Below are positions 1 through 64,000 of a stretch of DNA of 64,000 nt, piece by piece. Source of the stretch: an uncultured Methylomirabilota bacterium (GTDB lineage Bacteria > Methylomirabilota > Methylomirabilia > Methylomirabilales > 2-02-FULL-66-22). Position 1 is the stretch's first letter, and every line of letters starts with the position of its first letter. Below the pieces are notes generated by a model, which saw only the letters and a program-made list of their open reading frames with translations, searched no databases and had not been told where the DNA came from. A program made the position numbers and the translations under genes. The stretch covers positions 480,001 through 544,000 of the forward strand of contig CAWJSJ010000001.1 in the NCBI GenBank assembly GCA_963845565.1. The letters run 5' to 3'.

Positions 1-1
1 C

Positions 2-358
2 GTGGGCAGCGTCGCGGGGCAGATCCTCGGGTATTCCGAAGCGGTCGGCGCGCACGACGTCCGGGATGCGGTCGAGGCATGTCTGCAGGACGCGGCGTTG
101 GCGCCGTCGCAGGTCCGATCGGTGCGCGTGGCGTCGGCGCTCGATCCCCGCGTGTTGGTCGAGTCGGTCTGCGGGGTGGGTGTCGATGCGCCGATGCGCC
201 GCTCTCCGTCCGCGCGGTGGTATTCCGCCTCGTTCCCTCTGGCCGTCGCGGAGGCCATCGGACAGGCAGCGGACGGACCGCGGGAGCCGACGCTGGTGGT
301 GGGATCGGACTGTCTGGTGGGGGCCGCGGCTGCTGTCGTGCGAGGGGGAGGATGTTGA
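2..358 (+). CDS. 5'-truncated ORF, probably the C-terminus of a beta-ketoacyl synthase/chain-length-factor-like protein
   Basis: Open from the window edge; stop overlaps the next start; sits at the head of a FAS II-type cluster; sequence signal is weak. Confidence 0.4.
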   Translation: MGSVAGQILGYSEAVGAHDVRDAVEACLQDAALAPSQVRSVRVASALDPRVLVESVCGVGVDAPMRRSPSARWYSASFPLAVAEAIGQAADGPREPTLVVGSDCLVGAAAAVVRGGGC

Positions 359-1668
359 CGTTCCATCCGGACATCTATCAACTGCCGGCCGCCGATATCG
401 CGCGCATTCAGGACACGCTCCTGCGGGAGGCGATCGAGCGGGCCGCGCGCACCTCTCCCTTTTATCGCGCGCGGTTTTCCGGGGGTGGACCGGACCCGGC
501 GGCGATCAGGTCGCGGGCCGATCTGACGCGGCTTCCTTTCACGTCCAAGGAGGACATCCAGGAACGCACGCCAGAGTTTTGGGCGGCACCGTGCGAGAGG
601 CTGACGGAGTTGGTGGCCACGACCGGGACGACCGGGGAGCCCATCTACGTCGCGATGACGGATCGAGACCTGGAACGCCTGGGAGAGAACGAGCGGCGGG
701 GGTTCACCTGGCTCGGCGCCAAGCCCGGCGACCGCTACCACATCGCCATTACTCTCGACAACCTCTTCGTGGCGGGATTGGCATATTACCTCGGTTTACA
801 CCGCGTGGGCGCCAGGGCGATGCGTGTCGGCGCGCAACCGGTCCGGCGGCATCTTGACCTCATGAAACAGTTGCGGCCCGACGGGATTGTGGCCGTCCCC
901 TCGTTGCTGCTCGCCCTGGCGAACCAGGCGCGCCGCGATGGCGATGATCTCGGCGCGTTCGCTCCCCGGAAAGCGATGCTGATCGGCGACGCCATCCGTG
1001 ACCGAGGCCTCGGCCCGAACGCGCTCGGCCGCGCCCTGGAGCGGGCATGGGGAGGGGAGCTGTTCTCGACCTACGGCCTCACCGAGGCGGGGCTGGCGTT
1101 CCACGAATGCCCGGTGCATCAGGGCCTTCATTCGCATCCGGATCTTGTGGTGGTGGAGATCGTGGACGACGCCGGCCGCACGGTGCCGGAGGGCGAGATC
1201 GGAGAACTGGTCATCACTTCCCTCCAGATGGAGGGGATGCCGCTCATCCGGTATCGCACGGGGGATGTCAGTTTCGTGGTGCCCGGCGCCTGCCCCTGCG
1301 GGAGAGGGGGCGATCGCATCGGCCCGATCCTGGGCCGGAAGCAGCACCGGTTGAAGGTGAAGGGGACCACGCTGTATCCGAAGACCATCGAGGACGCGCT
1401 GGTGGCGGTGGAGGGAGTCGAGAACTTCGTGATCGAGGCGCGGAACGGCGATGGCGAGACCGACGCCCTCCTCGTTCGCATTGGCGCCCTCCGCGACGAT
1501 CCCGGGTTTCGCCGGACGATCGGTGACGCGCTCTACGCCAAGGCCCGGGTGACGCCGGACATCGTGATCGCCGCTCCCGAGGCGATCGAGCGTCTGCTGT
1601 TCGAGGGCGGGCGGCGGAAACCACGGGTATTCGTCGACCTGCGAAAGACCGAGAGCACGTCGCGATGA
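352..1668 (+). CDS. Phenylacetate-CoA ligase family (ANL adenylate-forming) protein
   Basis: LPFTSKEDI, TTGTTGEP P-loop, STYGLTE, PLIRYRTGD and KVKGTTLYP motifs; GGGGAGG RBS before ATG 352. Confidence 0.9.
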   Translation: MLTFHPDIYQLPAADIARIQDTLLREAIERAARTSPFYRARFSGGGPDPAAIRSRADLTRLPFTSKEDIQERTPEFWAAPCERLTELVATTGTTGEPIYVAMTDRDLERLGENERRGFTWLGAKPGDRYHIAITLDNLFVAGLAYYLGLHRVGARAMRVGAQPVRRHLDLMKQLRPDGIVAVPSLLLALANQARRDGDDLGAFAPRKAMLIGDAIRDRGLGPNALGRALERAWGGELFSTYGLTEAGLAFHECPVHQGLHSHPDLVVVEIVDDAGRTVPEGEIGELVITSLQMEGMPLIRYRTGDVSFVVPGACPCGRGGDRIGPILGRKQHRLKVKGTTLYPKTIEDALVAVEGVENFVIEARNGDGETDALLVRIGALRDDPGFRRTIGDALYAKARVTPDIVIAAPEAIERLLFEGGRRKPRVFVDLRKTESTSR

Positions 1669-2735
1669 GCCACGAACTGGAATCGGACCTGGGATTCTCG
1701 CCGGCCGAGATCGCCGAATGCTTGGCCCGGGAGGGGCTGCTCTCTCTCGAATTGGAGTTCACCAAGAAGTGCAACCTGCGCTGCGTGTACTGCTACTCCG
1801 CTGCCGGGGAGGCCCTGGAGGGGGAGCTGTCGCTGGAGGAGATCCTCTCCGTCATCGAACAGGCCCGGGGGTTGGGAGCGCGAAAGGTCGTGCTTTTGGG
1901 CGGCGGGGAACCGTTCCTTTTCCCCCAGGTTGCGGAGATCGTCCGCCATATCCATTCCGTCGGTCTCTCGCAAGCCGTGTTCACGAACGGGATGCTGCTT
2001 GACGAGGAGATCTGCCGATTGCTTTTCGAATGCGGCGTGACGGTCGCGATCAAGCACAACAGCTTCCGGCCGGGGGTTCAGGACGATCTCGCCGGGGTGC
2101 CCGGCGCCCACCGATTGATCCGGCGTGGGTTGCGCCTTCTGATGGAAGCGGGATATCCAGCCGAAGGACGCTCCCTCTGCGTCCAGTCGATCATCTGTCC
2201 CCAAAACCGGGACGAGATCGAGGCGCTGTGGGTTTGGGCCCGGGAGCGCGGGATCACCCCGTATGTCGAGGTGCTGACCAACCAGGGGCGGGCGCGGCAG
2301 CATCCGGACCTTCACCTGTCCTCCGAGGAGCTCCATACCATCTTTCGCCGGCTCGCGGAGCTCGACCGGGAACGATTCGGCGCCCGATGGGTCCCACGGC
2401 CACCGATCGCGGGATTCACCTGCCGGCGCCATCTGTATAGCTGCCTGGTCAATTCGCAGGGGTGCGTGCAGCCGTGCATCGGTGTGGATCTGCCCGTCGG
2501 AAGTATCCGCGAGAAACCGTTGGCCGAGATCCTGCGAAGCAGTGCAGCCATCCGCGAGCTGCGCGGGATCTATCGGCGTATCGATCCTGCCTGCCGGGCG
2601 TGCGAGTTCGCCGGGGAATGCTACGGATGCCGGGGGAATGCCTTCCAAGCCACCGGCGACTATCTCGCCGCGGATCCGGATTGCTGGGTCACGCCCCGCC
2701 CTGAACCGGGACCGGCGCCTGACCGCACCGCGTGA
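1665..2735 (+). CDS. Radical SAM/SPASM domain protein
   Basis: CNLRCVYC, GGGEP, and C-terminal SPASM Cys motifs (C..VQPC..CRAC..CYGCRG..DPDC). Confidence 0.92.
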   Translation: MSHELESDLGFSPAEIAECLAREGLLSLELEFTKKCNLRCVYCYSAAGEALEGELSLEEILSVIEQARGLGARKVVLLGGGEPFLFPQVAEIVRHIHSVGLSQAVFTNGMLLDEEICRLLFECGVTVAIKHNSFRPGVQDDLAGVPGAHRLIRRGLRLLMEAGYPAEGRSLCVQSIICPQNRDEIEALWVWARERGITPYVEVLTNQGRARQHPDLHLSSEELHTIFRRLAELDRERFGARWVPRPPIAGFTCRRHLYSCLVNSQGCVQPCIGVDLPVGSIREKPLAEILRSSAAIRELRGIYRRIDPACRACEFAGECYGCRGNAFQATGDYLAADPDCWVTPRPEPGPAPDRTA

Positions 2736-2745
2736 AGGGATACCC

Positions 2746-4110
2746 ATGCGGATTCTTCTCGTCTCGGTGAATCGCGCGTTGGCGCCGTATGCCGTGGCGC
2801 CGTTGGGGGTCTCCTATGTCGCCGGCGCGGCCAGAGCGGAGGGGCACGACGTGGCGTTACTCGACCTCTGTTTCTCGCAGGATGTGGCGGAGGACATCGC
2901 TCGCGCGCTTCACCGGTCCACTCCGGAGCTGATCGGCGTGTCGATCCGGAACGTGGATAATCTGACCTTCCCTGCCTCGGTCTCCTATCTCGAGGAGATC
3001 CGGGCAGCCGTTGCCGCCCTGCGATCGCAGTCCCGCGCCCCAATGGTCCTCGGGGGCCCCGGCTTCTCCATCTTTCCTGAGCGGCTGCTGTCCTTGCTCG
3101 GGGTCGAGTTCGGTGTGATCGGGGAAGGGGAAGAGACCTTCTGTCTGCTGGCGCGGCATCTGGCCGAGGGCGGGGTTGTCCCCGAACTTCCGAACCTCCT
3201 GCGACGGGGCGGGGACGCGCGCCGTATTTCCAGAGTGGCGGCCCCCTTTGCCGGCAACGGGAGACCGGCCCGCGACCTGCTCGACAACCCGCGATATCTC
3301 ACGCTCGGTGGAATGGCGAACCTGCAAACCAAACGCGGTTGCCCGTTTCAGTGCACCTACTGTACGTATCCTCACATTCATGGCGAGTCCCTCCGGCTGC
3401 GTCCGCCCGCCGACGTGGTGGATGAGTTGGCGTCGATGGTCGAGGAGTCCGGCCTCGATGAGGTGTTTTTTGTGGATGACATCTTCACCTGGCCCCCGGA
3501 CCATGCCCTGGGGATCTGTGACGAGATCGCGCGTCGGAAGCTTCGGGTGGGGTGGACCTGCTTCGCGACGCCCCTCGGGATGACTCCGGATCTGGCCCGG
3601 GCGATGAAGCGCGCCGGTTGCCGCGGTGTGGAGTTCGGCACGGATACGGCATCGCCGCGCGTGTTGCGAGCCCTCGGCAAGCCGTTCCCCCAGGAGCAGA
3701 TCGGCGCGGCCTCCCGGGCGTGCCGAGAGGCCGACGTGCCCGATGCCCACTACCTGATCTTCGGGGGACCCAGGGAGAGCCCGGACACGATGGCGGAGAC
3801 GTTTGCCTTCTTCGACGAGATCGCGCCGCGAGCGGTCCTCGCGTTTCTCGGCATCCGGGTGTATCCGCACACCGGTCTTCACGAGATGGCGGTGTCCGAC
3901 GGCGTCGTCGACGCGAGCGATGATCTGCTTGCGCCCCGATTCTACGTCTCTCCGGAGATCGGGGCGGACGCGTTGCAGGCCGCGGTCGATTCGCATGCCG
4001 CGGGCCGCCCGAACTGGGTTGTGCCCGGGTTGGGCGTCCGGTCGGACCCGGCACTCCTCGCGGCGCTACGGCGGATGGGATGCCGCGGTCCGCTGTGGAA
4101 CCTGTTGTGA
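2746..4110 (+). CDS. B12-binding radical SAM protein (lipid-biosynthesis-associated type)
   Basis: N-terminal cobalamin-binding domain (PLGVSYVA..GVSIRNVDN..VLGGPG); QTKRGCPFQCTYC; C-terminal GPLW end. Confidence 0.88.
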   Translation: MRILLVSVNRALAPYAVAPLGVSYVAGAARAEGHDVALLDLCFSQDVAEDIARALHRSTPELIGVSIRNVDNLTFPASVSYLEEIRAAVAALRSQSRAPMVLGGPGFSIFPERLLSLLGVEFGVIGEGEETFCLLARHLAEGGVVPELPNLLRRGGDARRISRVAAPFAGNGRPARDLLDNPRYLTLGGMANLQTKRGCPFQCTYCTYPHIHGESLRLRPPADVVDELASMVEESGLDEVFFVDDIFTWPPDHALGICDEIARRKLRVGWTCFATPLGMTPDLARAMKRAGCRGVEFGTDTASPRVLRALGKPFPQEQIGAASRACREADVPDAHYLIFGGPRESPDTMAETFAFFDEIAPRAVLAFLGIRVYPHTGLHEMAVSDGVVDASDDLLAPRFYVSPEIGADALQAAVDSHAAGRPNWVVPGLGVRSDPALLAALRRMGCRGPLWNLL

Positions 4111-4195
4111 CGCCCACCACTCGGGACGCTCCTGCAGGGCAGATCGGCGGGTGTCGCCCGGGACGGGAGCCCGTCAGGGAAAGGCAGGCGGGGAG

Positions 4196-4924
4196 ATGGG
4201 GCAGGTAGTGCTGGTCACCGGCGGAAGCCGCGGGATCGGGCGCAGCGTTGTGTTGGCCTTCGCCGACCCCGGCGCGTTCGTCGGTATCAATTACCGGCGT
4301 GAGGCGGACGCCGCCGCGGAGGCTCTGGCAGAGGTCCGGCGTCGGGGTGCCGACGGGATGACGTTGCAGGCGGATGTCACCGATCTGAGTCAAGTCCGCT
4401 CGATGGTCGGCGCGTTGGCTGCCCGCTGCGGCGGGATCGACGTCCTGGTCAACAACGCGGGGGTCAACCGGGACGGCCTCCTTGCCATGATGGACCCTCA
4501 GGATTGGGATACGGTCCTCGATCTCAATTTGAAAGGCGTGTTCCACTGCTGTAAGGTCGTCGGGCGCGTCCTGATGACGCAACGGCGCGGCGCGATCGTG
4601 AACGTGTCCTCGCTGAGCGGGATCATCGGTTTACCGGGGCAAACCAACTACGCCGCCGCCAAGGGGGGCGTGAACGCCTTGACGCGGGCCCTGGCGCAGG
4701 AAATGGGGCGGTTCGGGGTTCGCGTGAATGCCGTCGCCCCCGGTCTGGTGGACGGCGAGATGACGGCGAGGATTCCTGCCGCTCAGCGTGCGCGGTTGAT
4801 GGCCGGCATTCCGATGGGTCGAATGGCGACCCCGGAGGAGGTTGCCGCCGTGGTCAGATTCCTTGCCTCCGATGCCGCATCCTACATCACGGGACAAGTC
4901 CTTCCGGTGACCGGTGGAATCTGA
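4196..4924 (+). CDS. fabG: 3-oxoacyl-ACP reductase
   Basis: TGGSRGIG, NNAG, YAAAK and NAVAPG SDR motifs. Confidence 0.9.
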   Translation: MGQVVLVTGGSRGIGRSVVLAFADPGAFVGINYRREADAAAEALAEVRRRGADGMTLQADVTDLSQVRSMVGALAARCGGIDVLVNNAGVNRDGLLAMMDPQDWDTVLDLNLKGVFHCCKVVGRVLMTQRRGAIVNVSSLSGIIGLPGQTNYAAAKGGVNALTRALAQEMGRFGVRVNAVAPGLVDGEMTARIPAAQRARLMAGIPMGRMATPEEVAAVVRFLASDAASYITGQVLPVTGGI

Positions 4925-5017
4925 CCCGATCGCGCACACGTCCCGCGCGAACGGGCGCGCACCTGCACACGCCGGGCGACGGATGCGCCGCAGCAACATT
5001 TCCCCTGCAAAACAACT

Positions 5018-5046
5018 TTGACGGTCTGCTCGGGCCTTGGTATTCT
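5018..5046 (+). promoter_or_regulatory. Sigma70-type promoter internal to the lipid cluster, upstream of ACP
   Basis: TTGACG-17 nt-TATTCT with extended -10 TG. Confidence 0.6.
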
Positions 5047-5172
5047 CACCCGTCATGCGGCGCCACGCAGGGGGCGCAGCCGAGCCGAGTGCCTCGCGCG
5101 AAGAGGTGTGCGGCCACCTCATACGGTCGCGTGTCGCCTTCCACCGCGTTGTCCCATCGGAGTGTCTGGCGT

Positions 5173-5430
5173 ATGAATGAGATTGTGCAGCGGGTCAGGG
5201 CATTGCTTTCGACGCGACTCAAATTGGCGACGGCGGTCGCGGGGATCACCGACGATACGCCGCTCTTCGGCCCGACCGGTCTTGGGCTCGACTCGATCGA
5301 TGCGCTGGAGTTGGTTTTGGGCCTGGAGAAGGAATTCGGGGTCGTCGTGGAGGATCGGGCGACGGCCGTCACGGTCCTGGCCTCCATCCGGACGATCGCG
5401 GAGCATATTCAGTCGCAGGGAAAGGGTTGA
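5173..5430 (+). CDS. Acyl carrier protein
   Basis: GLGLDSIDALEL phosphopantetheine attachment motif; 85 aa. Confidence 0.92.
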   Translation: MNEIVQRVRALLSTRLKLATAVAGITDDTPLFGPTGLGLDSIDALELVLGLEKEFGVVVEDRATAVTVLASIRTIAEHIQSQGKG

Positions 5431-5434
5431 GCGT

Positions 5435-5860
5435 ATGGTCGGAGATCCCGCCTCGTTTCTTCCTCATGGCCTCTCGTTCCGGTTCGTCGATCGGGTCCTG
5501 GAACTCGTTCCGGGAGAGCGGGTCGTCGCGCTGAAGAATGTGACCGCGAACGATCCGCATCTGCAGGATCATTTCCCCGGACATCCGCTCATGCCGGGCG
5601 TGCTCTTGGTGGAGTCCATGGCGCAGACCGCCGGACTGCTCCTGCCGGAAGGCTCCTCCGCCTTTCTGGCGCAGATCAAGGAGGCGCGTTTTCGCGCGCC
5701 GGTGATTCCCGGCGATCAGCTTCGGATTGAAGCCGTCCGCCGCGGCGGCCTGAGCGATCTGCACCGCTTCGAGGTCGCGGCCTTGGTCAACGGCACTCCG
5801 GCCGCGGAGGCAGAGATCGTGCTGGCGGTCGTGAGGGCGAACGCGGGGGGCCGGCCGTGA
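5435..5860 (+). CDS. fabZ: 3-hydroxyacyl-ACP dehydratase (FabZ family)
   Basis: LPH..F.FVDRV, HFPGHPLMPGVLLVESMAQ and F.APV.PGD motifs. Confidence 0.9.
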   Translation: MVGDPASFLPHGLSFRFVDRVLELVPGERVVALKNVTANDPHLQDHFPGHPLMPGVLLVESMAQTAGLLLPEGSSAFLAQIKEARFRAPVIPGDQLRIEAVRRGGLSDLHRFEVAALVNGTPAAEAEIVLAVVRANAGGRP

Positions 5861-6786
5861 CCGTTCGCGAGACGCGCGAGGGGTGCGCTACCGCCACGCT
5901 TGGCGACGCGTCGAGTTGGCGCGGTACGACCGCCGTTCTGGGCAGCGAGACTGTGGCCTGCAATCTGTGCGGGACAGCGGACGCCGCCCCGGTGGTGGGC
6001 GGGGCATTCGCGATGGTGCGATGCCGCACCTGCGGACTGGTCTATCTGAATCCACGGCCGACGCCCGATGTCTTGCTGGCCTTGTACGTGGACTACCATG
6101 CCCGGTTCGGCCAGAACGAGACGGTCTGGGATCGTTTGATGAATCGGATCTTCCGCGAGGCGGAGGATCTACTCTGCGCGTCGGTCCGCGGCCCGGGACC
6201 GCAGCGTCTTCTGGATGTGGGATGCGGGTTCGGTGGGTTCGTCGCCGCGATGCGGCGCCGGGGGTGGGACGTCGAGGGGTTGGATCCTTCTCCGACGGCA
6301 GTGGCGGCCGCCAGGGCGATGGAGCGTCCGGTCCGTCTGGGGACCCTGGACGCACTCCAGGGTGAACGCGGGAAATATGATGCCATCACCATGTTCTATG
6401 TGCTCGAACACCTCCCCGATCCCATGGGGGCGCTCCGCACAGCCTGGAGCCTGCTTGGACCCGGGGGAATCCTGTTGCTTCGGGTCCCGCACACCACGCC
6501 CATCGTCCGCCTGCTGGCGCCCTTCGGCGCGGGCGGATCGCTCTACGATCCGCCGTTTCACCTGTACGATTTTTCTCCGACGGTCCTCCGGGAGATGGTC
6601 GCGCGCGCGGGGTTTGATGATATCCGGACGTTCCCGGGACGGCCGACCGTCCCATCCCGGCCGGGGGCCCGCGCCGCCGCGGCGTGTTTCGGGGCGCTGG
6701 CCGCAACGCTCCACAGGCTGACGCGAGGCGCGGTGCTCCTGCCGGGGGTGAGCAAGACCACGATCGCCCGGAAACCATCAAACTGA
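5857..6786 (+). CDS. Class I SAM-dependent methyltransferase with N-terminal Zn ribbon
   Basis: CNLC..CRTC; LLDVGCGFG; VLEHLPDP. Confidence 0.88.
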   Translation: MTVRETREGCATATLGDASSWRGTTAVLGSETVACNLCGTADAAPVVGGAFAMVRCRTCGLVYLNPRPTPDVLLALYVDYHARFGQNETVWDRLMNRIFREAEDLLCASVRGPGPQRLLDVGCGFGGFVAAMRRRGWDVEGLDPSPTAVAAARAMERPVRLGTLDALQGERGKYDAITMFYVLEHLPDPMGALRTAWSLLGPGGILLLRVPHTTPIVRLLAPFGAGGSLYDPPFHLYDFSPTVLREMVARAGFDDIRTFPGRPTVPSRPGARAAAACFGALAATLHRLTRGAVLLPGVSKTTIARKPSN

Positions 6787-9296
6787 TGCTGGAATCCTGG
6801 CTCCGCCGATTGGCCCGAACCATAGACGCCAACCCGCGTCGCATCGCCATCGCCTGCCTGCTCGCGGCTCTCCTGGCCGCCGCCGTTGTCGTACGGATTC
6901 CCGTCACGACCGAACTGCTGGATGTCATGCCGGGCCGGGCCCCCGCGATCGTGGCGTTCACGGATTTCCTGCGGGACTTCGGGGTCCTGAATGGGCTGGT
7001 CATCGTGGTGGAAACCCAAGAAACGTCGGCCGAGACGCTCCTGGCCGTGGTTGAGTCGCTGGGCGAGCGATTGTCCGCCTCCGCGGCGGTGGCGTCGGTG
7101 GACTACAACGCGTTGCGGTCCGGTTTCCGGTTTGTCGCCGAGCATTTTCCTGTGTACCTGGACGACGGCGCGGTTGCCCGGCTTTCGCGCCGGCTGACCC
7201 CGGGGGGAATTCAGGCCCAGATCACGCGGAACCGGGAGGCATTGTTGTCTCCCGTGGCGTTTCCCTTCGAGGCCGAGGCGATCGGGAAAGATCCGCTGGA
7301 CATCCGGGCCTTGGTGCGGGACAGCCTCGTGACGCGGGTCTCCACCGGGGCGCTCGACCTGTCCACGGGCTATTACCTCGATCGCTCCCACCGTTTGGCG
7401 CTGTTGATGGTGCGGCCCCGCGGTTCGACCCGAGATCTATCCTTCGTCCGGAGCTTAGAGGAGGAGGTGCGCCGCATCGCGGCGGAGGTGATTGCGGCGG
7501 AAGGCGATCCGCGGACGATCCGGGTCGGCTTGGCAGGGGGGTATGCCCGCGCCGCCGAGGCGGTGGCGGTGATCTGGCAGGACATGCTGCTCTCCTTCGG
7601 CGTGTCGCTGGTCCTGGTGGTCTTTCTCCTGTGGGCGGCGTTCCGTCCGTCAATCATCGTGATCGGGGTTTTCGTCGCGACGCTGTTCGCGGCGCTCGCC
7701 TGGACCCTGTGGTTGGCGTACCTGCTGTACGGTACCCTCAATATCGTGACCAGCATCGTGGCGGCCATGCTGGTCGGGTTATTCGTGGACTACAATATCC
7801 ACGTCTACCAGCGGTTCCGGGAGTCCTTCCGGGCGAACGGGAGGACGGCGCAGGCCCTGGAGACGACGCTCACCGGAACAGGGAAGGCGATTCTCAGCGG
7901 GGCGCTCACCACGGCGTTGTCCTTTTTTTCTGTGGTCGTTACCAGCTTTCGCGGGATGCACGAATTGGGGGTCGTGGCGGGGTGTGGGGTGCTCGTGTGT
8001 CTGCTGGCGACTCTCGTGTTCATGACTGCGCTCCTCACCTGGCTTGCTCAGAGCCGGCCGACGCGGCTCCTGGCGGGCCGGCCGGTCGATCTCGGGGCGG
8101 GCTGGGCGGCACGCCTCGTCGCTCGGCGTGGGGGGGCGCTCACCATCGGGTTCGTGCTGCTGGTGGCGATCGCCGTCTGGGGCGCGACGCTGGTTCGGTT
8201 CGATGCGAGCCTCGAATCACTCGGGCTGCGAGACAGCGCGGTACAGGCGGTGGAGGAGACGCTCCAGCGAGTGCTCGGCCGGAGCGGCGAGCCGCTCTTT
8301 GTCGTCGTGCGAGGCGCCAACGATGGGCAGATCGCACGGGATTTCGATGCGCTGGACCGGCAGGGCGCACGCTGGCGCGCCCAGGGCACGATCGGCGGTT
8401 TCGCGTCGGCGGGGCTGCTGTTGCCGCCGCCGTCTCGACAGCGGCAGACCCTGGCGCGCCTGGCCGCCGAGGGGCTCCCGGGGCGGTTCGACGGACCTGG
8501 ACTGGCCAAGCTCGTCCGGACTGAGATGGGCCGGCAGGGTATGGTCGCGGACGCCGCCCTCGATGGCTACGCGGCGGGAATCGTCCGGGCGCTATCCGCC
8601 GGCGAGGTGGTCGGCCTGGCGGAACTCGCCCGGACGCAGGACCCCCGTGCCGCCTATTACTACCATCACGACCGACGGGCCCTGGCGGCACACCTGACGC
8701 CGCCGGGTTCGGGCTGGGACCGGGCCACACTCTCGGCACTCGAAGCGGACGTGCGCCTGCTCGGAGCAGGGTTTCGCCTGGTCGGCCCGGCCGTTTTCTT
8801 GGAGCAGATCCGGGCGACGATCCTGTGGGAGGCAGGACTGGCGGTGGTGCTCTCCTTTGCTGCGAACCTGTGCATCGTCCGGTTCCACTTCCAGAACTGG
8901 CGCCGTGTGTGGCTGGTCATGGTCCCGGTCACGGTCGGGGCGATTCTGACGGTGGGGAGCATGGGGGTGTTGGGGATGCGGTTCAATTTCTTCAACGTGG
9001 CAGGCATCGCCCTGATCTTCGGATTCGGCGTGGACTACGGGATCTACCTGATGCAAGCGCACGTGGAAGGGAACTCCGCGTGCGGCGCCGACGCGGTGCG
9101 ATCGGTCGGAGGGGGTGTGATCCTGTGCGCCGTCACGACGCTGGCAAGCTGCGGGAGCCTGATCACCACGCACTATCGGGGCCTCGCGTCCATCGGGGCG
9201 GTCCTGTGCCTGGGCACGCTGTTCTGCCTGGCGACCACGCTGCTGCTCCTGCCTCCCCTGATGGGGCGCTTCGGGAAGACGGGCATTCGGCCGTGA
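6786..9296 (+). CDS. MMPL/RND-family lipid exporter
   Basis: Two repeats of a periplasmic domain plus TM bundle; GLFVDYNIH and GFGVDYGIY motifs. Confidence 0.88.
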   Translation: MLESWLRRLARTIDANPRRIAIACLLAALLAAAVVVRIPVTTELLDVMPGRAPAIVAFTDFLRDFGVLNGLVIVVETQETSAETLLAVVESLGERLSASAAVASVDYNALRSGFRFVAEHFPVYLDDGAVARLSRRLTPGGIQAQITRNREALLSPVAFPFEAEAIGKDPLDIRALVRDSLVTRVSTGALDLSTGYYLDRSHRLALLMVRPRGSTRDLSFVRSLEEEVRRIAAEVIAAEGDPRTIRVGLAGGYARAAEAVAVIWQDMLLSFGVSLVLVVFLLWAAFRPSIIVIGVFVATLFAALAWTLWLAYLLYGTLNIVTSIVAAMLVGLFVDYNIHVYQRFRESFRANGRTAQALETTLTGTGKAILSGALTTALSFFSVVVTSFRGMHELGVVAGCGVLVCLLATLVFMTALLTWLAQSRPTRLLAGRPVDLGAGWAARLVARRGGALTIGFVLLVAIAVWGATLVRFDASLESLGLRDSAVQAVEETLQRVLGRSGEPLFVVVRGANDGQIARDFDALDRQGARWRAQGTIGGFASAGLLLPPPSRQRQTLARLAAEGLPGRFDGPGLAKLVRTEMGRQGMVADAALDGYAAGIVRALSAGEVVGLAELARTQDPRAAYYYHHDRRALAAHLTPPGSGWDRATLSALEADVRLLGAGFRLVGPAVFLEQIRATILWEAGLAVVLSFAANLCIVRFHFQNWRRVWLVMVPVTVGAILTVGSMGVLGMRFNFFNVAGIALIFGFGVDYGIYLMQAHVEGNSACGADAVRSVGGGVILCAVTTLASCGSLITTHYRGLASIGAVLCLGTLFCLATTLLLLPPLMGRFGKTGIRP

Positions 9297-10738
9297 AGTG
9301 GGATGCCGTGGTCGTCGGGTCCGGAATCGGCGGGCTGGCCTGTGCCGGCATGCTGGCGGCGCAGGGCGCCAAGGTGGCCGTACTGGAGCAGGCGACGGCT
9401 CCCGGTGGCTACCTGACCTCCTTTCGTCGAGGCGGCTTCACTTTCGACACCGCGGTGGACTGCATTGCCGGCCTCGATCCGGACGGCTTACTGACGTGGC
9501 TCCTGCGCGCGTTGGGGGTGGACGGCCGCTTGACCCGAATCCGTCTGGACCCCATCCGGGTGAGCAGATTTCCCGGTGTGACCATCCCGGTGGATGCGAG
9601 CTTGCCGGCCTACATCGACCGATTGTCCTGCCGCTTCCCCTCCGAGCGACACGGCATCGCGGCGTTCTTCCGGCGCGCCGGGGAGATCTATGACGGGGTG
9701 GAAGCCATGATGAACTCGGTCAAAACGGGGAGAGCGCACGCCGATGCGTTTCCCGCGGCGCTGCTGCGCTACGGCCACCTGACCTACGGGGACTTGCTGC
9801 GTCACGATATCCGAGACGCCCAGCTCTCCGCCATCCTGTCCGATCGCTGCCCCTTTCTCGGCTCACCCCCGGTCCGCGTGTCTGCGACCCGGATGATCGC
9901 CCTGGTGATGAGCTATTTCCGGTCCGGCGCCTACCGGCCGGCGGGTGGCCATCAGCGGCTTCCCGACCTCCTGGTGGAGGGCATCCGGCGCGCCGGATGC
10001 GAGGTCTGGCTTGGGCGCCCCGCCAGGCGGATCCTCCTGGAAGGCGGGCGGTGTACCCGCGTCCTGGCCGACGACGGTGCGGAGTTTCCCGCCAGGCACG
10101 TCGTGTCGAACGCCGACTTCCGGGAAACCTTCGGACGTCTGATCGGGGGGGCCGTGGGCGGAGCCGTCCTCGCGGGTGCTCGCGAGCGACCGCTCTCGCC
10201 GTCGTTCTTTGTTGCGTATGCGGGAGTCCGCAAGGATACCGGGCGGCACGGCGCCTCGAGCATCGGATCCTTCGGAGACTTCGATCTGGATGCGTTTCTG
10301 GACCGGTATATGCCCTTCTCGGACGCGGATGCGCTCGGCGTGACCATCCCCACAGTGGAGGACCCCAGTCTGGCCCCCCCGGGACACGATGTCGTGGTGG
10401 TCCACGAACTCATCCCCAACGGCTACCCGTGTGATTGGACCCGAGCGAAGAGTGCCCGCCTGGACCACGTGCTCCGCAAGGCCGAGCGGGTTCTGCCGGG
10501 ATTGACGGAACGGGTGGTCTCCCGTGACGCTGCTACCCCCTCGACACTGGAGCGGTACACCCGGAATGCGGGGGGTGCCGCGTATGGTTGGGACCAAACC
10601 CCGCACCCGTTCCGGGTCCGCCATGGGATCGACAATTTGCATCTGGCTGGGCACTGGGCGGAAGCCGGCGGCGGCGTCCTGGCCGCCGCCTACGCCGGGA
10701 TGCGGGTTGCCGCCAGGATCATCGAGGCCGGCGCATGA
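9293..10738 (+). CDS. Phytoene desaturase-like FAD-dependent oxidoreductase
   Basis: VVGSGIGGL FAD motif; GGY..SF.R.GF.FD; ATP.TLERYT.N.GGAAYG; LHLAGHW. Confidence 0.85.
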   Translation: MKWDAVVVGSGIGGLACAGMLAAQGAKVAVLEQATAPGGYLTSFRRGGFTFDTAVDCIAGLDPDGLLTWLLRALGVDGRLTRIRLDPIRVSRFPGVTIPVDASLPAYIDRLSCRFPSERHGIAAFFRRAGEIYDGVEAMMNSVKTGRAHADAFPAALLRYGHLTYGDLLRHDIRDAQLSAILSDRCPFLGSPPVRVSATRMIALVMSYFRSGAYRPAGGHQRLPDLLVEGIRRAGCEVWLGRPARRILLEGGRCTRVLADDGAEFPARHVVSNADFRETFGRLIGGAVGGAVLAGARERPLSPSFFVAYAGVRKDTGRHGASSIGSFGDFDLDAFLDRYMPFSDADALGVTIPTVEDPSLAPPGHDVVVVHELIPNGYPCDWTRAKSARLDHVLRKAERVLPGLTERVVSRDAATPSTLERYTRNAGGAAYGWDQTPHPFRVRHGIDNLHLAGHWAEAGGGVLAAAYAGMRVAARIIEAGA

Positions 10739-11781
10739 GTCGAAGCAACTCGGTCGCCGCAGTCATCGCCGCCTACAACGCCCGGGAACGGATCGCCGAG
10801 GTCATCACGGGAGCCTTTCGTCATGTGCGGACCGTGATCGTTGCGGACGACGGCTCGACGGACGGGACGGCGCAGGTCGCCAAGGAGGCGGGCGCCGAGG
10901 TGATCGTGTTGTCGGAGAATCGCGGGAAGGGCAACGCGCTTCGAGTCCTCTTCGCCGAGGCCCGGAGACGCGGACTGTCTGCGGTGATCGCGCTCGATGC
11001 CGACGGCCAGCACGACCCGGACGACATTCCCGCCTTTCTCGGAGTTCACCGCGACCACCCCGACGCGATCCTCACCGGGTCGCGGATGGGGGCTCCGGAC
11101 CGCATCCCGCGCCACCGGCGCAATTCGATGGTGGTGGCGCGCTTCTTCATCTCCCTGGCCGCCAATCAGTTCATCGAAGATACCCAATGCGGGTTCCGCC
11201 TGTATCCCCTCTCGGCGCTCGAGGCGCTCTCCCTCCACCGGGAGCGGTATGTGACCGAGACCGAGATCCTGCTCAAGGCGGGGGACTCGGGACGGGCGAT
11301 CCGATCCCTCCCCATCAAGGCGCTGTACCCGCCCGGACACCCAACCCACTTCCGGTCCGTCCCGGACGTCGCCGCCATCTCCGTCTACGTGATCTCCTAT
11401 CTGATGGTGAAGTGGGGAATCGAAGGGCTGCGACCCGGCGTCGTCAATACGTACCGGGGGGCGGGTACGGCGCGCGATCGGTTTTCTCTCTCGCCCGGGT
11501 GGGATCGCGCCTTCGAAGTCTTCACGCTCTGTGCATCCCTCCCGCTGACCATGCTGTATGGCGCATGGTACTACCTGGCCCGCTGGTGCGGCCTTCCGGT
11601 CCTCCAGAGCTTGGCGCGGAGCGAAATCCCGGTGGGGAGGCTGCTCTTGTCCGTCCTGTTGCTCCCGGGACTGCTGGCGGTGTCGATCGTGGATCTGCTC
11701 GGAAACCGGTTGGGGATGCGTCCGGACCTCACGACCGGTTTCGTCCGTCGGTACTATCTGAACCCCTGGACGTGGCGATAA
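10735..11781 (+). CDS. Glycosyltransferase family 2 with hydrophobic C-terminal extension
   Basis: DDGSTD, NRGKG, DADGQH and DTQCGFR motifs. Confidence 0.88.
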   Translation: MSRSNSVAAVIAAYNARERIAEVITGAFRHVRTVIVADDGSTDGTAQVAKEAGAEVIVLSENRGKGNALRVLFAEARRRGLSAVIALDADGQHDPDDIPAFLGVHRDHPDAILTGSRMGAPDRIPRHRRNSMVVARFFISLAANQFIEDTQCGFRLYPLSALEALSLHRERYVTETEILLKAGDSGRAIRSLPIKALYPPGHPTHFRSVPDVAAISVYVISYLMVKWGIEGLRPGVVNTYRGAGTARDRFSLSPGWDRAFEVFTLCASLPLTMLYGAWYYLARWCGLPVLQSLARSEIPVGRLLLSVLLLPGLLAVSIVDLLGNRLGMRPDLTTGFVRRYYLNPWTWR

Positions 11782-12060
11782 GGATATCGGCCCGAGGGAC
11801 GGTCCGGCTCCGGAGGCGCTCTGGCAGGGCAGGCTCCCGGGGCGTGGTTCAGGCCGCGGGGCGCACCGACGACCTGCGAGGGGCGGGCAGGATCACGACG
11901 GCATTCGAGATTGTCCGAAAGAACACGCCTTTCCGGGGTTGCGGTCCTCGGCGGCGTTTTTCACTTTCCGTCCGGGAGATACTTGCCTATAGTGACCCCG
12001 GCGTTTCGCGGTTTCCATTAACCCCGCGCGGCAGACGCGCGCAGCAGGAGGAGAGGGTCC

Positions 12061-12327
12061 ATGGCGTTGATGATCAATGATGAGTGCAGCAGTTGCGGTG
12101 CCTGCGAGGCGGAGTGCCCGAACACGGCCATCGCCGAGGGAACGGATCATTACATGATCAACCCCGACCTGTGCACGGAATGTGTCGGCTTCTTTGCCGA
12201 GCCGCAGTGCACGAGTGTCTGTCCGACCGATAGCATCGTCCCCGATCCCGCTCGGAAAGAGGGCAAGGATGCCCTGCTGGCCAAGTTTAAGAAGATCAAT
12301 CCGAACAAGGAGCCGGTGCTGAGCTAG
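12061..12327 (+). CDS. 2[4Fe-4S] ferredoxin (YfhL-like)
   Basis: CSSCGACEAECP and CTECVG..QC..VCP; GGAGGAG RBS. Confidence 0.92.
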   Translation: MALMINDECSSCGACEAECPNTAIAEGTDHYMINPDLCTECVGFFAEPQCTSVCPTDSIVPDPARKEGKDALLAKFKKINPNKEPVLS

Positions 12328-12349
12328 ATCCAATCCGCGCTTTCTCCTT

Positions 12350-12395
12350 GACGGGGTCGGGGATGCCCGGGCATTCTTGGCCCCGTCGTTTTTTT
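12350..12395 (+). terminator. Rho-independent terminator after the ferredoxin
   Basis: GACGGGGTCGGGGATGCC/GGCATTCTTGGCCCCGTC stem followed by T7. Confidence 0.8.
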
Positions 12396-12825
12396 GTTGG
12401 CTGAGGGGCCGTGCGGGAGGCGCGGGCGTGTGCGGGGCCATCGTCGATGCGGTGGGTGTCCACATCGGCGCCGGGATCGGCGGGGCCTCGGGCAGTCGAA
12501 TCGCGTACGCCGCGGACCGAGCGCTCTCTCTCGTGCGTGGAGCCGATGACGATCGTCGGCGCGCGTCACAAGGCATCGGCGTGCGCTTCGACGTGACCCT
12601 GCGGCGCTTCTAGGGGCGTTGATGCCGTCGGGAGCTGCACTGACGGTCCTGCTGCGGCCCGACGTGCTGGGCGATCCGATCACCGCGGACGGACTGCTGA
12701 TGCTGGTCATCCGATGCATGTGCATGGCGCTGGACGTCAAACGGCTCCGGATCGCGAATCGCGTGCGGGCGTCGGTCGCGGTGGTGGCGCGCAAAACCTT
12801 CCGCTTGTCCCCGGGGTGGTGAACG

Positions 12826-13986
12826 GTGCGTAGGCTTCCCGTCGCGCTTCTCGTCCTGGCCCACACGGTCGTCGACGCCTCGCAAAACATCCTGCCCGTG
12901 GTCCTCCCGCTCCTGGTGGCGCGGTTCCAGCTCAGCTACTCTCAGGCCGGATTGGCTGCGGCGCTTCTGAACATCTCGTCGTCGCTCATTCAGCCGCTAT
13001 TCGGCTGGGTGTCCGATCGCCGGCCCACCCGCTGGTTCATGCCGGTTGGCGTTGCCTGGACCGGGGTGCTGATGTGCCTGGTCGGGCTGGTCCCGAACTA
13101 TCCCGCGCTTCTATTGGTGATCGTCCTGACCGGGGTGGGCACGGCGGCGTTCCATCCGGTCGCATCCATGTCCGTCGCGCTCGCTTCGGGGACCAGGCGG
13201 GGGCTCGGGATGTCTCTCTTCTCGGCGGGCGGGAACCTGGGTTTTGCCATCGGTCCGGTCTTGGCCGCCTGGCTGGTGGCCGGGTTCGATCTGTCCGGCA
13301 CGGTGGCGGTGGCCGTCCCCGGGGTGGCCATGGCTGGCGTGATGTATCTCTGGCGCGACGAATTCGCCACCCGACCCGCGGTTCGGGACCCGCGCGCACC
13401 GTCGGGAGACGACCGCATCCCCTGGGGCCGGCTCGGAACCCTGTGCGTGCTGATTACGTTGAGGTCCTGGGGCTACTCCGGGCTGATCACCTTCATTCCG
13501 TTGCTGCTCCATACACAGGGCGTGTCGCTGCAGGAAACGGGACGCCTGTTGTTCGCCTTTCTGTTCTTCGGCGCACTCGGCGGATTGGCCGGCGGGCACC
13601 TGTCGGATCGGGTCGGACGGCATCAGGTGATTTCCGTATCTCTTCTCGCCTTCCCCGTCCTGATGGCGATCGCGCTCGTCGTCTCGGGACCGCTTCAGCT
13701 GTTCTTCCTCGCCAGCGCCGGTGTGACCTTGCTGGCGTCCTTCTCCGTGACAGTGGTCTTTGCGCAGGACCTCCTCCCGCACCATCTGGGACTGGCGTCC
13801 GGGCTGACGCTGGGGTTGGCGTTCGGGGCGGGCGGGGTCGGGGTCGGACTGTCGGGCGTGTTGGCGGACGCCTTAGGGATCGAGGCCAGTGTCTGGATCC
13901 TCTTGGCGCTACCAGGAATTGCCGGCGTGCTTGCGCTGATGCTCTCGCCGGGCCGGCGCAGCGACGCGCTCGAGGAAGAGGCCTGA
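12826..13986 (+). CDS. MFS transporter (Fsr-like)
   Basis: About 12 TM segments; QPLFGWVSDRR, AAFHP, GGNLGFA.GP and GHLSDRVGR motifs. Confidence 0.88.
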   Translation: MRRLPVALLVLAHTVVDASQNILPVVLPLLVARFQLSYSQAGLAAALLNISSSLIQPLFGWVSDRRPTRWFMPVGVAWTGVLMCLVGLVPNYPALLLVIVLTGVGTAAFHPVASMSVALASGTRRGLGMSLFSAGGNLGFAIGPVLAAWLVAGFDLSGTVAVAVPGVAMAGVMYLWRDEFATRPAVRDPRAPSGDDRIPWGRLGTLCVLITLRSWGYSGLITFIPLLLHTQGVSLQETGRLLFAFLFFGALGGLAGGHLSDRVGRHQVISVSLLAFPVLMAIALVVSGPLQLFFLASAGVTLLASFSVTVVFAQDLLPHHLGLASGLTLGLAFGAGGVGVGLSGVLADALGIEASVWILLALPGIAGVLALMLSPGRRSDALEEEA

Positions 13987-14592
13987 TCGCACCCGAGGGC
14001 CGGCGTAGTTACCGGTGCCTGGTGCGGGCGGTCGGGGAGGCCCGAACCGGCAGATACTCGGGCCGGAAATAGGGCGCCATCCCCACGAAGCCCGCCAGGT
14101 TGATCCGCCACCCACCCTCCTCGCGGTTCAAAAAACGCGGCCGCACGGCAATCTGACTCTTGCTCTCTCGAACATGCCGCAATATGAACCGGGCGCGCAG
14201 CAAGGCGATCCCGCCCTACTCGGAGATCGCGCCGAAGAGAATCTGAAGAGACATCTCCAACGGTTGTTGACCTCTCATCCGTCTGCTTGTGAATAACCTA
14301 TGTGGCGAACGACGATCGAGATTCGCCTCTGAAACATCTCGCGCCGAGGCGGCTCCGGCCTGAGGTCCCATTCCTGTAAACACATCTGCCGCGTTGAACC
14401 GGCTCTCGCTGGTTCGATCTCAAGAGAGCTTCATTTTCTCGGATAGTTATCCAGAAACCTCTTCCGCCTAGCTTTCACATCAGCCCATCTAGTGGTGGGG
14501 GGGACGTATCTGGTGCGCTTGGGAATGAAGAGGTCCGGCTTCCCCTGCTCTCGCCCGATTACTTCTCTTGTGAAAACTCTGAGAAAAAAGTG

Positions 14593-14622
14593 TTGACACG
14601 CAGGGAACACTCGATGTATAAA
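14593..14622 (+). promoter_or_regulatory. Sigma70-type promoter of the wHTH-MNT/HEPN unit
   Basis: TTGACA-18 nt-TATAAA. Confidence 0.6.
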
Positions 14623-14641
14623 TCTCAACGGATGGTGACTA

Positions 14642-15214
14642 ATGATGCTCGAAAAATTATTCTCTTCCAAAACACGTGTCGAGATTCTGCGCCTCCTCTT
14701 TTCGAATCCCGACAGTCGGTACTATGTCCGCCAGATTTCCCGGGAACTCTCACGGGACATCTCCGGGATCAAGCGCGAGCTGGACAACCTGGACAAGGCC
14801 GGCTTGCTCGCCAGCGAGAAACTCGGCAACCTTCGGTATTACAGCGCCAACAAATCTGCCGCGATCTATCCAGAACTCAAAGCCATCATTGCCAAGACCG
14901 TCGGCGTGCAATGGGCGATCGCGGGGCCGCTCGGTGGGTTGACCGGGCTGCGCCATGCTTGGATGTATTCCATGAATTCCCATCCGCCCGGCGAAGGGTC
15001 GGGACCGGTCTTGGTCCTCATCGTCGGACGGGTCGACCTCGCGGACCTCAACGAGGCGATCACGCAACTGGAGGGGAAACTGGGTCGTGAGATCAATTAC
15101 ACGGTGTTTGACGAGACGGAATTCCAGCGGCGGCGAGCGGAGGCGGACCCGTTTTTGACCGAGGTGTTTGGCGGCCGGAACGTTCTGCTCATCGGGCGCG
15201 ACGATGGCGTATGA
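14642..15214 (+). CDS. Winged HTH plus minimal-nucleotidyltransferase-like domain protein (catalytic motifs degenerate)
   Basis: LFSSKTRVEILRLLF..YYVRQISR wHTH; LGREINYTVF..EF C-terminus typical of wHTH-MNT proteins; GS..DxD absent. Confidence 0.75.
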   Translation: MMLEKLFSSKTRVEILRLLFSNPDSRYYVRQISRELSRDISGIKRELDNLDKAGLLASEKLGNLRYYSANKSAAIYPELKAIIAKTVGVQWAIAGPLGGLTGLRHAWMYSMNSHPPGEGSGPVLVLIVGRVDLADLNEAITQLEGKLGREINYTVFDETEFQRRRAEADPFLTEVFGGRNVLLIGRDDGV

Positions 15215-15653
15215 GGAGTTGCGCGAGAAGGGGTTGGTGGACGATGTCAAACCGAACTTCTCGACGGTGAGCGCCCTTATCGTGCGGGCACACAAAGACG
15301 TGGCGACGGCACGAGCCAATGCCAGTATCGACCGGGAATGGGCGTACGCGATCGCGTATCAGGGAATGCTTCGGGCCGCCAAGGGTATGATTTCGGCCGA
15401 AGGTTTGCGCCCGCGGGGTCGGGACCAGCAGCGAACGGTGGTGATGTTGGTCGATGCGATCCTCGGCGAGAACGCGCGACCCCTGGTGAATGCCTTTGAT
15501 CGGATGCGCCGGCGGTGGCAGGTCATCGTGGAGGAGGTCGGTCAACCGGTGTCACGGTATGAGGTGGAGGGCGCGATCAAGGACGCCCAGCAGTTCATCG
15601 AGCGTACGGTCGAGTGGACGCGGACGAGAAATCCTCAGTTGACGTTGCTCTAG
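15204..15653 (+). CDS. HEPN-domain protein (active-site motif degenerate)
   Basis: A.KD..TA..WAY.IAY..ML.AA...EG.RP..FDRMRR HEPN-like pattern; overlaps the upstream gene. Confidence 0.7.
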   Translation: MAYEELREKGLVDDVKPNFSTVSALIVRAHKDVATARANASIDREWAYAIAYQGMLRAAKGMISAEGLRPRGRDQQRTVVMLVDAILGENARPLVNAFDRMRRRWQVIVEEVGQPVSRYEVEGAIKDAQQFIERTVEWTRTRNPQLTLL

Positions 15654-15693
15654 CAGCGTCGTGGGGAGCTGTGAAAGAAAGGAGGTGAAGCTG

Positions 15694-15753
15694 ATGGCCA
15701 CCAAGAAGCCCGCCGCGAAGAAGACCGCGAAGAAGCCCGCGAAGAAGAAGTAA
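15694..15753 (+). CDS. 19-aa Lys/Ala/Pro-rich micropeptide MATKKPAAKKTAKKPAKKK
   Basis: Full SD AAGGAGGTGA 5 nt upstream of ATG; below the ORF-track size cutoff. Confidence 0.7.
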   Translation: MATKKPAAKKTAKKPAKKK

Positions 15754-15806
15754 GACGACCCGGCTCGTTTTGACTCAACGCTTCCCGTGGGAAGGAGGTG
15801 ATTGCT

Positions 15807-15863
15807 GTGGCGACGAAGAAGAAGCCGGCCGCCAAGAAGGCTGCCCCGAAGAAAAAGAAGTAA
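15807..15863 (+). CDS. 18-aa Lys/Ala/Pro-rich micropeptide (M)ATKKKPAAKKAAPKKKK
   Basis: Full SD AAGGAGGTGA 5 nt upstream of GTG; paralogous to the preceding peptide with synonymous codon differences. Confidence 0.7.
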   Translation: MATKKKPAAKKAAPKKKK

Positions 15864-15882
15864 GCTTACAGTCAAGTGATTA

Positions 15883-15906
15883 CGCTGGGGGCGGCACCCC
15901 CCAGCG
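15883..15906. terminator. GC-rich hairpin downstream of the micropeptides
   Basis: 9-bp stem CGCTGGGGG/CCCCCAGCG; no clear U-tract on the + strand. Confidence 0.4.
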
Positions 15907-16282
15907 GGACTCATACACTATTTTATATCATATCGATTCGTCAAGGGCAGAATATAAATAAATAATTTTATCATTCGTTTCGTGTGTTTACGAAACTAAC
16001 CTTATGATAAAACGTAATGCTTGACGAAATACTCTGGCGGGGAAAACGGGATTTTTTCTCGCTTGACGTTTGATGGCTACGCGCTGCGGGTGGTAGTGCC
16101 CTACCGTTCGACCTGTCGGAATCCTTGGAATCTTCCGTATCGCCCATGGTGCCGACCGTGGGCTTTTCCTCTTGCAACAGCTCTCAGAAGAACTGTCTTG
16201 CGGGTGGTGCCCGTTCATCTGAGGCAGGACGCCGGGGGCGCATGCGACGTCTCGCGGCGGCCGAGAGTGGAGGAAGGATCCC

Positions 16283-17749
16283 ATGGGGGAGCGTTTCAGG
16301 AATCTGATCGATGGCAAATGGGTGGATTCGGCCAGCGGTTCCACCTTCGATGATGTCAGCCCGATCAACAAGACCGACATGCTGGGGAGTTTCCCTCGGT
16401 CCGATCATCGAGACGTAGACCGCGCGGTCGAGGCGGCACGCAGCCATTTGTCGACGTGGTGTCGGGTACCCGCTCGACGCCGCAGCGAGGTCCTGTGGGC
16501 GGTTGCCGAGACGCTCCACCAGCGCGGGGAAGAGCTTGCGACGTTGCTGACGCGGGAGACAGGCAAGGTCCTCGCCGAGGCGCGGCTGGAGATCGCGGAG
16601 GCCACGGCCCTCTTGTACGCCATGGCGGGCGAGGGCGTCTACGCCGAGGACGGGGTTGCTGCCCTTGGGCAGTCGGGCCCGCTGGGCGTTACGATGCGAC
16701 TTCCCGCAGGAGTCGTGGCACTGGTTACACATTGGTCCTTCCCGGTGGCTGCGTCGGTGTGGAAGCTGGCGGGGGCGCTCGCGGCGGGCAACACGGTGGT
16801 ATTCAAGCCGGCGGAGGATGCGCCCCTGACTGCCGGTCGCCTGGTCGAAATTTGGCTGGAGGCGGGTGTGTCGCCTGGGGTCATCGGTTTGGTGCACGGG
16901 CAGGGCGAAGAGGCCGGCGCCCCACTGATTCGGCACCCGGACGTGGCGCTGGTGTCCTTCGTCGGATCGCCCGAGGTCGGCCGGGAAGTGGCCATCGCGT
17001 GCGCGGCGGAGCAAAAGCAGGTGTCTCTGGAATTGGGAGAACAACTCGCGATCCTGATTCTGGACGATGCCGACCTCGAACTGGCCGTGGAGGGAACGGT
17101 CTGGGGAGGCTTTGCCATGGCGGGCCAGCGATGGCGGCGCGCGGCGCGCATCTTTGTCCATCGCAAGATCGCCAAGGAGTTCGCCGAGCGAGTCGTGAGC
17201 CGGCTGCAAGCCGTGCGTCTGGGGGACGGGCTGCTCGAGACCACCGACATGGGGCCGGTCATCAACGAGACTCAGCTCAAGCGGGTTCACGGTTACACCC
17301 GTGTAGGCCAACGCGAAGGCGCCAAGCTGCTCGCCGGCGGAGAAATCGTGAAGGAGGGCGACTGCAAGCGGGGATTCTTCTACGCGCCGACGCTGTTCGG
17401 CGACGCGACGCTCAAGATGCGGATCGCGCAGGAGGAAGTTCGCGGTCCGACCATGGTGCTCGTCTCCGTGCCGGGGCTGGAGGAGGCCGTGGAATTGGCC
17501 AACTCGGCTCGCCGCGACCTGACGGCGGTGGTCTACACGCGCGATCTTTCCAGGGCGTTCCGGGCCGTCGACGGGTTGCGGGCTGCCAACGTGTACGTGA
17601 ATGCTGCCGCCGGAGGAACGGGGACGCGACCGTCGCTGGTTGGATTCCGACAGCTGGGCCGGATCCGCCGGGAGGCCGCGGCGCAGAATCTCGACGGATT
17701 CGCCGCCTGGAAGACTGCAACACTCGATCCCTTCGGAAAGCGAGGGTAG
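16283..17749 (+). CDS. Aldehyde dehydrogenase family protein lacking the catalytic Cys (probable pseudoenzyme)
   Basis: Full-length ALDH motifs (GNTVVFKPAE, GS.EVG, LGDG..TDMGP), but GQRW replaces GQxC. Confidence 0.85.
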   Translation: MGERFRNLIDGKWVDSASGSTFDDVSPINKTDMLGSFPRSDHRDVDRAVEAARSHLSTWCRVPARRRSEVLWAVAETLHQRGEELATLLTRETGKVLAEARLEIAEATALLYAMAGEGVYAEDGVAALGQSGPLGVTMRLPAGVVALVTHWSFPVAASVWKLAGALAAGNTVVFKPAEDAPLTAGRLVEIWLEAGVSPGVIGLVHGQGEEAGAPLIRHPDVALVSFVGSPEVGREVAIACAAEQKQVSLELGEQLAILILDDADLELAVEGTVWGGFAMAGQRWRRAARIFVHRKIAKEFAERVVSRLQAVRLGDGLLETTDMGPVINETQLKRVHGYTRVGQREGAKLLAGGEIVKEGDCKRGFFYAPTLFGDATLKMRIAQEEVRGPTMVLVSVPGLEEAVELANSARRDLTAVVYTRDLSRAFRAVDGLRAANVYVNAAAGGTGTRPSLVGFRQLGRIRREAAAQNLDGFAAWKTATLDPFGKRG

Positions 17750-17965
17750 GCGGAAGTTCAGGGAAGCGCCCCCACTGGACCGCCGCCGCATATTCCGGAT
17801 GTCGACGTTGCCGAACAGGGAGCAGGCGCGTGCGTCACGAGATCCTCCTCCTCCCACAACGGACCACGGCCATATACCTTGGCCGGGCGATCGAGGATAT
17901 GGTGACGGCGGTCTGAGATCCCACCAGGGCGCGACGACACTCAGGCTGAGGACTCGGCTTCCGCC
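17749..17965. ncRNA. Candidate ~217-nt structured RNA
   Basis: Four nested colinear helices plus two internal hairpins filling an intergenic gap. Confidence 0.4.
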
Positions 17966-18086
17966 GTAAGTGCTCGGCACCTGGGCCGCGGCGGGCGCGG
18001 CCACACGGGTCGGCGGGGTCTCCTTGCGGGTCGTCCCGGAGATTCGCTTTACATTTTGCGTGCCAGTGTGTTATAGCATCCGACAA

Positions 18087-18677
18087 ATGTGGGGAACGAG
18101 ACGGACGAGTCGCTGGGTATGGCTGTCGGCCACCCTGATCGCGATGCTCCTCGGGTCGGGCATTTCTCGCACGCTACTGGCCGCGCAATCCACAGGACCG
18201 CCGGCCGTCCCACCTCAGATTGCCCTGCAAAAGGTCCATATGATCGAGACCCGTGAAGGGGCCAAGTTGTGGGAGCTTCAGGCCGATCAAGTGGAGGTCA
18301 ACGAGCGCGACGGCATCACCGTATTGACCCGCGTTACCCAACCGATCCAGATCGCGTTCTTTTCCAATCAGGGCCAAGTCACGTGTGTCGCAAATCGTGC
18401 CACGCTGGATCTGAAAACGAAGGATGTCCACCTGCAAGGAGCCGTCTGGGCGCGGTCCGAACAGGGGATGGAGCTCAGGACGGAAGCGTTGACGTGGACG
18501 GCAACCTCCCGGCGGCTGCATACGGACCAGGCCGTCACGATCACGCGCGGTACGTTGGTAAGCCAGGGGCGGGGCATGGAGGCAGAGACCGACCTCGAGC
18601 GTGTCCGCCTCTTCAAAAACATCACGTCCCAGGTCGGGCCCGCGCGCATCCCGACGGGAAGGAGTCGTTCGCGATGA
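18087..18677 (+). CDS. lptC: LPS export periplasmic protein LptC
   Basis: N-terminal TM, beta-jellyroll pattern (WELQA..LRTE.L.W..TD..V.I), and lptC-A-B synteny. Confidence 0.85.
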   Translation: MWGTRRTSRWVWLSATLIAMLLGSGISRTLLAAQSTGPPAVPPQIALQKVHMIETREGAKLWELQADQVEVNERDGITVLTRVTQPIQIAFFSNQGQVTCVANRATLDLKTKDVHLQGAVWARSEQGMELRTEALTWTATSRRLHTDQAVTITRGTLVSQGRGMEAETDLERVRLFKNITSQVGPARIPTGRSRSR

Positions 18678-19183
18678 CGGGACGTCGCTGGGGGATGTTG
18701 GTGTTGGCGGTGTTACTGGCAGCGCCTGGGATCGGGAGGGCGGCAGAAGAGCGGGCCGCGATCACGATCGCGGCCGACACCCTGGAAGTCAGTCGGAAAA
18801 CCCGCTCGGCCGTGTACCGCGGCAACGTGGTGGCCAACGACCGGTCTCGCGGTGTAAGCATCTTGGCGGACCAGATCGAGTTCTACTTCGACGAGAAGAT
18901 GGAGGAACTGGAGCGCGCGTTGGCGACGGGGAACGTCCGGATTTCCTACGGCGAGCGCCGGGGCGTGGCGGAACGCGCCGAATACTATCCCAACGAATCC
19001 CGCGCGGTCCTGATCGGGCATCCCAAGGTGTGGCAGCAAAATGATGTCATCACCGGATGCCGGATCACGCTGCTGATCCGGGAAGACCGGAGCCAGGTGG
19101 AGGGGTGCGACGGGGAGCGGGTGAACGCCGTCCTGTATCCGAAGCGAGGGGAGGGAGCACCGGCGGCAAGCCCGCGTCGGTGA
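18674..19183 (+). CDS. lptA: LPS transport protein LptA/OstA
   Basis: Signal peptide; ITIAAD..Y.GNV..A.GNV..A.Y..L.G.P.V.Q. Confidence 0.85.
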   Translation: MTGRRWGMLVLAVLLAAPGIGRAAEERAAITIAADTLEVSRKTRSAVYRGNVVANDRSRGVSILADQIEFYFDEKMEELERALATGNVRISYGERRGVAERAEYYPNESRAVLIGHPKVWQQNDVITGCRITLLIREDRSQVEGCDGERVNAVLYPKRGEGAPAASPRR

Positions 19184-19193
19184 GAGCCGCGCC

Positions 19194-19940
19194 ATGGCAA
19201 TGACGGACAACGGTCGGGGGCGCAACCTTCGTGCGGAGGCGTTGGTCAAGGCCTACAAGAAGCGGGTGGTCGTGGCCGGGCTGAGTCTGGCCCTGGACGC
19301 GGGAGAGGTTGTCGGACTCCTGGGACCCAACGGCGCCGGCAAGACCACGGCCTTTTATATGATCTTGGGCCTCACGCGGCCCGACTCGGGGCGGGTCGCC
19401 TTGAACGGGAACGATATCACCTTTCTGCCCGTGCATCAGCGTGCCCGCCTGGGGATGGGGTTCTTGCCGCAGGAGCCCTCCATTTTTCGCAAGTTGACCG
19501 TGGAGGAGAACGTCCTGGCGATTCTGGAGGCGCGCGGCATGCCGGCGGCGGCGCGCCGGGAACGTGCGCAAACGCTTCTTAGCGACCTGAACATCTCCCA
19601 CCTCGCTAAGAGTCGCGCCTACACCCTTTCCGGCGGAGAGCGACGGCGCGCCGAGATCACCCGGACGCTGGCGACCGACCCGGCCTTCATCTTGCTGGAC
19701 GAGCCATTTGCCGGGATCGATCCGATCGCGGTCTACGACATCCAAGGCATCATCGGCCAACTCAAGGACCGCGGCATCGGCGTGCTCATCACCGATCACA
19801 ACGTGCGTGAGACCTTGCAGATCGTGGACCGAGCCTATATTATTCACGAAGGGAAGATCCTGGTGTCCGGCACGGCGACCGAGTTAGCCTCGGACGAGCG
19901 CGCCCGCCAGATCTACCTCGGAGAACGTTTCTCGCTGTAA
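19194..19940 (+). CDS. lptB: LPS export ABC ATPase
   Basis: GPNGAGKTT, LSGGERRR, LLDEPFAGIDP and ITDHNVRETL motifs. Confidence 0.96.
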   Translation: MAMTDNGRGRNLRAEALVKAYKKRVVVAGLSLALDAGEVVGLLGPNGAGKTTAFYMILGLTRPDSGRVALNGNDITFLPVHQRARLGMGFLPQEPSIFRKLTVEENVLAILEARGMPAAARRERAQTLLSDLNISHLAKSRAYTLSGGERRRAEITRTLATDPAFILLDEPFAGIDPIAVYDIQGIIGQLKDRGIGVLITDHNVRETLQIVDRAYIIHEGKILVSGTATELASDERARQIYLGERFSL

Positions 19941-19960
19941 CGGAAGGACCGCCGGCCTCC

Positions 19961-21397
19961 ATGGCGTTCGACACCAGACTCCGGATGCTTCAGACGCAGC
20001 GGATGATCATGACGCCGATGCTGCAGCAGGCGATCGGCCTGTTGCAGTTGTCGCGTTTGGAGTTGGTCCAGGAGTTGCGACAGCAGATCGAGCAGAACCC
20101 GGTGCTGGAAGAGGTCCTCGAAGAGGTGGAGGAGCCGCAGCTCACGCAAGAGCAGGAAGCGCCGCCCGAGCCCGAGGTCACCGCGGAGGCGGACACGGAT
20201 GGGGCAGATCGGCTGGGCGAGTTCGACTGGGACAACTACCTCCAAGATGCCTCCGACTATCGGCCCCAGATCCCCCGGGAGGAACTCGAGCGGTTCGACG
20301 CGGAGATCCATCTGACGCGACCCCGCTCGCTCATCGACCATCTGCTGTTTCAGCTCCACCTCAGCACCTCGGACCCGGAAATACTCCAGCTGGCAACCGT
20401 GGTGATCGGGAACTTGGACGAGGCCGGGTACCTCAAGGAACCCTTGGAGGGATTGGCGACGGGCGCGGAGGTCGCGCTGTCTCGGCTGGAGGAGGCCCTG
20501 CGGCTGGTCCAAAGCTTCGAGCCCACCGGAGTCGGCGCCCGCGACCTTCGGGAGTGCTTGCTGCTCCAGGTGGACAGCCGTCCGGACTTGCACCCGCTCG
20601 CCAAGGAGCTGATCGGGTCCCACCTGGCGGACCTGGAGCGGCGGAACTGGGAGCGGCTGGCGGAGACGCTCAAGGTCCCCGTCAAAGAGGTGCAGGAAGC
20701 GGTCGAGTCGATCGCGTCGCTCGAACCGAAACCCGGGCGGACTTTCGGGACCGAGGATCCGCGCTACATCACGCCCGACGTGTACATCGTCAAGGTGGAC
20801 GGTGAGTTCCTGGTGCTGCTGAACGACGAAGGGTTGCCGCGCCTGCGGGTGAGCCCGTACTACCGCACCATCCTGGCGAACAAGACGGGAAGCGCCAAGG
20901 ACGTCCGGGAATACATCGAGGGGCGGATGCGCTCCGCCCTCTGGTTGATTCGGAGCATCGAACAACGGCAGCGCACGCTGTTCAAGGTCGCGTCCAGCCT
21001 TGTGAAGTTCCAGCGAGAGTTTCTGGAACGGGGCATCACGGCGCTCAAGCCATTGACGCTCAAAGAGGTGGCCGAGGATATCGGTATGCACGAGTCCACG
21101 GTCAGTCGCGTGACCACCAACAAATACGTCCAGACGCCGCAGGGGTTGTTCGAACTGAAGTATTTCTTTCATCGGGGCGTTCCCAGCAGCCAGGGAGGGG
21201 ATAACGTCTCCTCCTTGAAGGTCAAGGACCTCATCCACAAACTGCTGACGGTGGAGGACAGCGGCCGCCCGCTCTCGGATCAACGGATTGTGGAAGTGCT
21301 CCGACGCGAGCATGCCATCGAAATCGCCCGGCGCACGGTGGCCAAGTATCGTAGCCAGTTGAGGATTCCCTCTTCGAGTCGGCGGAAGCGGTACTGA
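19961..21397 (+). CDS. rpoN: RNA polymerase sigma-54 factor
   Basis: MHESTVSRVT and RpoN box ARRTVAKYR. Confidence 0.97.
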   Translation: MAFDTRLRMLQTQRMIMTPMLQQAIGLLQLSRLELVQELRQQIEQNPVLEEVLEEVEEPQLTQEQEAPPEPEVTAEADTDGADRLGEFDWDNYLQDASDYRPQIPREELERFDAEIHLTRPRSLIDHLLFQLHLSTSDPEILQLATVVIGNLDEAGYLKEPLEGLATGAEVALSRLEEALRLVQSFEPTGVGARDLRECLLLQVDSRPDLHPLAKELIGSHLADLERRNWERLAETLKVPVKEVQEAVESIASLEPKPGRTFGTEDPRYITPDVYIVKVDGEFLVLLNDEGLPRLRVSPYYRTILANKTGSAKDVREYIEGRMRSALWLIRSIEQRQRTLFKVASSLVKFQREFLERGITALKPLTLKEVAEDIGMHESTVSRVTTNKYVQTPQGLFELKYFFHRGVPSSQGGDNVSSLKVKDLIHKLLTVEDSGRPLSDQRIVEVLRREHAIEIARRTVAKYRSQLRIPSSSRRKRY

Positions 21398-21474
21398 GCT
21401 GAGCGGGCAGGCGTCCCGGGGTCAGTCGCCCGGTGGCATTGTGAGGCCTGTGTAGTCTCCGAAAGGAGTCGACC

Positions 21475-22002
21475 ATGCACCTGTCAGTGAAAGGGCGAAA
21501 CCTGGAAGTGACGGACGCCCTCCGCACCTACGCGGAGGAAAAGGTCCAGCGGATGGGCAAGTACCTAGAGGGGATCGTGTCCGGGAGTGTCGTGTTGTCG
21601 GTGGAGAAGCATCGGCAGATCGCGGAGGTGACGCTGCGGGTGCGGGACCTCACCGTCCGGGCGGAGGAAAGTACCGACGATCTCTATTCGTCCATCGACC
21701 TGGTGGCGGAGAAGCTGGAACGGCAGATCCTGCGCCATAAAGAGCGCATCGTCGCCCACATGGACCGGTCCGGCCGCCGCGAGGAACGACAGACCGTCCG
21801 ACCGACGGCGCCGGTCGAGGAGCCGCGCGTGGTCAAGACCAAGCGCTTTGCCGTCAAGCCAGCCGAGGTGGAGGAGGCCATCCTCCAGATGGACTTGCTC
21901 GGGCATAATTTTTATGTCTTCCGGAACGCGCTGACGGACGAGGTGAACGTCGTGTACCGGCGGCGCGATGGGCACTACGGGCTGATCGAGCCCGAGGGGT
22001 AG
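21475..22002 (+). CDS. hpf: Ribosome hibernation promoting factor (long form)
   Basis: DLY.SID..KLERQ; C-terminal EEAILQM.LLGH.F..VYRR.DG.YGLI. Confidence 0.94.
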   Translation: MHLSVKGRNLEVTDALRTYAEEKVQRMGKYLEGIVSGSVVLSVEKHRQIAEVTLRVRDLTVRAEESTDDLYSSIDLVAEKLERQILRHKERIVAHMDRSGRREERQTVRPTAPVEEPRVVKTKRFAVKPAEVEEAILQMDLLGHNFYVFRNALTDEVNVVYRRRDGHYGLIEPEG

Positions 22003-22004
22003 CC

Positions 22005-22589
22005 ATGGACCCGGTGGAGGCTCCGGCCGAAGCCAGCCTGCACGGGGTGCTGGTGGACGTCAGCGGAATCGGGGTCCTGCTCTTGGGAGAGAGCGGGACC
22101 GGGAAGAGCGAATGCGCGCTGGATCTGGTCACTCGCGGTCACCGCTTGGTGGCCGACGATGTGGTGGAGATCTGGCGGGAGGGGCCCCTGGGGGTCATCG
22201 GGCGTGGGCCCGCCCGGATCAGGTACCACATGGAGATCCGGGGGTTGGGGATCATCAACGTCCGGCACCTGTTCGGCGTCGCGGCCGTCCGTGAGCGGAA
22301 ACGGATCGAGCTGGTAATTCACTTGGAGGCCTGGCGGCCCGACGAGGAGTATGAGCGGCTCGGGCTGGTGGATCGGATGCACACCCTGCTCGGCGTCGAG
22401 ATTCCGATGCTCCGAATCCCGCTGTCGATCGGCCGGAACGCGGCCATTTTGGTGGAGGTGGCGGCGCGTAATCACGTGTTGAAACGGATGGGGGTCCATG
22501 CGGCGCGGGCCTTCACCACAGCTCTGGGAGCCGGTCCGGGCGCGACGGATTCTCCGGTCGGTCCCTGCGGAGCCGACGAACCGGCGTGA
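22005..22589 (+). CDS. hprK: HPr kinase/phosphorylase, catalytic domain only
   Basis: HGVLVDV.G.GVL..GESGTGKSE, LVADD and MEIRGLGII motifs; no N-terminal domain. Confidence 0.88.
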   Translation: MDPVEAPAEASLHGVLVDVSGIGVLLLGESGTGKSECALDLVTRGHRLVADDVVEIWREGPLGVIGRGPARIRYHMEIRGLGIINVRHLFGVAAVRERKRIELVIHLEAWRPDEEYERLGLVDRMHTLLGVEIPMLRIPLSIGRNAAILVEVAARNHVLKRMGVHAARAFTTALGAGPGATDSPVGPCGADEPA

Positions 22590-22637
22590 GACCCGAGAGG
22601 GGAGGGTTCGCCGCCTGTTCTCGGCGGCGAGGCGACG

Positions 22638-23504
22638 ATGAGCGGACTCGACGTCATCGTGGTGACGGGTATGTCGGGGGCGGGAAAGAGCGCCGCCAGT
22701 CGCTGCCTGGAGGATCTCGGATTCTTCTGCATCGACAATCTGCCGGCGGCACTTATTCCGAAGGTTGCCGAGCTGTGCGCCCAGTCCGAGAAGCGCATCG
22801 AGCGCGTGGCCCTGGTGATCGACGCCCGGGAGGGCCGGTTCCTGGACGCCCTGTTCGAGATCCTGGTGGATCTGCGGCGCGAGGGGAACCAGGTACGCAT
22901 GGTGTTTCTCGACGCCAGCGACGAGGTGCTGGTGCGCCGCTTCAGCGAGAGCCGGCGCCCGCACCCGATGGCCCCCGGCGGCTCGGCACCGGAAGGGATC
23001 CGGGCGGAGCGGGCCCGCCTGGCCGCTCTCAAGGCCAAGGCGGACCTGGTCATCGATACCTCCGGCTTCACCGTTCATGAGTTCCGCAAGCTGCTCGCCA
23101 CGTCGTTTCTCGACCTCCCGGCGCCCCCGCGGACGGTCTTGGCCTTGGTGTCCTTCGGGTACCGGCATGGGCTGCCGGTCGATGCGGATCTAGTGTTCGA
23201 CACCCGTTGCCTCCCCAATCCGCATTTTGTGGAGGCGTTGCGCCCGCTGACCGGGCTGGCGGAGGGCGTCAAGGAGTACGTGCTGGGGTCCGCTCAGGCG
23301 CGAGGGTTTCTGGATCAGATCCAGACGTTTCTCACTTTTGCCCTGCCCCTCTACCTACACGAAGGGAAGGCATATTTGACGATCGCGATCGGTTGCACCG
23401 GGGGACGCCATCGGTCCGTTGCGCTCGCGGAAGATTTGGCGCGGCGTATGCGCGACATGGCGTACGAGGTATCGGTGCGGCATCGCGACGTGGAGCGAGA
23501 ATAA
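22638..23504 (+). CDS. rapZ: RNase adapter RapZ (YvcJ)
   Basis: TGMSGAGKS, DNLP and IGCTGGRHRSV motifs. Confidence 0.95.
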   Translation: MSGLDVIVVTGMSGAGKSAASRCLEDLGFFCIDNLPAALIPKVAELCAQSEKRIERVALVIDAREGRFLDALFEILVDLRREGNQVRMVFLDASDEVLVRRFSESRRPHPMAPGGSAPEGIRAERARLAALKAKADLVIDTSGFTVHEFRKLLATSFLDLPAPPRTVLALVSFGYRHGLPVDADLVFDTRCLPNPHFVEALRPLTGLAEGVKEYVLGSAQARGFLDQIQTFLTFALPLYLHEGKAYLTIAIGCTGGRHRSVALAEDLARRMRDMAYEVSVRHRDVERE

Positions 23505-23507
23505 GCC

Positions 23508-23933
23508 ATGATCGGGATCATAGTGGTCACCCACGGAGACCTCGGGACGGAGCTCCTCCGCACGGCGCAGGAGATTGTAGGGAAGTTTCCCAGCGTGGAA
23601 GCGGTGTCCGTCCACGCGTCGGAGCAGATCGACAAGGCCCGCAAGAAGATCGAGGCCTCGCTGCAGCGAGTCAGCGACGGCAGCGGCGTGCTCATCCTCA
23701 CCGACCTGTTCGGCGGGACGCCGTCCAACTTGGTGCTCTCCTATTTGGAAGCGGGCCGTCTCGAGGTCGTGACTGGGGTCAATCTTCCGATGCTGATGAA
23801 GCTGCCGTCCCTCCGGGAGGAGCGGGACCTGCGCACGCTGGCGGATAGTCTGGCCAAGTATGGTCAGCGCAACATCCTGGTGGCCAGCGAATTCCTCGCC
23901 AAGCAGGGAAAACCCGTTACCCCTACCCGCTGA
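23508..23933 (+). CDS. PTS EIIA component, mannose/fructose family
   Basis: VVTHG, TDLFGGTPSN and GVNLPML motifs. Confidence 0.93.
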   Translation: MIGIIVVTHGDLGTELLRTAQEIVGKFPSVEAVSVHASEQIDKARKKIEASLQRVSDGSGVLILTDLFGGTPSNLVLSYLEAGRLEVVTGVNLPMLMKLPSLREERDLRTLADSLAKYGQRNILVASEFLAKQGKPVTPTR

Positions 23934-24084
23934 CGCCCGCTCCGACACGCGCCGGGGCGTAGGTCGCTGACGAAGCCGGCGCGCCTCGCGCAGGCCGCTG
24001 CAACGCAGATCGCCCGCCCCGGCTGCGGCCACGGTTGGCCCGCAGGAGCGGGCAGGGCGTGCAGCGGGGAGACACGCCGGAGAG

Positions 24085-24381
24085 GTGAAAGGCGACGACG
24101 TGGAAGACGGTGGCGTGACCCGCGACGTGGTGATCCGGAACCGCCTGGGCTTGCACGCGCGGGCCTCCGCGCAGTTCGTCAAGACGGCCGGCCGGTTCCA
24201 GGCGGAGATCACGGTGGAGGTGGGTGCGCGGCGGGTGAACGGAAAGAGCATCATGGGTCTGCTCCTGCTCGCAGCAGCGCAGGGGACGATGTTGCGGCTC
24301 CGGGCCGCCGGGGCGGACGGATCGGCGGCGATCGAGGCGCTGGCCGTCCTCGTGGACGGTCTGTTCGGGGAGCCGGAATAG
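24085..24381 (+). CDS. ptsH: Phosphocarrier protein HPr
   Basis: GLHARA (His15) and NGKSIMG (Ser46). Confidence 0.93.
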   Translation: MKGDDVEDGGVTRDVVIRNRLGLHARASAQFVKTAGRFQAEITVEVGARRVNGKSIMGLLLLAAAQGTMLRLRAAGADGSAAIEALAVLVDGLFGEPE

Positions 24382-25229
24382 TGGCGGGTGTGGGCGGCTC
24401 GGGCAACGCCGGTTCCGGCGGGACACGGGATGCGCCCGCGTGGCGCGTACTCTCCCACCAGGCGAGCGACGGCCCGCGGAACATGGCGGTGGACGAGGCG
24501 ATCGCCCGGAGTGTCGGGGCGGGGCAGGCCCCACCCACCGTCCGGTTTTACGCCTGGCGCGCGCCGACGGTGTCGTTGGGTTGCCTGCAGCGAGCCGACG
24601 GCGCCATCGCCGCGGCGGCGTGTCGTCGGTTGGGTGTGGCCGTTGTCCGGCGGCCCACGGGAGGGCGCGCCGTCCTGCATGATCGAGAGTTGACCTACAG
24701 CCTGTGCCTTCCGCTGGACGACGTCTGGGGTCGTTTGACGGTCGCCGAGAGCTTCCGCCTGGCGAGTCAGGGGCTTCTCGTCGGGCTCCGGCGTTTGGGC
24801 GTGCCGGCAGTGCTGGCGGAGGGCAACGGTGACCCACGGACGTCCGGAGGAACCGAAGCCTGTTTCCAGCTGCGCCGCCTGCCGGCCATCCTGGCGGGAG
24901 GGCGCAAGCTCCTCGGGTCGGCACAGCGACGGTGGCATGCGGTACTCCTGCAGCACGGTTCGCTCCTGGTCGACGTGGACCTGGAGATGCACCAGTCGGT
25001 CTTCCCCACCTGGACGCGGGGGGGAGCGGAGAACGGCGTGACGGGGCTGAAGGCAATCCTCTCGCAGGTTCCTCCGCGGTCTGCCTTGGAGTCGGCGCTG
25101 CTGGGCGGATGGCATGAGGTCCTGGGCGTGGTGTGGCAGCCGGCCGAGTTGACGGTCGGGGAACGGGAGGAAGCCGAGCGGCTCGTCGGAATGCGGTACG
25201 GTGACCCGGCCTGGACCTGGCGCCGGTGA
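24381..25229 (+). CDS. Lipoate-protein ligase/octanoyltransferase (LipM-like)
   Basis: NMAVDEA, RRPTGGRAVLH, KLLGSAQRR and LQHGS motifs. Confidence 0.88.
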   Translation: MAGVGGSGNAGSGGTRDAPAWRVLSHQASDGPRNMAVDEAIARSVGAGQAPPTVRFYAWRAPTVSLGCLQRADGAIAAAACRRLGVAVVRRPTGGRAVLHDRELTYSLCLPLDDVWGRLTVAESFRLASQGLLVGLRRLGVPAVLAEGNGDPRTSGGTEACFQLRRLPAILAGGRKLLGSAQRRWHAVLLQHGSLLVDVDLEMHQSVFPTWTRGGAENGVTGLKAILSQVPPRSALESALLGGWHEVLGVVWQPAELTVGEREEAERLVGMRYGDPAWTWRR

Positions 25230-25315
25230 CGCCCGAGCGCGTCTCGGGCTGAGATTTCACAGGGTTCGGACGGTTCGTGCCGATCCGTGGGCCTATGCCA
25301 GGTCGGCCAAACCGC

Positions 25316-25344
25316 TTGACACCCTGGTGGGGCTTTGGTAGCCT
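25316..25344 (+). promoter_or_regulatory. Sigma70-type promoter of the TPR gene
   Basis: TTGACA-17 nt-TAGCCT with extended -10 TG. Confidence 0.6.
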
Positions 25345-25383
25345 CAACAACCGATTCTCGCACAGCAACGGGAATTTTTACCT

Positions 25384-28300
25384 ATGGCCTTCGATAAGCG
25401 AAAATCCCTGCAAAACGCGCTCGCGTATACCCAGCAAGGGAAGTGGGACCGCGCCATCGCAGAGTACCAGTCTATCCTGAAAGCCGAGCCGCGCGATCTG
25501 ACCGTCTGCAACAATCTTGGGGACCTGTACGCCCGCGCCGGCAAAACGGGAGAGGCGATCGATCAATACCTGAAGCTGGGAGAGCTCTACCGCTCCGACG
25601 GGCTCTCGGTCAAGGCCATTGCCGTTTACAAGAAGATCGCCAAGCTCGATCCCACGCATACTCAGGCCTATCTGGCCTGCGCCGATCTGTATTGGGAACA
25701 GGGGCTGGTCGGCGAGGCCAAGATTCAGATGACGACGGTGGTCGACCATTATGCCAGGTCGGGGGATACGCCCAAACTGATCGAGGCCTATCGACGTCTG
25801 ACGCAGTTCGACCCGACCAATGCGGCGATCATTGTCAAACTCGCCGATCTCATGGTGAAGGAGAACCTGCGCGAGGCCGCGGCGGCGGAATACGAGCGCG
25901 CGGCGCAGGCCGCCCAGGCGGCCGGTCACGCGGCGGACGCGAAGCGGTTGGCGCAGAAGGCGCGCGACCTCTTGCCCGACGCGCCACGGCCGACGCTCGA
26001 ACACGCCGAGACGCTGATCGCCGCGGGGAAGCATCCGGAATCACTCGACATTCTGACCGCGATCACCGCGGCGGACGCGGGCAACGCCAAGGCCTGGCGT
26101 TTGTTGGGGGAGGTGCTCGCGTTGCAGGGCAACCCCGACGAGGCCGTCGAGGCGCTCCGGCGGGCGGTCTCGCTGGGAGTCGGCGAACCCGAAGTGGCGC
26201 GTACCTTGGGCGTCGTGCTCCTGCAGACGGGTCGGGCCACCGACGCGATCGCCGTCTGCCAGCGGGCGACCAGTGAGTGGCTGGCCCAGGGCGAGCCCGA
26301 TGCGGCCGTGGCCTGCTGCCAAGAACTGTTGAGCGCGGCTCCGCAGACAACGGCGCTGCATGCCCACTTGGCCTCGACGCTCCAACGCCTCGGGCGCCAT
26401 GAGGAGGCGCGAGTCGCCCTGCGATCGCTGGGCGCCGCTCAAGAGGCCGCCGGCGAGGTTGAGGCGGCGATCGACACCTACCATCGTGTGGTGGAACTGG
26501 AGCCGACCGATGGCGTCGCGCGGGCACGGTTGGAGGTATTGGAGCCCAGCGCCCCCGCTGTCGCGGAGCCGGCTCCGTCGCCACCCACCGACATGTCCGA
26601 GCCGACCGCGCCCGACGACACGCCGGTGGTCGAGCTGTCGGAGGATGCCCCGGATCTCACGCTGGCGTCGCTGGAGGAACTGGGTCTCGCCTTGGGGCCG
26701 GAAGAGACAGACACGGCGTCCGCGGAACCGGTGGTCGAACTGAGCGACGAGACCACGGAGGACTCCGTCTCGGCACTGAATGACCTCGACCTTTCCTTCG
26801 GGAGAGAGGACATGGCCCTCCTCGTGGAGGAGCCGGACCAGGCGACGACGACGGATGCCATCCCCCTTGCGACGGACGCGAGTGCGCCGACTCCGGGGAG
26901 CGTCGAGGACGAAACGCCGACGGCAGATTGGCTGACGCAAGGATTCCCATCCCTCGACGCAGGGGAGGTCGATCGTGCGGTTGTCACCGCCGAACCCGAT
27001 ACGCCGGTAGCGGAGATTCCCCAAGAACCGTCCGACCTCTTTGCGGGCGTCGGCGCCCCGGACGCGCATGACGGGCTTACGCTCGGGGGGGACGCGCCCC
27101 GGACTCCACCACGCGCCGAGTCGTGGCCGGTGATTGACGCGCCGAGCGACGAGGCGACGACGGGCGATCCCTCGCCCGCGATCGAGGCACCACCCGACGT
27201 GCCCCCGGCCTTCGAGACAGCGCCGTTCATCGAGATCCCGGTCGAGGAATTCCCGGTTGTAGAGATTCCCGACACGGTCGGCCCATCCTCGGAATCCCTG
27301 CTCGACCTTGAGCCGGCGGTCGGGGCACTCGCTCCGGTGGAGGATGCGGAGTCCTCGAGCCAGGTTACCGAGCAGTTGGCGGAAGCGGACGTCTACCAGA
27401 AATACGGCCTGGAGGAAAAGGCGCGCGAGCGGTTGCTGGAGGTGGTCCGCCTGGCGCCGGATAACCTGACCGCGCGACGCCGACTCAAGGCGATCTACCA
27501 AGACCGCCGGCAACGCGAGGAGGCCTGCGGCGAGATTTGGACGATCGCGCGGATCTTGCGGAAACGCGGTCAAGAAGAGGCGGCGCTGGCGGAGGCTCGG
27601 GAAGGTCTGTCGTTGATACCGGGTCAGGCGGACCTTACGCAGTTCCTGGCGGACAGCCCCGAGGGAGAGACGTCGCCCGCCGTGGGATTCCCGGCGGCGG
27701 CCGAGGCGGCACCGGGTACCGCGGAGCGGGCGGAACTTCCGCCGTCGGAGACGTTGCCCCAGCTCTGGGATGTCGAGGCGTCCGCCGACGCCCCAAATGC
27801 GGGTGAGGAAGTGCCGTCCGCGCCGTCCGTGTCTTCGCTCGACGACACGGATGCCACGGCGTCGGTGGGCGCCGATCCTGGCGTAGACCTTGATCGCATC
27901 CTCGGGCCCGTCGAGGGCGACGACCTTCCGTCGGAGCTTCGGGCGCTCTTGGACGACGGCGAACCGGATCCAATCGTGGTTCTTGACGACATCCGGAATG
28001 ATAACGATCAGGGGATGGCAGACGACGTGGCTGAGGCGGAGTTCTACGTGTCGCAAGGCATGTTGGACGAGGCTCAGGCGGTGTATCGGCGCATGCTGGC
28101 GCGCAGTCCGGACCATCCGGATGTCGGTGCCTTGGCGGAGCAAATCGCGCGCGTCACAGCGGCTTCCGCCTCCGTATCGGTCCCGCCTGGACCGGTCGTG
28201 GAGTCGGAGCCCGCGCCGGCGGCCACGGATGCCGAGGGGTCGGAGGCGACCGAGCCGACCCTCGCCATGGAGTTCGACCCGGCATTCTCGCAGGTCACGC

Positions 28301-28917
28301 CCGCCTTCACCGTGATGGACGTCCCATCCGAGGACGCCCCGGCTGGATTCGTGAATCTCGGCGCCGAGCTGAACGAGGAACTGGGGGCAGGCGAGCCGGA
28401 GGACTCCCTTCCAGGCGGCGGCGCGCTGGTGGACGGGCTGCTCACGGAGTATCAGGAGACGGTCCAGGGCCCGCTCAACGAGAGGGAGTACGAGACGCAC
28501 TACAATCTCGGCATCGCCTACAAGGAGATGGAACTGTACGACGAGGCCATCCAGGAGTTCCGCCTGACCGCCCAGGAGCCGAAGCGGGCGTTGGAGTGCG
28601 CCGACCTCGTGGGGCTGTGTTTCTTGGCGAAGGGGCAACCCGAACAGGCGATCCGAGATCTGGAGGCCGGTTTGGCGATCGAAGGGCACGCGCCGGAGGC
28701 GTACCACAGTCTGCGCTACGACCTCGGGACGGCCCTGGAGGCGGTTGGTGACCTGCCGCGGGCACTGGAACATTTCGAGCGTCTGCAGTCGGAAGGCCCG
28801 CGCTTCCGGGATGTGCCGGCGCGGGTCCAGGCGCTTCGGGACCGCATCCCTCAGGCGCAGGCCCCGGCCGCGGAGCGACAGACGGCGCGTAAAAAGAAAA
28901 AGATCTCCTTCATCTAG
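25384..28917 (+). CDS. Large TPR protein with acidic low-complexity linkers (SgmX-like architecture)
   Basis: N-terminal TPRs, Pro/Glu/Asp-rich spacers, ETHYNLGIAYKEM TPR block, terminal KKKKISFI. Confidence 0.75.
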   Translation: MAFDKRKSLQNALAYTQQGKWDRAIAEYQSILKAEPRDLTVCNNLGDLYARAGKTGEAIDQYLKLGELYRSDGLSVKAIAVYKKIAKLDPTHTQAYLACADLYWEQGLVGEAKIQMTTVVDHYARSGDTPKLIEAYRRLTQFDPTNAAIIVKLADLMVKENLREAAAAEYERAAQAAQAAGHAADAKRLAQKARDLLPDAPRPTLEHAETLIAAGKHPESLDILTAITAADAGNAKAWRLLGEVLALQGNPDEAVEALRRAVSLGVGEPEVARTLGVVLLQTGRATDAIAVCQRATSEWLAQGEPDAAVACCQELLSAAPQTTALHAHLASTLQRLGRHEEARVALRSLGAAQEAAGEVEAAIDTYHRVVELEPTDGVARARLEVLEPSAPAVAEPAPSPPTDMSEPTAPDDTPVVELSEDAPDLTLASLEELGLALGPEETDTASAEPVVELSDETTEDSVSALNDLDLSFGREDMALLVEEPDQATTTDAIPLATDASAPTPGSVEDETPTADWLTQGFPSLDAGEVDRAVVTAEPDTPVAEIPQEPSDLFAGVGAPDAHDGLTLGGDAPRTPPRAESWPVIDAPSDEATTGDPSPAIEAPPDVPPAFETAPFIEIPVEEFPVVEIPDTVGPSSESLLDLEPAVGALAPVEDAESSSQVTEQLAEADVYQKYGLEEKARERLLEVVRLAPDNLTARRRLKAIYQDRRQREEACGEIWTIARILRKRGQEEAALAEAREGLSLIPGQADLTQFLADSPEGETSPAVGFPAAAEAAPGTAERAELPPSETLPQLWDVEASADAPNAGEEVPSAPSVSSLDDTDATASVGADPGVDLDRILGPVEGDDLPSELRALLDDGEPDPIVVLDDIRNDNDQGMADDVAEAEFYVSQGMLDEAQAVYRRMLARSPDHPDVGALAEQIARVTAASASVSVPPGPVVESEPAPAATDAEGSEATEPTLAMEFDPAFSQVTPAFTVMDVPSEDAPAGFVNLGAELNEELGAGEPEDSLPGGGALVDGLLTEYQETVQGPLNEREYETHYNLGIAYKEMELYDEAIQEFRLTAQEPKRALECADLVGLCFLAKGQPEQAIRDLEAGLAIEGHAPEAYHSLRYDLGTALEAVGDLPRALEHFERLQSEGPRFRDVPARVQALRDRIPQAQAPAAERQTARKKKKISFI

Positions 28918-28942
28918 GGCCTTTCACCCGGGTCAGACAGCG

Positions 28943-29758
28943 ATGAGTTACGAACAGTTCTACCAGCTTCGGGAGCAGCCGTTCTCCAACACGCCGGACG
29001 CCCGCTTTTTCTTCGAGGTCGACCAGCACGCCGAAGTGCTGGCCCGGCTCATGTACGCCGTGGACACCATGAAGGGGTTAGCGGTCGTCGTGGGGGACGT
29101 GGGCACCGGGAAGACGACCCTGGCGCGGCGCATGCTGGATCGGCTGGATGATGAGCAGTACGAGTCGGCGCTGCTGGTCATCATTCATTCGGCCATCTCC
29201 GCCGAGTGGCTGCTCCGGCGGATCGCGGCCCAGATCGGCATCGGGCAAGCGGCGGAGGAAAAGGTCGCCCTCCTGACCCAAATCTACCAGCGGCTGATGG
29301 AGCTGCACGAAGCGGGTCGGAAGGCGGTGGTACTCATCGATGAGGCGAACATGCTCCAGCAGCGTGAGCTGATGGAGGAGTTGCGGGGGTTCCTCAACCT
29401 GGAGGTTCCCGGCAGCAAACTCATCACCTTCATCCTCTTCGGGTTGCCCAGCCTCGACGCGATCCTGGCGCTGGATGCGCCGTTGATGCAGCGGGTGGCG
29501 GTCAAGTGCCGGCTCAGCTCGCTGAATCCGGAAATGAGCAAAGCCTACATTCTGCACCGGCTGAAAGTGGCGGGGGCGACGCGGGAGATCTTTCCGGAGG
29601 CCGTGCTCGATCAGGTCGCGGCGGATTCCCGGGGGATTCCGCGCCTGATCAACACGATCTGCGACAACGTCCTGCTGGAGGGGTTTCTACGGAAGCGGGA
29701 CAAGCTGGATGTGGGCTTGGTCACGGACGTGGTCCGGGACTTGGGAGTGACCGTTTAG
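28943..29758 (+). CDS. ExeA-family AAA+ ATPase
   Basis: PFS.TPD, GDVGTGKTT, LIDEA and GIPRLIN.ICD motifs. Confidence 0.9.
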   Translation: MSYEQFYQLREQPFSNTPDARFFFEVDQHAEVLARLMYAVDTMKGLAVVVGDVGTGKTTLARRMLDRLDDEQYESALLVIIHSAISAEWLLRRIAAQIGIGQAAEEKVALLTQIYQRLMELHEAGRKAVVLIDEANMLQQRELMEELRGFLNLEVPGSKLITFILFGLPSLDAILALDAPLMQRVAVKCRLSSLNPEMSKAYILHRLKVAGATREIFPEAVLDQVAADSRGIPRLINTICDNVLLEGFLRKRDKLDVGLVTDVVRDLGVTV

Positions 29759-29776
29759 ACCGGCCGCGAGGGTGGC

Positions 29777-30310
29777 GTGAATCTTCCGAACGCGCTGAGC
29801 CTGATCCGGATCTTTCTGATTCCGGTGTTGGTGGTGTTTTTGATTGCGGTCCCGCGGCCATACAACCTCACGGCCGCGGCGGTTTTTCTGGCGGCGGTCC
29901 TGACGGACTGGCTGGACGGACGGATCGCCCGCAGCACGCGCCAGGTCACGGCGCTGGGCAAGCTGCTCGACCCGGTGGCGGACAAACTGCTGATCGCGGC
30001 CAGCTTGATCTCGCTGGTCCAGGTCGGCCGCGTTCCGGCGTGGATGGTCGTGCTGATCGTGTGCCGCGACCTGGCCGTGACCGGGCTCCGGGCCATCGCC
30101 GCCTCCCAAAACTTGATCATCCAGGCCAGCGATTTTGGCAAGGCGACCATGACGACCGAGGTGATCGCCGTGGCGTTGATGATCCTCAACTGGCCTGCCG
30201 CCGCAGTGTCCCTCGGGCAGGCGACGCTGGTCATCGCGATCGCGCTGTCCCTGGTGTCGGGCTTCCTCTACTTTCAGAAGTTCTGGCGGTGCATCGACCT
30301 CGGCAAGTAG
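29777..30310 (+). CDS. pgsA: Phosphatidylglycerophosphate synthase
   Basis: NLPN.L..RI and DWLDG.IAR..GKLLDP.ADK motifs. Confidence 0.92.
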   Translation: MNLPNALSLIRIFLIPVLVVFLIAVPRPYNLTAAAVFLAAVLTDWLDGRIARSTRQVTALGKLLDPVADKLLIAASLISLVQVGRVPAWMVVLIVCRDLAVTGLRAIAASQNLIIQASDFGKATMTTEVIAVALMILNWPAAAVSLGQATLVIAIALSLVSGFLYFQKFWRCIDLGK

Positions 30311-30373
30311 CGGACATTCGGCGCGTGGCCGAGGCGGGCGGGGTTGGGTGCGACCGCCCGGAGGGAGAAGACT

Positions 30374-30991
30374 TTGGCGCGTGACCTGTTCCTGGTGGCG
30401 GTCGCCTATCTGCTCGGGTCGGTGCCCTGCGGGATCGTGATTGCCCGGCTGCAGGGCAACGTGGATCTCCGGCGGGTTGGGAGCGGGAACATCGGGGCCA
30501 CGAATGTCCTGCGGGCAGTGGGGAAAGGCGCGGCGGCGCTCACGCTGCTGGGGGACATCGGGAAGGGTGCACTGGCCGTCAGTGTGGCGAGATGGGTCGG
30601 GGCGTCCTCGGAGGTGGTGGCGGCCGTGGCGCTGGCCGCAGTCGTCGGACATCTCCTCCCCGTGTTCGCGCGGTTTCGGGGCGGCAAGGGAGTCGCCACC
30701 ACGCTGGGGGTCGTCCTGGCGGCGGTGCCGGTCGTGGGAGGCCTCCTCTTGCTGATCTGGCTGGCCGTGGCGGCGATCTGGCGGTACTCCTCGCTGGCGG
30801 CGCTGTCAGCCACGGCGGCACTCCCCCCGCTCGTGTGGTTGCTGGACGGCCGGCCGGCGATGCTGGGAGCGAGCGGAATTCTGCTGGTGCTGATCTTCGC
30901 GCGGCACCGGGACAACATCCGGCGGCTGCTGGCGGGCACGGAAGGAAAGATTGGGCAGAAGGTGCCCGGAGTGGGTTGCGGGGGACACTAG
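30374..30991 (+). CDS. plsY: Glycerol-3-phosphate acyltransferase
   Basis: GSGNIGATN, GGKGVAT and RH.DNI.RL motifs. Confidence 0.94.
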   Translation: MARDLFLVAVAYLLGSVPCGIVIARLQGNVDLRRVGSGNIGATNVLRAVGKGAAALTLLGDIGKGALAVSVARWVGASSEVVAAVALAAVVGHLLPVFARFRGGKGVATTLGVVLAAVPVVGGLLLLIWLAVAAIWRYSSLAALSATAALPPLVWLLDGRPAMLGASGILLVLIFARHRDNIRRLLAGTEGKIGQKVPGVGCGGH

Positions 30992-31012
30992 GGACCGAGC
31001 GTGAGGTGTGCG

Positions 31013-32251
31013 ATGGCGCTGATCGTTCAGAAGTACGGCGGGACTTCGGTGGGAGATCCGGAACGCATCAAGAACGTGGCGCGACGCGCGACTTTGGCGC
31101 GGGCCGCGGGCCACGAGGTGGTGGTGGTGGTCTCCGCCATGGCGGGGGAGACCGACCGGTTGATCGGACTGGCGCACAAGATGTCCGACCGCCCGAACGA
31201 GCGCGAGTTGGACGTCATCCTGGCGACCGGGGAGCAGGTCAGCATCGGGCTTCTGTCGCTGGCGATCCACGGACTCGGGCACCGCGCGCGGAGTTTTACG
31301 GGCAGCCAGGTGCGCATCCAGACCGACGACGTGCACACCAAAGCCCGGATCGTGAGCATCGATGCCGAACGCGTCCGGCAGGCCTTGGCCGAGGGAGAGA
31401 TCGCCATTGTGGCGGGCTTCCAAGGTGTGAGCGCAGAGGATGAGATCACGACGCTGGGGCGGGGCGGTTCGGATCTGACGGCGGTGGCCATGGCGGCGGC
31501 GCTCCAGGCCGACGTGTGCGAGATCTATACGGATGTGGACGGGGTGTACACGACGGACCCCAACATTGTGCCGGAGGCGCGGAAGCTCGACCGCATCTCC
31601 TATGACGAGATGCTGGAATTGGCCAGTCTGGGCGCCAAGGTGCTCCAAACGCGCTCGGTCGAGTATGCCAAGAACTATCTGGTGCCGGTACACGTCCGGT
31701 CCAGCTTCAACGACCATCCGGGAACGATGGTTGTCAAGGAGGACGCGATCATGGAGAAAGTGGTGGTCTCGGGCATCGCCTTCAACAAACAGGAAGCCAA
31801 GATCACCATCACCCGAGTGGCGGACCGACCCGGCATTTCGGCGAACCTGTTTGGGCGCGTGGCCGAGGCCAATATCGTGGTGGACATGATCGTCCAGAAT
31901 ATCAGCCAGGACGGACTCACCGATATCTCGTTCACGGTCCCCAAGACCGATTACACGCGGGCTCTGGAGATCGCGCGTGCGGTGGCCAAAGAGATCGGGG
32001 CGGACAAGGTGATCGGCGACGATAAGATCGCCAAGGTGTCGATCGTCGGCGTTGGGATGCGGACGCATTCGGGTGTGGCCGCCCGGATGTTCGAGACGCT
32101 GGGCCGGGAACAGATCAACATCGCCATGATCAGCACGTCGGAGATCAAGGTGTCGTGCGTGATCGAGGCCAAGTACACGGAATTGGCGGTGCGCGTGCTG
32201 CACGAGGCGTTCGGTTTGGCGGCCGAGGCCGTCTCCGTGGAGCGGGGGTGA
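31013..32251 (+). CDS. lysC: Aspartate kinase
   Basis: [16 protein letters not shown] and ACT domains. Confidence 0.96.
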
Positions 32252-32706
32252 CCCAAGGGGCGGAGGGGATCGTGCGACCGGAACCCTGGGCGCAAGCCCA
32301 CGGGATCGCCGCCGCCTGCGTGGGGTTGCTCCTGTTGGCGGGCACGGCCCTTCCGGTGCTGACCCAGCCGGGTCCGGCGTTTTCCGTGGGCGCGAACGTC
32401 CCGCCGGACGGGCCGATCGCGCGTGCCGCGCTGGCGACCGCGGGGCGACTGCGCGGCGCGGCGCCCGAGTCGACCGCCGACCACGGGAGCCCGGCGCCGA
32501 CCCGCACCCTCGATATCAACCGGGCGGATGGGGAAGCCCTGCAGGCGTTGCCCGGCATCGGACCGGCCCTGGCCAGACAGATCGTCGCCTACCGAGAGGC
32601 GCATGGCCCCTTCCGGCAACCGGCAGACCTCCTTCGGGTGCCGGGGATCGGCGTCAAACGGTACGCCAGCCTCGAGGGACGGATCCGAACGGCGGAGGGT
32701 CCATGA
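32248..32706 (+). CDS. comEA: ComEA-family HhH DNA-binding protein
   Basis: N-terminal [29 protein letters not shown]. Confidence 0.85.
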
Positions 32707-33500
32707 GCTTTCAGATCAAGCTGCACATGTTCGAGGGCCCCCTGGACCTCCTCCTGCACCTGATCCGGGAACACCAGATCGATATCCTGGACATCCCCAT
32801 CGCGACCATTACCGAGGAATACCTCCGGTACATCGCCATCATGCAGGAGCTGGATCTGGACGTGGCCGGCGAGTACCTGCTGATGGCGGCGACGCTGATC
32901 CACATCAAATCCAAGATGCTCCTGCCGCCGGAGGAGACGGCGGAGGGCGAGGAGGCGGAGGGCGAGGATCCGCGAGCGGAGTTGGTGAACCGCCTCCTGC
33001 AGTACAAGACGTTCAAGGAAGCGGCGCAGACCCTGAACCTCCTGGAGTCGGAGACGGCGCTGCTCCATCGGCGGGGCGCGCCCGCGATGGATCTGGAGGT
33101 GGAGGGGCCGCTCCAGGTTTCCATGGTCGAGCTGCTGCGGGCCTTCCGGGACGTGCTGTCGCGGGTGGACAAGACCATCCCGATGGAGATCACGCCCGAG
33201 GAGATCAACGTCGGGCAGCGAATCGTCATGCTCCTGGACCGTCTCGCGGCGGAGAGCCCGGTGGAGTTCAGTCGGCTGTTCGGGGACGCGACACGGCGGG
33301 TGGAGGTCATCGTCACGTTCCTGGCGCTGTTGGAGCTCCTGCGCCGACGCTTGGCGACGGCACGGCAGAGCGAGGCGATGGGACCCATTGTGATCTATCG
33401 GACGGTGGAGCGCGCGGACGAGACGGCGGATCCGGGGGACGGGGCTGCCGACGCGGCACGGCCGGCGGCGACCGGCGTGGCCGAGGGCGTGCCGGCGTGA
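32703..33500 (+). CDS. scpA: Segregation/condensation protein A
   Basis: FEGPLDLLLHLI, DPR.ELV and TFLALLEL motifs. Confidence 0.95.
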   Translation: MSFQIKLHMFEGPLDLLLHLIREHQIDILDIPIATITEEYLRYIAIMQELDLDVAGEYLLMAATLIHIKSKMLLPPEETAEGEEAEGEDPRAELVNRLLQYKTFKEAAQTLNLLESETALLHRRGAPAMDLEVEGPLQVSMVELLRAFRDVLSRVDKTIPMEITPEEINVGQRIVMLLDRLAAESPVEFSRLFGDATRRVEVIVTFLALLELLRRRLATARQSEAMGPIVIYRTVERADETADPGDGAADAARPAATGVAEGVPA

Positions 33501-33541
33501 GTGCGGGGCGCCCCGATCGTTCCCGGACAGAGGAGACACGG

Positions 33542-34372
33542 GTGAACGTGGCACCGGATCGACTGGCAATTCTGGAGGCGTTATTGTTTGTCGCAGAGGA
33601 ACCCCTGCCGCTCTCGAAGCTGCAGGAGATCCTGGCGGACGCCTCGTCGGCGGACACCGACGGATCGCTCCGCGATCTGGCGGTGCGTCTTGAGAGCGAG
33701 GGGCGCGGGGTGATGGTGCAGGAGGTGGCGGGGGGATTCCGTCTGACCACGCGGCCCGACGTCCACGCCTGGATCCAGAAGCTCCAGCAGGTGAAACCCG
33801 CCCGTCTGAGCCGGGCGGCGCTGGAAACCTTGGCCATCGTCGCCTATCGTCAGCCGATCACCCGCGCCGAGGTCGAGGCCATCCGCGGCGTGGCGGTCGA
33901 CGGCGTGCTGCGAACGCTGCTGGAACGGGAACTCGTGCGCATGATGGGGCGGAAGGCGGAAGCCGGCCGGCCGATGCTCTACGGGACGAGCCAGCAATTC
34001 CTGGAACACTTCGGCCTTCGGGAGCTGGGCGACCTGCCCACGCTGAGAGAGATCAATGAACTCATCGGAATCACGGAGACCGGGGCGGAGATCGACGCGC
34101 CCGCCGAATCGACCCCACCCATCGCGGACCGGCCGCCCGTCGTCGACGAGCGGGAGCCGGTCGAGGAGGCAGAGCGGTTCGCCGACGGACCGGCCGCCGC
34201 GGCCGCCGGAGCGGCGCTCCCCGTCGACGACCCGACCGCGGCCACCGAGTCGGGGCCAGACCGGGGCGGCGGCGAAGATCCCAGGGCGGACGGACGGTCC
34301 GGTGCAGCGACAGGCGGCGCGAGTGTCGCCCCGGCCGGAGCGTCGGAGGAGCCGCCCGCCTCTTCGAGGTAG
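33542..34372 (+). CDS. scpB: SMC-Scp complex subunit ScpB with acidic C-terminal tail
   Basis: LSRAALETLAIVAYRQPITR and GRPMLYGT..FL motifs. Confidence 0.94.
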   Translation: MNVAPDRLAILEALLFVAEEPLPLSKLQEILADASSADTDGSLRDLAVRLESEGRGVMVQEVAGGFRLTTRPDVHAWIQKLQQVKPARLSRAALETLAIVAYRQPITRAEVEAIRGVAVDGVLRTLLERELVRMMGRKAEAGRPMLYGTSQQFLEHFGLRELGDLPTLREINELIGITETGAEIDAPAESTPPIADRPPVVDEREPVEEAERFADGPAAAAAGAALPVDDPTAATESGPDRGGGEDPRADGRSGAATGGASVAPAGASEEPPASSR

Positions 34373-34397
34373 CAGCGCGCGGCGGCCTCCCGGACGC

Positions 34398-35189
34398 GTG
34401 GGGCCTCCGCCCGGTGTTGGACTCGCGCAGCCGGCTCCCGAAACCGCTGCGGCGGAACGGCTGCAAAAGTTCCTGGCCCGGGCCGGGGTGGCGTCGCGCC
34501 GGCAATGCGAGGTCTTGATCACCGCCGGGCGCGTGCAGGTCAACGGGGAAGTGGTCCGCACCCTGGGGACGCGGGTTCGCCCGGGGCGGGACCGCGTCCA
34601 GGTGGACGGGGTGGGTCTCCGCGCGGAGGCGCCCGTCGTCCTCATGTTGCATAAACCCGCCGGGTACATCACGGCCGTCTCCGATCCGGAGGGGCGGCCG
34701 GTGGTGCTCTCGTTGCTCCCCCAGGCGGGAATGCCTCGGCTGTTCCCGGTCGGACGCCTGGATTGGGATACCGAGGGGCTTCTCCTGCTGACCAACGACG
34801 GCGATCTGGCCAACCTGCTCACCCATCCCCGGCATGGGGTCTCCAAGGTCTACCACGCGAAGGTCAAGGGCCGGCCGACGGCGGAAGGGCTCGGGCGATT
34901 GCTCCGGGGGGTGGTGTCCGAGGGCGAGCGACTCGTCGCCACCGCCGTGCGCCTGCTGCGGACGACGCAGGAGAACACGTGGGTGATGGTCGGCGTGCAC
35001 GAGGGACGCTACCGTCAGGTCCGTCGCATGTGCGAAGCGATCGGTCATCCGGTCCTGAAACTGGTTCGAGTGGCGCTGGGCCCTCTCACGCTCGGAACGC
35101 TTCCGCGTGGGCAGTGGCGCCCCCTGGTTCCCGCGGAGCTCCGGGCGCTGGAAGCGCTGAAGGCCGGGAATCCGCCAGAAAGGCCTTGA
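34398..35189 (+). CDS. rluB: rRNA pseudouridine synthase (RluB/RsuA family); start uncertain
   Basis: S4 domain RLQKFLA..SRR; PVGRLD; EGR.RQVRRM. Confidence 0.85.
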   Translation: MGPPPGVGLAQPAPETAAAERLQKFLARAGVASRRQCEVLITAGRVQVNGEVVRTLGTRVRPGRDRVQVDGVGLRAEAPVVLMLHKPAGYITAVSDPEGRPVVLSLLPQAGMPRLFPVGRLDWDTEGLLLLTNDGDLANLLTHPRHGVSKVYHAKVKGRPTAEGLGRLLRGVVSEGERLVATAVRLLRTTQENTWVMVGVHEGRYRQVRRMCEAIGHPVLKLVRVALGPLTLGTLPRGQWRPLVPAELRALEALKAGNPPERP

Positions 35190-35214
35190 ACACCCTCCGG
35201 TGCTTGGCTATCAT
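35186..35214 (+). promoter_or_regulatory. Sigma70-type promoter positioned for a leaderless pheA mRNA
   Basis: TTGAAC-17 nt-TATCAT, ending 6 nt before ATG 35221; no SD. Confidence 0.5.
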
Positions 35215-35220
35215 GACGCA

Positions 35221-36318
35221 ATGAGCGACGCGACCTCCTCCAAGCGGATCTCGGAACTGCGGCAGCGCATCGACGAGATCGACTCCGAAATCCTGCGGCT
35301 CTTGAACCGGCGGGCAGCGCTGGTGCTCGACGTCGGCCGTCTGAAAACGGAACACAATCTCGAGTACCATGTCCCCCAGCGCGAGGAGGAAATCTACGCC
35401 CGTCTCGCCGCCGAGAATCGAGGACCGTTCCCCGCACCGGCGGTACGACCGGTGTTCCGCGAGGTCATCTCCGCGTGTCTGTCGCTGGAGCACCCGCTGC
35501 GCGTGGGCTATCTCGGCCCGCGGGCGACCTTCTCGCATCTGGCCGCCATGGAACGGTTCGGCCTCTCGGCGCGGTTTCTGGCCATGCGCAGCATCGCCGA
35601 GGTGTTCGCGGAGGTGGAGAAGGGGAACGCGGACTTCGGGGTCGTCCCGGTGGAGAATTCCACCGAAGGGGTGGTGAGCCACACGCTCGACATGTTCGTG
35701 GACTCGCCGCTCCTGATCTGCGGCGAGGTGGTCGTCGAGGCGGCGCTGCATCTGCTGAGCAAGGCCGCCACCCTGGGCGACGTGCGGAAGATCTACTCCC
35801 ACCCGCACGGCTTGGCCGAGTCCCGGAAGTGGTTGGAGCGAAACGCGCCCCACGTCTCGGTGGTGGAAACCAGCAGCACCGGGGCGGCGGCGGAGATCGC
35901 CGCCTCGGAACCGGGCGCGGCCGCCATCGCCTCGGAGCTTGCGGCCTCGCTGTACGATCTCTCGGTCCTCCAGCGGCGGATCGAGGATCATCCCAACAAC
36001 TTCACCCGGTTTCTGATCATCGGAAAGCAGGGTGCGCCGCCGACGGCCGCCGACAAGACCTCCATCCTGTTCTCCATCAAGGATCGCGTGGGGGCCTTGC
36101 ACCGGATGCTGCTCCCATTCGCGGAGCGACGGATCAATCTGACCAAAATCGAATCCCGGCCCTCCAAGAAGAAGGTCTGGGAATACGTCTTCTACGTGGA
36201 CTTCGCGGGGCATGCCAACGAGCCGCGTGCCCGCGAGGCGCTGGCCGCCCTGCAGGAAGACTGCATCTTCCTCAAGATCCTGGGCTCCTATGCGGCGGCC
36301 CAGCGCGCGGAGGGCTGA
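35221..36318 (+). CDS. pheA: Chorismate mutase/prephenate dehydratase
   Basis: LRQRIDEID CM domain; PVENSTEG, N.TRF and LTKIESRP motifs. Confidence 0.95.
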   Translation: MSDATSSKRISELRQRIDEIDSEILRLLNRRAALVLDVGRLKTEHNLEYHVPQREEEIYARLAAENRGPFPAPAVRPVFREVISACLSLEHPLRVGYLGPRATFSHLAAMERFGLSARFLAMRSIAEVFAEVEKGNADFGVVPVENSTEGVVSHTLDMFVDSPLLICGEVVVEAALHLLSKAATLGDVRKIYSHPHGLAESRKWLERNAPHVSVVETSSTGAAAEIAASEPGAAAIASELAASLYDLSVLQRRIEDHPNNFTRFLIIGKQGAPPTAADKTSILFSIKDRVGALHRMLLPFAERRINLTKIESRPSKKKVWEYVFYVDFAGHANEPRAREALAALQEDCIFLKILGSYAAAQRAEG

Positions 36319-36355
36319 GCGTGGGCCGGCCGCGTCCCGACAAGGAGGTGTCGCC

Positions 36356-37459
36356 TTGAGTCGTTCGCTGGAGGAGCTCGCCTCTCCGTATCTGTCTGGT
36401 CTCATCCCCTATTCCCCCGGCAAGCCGATCGAAGAAGTAGAGCGCGAGCTCGGAATATCCGGCTCGGTGAAACTGGCGTCCAACGAAAATCCGCTGGGGC
36501 CGTCCCCCAAGGCCCTCCAGGCCATCGCCGGGGCGCTGCCGAACCTCCACCGCTATCCCGACGGCGGCGGGTACGCCTTGCGGAAGGCGCTGTCTCGTCA
36601 CTGGGACGTGCCGGCCGATTGGCTGATCCTGGGGAACGGCTCCAACGAACTCCTGGAGATGGCGGGGCGGTGCTTCCTGATGCCGGGCGACGAGGTGCTG
36701 TACGCCCGGCAGGCATTCATCGTGTACGACATGGTGGCCCAGGTGACCGGGGCGACCAAGGTGGCGATCCCGCTTGCGGACTTCGCCCACGACCTGCCCG
36801 CCATGCAGGCGGCGATCACGCCCAGGACCAAACTGGTGTTCCTGGCCAACCCGAACAACCCCACCGGAACCTGTGTGGATCCCCGGGCGCTGGAGGGGTT
36901 CCTGGCGGCCGTGCCGCCCGAGGTGATCGTGGTGCTGGACGAAGCCTACTACGAGTACCTTCCGCCGGAGGCGCGACCTGACGCGCTGCGGTTCGTCCGC
37001 GACGGCCGGTGGGTTCTCCTCCTGCGGACCTTTTCGAAGATTTACGGTCTGGCGGGGTTGCGCATCGGCTACGGGATCGGTCCGGCGCCGCTGGTGGCCC
37101 TCCTCAATCGGGTCCGCGAGCCGTTCAACACCAACACCCTGGCCCAGGTCGCGGCGGCGGCAGCGCTCCACGATGCCGACCACGTCGCGGCCAGTCGCGC
37201 GGCCAACGAGGCCGGCCGCGCGTTCCTGACCGGGCAGTGCCGGGGCATGGGACTGGCCGTGGTTCCCAGCGTCGCGAATTTTCTGCTGGTGGACACCGGA
37301 CGGCCGGGGGGGCAGGTAACGGACGCATTGCTCCGGCACGGCGTGATCGTTCGTCCGGTGGCCGGCTATGGATTCGCCACGCACCTGCGCATCACCATCG
37401 GGACGGCGACGGAGAACGAGAAGTGCGTCGGCGCATTGCGGGCCGTGTTGGGGAAATGA
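36356..37459 (+). CDS. hisC: Histidinol-phosphate aminotransferase
   Basis: KLASNENP, NPNNPTG and RTFSKIYGLAGLRIG motifs; AAGGAGGTG RBS before TTG. Confidence 0.94.
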   Translation: MSRSLEELASPYLSGLIPYSPGKPIEEVERELGISGSVKLASNENPLGPSPKALQAIAGALPNLHRYPDGGGYALRKALSRHWDVPADWLILGNGSNELLEMAGRCFLMPGDEVLYARQAFIVYDMVAQVTGATKVAIPLADFAHDLPAMQAAITPRTKLVFLANPNNPTGTCVDPRALEGFLAAVPPEVIVVLDEAYYEYLPPEARPDALRFVRDGRWVLLLRTFSKIYGLAGLRIGYGIGPAPLVALLNRVREPFNTNTLAQVAAAAALHDADHVAASRAANEAGRAFLTGQCRGMGLAVVPSVANFLLVDTGRPGGQVTDALLRHGVIVRPVAGYGFATHLRITIGTATENEKCVGALRAVLGK

Positions 37460-37466
37460 GGGGTCG

Positions 37467-38372
37467 GTGTCCATTCCGCGCTCTGTATCCCAGGACGTGC
37501 CACCGGGGGCGCCTCTCTTTCGACAGATGACCATCGTGGGCGTCGGGCTGATCGGCGGCAGCTTGGCGCTGGCGGCGCGACGGGCCGGGGCGGTGCAGAC
37601 GGTGGTTGGTGTCGGGCGCAGCCCGGCAAACCGCGAAGTGGCATTGGTCCGGGGCCTGGTCGATCGCGCGACCGACGACCTGTCGTCCGGGGTACGGGAT
37701 GCCGACCTCGTCGTCTTGGCGGTTCCCGTCCGCGAGATTGTGCGCCTGTTGCCGGGGGTGGCGCGTGCGACCGGTCCGGCCTGCGTGGTGACTGACGTGG
37801 GCAGCGTGAAAGGGCCGATCCTGACAGCGGGCGACGAGGCATTTCCGGACGGTCGGTTCGTGGCGGGGCATCCGATCGCAGGCAAGGAACAATCGGGACC
37901 GGCTGCCGCCAGGGCGGACCTCTTTCACGATGCGAACTGGCTCCTGACGCCCGGGGAGCGGACGCAGGCGGGGGCTGTGGAACGTGTCGAGGCGCTGTGT
38001 CGGGCCGCCGGGGCGCGGGCGGTTCGGATGGGCGCGGGCTGGCACGACGAGGTGTTCGCCACCGTCAGTCATCTGCCGCACCTCGTCGCCTATGCCCTGA
38101 TGGATGCCGTGCTGGGCACCGAGCGGGGCGCTGAGCGCATTCGCTTCTCCGCGGGCGGCCTCCGCGACTTCACCCGGGTGGCGGGAAGCGATCCGGCCAT
38201 GTGGCGTGACATTTTTCTGATGAATCGGGAGCCGGTGCTCCGGGTGCTGGCGGAATACCAGCGGGCCTTGGGGCGGCTGGCAGCCGCCATTCGCGACGGC
38301 GACGGGGAGCAGTTGGAGGCGCGCTTGCTCCAGGCTCGGGTCGCGCGGGAGGGACTCGTCCATCGCTCATGA
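37467..38372 (+). CDS. tyrA: Prephenate/arogenate dehydrogenase
   Basis: GVGLIGGS, DVGSVK, HPIAGKE and SHLPH motifs. Confidence 0.93.
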   Translation: MSIPRSVSQDVPPGAPLFRQMTIVGVGLIGGSLALAARRAGAVQTVVGVGRSPANREVALVRGLVDRATDDLSSGVRDADLVVLAVPVREIVRLLPGVARATGPACVVTDVGSVKGPILTAGDEAFPDGRFVAGHPIAGKEQSGPAAARADLFHDANWLLTPGERTQAGAVERVEALCRAAGARAVRMGAGWHDEVFATVSHLPHLVAYALMDAVLGTERGAERIRFSAGGLRDFTRVAGSDPAMWRDIFLMNREPVLRVLAEYQRALGRLAAAIRDGDGEQLEARLLQARVAREGLVHRS

Positions 38373-38376
38373 AATC

Positions 38377-39519
38377 GTGACGCGACGCGGGCCGGAGACG
38401 GCCCTTCTGGTCGGTGTGGTTCGCCACCGACAGCCGCGATGGGAAGCCGAGGACTCGCTCGTCGAGTTGGAGCAGTTGGCGCGCGCCGCGGGGGCGCGGG
38501 TGGCCGAGGCGGTGCTGCAGGATCGCGACCGGTTGGACCCACGCTACCTCATTGGAAAGGGAAAGGCGGAAGAGATCCGGGGGCGCTGCAGCGGAATCGA
38601 CGTCGTCATCCTGGACGAGGAGCTGTCCGGATCGCAGCAGCGGAATCTGGAGAAACTCCTCGGGCGCCGGGTCGTGGATCGGACCGGTCTGATCCTGGAC
38701 ATCTTTGCGCAGCGGGCGCAGACGCGAGAGGGGAAACTCCAGGTGGAGCTTGCGCAACTCGACTACCACCTGCCGCGCCTGGCCGGTGCCTGGACCCACC
38801 TCGAGCGGCTCGGCGGCGGGATCGGGACCCGGGGCCCCGGTGAGACACAACTCGAGTCCGATCGCCGGCGGGTCAAGACGCGGATGGCGAAGATCCGACG
38901 GGACCTGGAGCAAGTGCGGCGCCATCGCGCGCTTCTGCGTCGGCCGCGGCGGAAGATCCCCTTCCCCATCGTCGCCCTGGTCGGCTACACCAACGCGGGA
39001 AAATCCTCCCTGATGAACGCACTGACTCGGGCGGGCGTGGTGGTCCGGGATCAGCTGTTTGCCACGCTGGATCCGACGCTGCGCCGGCTGACCTTGCCGG
39101 GAGGCCGCGTGGCACTCCTCTCGGACACGGTCGGGTTTATCCGAAAGATCCCGCACCAACTGGTCGCCGCGTTCCAGGCCACGCTGGAAGAGGTGCAGGA
39201 AGCGGAACTCCTGCTCCACGTGGTGGACGTCAGTCATCCGCACGCGGAGTTGCAGCAGGCGGCGGTGGAGGCCGTGCTGGGCGAGCTCGGTTTGGCGGAT
39301 CGTCCCACCATTCTGGCGTACAACAAGATCGATCGGCTCGGCCAGCGACCGGATTTCCCATGGGGACCGGGAAGCGGCCGTGTGGCCATCTCGGCCAAGA
39401 CGGGCGCCGGTCTGGACGACCTGCGACGCGAGATCGTGGCCGGGCTGGACGGGCCGCGTCCGACGACGACCACCGCACCGCGCTCCCCCGATCGCGAGAG
39501 GAGCGAGGCGCTGTGCTGA
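38377..39519 (+). CDS. hflX: GTPase HflX
   Basis: RGPGETQLE, GYTNAGKS, DTVGF and NKID motifs. Confidence 0.96.
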   Translation: MTRRGPETALLVGVVRHRQPRWEAEDSLVELEQLARAAGARVAEAVLQDRDRLDPRYLIGKGKAEEIRGRCSGIDVVILDEELSGSQQRNLEKLLGRRVVDRTGLILDIFAQRAQTREGKLQVELAQLDYHLPRLAGAWTHLERLGGGIGTRGPGETQLESDRRRVKTRMAKIRRDLEQVRRHRALLRRPRRKIPFPIVALVGYTNAGKSSLMNALTRAGVVVRDQLFATLDPTLRRLTLPGGRVALLSDTVGFIRKIPHQLVAAFQATLEEVQEAELLLHVVDVSHPHAELQQAAVEAVLGELGLADRPTILAYNKIDRLGQRPDFPWGPGSGRVAISAKTGAGLDDLRREIVAGLDGPRPTTTTAPRSPDRERSEALC

Positions 39520-40046
39520 CACTGGCGAATCGCCTGACCATTCTCCGTATCCTGATGACGCCCGCCATCACGATCCTCTTGCTGTACAGACACATGGAAG
39601 CGGCGATCGCCCTCTTCTTGCTGGCGGGGATCACGGACGGTTTGGACGGGTTCGTTGCCCGGCGTCGGGGCCAGCGGACAGCCCTGGGCATGGTCCTGGA
39701 CCCCTTGGCCGATAAGCTGTTGCTGATGTCCTCGGTGATCACCCTGACCATTCTCCGGGAGTTGCCGCGGTGGTTCACCATCATCGTGGTGAGTCGTGAT
39801 CTGATGCTCATCGGGGGCGCGGTGATCCTGTACATGTTCGTCGGGAAGGTTTCCATGCCGCCGTCGTGGCTGGGGAAATGGACGACGTGCTTTCAGATCG
39901 CGACCGTGCTGTTGGGTATGCTGGACAATCTCGTGCCCAGCCTGCGGGTCACCTTGATGCCGTGCGCGGTGATCACGACGGCCCTGACGATCGGGTCGGG
40001 CCTCGACTACGTCTATCGCGGCACCCGCCTTCTGAACGACCAGTGA
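39513..40046 (+). CDS. CDP-alcohol phosphatidyltransferase
   Basis: DGLDGFVAR..G..LDPLADK motif. Confidence 0.9.
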   Translation: MLTLANRLTILRILMTPAITILLLYRHMEAAIALFLLAGITDGLDGFVARRRGQRTALGMVLDPLADKLLLMSSVITLTILRELPRWFTIIVVSRDLMLIGGAVILYMFVGKVSMPPSWLGKWTTCFQIATVLLGMLDNLVPSLRVTLMPCAVITTALTIGSGLDYVYRGTRLLNDQ

Positions 40047-40076
40047 TCCGCCGCACTGGCGGTTGAGGGATCTCTC

Positions 40077-41396
40077 ATGCCGATGAAGTCGCTGACGATC
40101 CAGGCAGTGGAGGCGGGTAGCCCGGCGGCGGAGGCGGGTGTGACGGCGGGTGCAACGCTGGTCAGCGTCAATGGCCAACCGATCCAGGACGCGCTGGAGC
40201 TGCGTTTCGCGGAGACGGCGAGCCGGGTCGTCCTCGTCTGGCGCGACGACGGCGGGACCGAACGCCGATCGATCATCCGGAAGCCGGATGACCTGGCGCT
40301 CGGCTTGGAGGTGGATCCCCTCAAGATGCACGCCTGCAACAACAAGTGCGCCTTCTGCTTCGCCCATCAAAACGCCCGGGGGATGCGGCGAGCCCTCTAC
40401 TTCAAAGACGACGACTACCGCTTCTCCTTTCTGAACGGCAATTTCGCCACGCTGACGAATCTGACCGAGGCGGACACCGCGCGAATCATCGCGCAGCGGC
40501 TCTCGCCGCTGTACGTCTCAGTCCACGCCACCGACTGCGCGCTTCGGCGCCAGCTGCTCGGCAATCCGAACGCACCGGACGTGCTCGGGCAGATCGCTCG
40601 ATTCGCCGCTGCCCGGATTGCCATGCACACCCAGGTGGTTCTCTGCCCGGGACTCAACGATGGTGCGCAGTTGGCCAAGACCCTGGAGGACCTGGCATCC
40701 TTCCATCCCTTCGTCGAAACCGTTGCGTTGGTACCCGTCGGGCTCACGCAGTACCGCGAGAAGCTTCCGGTGCTCCGATCGCCCGACCCAGACTACGCCC
40801 GGGCGCTCCTGCGGTGGGCCGAACCGTGGCGGCGGCGGTTCCGGCAGGACCTGGGGACACGATTCGCCTTTCCGTCCGATGAGTTCTATCTCCTGGCGGG
40901 CCGTCCCTTCCCGTCGGGGCAGAGCTATGAGGGGTATCCACAACTGGGGAACGGAGTCGGGGGGTGTCGGAAATTCTTGGATGAGTTCCGTCGGCTGACG
41001 GGCACACTTCCGGCTGCCATGGCGCCGGCGCGGTCGGCGAGTGTCGTCACCGGAACGCTCGCGGTGCCCGTGCTCGCCGATGCGGTGGCCCGTCTGAACC
41101 GGGTGCGGGGTCTCCGGGTCGATCTGATCCCGGTGGCCAACACCTTTTTTGGCGGGTCGGTCACCTGCGCCGGACTATTGACCGGGACGGACATTCGTCG
41201 AACGCTCGATCAGGAACGGGGCCGCGTCGGTGACGTCGTCCTGATTCCCTCGGTTGCCTTCAAGGACGAGGAGGATATCCTTCTCGATGACGTGACGCTC
41301 GCCACTGTAGAGGCTGGGATCGGCCGGCGGGTACTTCGGGTGGAGGCCACAGCGCGCGGGTTGGCACGGACGCTCTGCGAGGCCTTCCCGGAGTAG
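40077..41396 (+). CDS. PDZ plus DUF512 radical-SAM-like protein
   Basis: N-terminal PDZ; CNNKCAFCF, KDDDYR.SF, SDEFY and GNGVG motifs. Confidence 0.88.
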   Translation: MPMKSLTIQAVEAGSPAAEAGVTAGATLVSVNGQPIQDALELRFAETASRVVLVWRDDGGTERRSIIRKPDDLALGLEVDPLKMHACNNKCAFCFAHQNARGMRRALYFKDDDYRFSFLNGNFATLTNLTEADTARIIAQRLSPLYVSVHATDCALRRQLLGNPNAPDVLGQIARFAAARIAMHTQVVLCPGLNDGAQLAKTLEDLASFHPFVETVALVPVGLTQYREKLPVLRSPDPDYARALLRWAEPWRRRFRQDLGTRFAFPSDEFYLLAGRPFPSGQSYEGYPQLGNGVGGCRKFLDEFRRLTGTLPAAMAPARSASVVTGTLAVPVLADAVARLNRVRGLRVDLIPVANTFFGGSVTCAGLLTGTDIRRTLDQERGRVGDVVLIPSVAFKDEEDILLDDVTLATVEAGIGRRVLRVEATARGLARTLCEAFPE

Positions 41397-41727
41397 AACG
41401 ACACCGCACGTGTTGACCGTCGCGGTCGGCGATGTGCACGTTTTCCGTCGGTCGCGAATCCGCGACGCCATCCTATTCTCCTGCCTTCACGCGACCTGTG
41501 CGCTGACGAGGTTCGCGGCCGAGACGGGTCGCCAGGCGGCCAGCCGATTTTCCCCTTGACGAGGCGGGCGAACAGCATGTAATAGGCCTACGGGGCCCCA
41601 GGGTCCGCCTGAGGTCTGGTCTAACCCATCGTCTCAAGCGGTTCGCGGAGGGGTCGACCGGCCGTTTCCCGGCTCCCGGGGAATGGAACCACTCTTGCGG
41701 CCTTGACTGGAGAGAAAGGAGGGGGTC

Positions 41728-42717
41728 ATGAAAAGGAATCGCGTGGGTATTCCGCTTGCCTTACTCTTATTGGCGGTGTTCGCCGCGCCGGTGCTCGCGG
41801 TGGATATGGGCTTGATCACCGGGTCGGACAAAGGCACCTATTACCAGTTCGGCCTGAACCTGCAGGGCTTGGTCAAACAGGGGGACATCGATCTCAACGT
41901 CTATACCTCAAAAGGCTCGGTCGAGAACATCTACGCGGTCTTCCAGCGACCGGCCACACAGATGGGAATCGTGCAGTCGGATGTGCTCGCTTTTGTCTCG
42001 CGGGTGCAAACCGATCCGGTACTCAAGCGGATCGCGAAGAAGATCAAGATGGTGTTTCCGCTCTACAACGAGGAGATCCACGTGCTGGGCCGTAGCGACA
42101 TCGTGGATTTCGACGATCTGGCGGACAGGCGGGTGGCCATCGGGCGAGAAGGGAGCGGGACGTACCTGACGGCGAGGTTGCTCTTCAAGGTGTCCGAGGT
42201 GCAGCCGAAGGAGATGGTACTCATCGACACCGACGAGGCGTTGGCCGAGCTGAAGGCGGGGCGCATCGACGCCATGTTCTATGTTGCCGGGTATCCGGTC
42301 AAGTTGTTTGCGGAGGGCGTGACCGGCACCGACGGACTGGCGCTGATTCCGATCACCAACAAGAGCATCGTGGAATTCTATCCCACGGTCGAGATCCCGG
42401 CGCGGACGTACAGTTGGCAGGCCAACCCGCTGAATACGGTTGCGGTCAAAGCGGTCCTGGTGTCGTACGACTTCCGGCGGGCCGACTGCGACTACGTGGG
42501 GCGATTCTCCCAGATCCTGCAGAGCAATCTGGAATGGCTCAAGCGGAACGGCCATCCGAAGTGGAAGTTCGTCGATTTGGAGTATCCCCTGAAGGGCTGG
42601 GAGCAATACGATTGCGTCCGAAAGTACACGCAGAAGCCCGGCAAGACGACACCGACCAAGCCGAAGGCCGCCGCCAATCCAGTGCTGGACGCGATCAAGG
42701 ACATGCTGAGTGAGTGA
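41728..42717 (+). CDS. TAXI-family TRAP solute-binding protein
   Basis: Signal peptide; TG..GTYY, S.GS.EN, VQSD, LY.E.IH and GSGT motifs. Confidence 0.9.
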   Translation: MKRNRVGIPLALLLLAVFAAPVLAVDMGLITGSDKGTYYQFGLNLQGLVKQGDIDLNVYTSKGSVENIYAVFQRPATQMGIVQSDVLAFVSRVQTDPVLKRIAKKIKMVFPLYNEEIHVLGRSDIVDFDDLADRRVAIGREGSGTYLTARLLFKVSEVQPKEMVLIDTDEALAELKAGRIDAMFYVAGYPVKLFAEGVTGTDGLALIPITNKSIVEFYPTVEIPARTYSWQANPLNTVAVKAVLVSYDFRRADCDYVGRFSQILQSNLEWLKRNGHPKWKFVDLEYPLKGWEQYDCVRKYTQKPGKTTPTKPKAAANPVLDAIKDMLSE

Positions 42718-42866
42718 CGACCTCGGCGGACGTCGGCCGCGCGACGCGTCTGTCCGGGCACGCGGGTGATCGCGGCGGAGATGCGCTTTGGGCCGTTGGT
42801 AGGGCCAGGCCACGCGCACACCGGAGCGCCGGTGGTACGAGGCCCGACCTGGCAAGGGTTTTCGAG

Positions 42867-44294
42867 ATGACCACCACCATGGCACCGCAAATGGCGACTG
42901 GCGGCGGACAGCCGGTCGGCAGCGAGGTGCCTCGGCCGGCCGGCCGTCTGTCGGTGCGAGAGAGCGAGCGACCCGGTCGCGTGCCGGGGCAGTTGATCGC
43001 GGGTCGCTTCCGCGTCATTCAGGCGCTTGGCGCGGGAAGTCTTGGAGCGGTGTACCTCTGCGTGGAGACCGCGACGGCCAAGACGGTCGCGGTCAAGGTG
43101 TTTCGCCGCGACCTTGCGAAGGACCCGGAGTTCTCCGACGCCCTCCGGATTCAAGCGGCGCGCGCCATCGCGCTCGGCGAACGGCACGACGGCATCGTCC
43201 GGGTCCACGAATGCGGCCGGTCGTCCGACGGGACCCTGTTCGTCGTGATGGAATGCGTCAAAGGCCGAAGCCTCGCGGACATCATCCGTGCAGACGGCCC
43301 CCTGGAGGTCCGGCGAACCTTACGTCTGTGCGGTCAGGTGGTCTCGGCGCTGGAGGCGGCGCACGGGATGGGCGTGGTGCACGGGGATCTCCGGCCGCAC
43401 CAGGTGATGGTCGCAGGCTCGGGGGACGGGGAGGTCGTCAAGCTGAAGGGGTTCGAGGCATCAGGCGCCAAAGAGATCGGCCTGGCGGGTCACTTGCGCC
43501 GCGCCGGAGTCGTCCCATCCTTTCCGGAGTATACCGCGCCGGAGGAGATCGAGGGGGATGTCGTCACTCCTCGAACGGACATCTATGCGCTCGGCGTGGT
43601 GCTTTTCGAGATGCTGAGCGGAGCCGCGCCGTTTCGAGGAACCACGCCGGACGGGGTCCTGGCCAGACACCTTCAGGACACGGCCGCACCGGTCGATTCG
43701 CTCCGAACGGGTATCCCGGCCGTGGTGGCCCTCCGGGTGAGCCAGGCACTGGAAAAGGAGCCGGAGAAGCGCCAGCGATACGTCGGCGATGTCATCAACG
43801 AGTATCTCTTCGATCTGGCAGTCGACGAGTTGTTGGACGCGGCAGCACGGAATCGCCCTTGGGCCGTCCGGAAGATGTCTGCGGCGGTTCAGGCCTGCCT
43901 GCCCAGAGCGAGCGAGGACGGCGAGGAGCGGACGGTCGGGAGGATCGTCCTGAAGACCCTGGCCGGCGCGGCGGTCGCCACTGCCGTGCTCGGTCCGGTG
44001 GCCTGGATCGCGTCGCCGTTCTGGCTGCCCGTATTCCGGACGACGGCGTCGGTCGGATCGACGGTCACCGATGCCCGCGACGCAGAGCGGGGTGGAGGGA
44101 GCGGACCGGTGAGTCCGTCCATACCGACCATCCCGGCCGACGCTCCGGTGGAGACCGTAGACGCGGACAGCACGCCGACGCAAACCCCGGACGAGGTCCG
44201 CGAGCAGAAGCGGTCTGCCACCGTTCGGGCCCGACAGGATGGGAGAACGTCGTCCACGGTGAGCGGGACCGCGGGGCGCGAACCGCGCGCATGA
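42867..44294 (+). CDS. Hanks-type Ser/Thr kinase-like membrane protein with degenerate catalytic motifs
   Basis: GAGSLG, VAVK, HGDLRPHQ, GFE in place of DFG, YTAPE, DIYALG; TM helix and Pro/Thr-rich tail. Confidence 0.8.
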   Translation: MTTTMAPQMATGGGQPVGSEVPRPAGRLSVRESERPGRVPGQLIAGRFRVIQALGAGSLGAVYLCVETATAKTVAVKVFRRDLAKDPEFSDALRIQAARAIALGERHDGIVRVHECGRSSDGTLFVVMECVKGRSLADIIRADGPLEVRRTLRLCGQVVSALEAAHGMGVVHGDLRPHQVMVAGSGDGEVVKLKGFEASGAKEIGLAGHLRRAGVVPSFPEYTAPEEIEGDVVTPRTDIYALGVVLFEMLSGAAPFRGTTPDGVLARHLQDTAAPVDSLRTGIPAVVALRVSQALEKEPEKRQRYVGDVINEYLFDLAVDELLDAAARNRPWAVRKMSAAVQACLPRASEDGEERTVGRIVLKTLAGAAVATAVLGPVAWIASPFWLPVFRTTASVGSTVTDARDAERGGGSGPVSPSIPTIPADAPVETVDADSTPTQTPDEVREQKRSATVRARQDGRTSSTVSGTAGREPRA

Positions 44295-44648
44295 AGGGTG
44301 CTCCGCCGCGAAGTGCGCGACGGACGGATCAACCGCCGATCTCGGCCGCCGTGGGGCCAAACGCCCGGCCCGACCGATCCGCCGGTGAACCGGTGGCTCC
44401 TCGCCGCGAGGCGCTACCGTCCCGCGGAGAGGTGACCGACCCCGGGGCGATCATCGACTGGCTGCTGCGGGGACGGTGACCGGATCGTCCGTCGTGACCC
44501 ATGGAACGTCCCGTGCCCTTCCTTCCTCGGCGGGTCGAGTGGTCCTCATTTCGCAGTGCGATGCCCTCCGGTCCGGCCCACAAGGTCTGGTTGACCCTCC
44601 GGGACGCTGTTGTTCGGTGTGGGCGGTGCCGGTGTCGATGGGAGACTC

Positions 44649-45257
44649 ATGCGGCGCGCCATCGTGCACTTGAAGCACGCGGACCCGGTCCTGCGGGGAA
44701 TCATCGAGCGGGTCGGACCCTGCCGGATCCAGTTTGCGGAGCCGGATTTCGAGACGTTGGCACGGAGCATCGTGTTTCAGCAACTCAGCGGCGCGTCGGC
44801 GCGCGCGATCTTCTCTCGTGTGAAGACGGCAACGAGCGGCAACGGACGGATGACGCCGGGAGGGATTCTGTCGCTCGGGGACCGGGAGCTTCGCGCCGCC
44901 GGGCTGTCCCAGCAGAAAACGACGTACCTCCGCGCTCTGGCCGAGCGGACCCGGCGCGGGCAGATCGATTTCACCCGACTGCCGTCACTCGCCGACCGAG
45001 AGGTGATCGAGCACCTTGTGGTCGTGAAAGGCGTAGGGGTGTGGACGGCGCAGATGTTCCTGCTCTTTGCCCTGCGACGACCCGACGTCCTTGCGACGGG
45101 CGATCTCGGGGTTCGATCCGCCATCCGCGCCGCCTATCGGCTTCGGACGCTTCCGACCGCTGCCAGGATCGAGAAACTTGCGATCGGGTGGCATCCTTAC
45201 TGTAGCGTCGCATGCTGGTACCTCTGGCGAAGCCTCGAGGCTATCCCGCCTGCCTGA
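44649..45257 (+). CDS. DNA-3-methyladenine glycosylase II (AlkA-like HhH-GPD)
   Basis: IVFQQLS, KGVGVWTAQMFL, GDLGVR and W.PY.S.A.WYLW motifs. Confidence 0.9.
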   Translation: MRRAIVHLKHADPVLRGIIERVGPCRIQFAEPDFETLARSIVFQQLSGASARAIFSRVKTATSGNGRMTPGGILSLGDRELRAAGLSQQKTTYLRALAERTRRGQIDFTRLPSLADREVIEHLVVVKGVGVWTAQMFLLFALRRPDVLATGDLGVRSAIRAAYRLRTLPTAARIEKLAIGWHPYCSVACWYLWRSLEAIPPA

Positions 45258-45363
45258 CCCGTTGATCGAGATTGAACCTGCGTTCCGACACTGATTCAGC
45301 GCCGACTTTCCCCTTGGGTTCGGCGGCGCGTGGTGGTACCTTAACGGCTCTTCGGGAGATCGT

Positions 45364-46572
45364 ATGAGCTGTGTGATGATTCACTATAACGAGATCGGGC
45401 TGAAGGGCAAGAACCAGCCCCTCTTCCTGCGCCGGCTGGAGGCGAATCTTCTCCAGGCGACGGCGGGGACGGGTGTTCGGCGCGTCGACGAGCGTTCGGG
45501 ACGCATGGTGCTGTCGCTCGCCCGGGATGCCGACTGGTCCGCCATTCGGGAGCGCGTGCGCTGCGTTTTCGGTGTGGCCAACTTCTCGCTGGCGGAGCGC
45601 ACGGAGCTCGATATGGCGGCTCTCAAGGCGGCGGTGGACCGCACGCTGGCGGGTCGCGCCTTCGGGTCCTTCCGGGTGGCCACGCGCCGGGCGTACAAGC
45701 CGTTTCCGTTGAACTCGGAGGAGATCAACCGCGAGATCGGCGCCCATGTGGTCGCCGGAACGCAGGCCCGCGTGAGCCTCGACTGCCCCGACCTGACCAT
45801 CCACGTCGAGGTGCTACCCCGGGACATCTATTTCTCGTACGGCCGGGAGGCGGGCCCCGGGGGTCTGCCCGTCGGGGTGAGCGGAAACGTGGTGGTCCTG
45901 CTGTCGGGCGGCATCGACTCGCCGGTGGCCGCCCATCGGCTGATGAAGCGAGGCTGTCGAGCGGTCTTCGTCCATTTTCATAGTTTTCCGTTCCAGGACG
46001 CCACCTCACGGGCCAAGGCGGCGGATCTGGTGCAATGCCTGACGCGGTTTCAATACCATTCGCGACTCTACCTGGTGCCGTTCGGCGAGGTGCAGCGCGA
46101 GATCGTGGCCGGGGCGCCGGGTCCACTGCGGGTGGTGCTGTATCGGCGGTTCATGGCCCGTATCGCGGCGGAGATCGCGCGACGGGAGGACGCCAAGGCC
46201 CTGGTGACCGGCGAAAGCTTGGGACAGGTCGCCTCCCAGACCTTGGAGAATCTGGCGGTGATTGAAGAAGCGGTCGAGATGCCGGTCCTGCGTCCGCTCA
46301 TCGGCAGCGACAAGGAGGAGATCGTCCAGCAGGCCCGCGCGCTGGGGAGCTATCCCATCTCCATTCTGCCCGACCAAGACTGCTGCAGCCTGTTCGTCCC
46401 GCGCCACCCGGCGACGTTTTCCACTCTGGCGGAGATCCGACAGGCGGAATCTCGTCTGGACGTGGCGCGTCTGGTGCGCGTGGCGGGGGAGCAGGTGGAG
46501 ATCCGGGCTTTCGAGTTTCCCGCGGCCGTCCCCGCAGCGCCGCCCGCGGCCACTGCCGCCTCCGCGGGCTGA
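45364..46572 (+). CDS. thiI: tRNA 4-thiouridine synthase
   Basis: EIGLKGKN, THUMP domain, SGGIDSPVA and GQVASQT motifs. Confidence 0.95.
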   Translation: MSCVMIHYNEIGLKGKNQPLFLRRLEANLLQATAGTGVRRVDERSGRMVLSLARDADWSAIRERVRCVFGVANFSLAERTELDMAALKAAVDRTLAGRAFGSFRVATRRAYKPFPLNSEEINREIGAHVVAGTQARVSLDCPDLTIHVEVLPRDIYFSYGREAGPGGLPVGVSGNVVVLLSGGIDSPVAAHRLMKRGCRAVFVHFHSFPFQDATSRAKAADLVQCLTRFQYHSRLYLVPFGEVQREIVAGAPGPLRVVLYRRFMARIAAEIARREDAKALVTGESLGQVASQTLENLAVIEEAVEMPVLRPLIGSDKEEIVQQARALGSYPISILPDQDCCSLFVPRHPATFSTLAEIRQAESRLDVARLVRVAGEQVEIRAFEFPAAVPAAPPAATAASAG

Positions 46573-46618
46573 GCGGCTGTCGTTTCCCGTGTCGAAACAC
46601 GGGGGTATCCGGACCCGC

Positions 46619-48316
46619 ATGGAAGGAACAGTCGTGGAACAACTCAAGCAGGCATTAACCCTCGAACTGGGGGGGGCGCTCCAGCGCGCGGCAGCGGCGG
46701 AAGGTTGGCCGGCGGTGGCCACGCCCGAGGTGCAATGGGAGTATCCGCCCGATAGCGCATTCGGGGACCTGTCCACGCCGGTGAGCTTCGCGCTGGCCAA
46801 GCTGGTCCGTCGGAAGCCGCGGGATATCGCGGCGGCCCTGCAGCGGGCGATGACGATCGACCCCGCGCTGGTGGAGAAGGTCGAGATCGCGGGCGCCGGC
46901 TACCTGAACATCTTCGTGGCGAAGACGCGGTGGCAGGCCGTGATCCGAGAGGTCCTGGCGGCGGGCGGCGAATACGGCCGGGCGGACTCGGGTCAGGGGC
47001 AGCGCGTGCAGGTGGAATTCGTCAGCGCGAATCCTACCGGGCCGCTGCATGTCGGGCACGGACGCGGGGCGGCGCTGGGGGATGCCGTCGCCAGCTTACT
47101 GCAGGCGATCGGCTACCGGGTGGAACGCGAGTTCTACGTCAACGACGCGGGAACACAGGTGCGCCTGCTGGGCGGTTCGATCTGGGCGCGCCTCCAAGAG
47201 GCGGCCGGCCGGCCGGTCCCGTTCCCGGAGAATGGCTATCATGGGGAATACGTGCGGGATGTTGCCGCGCAGTTAGCCGCCGCCGATCCCGGGTTACGCG
47301 CGTTGCCGGGGGATCAGGGCGTGGCGGTCTGTGCCGAGCGCGGGTCTGCCATCCTGCTGGACGAGATCAAAACCGACCTGCGGCAGTTCGGGGTGATCTT
47401 CGATGCGTGGTTCTCGGAGCAGCGCCTGTTCGAGAGCGGGGAAGTGACCTCCGCGCTCGCGGCGCTGCGCGCCGGGGGGTACCTCTACGAGGATGGGACG
47501 GCCGTCGGGTTCCGTGCCAGCGATTTCGGCGACGAGAAGGATCGTATCCTGATTCGCAGCAGCGGCGAGCCGACCTATTTCACGTCCGACATCGCGTATC
47601 ACGCCAACAAGATTCGGCGTGGGTTCCAGAAACTCATCAACATCTGGGGCGCCGATCATGGCGGGTACATCCCGCGCGTCAAGGCGGCCATCCGCGCACT
47701 CGGACACGACCCCGAGATCCTCCAGGTCCTGCTGCTGCAGATGGTGCGCGTCCTGCGCGCAGGACAGCCGGTCCCCATGTCCAAGCGCTCCGGCCAGTTC
47801 GTCGAGCTGCGCGAAGTGGTGAACGAGGTCGGGAGGGATGCGGCGCGTTTTCTTTTTCTCACCCGGCGGTCGGAATCGCAGCTCGATTTCGACATCGAGG
47901 TGGCGAAGAAGCAGAGCATGGACAATCCGGTGTTCTACGTGCAGTACGCCCACGCCCGGGGGTGCAGCCTGGTGCGAAAGGCGGAAGAGGCAGGACTGAC
48001 GGGTCCCTACGGAGATGCGGACCTGGCGCTCCTGGCGCTGCCCGAGGAGGTGCAGATCATGAAGCACCTCGCCGTCTATCCCGAGACGGTGCAGAGCGCC
48101 GCACTGGCATGCGAGCCACACCGGGTGACCACATATCTGCAGGTGCTGGCGGCGGCCTTCCACGGCTATTTCACGCGCTACAAGGACAGCGAGGAGCGCG
48201 TCATCTCGGAGGACCGCGACCTGAGTCGGGCCCGCCTGGCGATGGTCGTGGCGGTCCGGCAGGTGGCGGCCAATGGGCTGGGTCTGCTGGGCGTCTCGGC
48301 GCCGGCGCGGATGTAA
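46619..48316 (+). CDS. argS: Arginyl-tRNA synthetase
   Basis: SANPTGPLHVGH, WGADH, MSKR and YVQYAHAR motifs. Confidence 0.97.
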   Translation: MEGTVVEQLKQALTLELGGALQRAAAAEGWPAVATPEVQWEYPPDSAFGDLSTPVSFALAKLVRRKPRDIAAALQRAMTIDPALVEKVEIAGAGYLNIFVAKTRWQAVIREVLAAGGEYGRADSGQGQRVQVEFVSANPTGPLHVGHGRGAALGDAVASLLQAIGYRVEREFYVNDAGTQVRLLGGSIWARLQEAAGRPVPFPENGYHGEYVRDVAAQLAAADPGLRALPGDQGVAVCAERGSAILLDEIKTDLRQFGVIFDAWFSEQRLFESGEVTSALAALRAGGYLYEDGTAVGFRASDFGDEKDRILIRSSGEPTYFTSDIAYHANKIRRGFQKLINIWGADHGGYIPRVKAAIRALGHDPEILQVLLLQMVRVLRAGQPVPMSKRSGQFVELREVVNEVGRDAARFLFLTRRSESQLDFDIEVAKKQSMDNPVFYVQYAHARGCSLVRKAEEAGLTGPYGDADLALLALPEEVQIMKHLAVYPETVQSAALACEPHRVTTYLQVLAAAFHGYFTRYKDSEERVISEDRDLSRARLAMVVAVRQVAANGLGLLGVSAPARM

Positions 48317-48386
48317 CCCACCGCTGACCATCAACCGCGGACCAGCGTCAAGGTCCCTCCGCTCGTGCGGGCAGACGATCACCCCC

Positions 48387-49211
48387 ATGAAGGACATGCA
48401 ACGGCACCTCCGGGATATGTTCGAGGATGTCCGACGCTTCCTGGTATGCGAGGGCCTCGGCCGACTCGATGTCGTCCAGATGAACGCCAAGGGCGACGTG
48501 ACCAAGGAGTTCGATTTCCTGGCGGAGGCGCGGATCATCGAGTGGTGCCGGCAGGCGATCGCCGAGCCGGTCCGGATCCTCACCGAGGAGCGGGGCGAGG
48601 TGCGCACGCGGCCCGGGCGGGCGGCGTGGACGCTGATCGTGGACCCCGTGGACGGCTCGGAGAACTTCGCGCGCGGCAACGAGTGCTCCTCGGTCTCGCT
48701 GGCCGCATTGCCGGGGGATGAGATTCCGCACCCCGACGCCGTTTCCCATGCCTTGGTCGGTCGGATCTTCGGCGGGACCGTCCTGGAGGCGGTCAAGGGA
48801 AACGGTGCGTGGCGCAATGGCGTCCCCGTGCGGCCGTCCACGGTGCAGCGGATCGAGGATGCGGTCGTCGGCGTCGATTTCTTCTTTCCGGACCACCGGA
48901 ACGTGGCGCGGCTCGACGGGCTGCTTCGTGCGGCCCGGGATGTCCGTCGCTTCGGAACCGCCGCCGGGGAGTTGGCGATGGTCGCCTGCGGTGGGCTGGA
49001 CGCGTATGTGGATGTGCGGGACGCCTTGACCCCGGAGAACTACATGGCGAGCGTCCTCATCATCGCCGAAGCGGGCGGGGTGGTCTCCGATCGGGTGGGC
49101 CGCCCGCTGGCGCCCATCACATCCATGACGCAGAGTCAGAACGTGGTGGCTGCAGCCAATCCGACGCTGCACCGCCAGATTCTCGGGGTGCTGGACGGCC
49201 GGTCACCGTGA
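48387..49211 (+). CDS. Inositol monophosphatase/FBPase family protein
   Basis: D..AE, TEE, DPVDGS.N and EAGG.V.D motifs. Confidence 0.85.
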   Translation: MKDMQRHLRDMFEDVRRFLVCEGLGRLDVVQMNAKGDVTKEFDFLAEARIIEWCRQAIAEPVRILTEERGEVRTRPGRAAWTLIVDPVDGSENFARGNECSSVSLAALPGDEIPHPDAVSHALVGRIFGGTVLEAVKGNGAWRNGVPVRPSTVQRIEDAVVGVDFFFPDHRNVARLDGLLRAARDVRRFGTAAGELAMVACGGLDAYVDVRDALTPENYMASVLIIAEAGGVVSDRVGRPLAPITSMTQSQNVVAAANPTLHRQILGVLDGRSP

Positions 49212-49371
49212 CGGGATCCGTCGGGTTCTCCGGCGGCAGACCGATCGGGTCGGGGGTGTGTCCGGGGCGCCGCGCGCCCTGCGGTTCGGTGCGGTCCGGT
49301 TGACGTTGAGGATCTTGCACGAGATCCCGGTGGGTGCCGGGATCCTCGCTCACCGAGAAGGAGAATGCGGC

Positions 49372-50844
49372 ATGGACGGAATCGCCGGTTGCTATCGCCC
49401 GGGAGACCCCAACCTGGTCCAGAAGATCTTCCTGGCCACAGGGGCGGTACAGCATCGCGGGAAGGCGAGCGCGGGATTGGCCGTCGGGGGCACGAAGGGG
49501 ATCTACCTTCACAAGGGCATCGGTGGGATTGTGGACGTGGGGGACGAGGACATCCTGCGCATCTTCCAGGATCTGGAACCCGTCGCCGCCATCGGCAGCG
49601 TCGGTTACACCAAGAACAAGATCCCCGAGAAGCGGAACGCCGAACCGATCCTGGTCGAACCCAAAGCGAGCTCGACCTATACCGTGGTTCTCGCGATGAA
49701 CGGACGTATTCTCGAGGACGACGAGTTGCGGGCCGAGCTGGAGGACGCGTACAGCTTCAACACCGTCAATGCCACCGAAGTCGTCGGGGCCTTGCTTCAC
49801 CGCTGCGTCGAAGAGGAGGGAGCGAGCTTCGCCGCGGGCCGGAAGCTGGTGGACATCCTGCACGGGTGCGGTACGTTTTCCCTCGCTGCCCTCGTGCATG
49901 ATGGCGCCGAGACCGCACTCCTCACCCTGAACGACAGCCGGGCGTTCGAGCCGTTCTGTTTCGGTATGGTGGACGGGACGTTTCTCGCCTCGTCGGAGAG
50001 CTGTTCTCACCGCCGGCTCGGCGGGTTCCCGGAGCGCGAGTACGCCGGGGCGGAGATGACCATCTGCTCGTCGCGCGGTGTGGAGACCCAACGAGTCCGG
50101 ACGGAGACGGAAATGCCGGATGTCTTCCAGGCGGTCTACTTCGGGAACGCCGGCTCCCTCTACCGAGGGGAGGAGATCTTCCGGCTTCGCATGGGGCTCG
50201 GGCACGTGCTGGCCAAGCGGTATGGCGACACCGACGCCGATGTGATCATTCCGAACCCGGAGTCCGGGCGCGGCGTCTCCCACGGCATCGCCGAAGGGCT
50301 CGGGAAGCCGTTGCTTCCTGGGCTTGCCAAGCAGTCCCAGGCCATCCGCACCTTTCAGGAGGCGGGGCGGAGCAAGCGGATGCGGGAAGTGGCGGTCAAG
50401 TTCGCCGCCATGGACTCGGTCCTCGCCGGGCGACGCATCATCATGGGGGACGATTCCATCGTCAAAGGAAGCGTGAGCGAGGGCGGTGCGGTCTGGAGCG
50501 TCTACAACGCCGGGGCGGTAACACTGGAGTTTTGGGTTTCGTACGGCCCCATGTTTTTCCCCTCCTTCAAGGAGTGGCGCCGCGGCCGGGAGTGCCTGGA
50601 CGAGTTGGCCGTGCAGCGGGCATTCCGTGGCGACAACCCGTACGACAAGACGCCGGAGGGGATCAACGCCAAGGTGGCTGCCCTGTTGGGGGTGGATCGG
50701 GTCTGTTACAATACGTTCGAGGGCGTGAGAGCGGTCATCGGTCCGGGTTCGTACCAGGCGCTCGACGCGTCCTATCCCGTCGCGGAACGGTTTTGGCCCG
50801 CCTGGCTCAAGGAGGAAGTGGAGCACTTCAGCCACTATCGCTGA
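49372..50844 (+). CDS. Amidophosphoribosyltransferase-like protein lacking the Ntn Cys
   Basis: MDGIAG start, QHRG.ASAG, P.PESG and DDSIVKG PRPP-loop; canonical purF is separate at 59674. Confidence 0.8.
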   Translation: MDGIAGCYRPGDPNLVQKIFLATGAVQHRGKASAGLAVGGTKGIYLHKGIGGIVDVGDEDILRIFQDLEPVAAIGSVGYTKNKIPEKRNAEPILVEPKASSTYTVVLAMNGRILEDDELRAELEDAYSFNTVNATEVVGALLHRCVEEEGASFAAGRKLVDILHGCGTFSLAALVHDGAETALLTLNDSRAFEPFCFGMVDGTFLASSESCSHRRLGGFPEREYAGAEMTICSSRGVETQRVRTETEMPDVFQAVYFGNAGSLYRGEEIFRLRMGLGHVLAKRYGDTDADVIIPNPESGRGVSHGIAEGLGKPLLPGLAKQSQAIRTFQEAGRSKRMREVAVKFAAMDSVLAGRRIIMGDDSIVKGSVSEGGAVWSVYNAGAVTLEFWVSYGPMFFPSFKEWRRGRECLDELAVQRAFRGDNPYDKTPEGINAKVAALLGVDRVCYNTFEGVRAVIGPGSYQALDASYPVAERFWPAWLKEEVEHFSHYR

Positions 50845-51154
50845 AGCCAAAGGGGGTTGTTTGACAAAGCGCGACGGCCGCGCATTCCCGATCCGCGTAC
50901 CGCGCAGGAGGGATTCATCACGAACTGATTACAACGCGCGATTCGGCGTTGCCATTCCGAGTCGCGTATAACAGAATGGACTTCAGCGAGCGCACCGGGG
51001 ATGTTCGTACCGAGCCGCCGTGCGCGGAAAGCGGAGCGGGAGCAGAACGTCTGCAGTGTGGAATCGCTCCCGAATCGATCATCGCGGGAATCCGCCGCCG
51101 TACTGCAGGCAACCTGCACCGGTCAACGGCGGTCCAAGACGATAGGTGTGAAGC

Positions 51155-52057
51155 GTGAGCACGCAGGCAGCTCAAATCTACCGGTTCGACGCGAGCGGAT
51201 GCAACGGGTGCGACGTGGAGGTGGTCGAGATCCTCGCCATTCTACCGGGCGCCGACCTCGGGTTCGAGATCGCCGAGCGGCCAGATGACGCGCAGGTCCT
51301 GATCGTGACGGGCGGGGCCAATCTCAAGTCCAAGGCGGAACTCCAGCATGCCTACGCGGCCTTGAAGGCGCCCCGATTGGTCGTTGCCGTGGGGTCGTGC
51401 GCGGCGAGCATGGGGATCTTCAAGGGCGGCTACTCCATGACCGGCCCGATCGATTCGATCATCCCTGTCGACCTATACATCACGGGGTGTCCGCCGCGGC
51501 CCCAGGTGATCCTCGGCGCCCTGGCGGAAGCCCTGCAGCTTTCGGTGGACGGCCTGGAGCCGCTCCTGCGAACGCCGGAGGGGTATCGGGGCGATCCCCA
51601 CGTCGATCGGGAGACCTGCGTCGGGTGCAGCGCGTGCGCGAACGTCTGCCCCGCGGATGCGATCGAGATCCTGGACGGCGAAGGCCAGCGGGTCGTCCGG
51701 TTCAGGCGAGAGGCCTGTGTCTTCTGCGGGACCTGTCAGGACGTCTGTCCGACCGAGTCGGTCACGTTGCGGGCCGGGGATCCGTCGTGGTATCGGGTCA
51801 AGGGCGCCTCGACGTCCGAGGCGGCGCTGCCGCTGGCCCAATGCGGCGTCTGCGGCGCCGCGTTCATGCCGGAGGCGCAGCTCGCGTGGGCGATGCGACG
51901 TGTCGAGGAGCGCCGCTCGCTGGACGCGGGCGATCGCGCGGCAATCCGGCGCAGCCTCCACGTCTGCATGGCATGCCGGCGAAGCCGGATCCCCGACGTC
52001 CGGGAGGCCAAGCGTCTCTTGACGTCGCTGGAGAAGAAGACCGCGATCGTATCGTAG
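51155..52057 (+). CDS. Group 4-type [NiFe]-hydrogenase small subunit (NuoB/HycG-like) fused to a NuoI/HycF-like ferredoxin
   Basis: CNGCDVE, GSCA and GCPPRP, then two CxxCxxCxxxCP motifs and a CxxC..CxxC tail. Confidence 0.88.
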   Translation: MSTQAAQIYRFDASGCNGCDVEVVEILAILPGADLGFEIAERPDDAQVLIVTGGANLKSKAELQHAYAALKAPRLVVAVGSCAASMGIFKGGYSMTGPIDSIIPVDLYITGCPPRPQVILGALAEALQLSVDGLEPLLRTPEGYRGDPHVDRETCVGCSACANVCPADAIEILDGEGQRVVRFRREACVFCGTCQDVCPTESVTLRAGDPSWYRVKGASTSEAALPLAQCGVCGAAFMPEAQLAWAMRRVEERRSLDAGDRAAIRRSLHVCMACRRSRIPDVREAKRLLTSLEKKTAIVS

Positions 52058-52131
52058 GCGATGGCCCCGGAGCATCCGGCCCCGCGCGAGCCCGCGGGAC
52101 GGGTCGGGCGCCCGGTTCGGGAGAGCGAATC

Positions 52132-52620
52132 GTGGAGTTGGGTGCAGCCAAGAATCGGGTGATCGTGTATGACGCGGGCCTGTGCACCGGGTGCCGCTAT
52201 TGCGAGATTGCCTGCGCGGTGTGGCACTGCGGTCGGATCGACGTCGGCCAATCGAGGATCCGCATCCTGTTCAACGCCGAGAACCGCACAGAGCCGTATG
52301 CGGCGGTGAACTGCCAGCACTGCGAGGAGCCGCTCTGCGCGACCGTCTGCCCGTCCGAGGCCATGCACAAGGATCGCGAGACCGGATGGGTGACCGTGAA
52401 CGCCTCGACCTGCATCGGCTGCGAGATGTGCCGGGCGGCCTGTCCGCTGGCCGTGCCCGTCTTCGACGAAGCCCAGAAGGTGGCGGTGAAGTGCGATCTG
52501 TGCCACGGGGAGCCGGAGTGCGTGAAGCACTGCTCGTCGCGGGCGTTGTGGCTCGCGCCCCGGGAGGAGGCCCTCCGCGTGAACGAACGGTTTTACCTCG
52601 GTGCAGGGGGCAATCCATGA
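52132..52620 (+). CDS. Multi-[4Fe-4S] electron transfer subunit (HycB/HydN/CooF-like)
   Basis: CTGCRYCEIAC, CQHCEEPLC..VCP, CIGCEMC..ACP and KCDLC..P.CV..C. Confidence 0.88.
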   Translation: MELGAAKNRVIVYDAGLCTGCRYCEIACAVWHCGRIDVGQSRIRILFNAENRTEPYAAVNCQHCEEPLCATVCPSEAMHKDRETGWVTVNASTCIGCEMCRAACPLAVPVFDEAQKVAVKCDLCHGEPECVKHCSSRALWLAPREEALRVNERFYLGAGGNP

Positions 52621-53282
52621 GCGCGGATACGGTACGGCGGCTCTTGGAGCGGCGAATCTCGGGGGCGCGGTTCACCTGCGCCGATTCGGGCGTGCGGCGG
52701 ACGGGCGTCACGCTACAGGCGGGGGAGGTCCGGGATGCCGTCCAGACGCTCTGCGCGGAGCCGGGGGCGCGATTCATGACCCTCACGGCCGTCGACCGGG
52801 GGACGGATATCGACCTCTTGTATCATATCTCCCTGCGGAGCGGCGTGGTCACCCTCCGGGTCGTGATCGCGAAGGAGACGAGCGCGATCGAGAGTATCGC
52901 GGACCTCGTTCCCGCGGCGGAGCTGGTGGAGAAAGAGGTGGCGGAGCTGTTCGGAGTGGGATTTGCAGGCCATCCGCGCGCCGCGAACCTCCTGCTGCCT
53001 GCCGACTGGCCCGTCGGCAAGCGGCCGCTGCGCAAGCCCCTCGTCGGTTCGGTTATTGCGCAGGCTCGCATCACCGCCGAGAACCTGGTGGCGAGCGGCT
53101 CCTCGATCGGCGTGGCGCGCTCCTCGATGGCCCGGCGCGAGAAGGCGGGACTGCCCAAGGTTCCGCCCTTGGTGGCGGCCGACCCGGATCGCTTGCGAGA
53201 ATTCCAGGAGTTCGTGAAGCGGACCGGCTTCGGCGAGCGGGCGGGGTTCGACTGGGCGAAGGGAAAACTCCGGTACAAGTAG
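52617..53282 (+). CDS. NuoC-like subunit with an HdrC-like C-terminal extension
   Basis: SI..L.P.A...EKEV.ELFGV.F.GHP..LLLP.DWP..PLRK NuoC motif; tail REKAGLPKVPP..FVKRTGF..GFDW. Confidence 0.75.
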   Translation: MSADTVRRLLERRISGARFTCADSGVRRTGVTLQAGEVRDAVQTLCAEPGARFMTLTAVDRGTDIDLLYHISLRSGVVTLRVVIAKETSAIESIADLVPAAELVEKEVAELFGVGFAGHPRAANLLLPADWPVGKRPLRKPLVGSVIAQARITAENLVASGSSIGVARSSMARREKAGLPKVPPLVAADPDRLREFQEFVKRTGFGERAGFDWAKGKLRYK

Positions 53283-53298
53283 AGCTGCGGGGCAGGTG

Positions 53299-54174
53299 AT
53301 GAGGCGACAGGCGCTCTTCCTCGGCTGTGTACTGCCGCTCCGGTTCCCGGGCATCGAGCTGGCCGCCCGACGGGTGTTCGGCCAACTCGGGGTGCCGTGC
53401 GTGGACCTCGAAGGCTATTCATGCTGCCCCGAGCCGGTCGTCCTCGGCTTGGCCGACCCCGACATGGCCCTCGCCGTCTCGGCGCGGAACCTGGCACTGG
53501 CCGAGCGGGCGGACGCGGACCTGACGGTGATGTGCAACGGCTGCTACGAGACGCTGGCCGAGGCGGATGCCGCGCTCCGGCACGACGGCGGGGCGCACGC
53601 GCGGGTCGCGCAGCTCTTGGATGGGATCGGGACCCGTTACGAGGGAGGGGTCCGGATCAAGCACTTCGTCGAGCTCCTGCACGAGGACGTGGGGGTCGCC
53701 CGCATCGCGGAGCAGGTGACGACCCCGGTCGACGTGACGGTCGCCGTGCACTACGGGTGCCACCTCTTCCGCGAGGTCGAGCACGAGGACACCCGGCGGA
53801 AGCCCCGGATGCTGCGGGCCCTGATCGAGGCCGCGGGGGCGCGGGTGGTCGACTACGGCTTGGAAGATCTTTGCTGCGGCTTCCCGATCTCGCAGTTCGA
53901 CAAGCGCATGGCCATGCAGGAGCGCCTCCTCCCGAAGCTCCGCGCGCTGGGCGCGACGGGCGCGGAGGCGATTCTGTTCTGCTGCCCGGCCTGCCTCAAC
54001 CAGTTCGAGAGCGGGCAGGGCCCGGCGGGCGACCTGGCGGCCGACGTCCCCCGGTATCCGTGCGTGCACATCCTGGAGCTCTTGGCGCTGGCCTTCGGGA
54101 TGCGGCCGGCGGAGCTGCACCTCGACGCGCGCTTCGCGCCGTCCAGGGAATTCGTGGACTGTTTCTGGGGGTGA
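53299..54174 (+). CDS. hdrB: Heterodisulfide reductase subunit B-like protein
   Basis: Two CCG domains: GC..SCCPEP..CNGC and HYGCH..CCG..CPAC..QF. Confidence 0.88.
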   Translation: MRRQALFLGCVLPLRFPGIELAARRVFGQLGVPCVDLEGYSCCPEPVVLGLADPDMALAVSARNLALAERADADLTVMCNGCYETLAEADAALRHDGGAHARVAQLLDGIGTRYEGGVRIKHFVELLHEDVGVARIAEQVTTPVDVTVAVHYGCHLFREVEHEDTRRKPRMLRALIEAAGARVVDYGLEDLCCGFPISQFDKRMAMQERLLPKLRALGATGAEAILFCCPACLNQFESGQGPAGDLAADVPRYPCVHILELLALAFGMRPAELHLDARFAPSREFVDCFWG

Positions 54175-54212
54175 GCCGCGACGCGGCGCTCCTTTCGTTT
54201 CGGATGACGGAC

Positions 54213-55298
54213 ATGACCACAACCATCACGATCGGCCCCTACCACCCGTACCTGCTCGAGCCCAGCATTGTCGACCTGCAGGTTGTCGACGGGCGCGTGG
54301 CGGACGCCACCATCACGGTGGGGTTCGTCAACCGGGCGGTCGAAGAACTGATGACGAAGAAAACCTACCGCCAGGCCGTGGTGCTGGCGGAGCACGTCTG
54401 CGGCATCTGCAGTAACGTCCACAGCCTGGCCTTCTGTCAGGCGACCGAAGAGATCCTGGGGGTCGAGATTCCGCACCGGGCCCGGTACGTTCGGACGATC
54501 GTCGTGGAGCTGGAGCGGCTGCACAGCCATTTCCTCTGCCTGGGACTCCTGGCCCACGCCCTCCATGACGGGGAGCATTTCGTCCGTATCATGGCGGAGC
54601 GGGAGGCGCTGATCCGCCTGCTCGAGCGCGTCAGCGGGAACCGGGTCCATTACGGTGTGAACGCCATCGGCGGCGTCCGGCGGGACCTGACGCCGGAACG
54701 GGCGAGCGATATCCTGGAGGTCCTGGGGCGGCTGGAATCGCTGGGCCATTTCGTGGTGGACGCCCTGGGCCCGGACGGGGCGCTGGGGAAGCGGGTCGCA
54801 GGGCAGGGGATCGTGACGGGACCCGAGGCCATCGCCCTCGGCGCGGTAGGGCCCACGCTGCGCGCCAGCGGGATCGAGAGCGACCTGCGGAAGGAGGACA
54901 GGTACGCGGCCTATCCGGACGTGACCTTCGATCTGATCGTCGAGACGGCCGGGGACGTCCGGTCCCGATTCCTGGTCCGGGCCCGGGAAACCCTGGAAAG
55001 CATCAAGATCATCCGGCAACTCTTCGACCGCCTGCCCGACGGACCGCTGACGGGCCAGGTGCGAGAGCCCAATATCAAGGAATCGCGAGAAGTCCTGGGG
55101 CGAGTCGAAGCACCACGCGGAGAGCTGGTCTATTTCATCCGCTCCAACGGCACGACCATTCCCGATCGGGTCAAGATCCGCACACCCACCTTCGCCAACA
55201 TCGCCTTCCTCCGCCGGGCGCTCACTGGAGCGCCGGTCGACGACACGCGGACCATCATCGAGAGCATCGATCCGTGCCTCTCCTGCACGGACCGGTAG
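54213..55298 (+). CDS. Group 4-type [NiFe]-hydrogenase large subunit
   Basis: GPYHP.L.EP, L1 EHVCGICS..H, ELERLHSH, EAPRGE, L2 DPCLSCTDR-stop. Confidence 0.92.
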   Translation: MTTTITIGPYHPYLLEPSIVDLQVVDGRVADATITVGFVNRAVEELMTKKTYRQAVVLAEHVCGICSNVHSLAFCQATEEILGVEIPHRARYVRTIVVELERLHSHFLCLGLLAHALHDGEHFVRIMAEREALIRLLERVSGNRVHYGVNAIGGVRRDLTPERASDILEVLGRLESLGHFVVDALGPDGALGKRVAGQGIVTGPEAIALGAVGPTLRASGIESDLRKEDRYAAYPDVTFDLIVETAGDVRSRFLVRARETLESIKIIRQLFDRLPDGPLTGQVREPNIKESREVLGRVEAPRGELVYFIRSNGTTIPDRVKIRTPTFANIAFLRRALTGAPVDDTRTIIESIDPCLSCTDR

Positions 55299-55441
55299 CA
55301 GGCTGCTGAAAACGGCCCATCTGCTGCGTTGGCTCGCTGAGGCACTCGTTGCGGCGTACCCACAGTACGCCACTCGGCCTCGGGCACCCATCCACAGGAT
55401 GGGTCGCGCCGCCTTGCATCTGGACCTTTTTGATCAGCCTG
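55299..55441. mobile_element. Miniature inverted-repeat element (MITE/REP-like)
   Basis: Terminal IR CAGGCTGCTGAAAA / TTTTTGATCAGCCTG; internal hairpins GCGTAC..GTACGC and ACCCATCC..GGATGGGT; no ORF. Confidence 0.65.
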
Positions 55442-55468
55442 GGCGAATATAGGAATTTCAGCAGCCAG

Positions 55469-56965
55469 TCAGTCGGGGAGGGGGCAGCCCTCACACCGCT
55501 CCGCCTTGGGCCGAGGCGCGATGGGTCGCCGCGGCTCGGCGGGTGTCTCCGCTTTCCGGACCGGATGGATGTGCACCGGCATCCCCGCGGCGACCTCGGC
55601 GGCTTCCATGAGGGCCTCGGAGAGGGTCGGGTGAGCGTGGATGGTGACCATGAGGTCTTCCAGGGTCGCCCCCAACTGCACCGCCAGGGTGCCCTCGGCG
55701 ATCAGTTCAGAGGCGTGCGGGCCCACCATCCCAACTCCCAGGACCCGCCGGGACTCCGGACAGCTGATCACCTTGACCACGCCCTCGGTGCGCCCCATGG
55801 TCCGCGCCCGGCCCGAGGCCACGAGGGGGAAGCGGCCCACAGTGACCGGCAGGTTCTGCGCGGCCGCCTCCCGCTCGGTCAGGCCGGCCCAGGCCAGCTC
55901 GGGGTCGGTGAACACCACGGCCGGGATGGCCCGAGCCTCGAGCGCCGAGGAGTGACCTGCGATCGCTTCGGCGGCAACCTTGCCCTCGTGGCTGGCCTTG
56001 TGCGCCAGCATGGGGCCGGGGACGATGTCGCCGATGGCGTAGATGTGCGGTTCCACCGTCCGGCCCACCTCGTCCACCTCGATGAATCCGCCCCGGATGG
56101 GGCGGATGGCCGTCCGGTCCAGGCCCAGCCGATCGGTATTGGGGCGGCGCCCGACGGCGACCAGGATCTGGTCGGTTTCGAGCGTCTGCCGCTGCCCCTG
56201 CTGTTCCACGGTGGTCAAATAGCCGCTCGATCCCTGCTGGATGTCGACGACCTTGGACTCGGTCAGGATGCGCGAGAACCGTCTCTCGCAGCTCTTGACC
56301 ACCACGTCCACCAGGTCCTGGTCGGCCCCCGGGAGGAGCCGCGGGAAAAACTCGACCATCGTCACCTGCGAGCCCAGTCCGGCATAGACCAACCCCATCT
56401 CAAGGCCGATGTAGCCCCCTCCGACGACGAGCAGCCGGGGCGGGATCTCGGGGAGGCGCAGCGCCTCTGCCGAGGACCAGAGCGGGAGCGTCTGGCCCGC
56501 CGGCAGCCGGTTGATGTCCGATCCGGTGGCGAGGATGCAATGGCGGAAGCGGATCCGCGCGGATTCTGCTCCGCTCACTTCGAGGGTGCGATTGTCCAGG
56601 AATTGCGCCCAGCCGCGGACGACCGTCACGCCGCGCCGCTTGAGGAGCCCGTCGATCCCCTTGGTCAAGGTCTCGACCACGCTCCCGCTCCAGCGGCGCA
56701 ACGCCGCCGGATCCAGGGAGAGGTCCGAGAACGTGAGGCCCATCTTGCGCGCGGCGCGAGCGCTTTCCGCCAGCTCCACGACGTTGATGAGGGTCTTGGA
56801 TGGAATGCATCCTTCGATCAGGCACACACCGCCGAGTCGATCCCGCTCTTCGATGAGGACGACGTTCTTGCCGAGATCGGCGGCGCGGATGGCCGCAACG
56901 TATCCTCCGGGTCCGCCGCCGACGATGGCGACCTCTGTTTCCTCGCGCAGGTTGCCCAGGACCAT
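55469..56965 (-). CDS. lpdA: Dihydrolipoamide dehydrogenase
   Basis: GGGPGGY, GGVCLIEGCIPSK, GGGYIG and HAHPTLSE motifs. Confidence 0.95.
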   Translation of the reverse strand: MVLGNLREETEVAIVGGGPGGYVAAIRAADLGKNVVLIEERDRLGGVCLIEGCIPSKTLINVVELAESARAARKMGLTFSDLSLDPAALRRWSGSVVETLTKGIDGLLKRRGVTVVRGWAQFLDNRTLEVSGAESARIRFRHCILATGSDINRLPAGQTLPLWSSAEALRLPEIPPRLLVVGGGYIGLEMGLVYAGLGSQVTMVEFFPRLLPGADQDLVDVVVKSCERRFSRILTESKVVDIQQGSSGYLTTVEQQGQRQTLETDQILVAVGRRPNTDRLGLDRTAIRPIRGGFIEVDEVGRTVEPHIYAIGDIVPGPMLAHKASHEGKVAAEAIAGHSSALEARAIPAVVFTDPELAWAGLTEREAAAQNLPVTVGRFPLVASGRARTMGRTEGVVKVISCPESRRVLGVGMVGPHASELIAEGTLAVQLGATLEDLMVTIHAHPTLSEALMEAAEVAAGMPVHIHPVRKAETPAEPRRPIAPRPKAERCEGCPLPD

Positions 56966-57075
56966 GTCACGAACCTCCCATTTTGACGTTCGCCAGAGCG
57001 CTGGAACGACATTCCTGTTGGATGGTCGCCCGCACGAGGCCATCGCGGGTCCTGCGAAAGACCCCGGTGAATTTC

Positions 57076-57104
57076 ACGGTAGCCCAGTGGACCGGGGGTG
57101 TCAA
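57076..57104 (-). promoter_or_regulatory. Sigma70-type promoter for lpdA
   Basis: Minus strand TTGACA-17 nt-TACCGT. Confidence 0.55.
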
Positions 57105-57142
57105 GCGAAGAGCCGATCGTCAATTCGTGTCCGAGGAAGCCG

Positions 57143-57171
57143 TTGACACCCCCAGGCTCCTCTGATAGCCT
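57143..57171 (+). promoter_or_regulatory. Sigma70-type promoter upstream of the lipA leader
   Basis: TTGACA-17 nt-TAGCCT with extended -10 TG. Confidence 0.6.
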
Positions 57172-57176
57172 CCCCA

Positions 57177-57307
57177 CCGAGGGGTGGAACTGCGCGAGAT
57201 CGCCTGCAGTTGCCGGTGGTAAGATCCGCGTGCGAGAGAGGTTGCCGGCCCGCTTTTGATATTCTCTGTCCGCGGTTGGTCGTCTCTGAGCCCCCCTCGG
57301 GGGGCTT
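57177..57307 (+). ncRNA. Candidate structured leader or sRNA upstream of lipA
   Basis: Starts at the predicted TSS; CCGAGGGG/CCCCTCGG closing helix, two internal stems and an alternative 3' hairpin. Confidence 0.4.
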
Positions 57308-57436
57308 CATGCTTCTCGGTGGGACGCGGGAGCGTTGGCGGAAAAGAACGGGCGAGGAGAAAGAACCTGACGGGTTGCGGTAAGGGCGTCACCAACCGCG
57401 ATGCGCGAGTCATCGGACGAGAAGGAATCGGGGCAC

Positions 57437-58342
57437 ATGAGCCAGGAACTGTTGCAGATTGGAGGCGCGCCGTCTGGATCCATCCCGCGGCGCCTGCCCC
57501 CGTGGCTGCGCGCCAAGTCGGGACACTGGGAGCGCGTGCACGACATGAAGGTGCTCCTGACCGGCTCCCGCCTGCATACGGTGTGCGAAGAGGCCCGCTG
57601 TCCCAATCAGGGAGAATGTTGGACGCGTGGGACGGCCACCTTCATGCTGCTGGGCGAGATCTGCACCAGGAGCTGCGGTTTCTGCGCGGTGGCCACGGGA
57701 CGCCCGGCGCCGCCGGATGCGGAGGAGCCGCGCCACGTCGCCGAGGCCAGCCGCCGACTGGGTTTGAAGTTCGTGGTGGTGACGTCGGTGGCCCGTGACG
57801 ATCTTCCCGATGGTGGGGCGGGTCATTTCGCGGCCACGGTGCGCGCCATCCGGGGTGCCAGCCCGGGCACGGAGGTGGAGGTCCTGGTACCGGATTTCAA
57901 GGGTGACCGGGACAGCATCCGCACCGTGGTGGAGAGTCGTCCGACGGTGTTCAATCATAACCTGGAGACGGTGGAGCGGCTGACCAGGCGCGTCCGGATC
58001 CAGGCCCGATATCAGCGGTCGCTGGAGGTGCTGCGGACCGCCAAAGAGGTGGGGCAGCCTCTCACCAAGACTGGGGTCATGCTGGGGTTGGGCGAGACGG
58101 AGCCGGAAGTGCTGACGCTGCTCCGAGACGCGCGCGCCGCGGCGTGTGACATCGTGACGATCGGCCAGTACCTGCAGCCGACGAAGCAGCACCTCCCGGT
58201 CGCGGAGTTCGTGCATCCGGATCGGTTCAAGGCCTTCGAGGAGGCGGCCTACGGCCTGGGGTTCACATCCGTCTTCGCGGGGCCGCTCGTCCGGAGCTCG
58301 TACCACGCAGAGCTGGTCGCCGGGTATCCGCAGACGAAGTAG
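57437..58342 (+). CDS. lipA: Lipoyl synthase
   Basis: [18 protein letters not shown] and RSSY motifs. Confidence 0.96.
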
Positions 58343-58433
58343 ACCGGCAGTGCGACGAGGCACCTATCGCGGGGACGCGACCCCCGATTCCCGAGTCGCC
58401 ACGTTGCCACACCGAAAGAGGAGCAGGGGGGCG

Positions 58434-59600
58434 ATGGAGGAGTTCAAGCGAATCAAGCGGCTGCCACCGTACGTCTTCAGCATCGTCAACGAGCTCAAGG
58501 TGAAAGCCCGCGGCCGGGGCGAGGACATCATCGATTTCGGGATGGGGAATCCGGACATGCCCACCCCGGACCACATCGTGGACAAGCTCGTCGAGGCGGC
58601 CCGGAATCCCCGGAATCATCGCTACTCCGCCTCCCGGGGGATCACCAAGCTGCGGCACGGCATCTGCGACTGGTACCGCCGACGGTACGCGGTTGAGCTG
58701 GATCCGGACACCGAGGCGATCGCCACGATCGGCGCCAAGGAAGGACTCTCGCATCTGGCGCTGGCCATCGTGGATGCGGGCGATGTGGCCCTGGTGCCCA
58801 GTCCGACCTATCCCATTCATCCATATTCGGTCATCATCGCGGGCGGCGACGTACGCCACGTCCGACTCGGGCCGGGCGAGGATTTCTTCGCCAACCTGAT
58901 GTCTGCGTTCCAGGAATGCTGGCCGCAACCGAAGCTGCTCATCCTCAGCTTCCCGCACAACCCAACCACGACCGTAGTGGATATCGAGTTCTTCACGAAG
59001 ATCGTCGCCTTCGCACAGGAACACGACTTGATCGTGGTGCATGATTTTGCTTACTCCGACCTGGTGTTCGACGGATACCAGGCGCCCAGCCTGCTCCAGG
59101 TCCCGGGTGCGAAGGACGTCGGGGTCGAGTTCTTCACGCTCTCGAAGAGCTACAATATGCCCGGTTGGCGTGTCGGATTTGCCGTCGGGAACCGGCGAAT
59201 CGTCGCGGCATTGACCCGGATCAAAAGCTACCTGGATTACGGGATGTTCCAGCCGGTCCAGATCGCCTCGATCATCGCCCTGAACGGGCCGCAGGATTGC
59301 GTGCAGGACATCGTCGGGACCTACCGGTCGCGACGGGACGTGCTCTGCGACGGGCTCAGTCGGGTCGGCTGGAAGGTCGACAAGCCGCGCGGCACGATGT
59401 TCGTGTGGGCCCGGATTCCGGACCAGCACCGGGCCATGGGATCCCTGGAGTTCAGCAAGTACCTCCTGGACAAAGCCCGCGTGGCGGTGTCGCCGGGGAT
59501 CGGTTTCGGGCAATACGGGGACGAGTACGTGCGGTTCGCCTTGGTGGAGAACGAACACCGGACGCGCCAGGCCATCCAGGGCATCAAGCGAATCCTGTAG
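58434..59600 (+). CDS. alaC: Class I PLP aminotransferase (AlaC-like)
   Basis: [29 protein letters not shown] and EN..R.RQA motifs. Confidence 0.85.
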
Positions 59601-59673
59601 GCCCGAAGGCGTGTCGGGCTGCGCGCAGTCGCGAGGCTGACATTGGCCGCCCGCACGGCAAGGGGAGAGGGCC

Positions 59674-61068
59674 ATGCTGGATAGATTCAAGGACGCCTGC
59701 GGCGTCTTCGGGATCCTGGGGAGCGCGGAAGCGCCCAACCTGACCTACCTCGGGCTGTACGCGCTCCAGCACCGCGGACAGGAAAGCGCCGGCATCGTGG
59801 CGTCGGATGGGGAGACGCTTCATCCGGAGAAGGCGATGGGGTTGGTCGCCGATGTGTTCACCGAGGCGCGTCTCAAACGGCTGAAGGGGTCGCTCGCGAT
59901 CGGCCACGTGCGATACTCCACCACGGGCAGCTCGCAGCTCAAGAATGCCCAGCCGATCGTCGCGACGTGTCGCCACGGCATGGTCGCGCTGGCGCACAAC
60001 GGGAACCTGGTCAACGCCCAGATCGTGCGGGCGGAGCTGGAGGCGCACGGCTCCATCTTCAGCTCCAGCACCGACAGCGAAGTCATCGTGCACCTGGTGG
60101 CCCGCTCCAAGAGTGACGATCTGGTCGAGGCGACGGCCGAGGCGCTGAGCCGGCTGTCCGGCGCCTATTCCCTGGTGTTGATGAACGAAAGGGAACTGCT
60201 GGGGATTCGGGATCCGCACGGGCTCCGGCCGCTTTCGCTGGGCAAGCTCGGGGACGCGTGGGTCCTGGCCTCGGAGTCGTGCGCCTTCGATCTCATCGAC
60301 GCGACGTTCGTGCGCGACCTGGAGCCGGGGGAGTTCCTGCACATCACGCCGCACGGGATGAAGTCCTACTACCCGCTGCCGCCTGCCCTGCCGGCGCAGT
60401 GCATCTTCGAGTACATCTACTTCGCTCGCCCGGACAGCATTCTCTTCGGCCAGAGTGTTGCCGGCGTTCGCAAGGCCCTGGGGCGGCAGCTCGCCGAAGA
60501 GGCGCCGGCGGACGCGGATCTCGTGATCCCCGTGCCGGATTCCGGCGTGCCGGCGGCCTTGGGATTTGCCGAACGGTCCGGGCTGCCGTTCGATCATGGG
60601 CTGATCCGAAACCATTACGTGGGCCGGACGTTCATCGAGCCCAAACAGAACATTCGGCACTTCGGCGTCAAGATCAAGCTGAATCCCGTGCGAGAGATCT
60701 TGGAGGGCAAGCGAGTGGTGGTGGTGGACGACTCCATCGTCCGGGGCACCACCAGCCGGAAGATCGTGAGCATGGTCCGATCGGCCGGGGCGCGGGAGGT
60801 CCACATGCGGATCAGCGCGCCGCCGACGGTGTCGCCGTGCTACTACGGAATCGACACGCCGACGCGGAAGGAGTTGATCGCCTCCAGCCACTCCGTGGAC
60901 GAGATCTGCACCTACATCCGGGCGGATAGCCTGGGCTATCTCAGCATGGAGGGGCTCCTGAAGGCCGCGGGGAAGGACACCGGGTTCTGCCACGCCTGCT
61001 TCACCATGCAGTATCCCGTGCCGTTCCCCATGCAGGATGTGGCGCAGCTTCCTCTGTTTGGCGTTTAG
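59674..61068 (+). CDS. purF: Amidophosphoribosyltransferase
   Basis: Propeptide then [24 protein letters not shown]; Fe-S Cys (CIFE, PC.YG, CHAC). Confidence 0.96.
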
Positions 61069-61171
61069 GAGCCGTGACGAAATTACGTGGCCATTTGTTT
61101 GGAATGTCGTTACGGCTCCTGATGCCGTTTCCAGAATTTCTCCGGTCACGTTATTCTTTGCCAACGGCTTA
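61065..61171. mobile_element. ~107-bp double-hairpin miniature element, copy 1
   Basis: AGGAGCCGTGACGA..TCGTTACGGCTCCT plus GCCGTT..AACGGC; homologous to the reverse complement of 63280-63384. Confidence 0.7.
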
Positions 61172-61196
61172 GCCACCCCCGACGGGAAGGGTACCC

Positions 61197-61469
61197 ATGG
61201 CGACGAACCGGAAGGACCCGCACGAACGCGCGCAGCGCCTGGCTCGCATCATCGTCAGCGAGATCGTGCTGTACCATCGGGAGCGGATCATCGAGGCGAT
61301 CAAGAACGACGCGCTGTTCGAGGTGCTGGAGCGCGAGTTGGCCGAGGGGCGGAAGTACTACGAGAAGAACATCGACCCCGCAGTGCTGGCGGAAACGGAC
61401 TATTTCGACCGGGCGGTGGTGGACATCCTGGTGAAGGGGCAGGGGAGCGTCGAATCGAAGATCTGGTAG
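61197..61469 (+). CDS. Small conserved protein, RomX-like
   Basis: A.RLAR.I.S.I.LY..I.ND.LFE.L..E..EGR..Y..F.RA..DI...SKIW pattern, recalled from myxobacterial RomX. Confidence 0.6.
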   Translation: MATNRKDPHERAQRLARIIVSEIVLYHRERIIEAIKNDALFEVLERELAEGRKYYEKNIDPAVLAETDYFDRAVVDILVKGQGSVESKIW

Positions 61470-61863
61470 CGACGCGCCGACGGTGGCAGGTCACCCGATG
61501 CCCGGAGGATGAGGATCTCCTCCGGGCGTTTTCTCTGACGGTTGTGTCCCTCTTTGTGATTGACTCGCCCTCCCATCTGCGATAATAGAACCACGCACAG
61601 CGGCGTCGTTGGGATGCTCTATCGTGGCGGTGCGTCCGGGATGCTTCAATCGCGAACACGACTCGCTGCTCGCCGACGACCCCCCGTCCCACCCGATGGT
61701 GTGTCCCTCCATGGCGGGACGCCTGAAGCAATAGGCAGCGGGGCGCCGACCGACGGTATGGGCGCGCCCGTTCGCACGTTCTCCGTTCGGAAGGGAGGTG
61801 GGAGATCCGCGTGGGTATCGGTGCGGTGAGTGCAGGGTGGATCCCTGGGAGGAGGATACGACG

Positions 61864-63282
61864 ATGAGGCATTGGATGGGCGCGACACGTTGGTTGGCGA
61901 TCGGCGCGGTTCTGGTTGTGGCCGGCTGGATCCTGGGTGGCGTGGCGGAAGCCGCCGCCGGCGAGTCCTCGCTGGCCTACTTCCGCCAGGCCAAGATCAA
62001 CTGGCGGCAGTTCGAGGGGCAGAAGCTCACGATCGGTTTGAACAAACATCAGTACACCGAGTCACTCCTGCCCCTGATCGGGGAGTTCGAGGCTCTCACC
62101 GGCATCAAGGTCGATTACCTCATCCTGCCGGAGAACGAGTACGGGGCCAAGCTGACCGCGGACCTGTCGCAGCAGCGCGGAGAGTTCACCGTGATCATGG
62201 CCGGGGCCATGCGAAACTGGGGGTACGTGCCGCCAGGCTGGATGATGCCGCTGGACGACTTCCTCAAGAACCCGAAGCTCACCGATCCGGCGTGGTTCAA
62301 GCTGGACGATTTCTTCCCCGGCTTGATCGCGGCCAACCGCTGGAACGGGAAGTTCGCCGGTGGAATGGGGGAAGGCCCGCTCTGGTCGATCCCGGTGATG
62401 TCCGAGAGTTACATCCTGGCATATCGGAAAGACATCTTCGACCAGCACAACATCAAGGTGCCCCGGACCTACGAGGAGATGGCCGAGGCGGCGCGGCAGG
62501 TGAAGCAGAAGGCAGGAATCGACGGTGTGGTGGCCCGGGGTACGGCGAATTTTCCGACGATCGCCACGGGTTACCTGAGCGGCGTCAAGTCGTACACCGA
62601 TGGGAAGTGGGCCGAACTGGACGAGAAGATGAATGCCCAGTTCACCGATCCGCGGGTGGTCAAGTTCAGCCAGATCTGGACCGACATGCTCCGCGAGAGC
62701 GGGCCCGCGAACTGGGCGAACATGACCTGGTATGAAGGGATGGAGACCTTCGCCGCCGGCCAGGCTGGCATGTACCCTGACTGCGACTTCTTTGCCGCGA
62801 CCTACGAAGATCCCAAGAAGTCGAAGGTGGCCGGGAAGGTGGGGTACGCCTTGCTACCGGCGGGGCCCGGCGGGACCACCTATTCCGGTTTGTTCACCTG
62901 GGCGCTGGGCATGAGCAAGGCGACCAAGAATAAGGAAGCGGCCTGGCTGTTCATCCAGTGGGCCACGTCGCCGCGGACGCTGCTCAACGCCACGGTGGAG
63001 TACAAGAATTACAATCCGACGCGCCTCTCGGTGATGAACGACTCTCGGACCCAGAAGGTCATGGGCGGTTGGGGGAACGGCGGCTACCTGAAGACCGTAC
63101 AGGAGAATCTCAAGACCGCCCGCGTTGCCTGGGTGCCCGAACCGGAACGACCCCGGCTGGGGGATACCTGGGCGCGCGCCCTGCACGAGATGTATTTCAA
63201 GCGGTTGACCCCCGAGCAAGCCATGCAGCGTGCCACTGACGAGGTGAACAAGATCTTCACGGAGATCGGCTTGCGGAAGTAA
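61864..63282 (+). CDS. Carbohydrate ABC transporter substrate-binding protein
   Basis: Signal peptide; FE..TGIKV, YRKD.F, P.T.EE and AAW.FI.W motifs. Confidence 0.9.
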   Translation: MRHWMGATRWLAIGAVLVVAGWILGGVAEAAAGESSLAYFRQAKINWRQFEGQKLTIGLNKHQYTESLLPLIGEFEALTGIKVDYLILPENEYGAKLTADLSQQRGEFTVIMAGAMRNWGYVPPGWMMPLDDFLKNPKLTDPAWFKLDDFFPGLIAANRWNGKFAGGMGEGPLWSIPVMSESYILAYRKDIFDQHNIKVPRTYEEMAEAARQVKQKAGIDGVVARGTANFPTIATGYLSGVKSYTDGKWAELDEKMNAQFTDPRVVKFSQIWTDMLRESGPANWANMTWYEGMETFAAGQAGMYPDCDFFAATYEDPKKSKVAGKVGYALLPAGPGGTTYSGLFTWALGMSKATKNKEAAWLFIQWATSPRTLLNATVEYKNYNPTRLSVMNDSRTQKVMGGWGNGGYLKTVQENLKTARVAWVPEPERPRLGDTWARALHEMYFKRLTPEQAMQRATDEVNKIFTEIGLRK

Positions 63283-63384
63283 GCCGTTGTTCAAGAATAG
63301 GTTGAGCCGAGACATTCCAAAACGGCATAAGGAGCCGTAACGAAATAGAAAGAGATGTATAGGTTATTTCGTAACGGCTCCTAA
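63280..63384. mobile_element. ~105-bp double-hairpin miniature element, copy 2 (inverted)
   Basis: GCCGTT..AACGGC plus AGGAGCCGTAACGAAATA..TATTTCGTAACGGCTCCT. Confidence 0.7.
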
Positions 63385-63462
63385 CGGGAGGCCTGCAGGG
63401 CCCGCGCCCCGTTCCGTTTTGGGCGCGGGCCCTGCCGCTCCGTGCGGGGGATGGATCACGCA

Positions 63463-64000
63463 ATGTTGAGCCATGCGGCAGCCGTCCGCGGACACCGGCG
63501 GACGCCGATCTTACCGTACCTCTTGATGCTGCCCGCTCTCCTCCTCTTGCTCGGCATGCTGTACCCATTCCTGCTGGGGGTGTACTACAGCCTCACCAGT
63601 TACTTCCTCCAGTATCCCCACCTGTTCAAGTTCATCGGACTGGGCAATTACCTCAAGATGCCCGGCGACCCACTCTTCGCCTATTCGGTCCAATTCACCC
63701 TGCTCTACACGGGGATCGCGGTCGTGATCCAGGTCGTCCTGGGCGTCAGCGTGGCCCTGTTGCTGCACGGGCGGATCGTCGGCCGCGGCGTTTTGCGGGC
63801 CATGATGCTCATGCCCCTGATGATGCCGCCGGTCATCACGGCGCTGATGTGGAAGGTGATGATGGCTTCCACCAAGGCCGGGATCCTGAACTACTTGCTG
63901 AGCCTGGCGGGCATTCCGCCGGTCAACTGGCTTGGGTCGATCAACACCGCCATGGTGTCGGTCCTGATCATCGACACCTGGGGGAACCTCCCCTTCGTTG
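63463..64000 (+). CDS. Carbohydrate ABC transporter permease (3'-truncated)
   Basis: Read by hand: LPALLL..YPF..YSLT..FIGLGNY..P.M.PPV..W..GILN..WL; runs off the window. Confidence 0.88.
   Translation, partial: MLSHAAAVRGHRRTPILPYLLMLPALLLLLGMLYPFLLGVYYSLTSYFLQYPHLFKFIGLGNYLKMPGDPLFAYSVQFTLLYTGIAVVIQVVLGVSVALLLHGRIVGRGVLRAMMLMPLMMPPVITALMWKVMMASTKAGILNYLLSLAGIPPVNWLGSINTAMVSVLIIDTWGNLPFV

Follow-up and report, generated by a model that had tools for sequence, protein, structure and literature searches.

In the available excerpts of PMC9723716, 'HdrB-interacting' group 4 [NiFe]-hydrogenases comprise Ehd, Ehe, Drh and Ehg, together with an 'Ehd-like' cluster that includes Bathyarchaeia, and PMC6046458 lists Drh of Methanocella as a 'disulfide-reducing hydrogenase', credited to Lyu & Lu 2015. 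Furthermore, groups 4l and 4q with a 'peripheral heterodisulfide reductase domain' are described from Asgard archaea (bioRxiv 10.1101/2024.07.04.601786, in the part available). The reaction proposed for Drh, in which H2 would directly reduce a disulfide with no energy being conserved (PMC9723716, PMC6046458), is the one we propose for a bacterial gene cassette described below. The initial annotation of this DNA did not recognize the architecture as described, a view that these reports refute.

As far as the available descriptions go, Drh of Methanocellales resembles the cassette in combining a group-4-type [NiFe] cluster with hdrB and in lacking an ion-antiporter subunit. However, Drh is termed 'putative membrane-associated' and is grouped with 'membrane-bound' complexes for which transmembrane subunits are predicted (PMC6046458, PMC9723716), and its host is a methanogen with CoM-S-S-CoB, whereas the cassette belongs to a bacterium and encodes five proteins without any predicted helix. 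Ehd, 'Ehd-like', Ehe and Ehg of Methanomethylicia, Bathyarchaeia, Culexarchaeia and Methanonezhaarchaeia (PMC9723716, PMC12700198) share with the cassette an HdrB inside a modular group 4 operon, and the Ehe cluster contains GcvH (PMC9723716). By the same partial descriptions, Ehd, Ehe and Ehg differ in having their own ion-antiporter subunit, for which energy conservation was proposed. An antiporter subunit of this kind was found neither in the analysed window nor in the flanks of eight related loci, although it is present in one member of the same clade (L047). The Asgard 4l/4q enzymes likewise carry an Hdr module on an MBH-like peripheral arm but are set apart, by description, as membrane-bound MBH-like complexes of Asgard archaea.

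Two structurally solved systems also offer close parallels. MvhADG-HdrABC (5ODC) shares a closely related HdrB, the HdrC C-terminal arm and H2-to-disulfide chemistry, but has HdrA, FAD, MvhD and the HdrC ferredoxin domain, all of which the cassette lacks. As the cassette hydrogenase is of the group 4 rather than the group 3c type and comes without HdrA, FAD and MvhD, bifurcation is not expected. The arms of formate hydrogenlyase (7Z0S) and Pyrococcus MBH (6CFW) share the HycE/MbhL-type large subunit, the HycG-type small subunit and the HycF-/HycB-type cluster proteins. In contrast to both, the cassette lacks HycC/HycD or Mbh membrane subunits, its HycG and HycF are fused, its NuoC bears an HdrC arm, and HdrB occupies the place at which electrons would come in from FdhF.

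Operon structure and genomic context

The window is a stretch of 64,000 nucleotides from an uncultured Methylomirabilota bacterium. Pfam and NCBIfam scans identified a [NiFe]-hydrogenase cassette including HdrB at 51155-55298 (C1:531155-535298 in the genome), consisting of five tightly packed genes on the + strand with intergenic distances of 74, -4, 13 and 29 bp. These encode a NuoB-NuoI/HycF-type fusion protein as small subunit (51155-52057; 300 aa), a HycB-like polyferredoxin (52132-52620; 162 aa), a NuoC-like subunit of the Complex1_30kDa family (52617-53282; 221 aa), HdrB with two CCG domains (53296-54174; 292 aa) and a [NiFe] large subunit with Complex1_49kDa and NiFeSe_Hases domains (54204-55298; 364 aa). 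The GTG at 52132 was chosen as start of the HycB-like gene because it is preceded by GGGAGAG. All five frames are intact, and GC and third-position GC content match those of the flanks. The cassette is bordered by a gene for a PurF-like amidotransferase (49258-50841; TIGR01134, 150 bits, below the 350-bit cut-off) and by lpdA (55472-57043, - strand; TIGR01350, 492 bits, above the 408.8-bit cut-off). Gene content, domains, cysteine motifs (CGIC, DPCLSC, two CCG domains) and flanks were thus as initially annotated, supported by family matches and invariant cysteines.

HdrA, MvhD and a group 3c hydrogenase were not detected among the five proteins by Pfam and NCBIfam but are all encoded elsewhere in the genome. 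A genome-wide search for hdrA, hdrC and hyp genes, as suggested in the initial annotation, identified the maturation genes hypF, hypC and hypD (C1:554082-557792) and, outside the window, two full HdrABC sets and one Mvh-type hydrogenase; the complete Mvh-HdrABC locus lies at C1:594051-600662. Metatranscriptome contigs from four runs of three studies match the operon at at least 95% identity, which is a weak indication, as such libraries may contain DNA. DNA of the host, a non-methanogenic soil or sediment bacterium, is found repeatedly in metagenomes from wetlands, sediments and soils.

Hydrogenase subunits

[NiFe]-hydrogenases of group 4, according to the HydDB and Vignais classifications, have a NuoD/HycE-type large subunit with two CxxC pairs of Ni-Fe ligands. 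The large subunit of the cassette is of this type (PF00346 and PF00374): it contains the motifs CGICSNVH and DPCLSCTDR, the latter forming the C-terminus without any extension, and its ligands C66, C69, C358 and C361 are invariant in 36/36 sequences. Its best solved relative is subunit alpha of Pyrococcus MBH (6cfw_L, 3e-67), followed by HycE (7z0s_E, 1.6e-54). Also characteristic of group 4 is a NuoB-type small subunit that binds a single proximal [4Fe-4S] cluster, and the fusion protein provides it: Pfam assigns its residues 16-125 to Oxidored_q6 (NuoB, PF01058) and residues 147-204 to Fer4 families; NCBIfam likewise assigns NuoB to 16-125 and a 2x[4Fe-4S] domain, with the HycF family as best match, to 139-278. 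The HycG/NuoB-type domain has four cysteines for the proximal cluster (C16, C19, C82 and C112, all invariant) and the HycF/NuoI-type domain eight for two [4Fe-4S] clusters, in addition to an invariant CxxC...CxxC (C230, C233, C271 and C274); all 16 cysteines of the fusion are invariant in 35/35 homologues.

The HycB/DmsB/HybA-like protein matches Fer4_11 (E 3.6e-16) and NCBIfam families including PadI, DmsB, HybA and HydN. Its 16 cysteines, invariant in 35/35 homologues, suffice for four [4Fe-4S] clusters, and it presumably serves as an electron wire or a second entry point. Together with HdrB, the cassette proteins carry 16, 16, 10 and 4 cofactor cysteines, each invariant across 35-36 homologues.

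HdrB and its predicted docking arm

HdrB matches PF02754 in two stretches and TIGR03288 with 242.1 bits, below the equivalog cut-off of 345.15, and aligns with the solved HdrB chains 9sfi_C (1.1e-62) and 5odc_B (3.3e-61). Ten cysteines are invariant (C11, C43, C44, C80, C83, C155, C193, C194, C230 and C233); judged by number and conservation, they would suffice for two noncubane [4Fe-4S] clusters and form a candidate disulfide-reducing site.

The initial annotation had reported neither hdrA nor a full hdrC in the window. A full hdrC is indeed absent, but the C-terminal arm of HdrC had been overlooked, fused to the NuoC-like subunit. The N-terminal part of this protein is a NuoC/HycE-N-type domain (52617-53039, + strand; residues 1-141, with PF00329 at 32-140), and a profile of 34 homologues matches HycE (7z0s_E, E 1.5e-13) as well as NuoC-type 6u8y chain K and Nqo5. 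The remainder (53040-53282, + strand; residues 142-221) is a cluster-free HdrC C-terminal arm, with profile positions 142-219 matching residues 106-183 of the 184 of HdrC 5odc_C (E 9.8e-11). The profile also matches 8rvu_c and 9sfi_E, and the single sequence matches TIGR03290 at E 9e-4. HdrC's own two-cluster ferredoxin domain is absent from the cassette, which retains the C-terminal arm only.

A complex model of the NuoC-like subunit with HdrB scored 0.84 against 0.01 for the best control, a mark attained by 116/157 solved complexes and 2/215 mismatched pairs. The runs share at least 93% of contacts, with partner pLDDT of at least 84. HdrB contacts in the model are restricted to NuoC-like residues 145-209, all on the arm, which sits on HdrB at its N-terminal CCG part. 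As a similar solved complex exists (HdrBC, 5ODC), the pass may reflect this likeness. The HdrC-type arm is thus predicted by modelling to be the dock for HdrB, in line with the HdrB interface that the initial annotation had anticipated.

Absence of a membrane arm

No membrane helix was predicted in any of the five proteins, whose maximum hydropathy ranged from 1.29 to 1.54 (1.45 over 19 residues in the small-subunit fusion) compared with 2.64 for a NuoH-like control. NuoH and NuoL families were not found by Pfam among the 34 ORFs of the window, in agreement with the initial annotation; the window therefore lacks the NuoH-like and antiporter-like genes that would be expected alongside the catalytic genes of group 4. 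The nearest PF00146 and PF00361 matches (C1:613924 and C1:617257) lie about 78 kb away and adjoin another NuoD-like gene. Each of the five NuoH-like genes of the genome has another NuoD-like gene no more than about 4 kb away, so that the genome scan found no orphan NuoH. The antiporter-like genes belong to those NuoD/NuoH loci, apart from two on contig C4 that form a pair of their own, and this pair, without a NuoD-like neighbour, is the exception to the absence of orphan membrane subunits.

NuoH, NuoL and Mrp were not found by Pfam in the flanking ORFs of eight related loci. PF00146 and PF00361 had zero matches in four cassette-bearing Bathyarchaeia assemblies of unstated completeness (G251, G442, G502 and G545), and PF00146 had none in the cassette-bearing G357, likewise of unstated completeness.

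Conservation and origin

All five genes occur together in 32/39 related loci, in the same order and with hdrB between the NuoC-like and large-subunit genes; five further loci are cut by contig ends and two (L020 and L051) lack the cassette. This recurrence indicates that the arrangement is not due to chance. The HdrB-linked large subunits form one clade (36 rows, SH-aLRT 99), apart from the membrane-bound paralogues of the host, which lie outside the clade and share 39-40% identity with the cassette large subunit. Within the phylum, the cassette was found in 6/251 genomes, all of one genus (6/21 of that genus and 0/230 of the remainder). It is nested among archaeal sequences, a position that would fit a transfer from archaea. 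In L047 (Thermoplasmata), the cassette continues into MbhD/NuoJ-like, NuoK-like and NuoL-like genes and in L044, of the same clade, into NuoE/NuoF-GltD-like genes, which indicates that the module can plug into other partners. GcvH is encoded within 7 kb of the cassette in 8/39 loci.

Proposed function and alternative readings

The best explanation for the domain make-up, ligand conservation, synteny, HdrC-arm homology and absence of membrane partners is a cytoplasmic, non-bifurcating H2:disulfide oxidoreductase of five soluble subunits, which we consider probable. The enzyme would be made up of the peripheral arm of a complex-I-like hydrogenase of group 4, with HdrB taking the place of formate dehydrogenase in formate hydrogenlyase. 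The large subunit would cleave H2 at its Ni-Fe site. Electrons would first reach the proximal cluster in the HycG-like domain, move on through two clusters in the fused HycF-like domain and four in the HycB-like ferredoxin, and arrive at the two noncubane clusters of HdrB, which would be anchored by the HdrC-type arm of the NuoC-like subunit; there a disulfide would be reduced to two thiols. The sequence of transfer steps, the direction in which the enzyme runs and the kind of disulfide are inferred from the parts. Neither flavin and HdrA nor a membrane subunit would be involved, and hence neither electron bifurcation nor the generation of an ion gradient. As initially annotated, the complex lacks a membrane arm and has HdrB built into it, and direct, non-bifurcating coupling of H2 to disulfide chemistry is the favoured reading. 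Synthesis of CoM or CoB is not expected in the host, and a low-potential dithiol (lipoyl or another protein-bound disulfide) would be a better match for an uncoupled enzyme than CoM-S-S-CoB.

HycB serves as an adaptor to the partner enzyme in formate hydrogenlyase. By analogy, and given the HycE and HycF-family matches in the cassette, the HycB-like protein might be a port for reduced ferredoxin or another partner, resulting in a ferredoxin:disulfide oxidoreductase with an H2 overflow valve or an H2-ferredoxin-disulfide junction. A four-cluster protein exceeds the needs of a short wire, and L044 and L047 exemplify clade relatives with added modules. However, the genes next to the cassette in the window include none for a ferredoxin-reducing enzyme, and most loci contain the five-gene set alone, making such a junction unlikely.

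A more specific version of the H2:disulfide oxidoreductase, to which we assign a rather low likelihood, is a cytoplasmic H2:lipoyl-protein oxidoreductase captured from archaea and acting on a GcvH/LbpA-type lipoyl or other low-potential dithiol carrier, by which H2 would directly feed or drain lipoyl-dependent C1, 2-oxoacid or sulfur metabolism. The neighbouring GcvH genes and the GcvH in the published Ehe cluster, as partially described, are consistent with this, and an uncoupled soluble enzyme would suit a gap far below that between H2 and CoM-S-S-CoB.

Docking in trans on the NuoH-like or antiporter-like subunits of another complex-I-like locus, with conservation of energy, appears improbable. 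The genome has five other NuoD/NuoH-type loci, the antiporter-like pair on C4 adjoins no NuoD-like match and L047 encodes membrane genes in cis, but each NuoH-like gene adjoins its own NuoD-like gene, the paralogues share only 39-40% identity with the cassette large subunit and fall outside its clade, and the four archaeal assemblies contain the cassette entirely without such membrane genes. It is more doubtful still that the HdrB-like protein is a peripheral quinone-reactive or membrane-attachment subunit of an H2:quinone oxidoreductase, comparable to SdhE, a CCG-domain protein of type E succinate:quinone reductases: HdrB does match the SdhE 'membrane anchor' family of NCBIfam (105 bits), yet methanogen HdrB is far closer, an HdrC-type arm is kept as its partner and no hydrophobic segment is predicted. 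Finally, that an archaeal operon was transferred and survives only as an inactive remnant, as the patchy occurrence might suggest, is highly improbable in view of the intact frames, flank-like base composition, fully retained cofactor ligands, hyp genes and RNA-library contigs covering the operon.

Implications

The soluble H2:disulfide oxidoreductase proposed here is a bacterial variant of a known, archaea-predicted enzyme class; its new features are the bacterial host, the nesting among archaea and the total lack of membrane subunits. HdrB-linked group 4 hydrogenases have been predicted in many archaea but, to our knowledge, none has been characterized, and the version with five soluble subunits would be easier to express, assay and solve than any other member of the class. 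The cassette indicates that, in complex-I-like hydrogenases, a peripheral arm can persist without any membrane module, and its position in the tree fits a passage of this module between archaea and bacteria. Knowing its disulfide would tell what Hdr-type enzymes reduce in non-methanogens.

Composition and conservation of the cassette

The host genome encodes a group 4-type [NiFe]-hydrogenase cassette of five plus-strand genes at 51155-55298 of the window (C1:531155-535298 on contig C1 of the assembly), which are separated by gaps of 74, -4, 13 and 29 bp. The first gene (51155-52057, +) encodes a 300-aa small-subunit fusion containing a NuoB/HycG-type domain (PF01058, residues 16-125) and a HycF/NuoI-type two-cluster domain (residues 139-278; NCBIfam HycF family). 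It is followed by genes for a 162-aa polyferredoxin of the HycB/DmsB/HybA kind (Fer4_11; 52132-52620, +), for which we chose a GTG start 3' of GGGAGAG, a 221-aa NuoC-like protein with a NuoC domain at residues 32-140 (52617-53282, +), a 292-aa HdrB with two CCG domains (53296-54174, +), and a 364-aa NuoD/HycE-type [NiFe] large subunit carrying CGIC and a C-terminal DPCLSCTDR motif (54204-55298, +). HdrB scores 242 bits against TIGR03288, below the 345-bit cut-off, and has matches at 1e-62 to 6e-51 among methanogen HdrB chains of known structure. The nearest solved relatives of the large subunit are the alpha subunit of Pyrococcus MBH (6cfw_L, 3e-67) and Escherichia coli HycE (7z0s_E, 1.6e-54). 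As described in the initial annotation, the cassette is flanked by a PurF-like amidotransferase gene upstream and by lpdA, which is convergent and scores above the TIGR01350 cut-off, downstream.

Among genomes sampled at one per species, 39 related loci were identified, mostly from Bathyarchaeia (large subunit 44-53% identical) and some from Thermoplasmata, as well as three bacterial loci (68-70%). The complete five-gene set recurs in 32 of the 39. Contig ends interrupt the cassette at five further loci (L016, L023, L035, L041 and L046), where the remainder is consistent, and two (L020 and L051) are without it. Archaeal loci have the order polyferredoxin-NuoC-HdrB-large-small, and the bacterial loci start with the small subunit. 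All presumed ligand cysteines are invariant in 35/35 or 36/36 sequences: the small-subunit fusion and the polyferredoxin have 16 each, HdrB has 10 and the large subunit has four. The small subunit also contains a CxxC...CxxC motif at residues 230-274 (51842-51979), invariant in 35/35 homologues, which exceeds the 12 Cys required for three clusters and may be a site for zinc or a fourth cluster. Bacterial and Thermoplasmata large subunits stop at the last ligand motif, while those of Bathyarchaeia have approximately 14 additional C-terminal residues. In 9 of the 39 loci, the cassette has a HycI protease gene nearby.

An HdrC-like arm on the NuoC-like subunit

In a profile of 34 homologues, the NuoC-like protein is matched by NuoC/HycE chains up to position ~141, and its final 80 residues are not NuoC. 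For positions 142-219, the match is to residues 106-183 of HdrC in 5ODC (184 residues; E 9.8e-11), and likewise to the HdrC of 8RVU and 9SFI. By this profile comparison, the C-terminal portion is HdrC's C-terminal arm, which carries no cluster. A complex model of the NuoC-like protein and HdrB, with alignment input for each, scored 0.84 versus 0.01 for the best control; of 157 solved complexes, 116 reached this mark, as did 2 of 215 mismatched pairs. Contact agreement among runs was at least 93%, partner pLDDT was at least 84, and all confident contacts on the NuoC-like chain fell within residues 145-209. The arm thus looks like a working HdrB clasp, a predicted dock; the model is no proof of binding, and its pass may reflect likeness to the already solved HdrB-HdrC complex.

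NuoC-like proteins matched through the arm to at least residue 221 are encoded by 42 genomes (43 rows) in a 301-genome sample of the class of L017, a Bathyarchaeia locus. In the Atlas, the NuoC-like protein falls only into NuoC-family clusters, the top one comprising 632 members, 87% archaeal and most often Bathyarchaeota.

Absence of a membrane arm

Across the five proteins, no 19-residue Kyte-Doolittle window exceeds 1.54 (NuoH-like control, 2.64). NuoD-like hits occur at six places in the host assembly (5.36 Mb, 98.7% complete), and each of its five NuoH-like genes lies within ~4 kb of another, non-cassette NuoD-like gene. Antiporter-like genes sit at NuoD/NuoH-like loci, except for a pair on contig C4 that adjoins no NuoD-like hit, and the nearest NuoH-like or antiporter-like gene is ~78 kb from the cassette.

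Among the flanking ORFs of eight related loci, Pfam searches identified no NuoH, NuoL or Mrp subunit. Screening every locus by hydropathy and then with Pfam returned transporters (TauE, sulfur transport, MgtC, PHO4 and VIT1) with a single exception: in L047, a Thermoplasmata locus of the same clade, the cassette continues into MbhD/NuoJ-like, NuoK-like and NuoL-like membrane genes (9044-11481), as in Ehd. In L044, also Thermoplasmata and of the same clade, it is followed by genes for a NuoE-like protein, a 1073-aa NuoF-GltD-like fusion, a 2Fe-2S/4Fe-4S protein and a glutamate-synthase-like protein (5084-10977), a composition suggestive of an NAD(P)H-linked version. Given these two extensions, the module serves both alone and attached to other parts.

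That the five-gene form would function without a complex-I-type membrane module is best supported by the gene content of cassette-bearing Bathyarchaeia assemblies. Four of these (G251, G442, G502 and G545; completeness unstated) are devoid of both PF00146 and PF00361 hits throughout, and a fifth (G357; completeness unstated) contains no PF00146 hit. G538 contains one PF00146/PF00361-type locus, which is on a different contig from the cassette.

Host and probable acquisition of the cassette

The window is bacterial, encoding sigma-54, HPF, RapZ, PTS components and PlsY, and GC and third-position GC of the cassette equal those of its flanks on a 1.08 Mb contig. The NuoC-arm fusion was identified in 6 of 251 genomes of the phylum, all within the genus of the window (the host and 5 of 20 others), and was absent from the other 12 families. 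Three genus members (L014, L015 and L016 in G011, G009 and G008, respectively) share the arrangement ArgRS-amidotransferase-cassette-lpdA-lipA-aminotransferase-PurF.

A quick maximum-likelihood tree built from 41 large subunits and rooted on two NuoD outgroups recovers the HdrB-linked large subunits as one clade (36 rows, SH-aLRT 99) that leaves out two membrane-bound group 4 paralogues of the host (39-40% identical). The four bacterial rows make up a single branch (99) inside archaeal diversity, with four Thermoplasmatota rows as its sister group (93). This topology, in which long branches meet near the root, fits a single transfer from archaea to the genus. A further locus, L021, labelled Krumholzibacteriaceae, follows the archaeal gene order, has HycI upstream and a short-branched large subunit inside Bathyarchaeia, and reflects either mis-binning of the contig or a second, recent transfer.

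Other hydrogenases and Hdr complexes of the host

The initial annotation noted no hdrA or full hdrC in the window, which is correct for the window and does not extend to the genome: a complete Mvh-HdrABC locus is present at C1:594051-600662 and a second HdrABC at C2:1401331-1407655 (contig C2). Genes for hypF, hypC and hypD were identified at C1:554082-557792. The host is hydrogenase-rich; outside the window, it also encodes two membrane-bound group 4 loci with HycI, as well as two GcvH genes. A region ~60-90 kb downstream of the cassette (C1:594051-625088) combines Mvh-HdrABC, a membrane-bound group 4 locus with HycI, and a further [NiFe] large subunit that is 40% identical to an MvhA.

Flanking genes, spacer repeat and RNA-library coverage

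At the same site in three cassette-less genus members (L059, L060 and L061), an lpdA passing TIGR01350 adjoins lipA, and the flanking genes are 74-87% identical to those of the window. The cassette-side lpdA (55472-57043, -) is inverted and 39-40% identical to its counterparts (6492-7811 in L059), and was unmatched at E 1e-100 or better in five cassette-less genomes. The amidotransferase gene, the five hydrogenase genes and a replacement lpdA may therefore constitute a variable island. Because cassette-less relatives carry the lpdA-lipA pair at the same site, these neighbours, including the single lipA copy of the host, are weak evidence for a lipoyl substrate. The idea that a lipoyl protein could be the substrate is based on GcvH genes neighbouring the cassette in 8 of 39 loci, several being close kin, and on the published Ehe cluster. 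In four Bathyarchaeia loci (L017, 11106-14289; L018, L026 and L031), GcvH lies a few kb past the 3' end of the cassette and precedes a gene for a GltD/HdrA-like flavoprotein that also has ferredoxin domains, and an MvhD-like gene; in L026, genes for a sulfur-transport protein and DsrE/DsrE/DsrH lie immediately downstream.

The window, whole or in part, was present in 20 of 24 listed public runs, comprising wetland, sediment, freshwater and soil metagenomes. Four metatranscriptome runs (three studies) yielded contigs that align to the operon at ≥95% identity, including pieces of 772, 344 and 1148 nt with 1-7 differences in run X15. As such libraries can contain DNA, this is a weak hint of transcription; contig depth is unfit for ranking expression, and uncovered parts in single runs are uninformative. 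A depth spike at 55023-55656 matched neither a tRNA nor an Rfam family. Its source is the 173-bp spacer between the stop codons of the large-subunit gene and lpdA (55299-55471), which is structured (fold z-scores -3.3 and -3.9 on the plus and minus strands) and has terminal inverted repeats (GGCTGCTGAAA...TTTCAGCAGCC). With 201 blastn matching segments in the host genome (~70-93% identity), the spacer is, judged by sequence, a dispersed REP- or MITE-like repeat, and produces the 25-365 depth spike in RNA-library contigs with many differing flanks.

Relationship to HdrB-associated group 4 hydrogenases

The initial annotation considered this architecture undescribed, a view that is not upheld by the literature. 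'HdrB-interacting' group 4 hydrogenases comprise Ehd of Methanomethylicia, Ehe of Culexarchaeia with GcvH in its cluster, Ehg of Nezhaarchaeia, Drh, and an 'Ehd-like' cluster including Bathyarchaeia (PMC9723716). Ehg is expressed in a cultured methanogen (PMC12700198), and Asgard groups 4l/4q have a peripheral heterodisulfide reductase domain (bioRxiv 10.1101/2024.07.04.601786). Drh, named 'disulfide-reducing hydrogenase', is putatively membrane-associated and up-regulated in syntrophic co-culture (PMC6046458). We found no publication on a bacterial or Rokubacteria member, a wholly membrane-free form or a NuoC-HdrC fusion; supplements, Lyu & Lu 2015 and Vanwonterghem 2016 were outside the scope of this search.

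The membrane-arm-free cassette with HdrB itself is borne out by its domains, its synteny and the lack of membrane partners. What is new is a variant composed of five soluble subunits, with a bacterial host, a HycG-HycF fusion first in the operon and a NuoC with a built-in predicted HdrB dock. The host probably acquired it from archaea. The H2:disulfide coupling initially proposed for the complex remains the best reading of its function, and is the same as the direct H2-dependent heterodisulfide reduction proposed for the Drh of Methanocellales, which has no antiporter subunit (PMC9723716).
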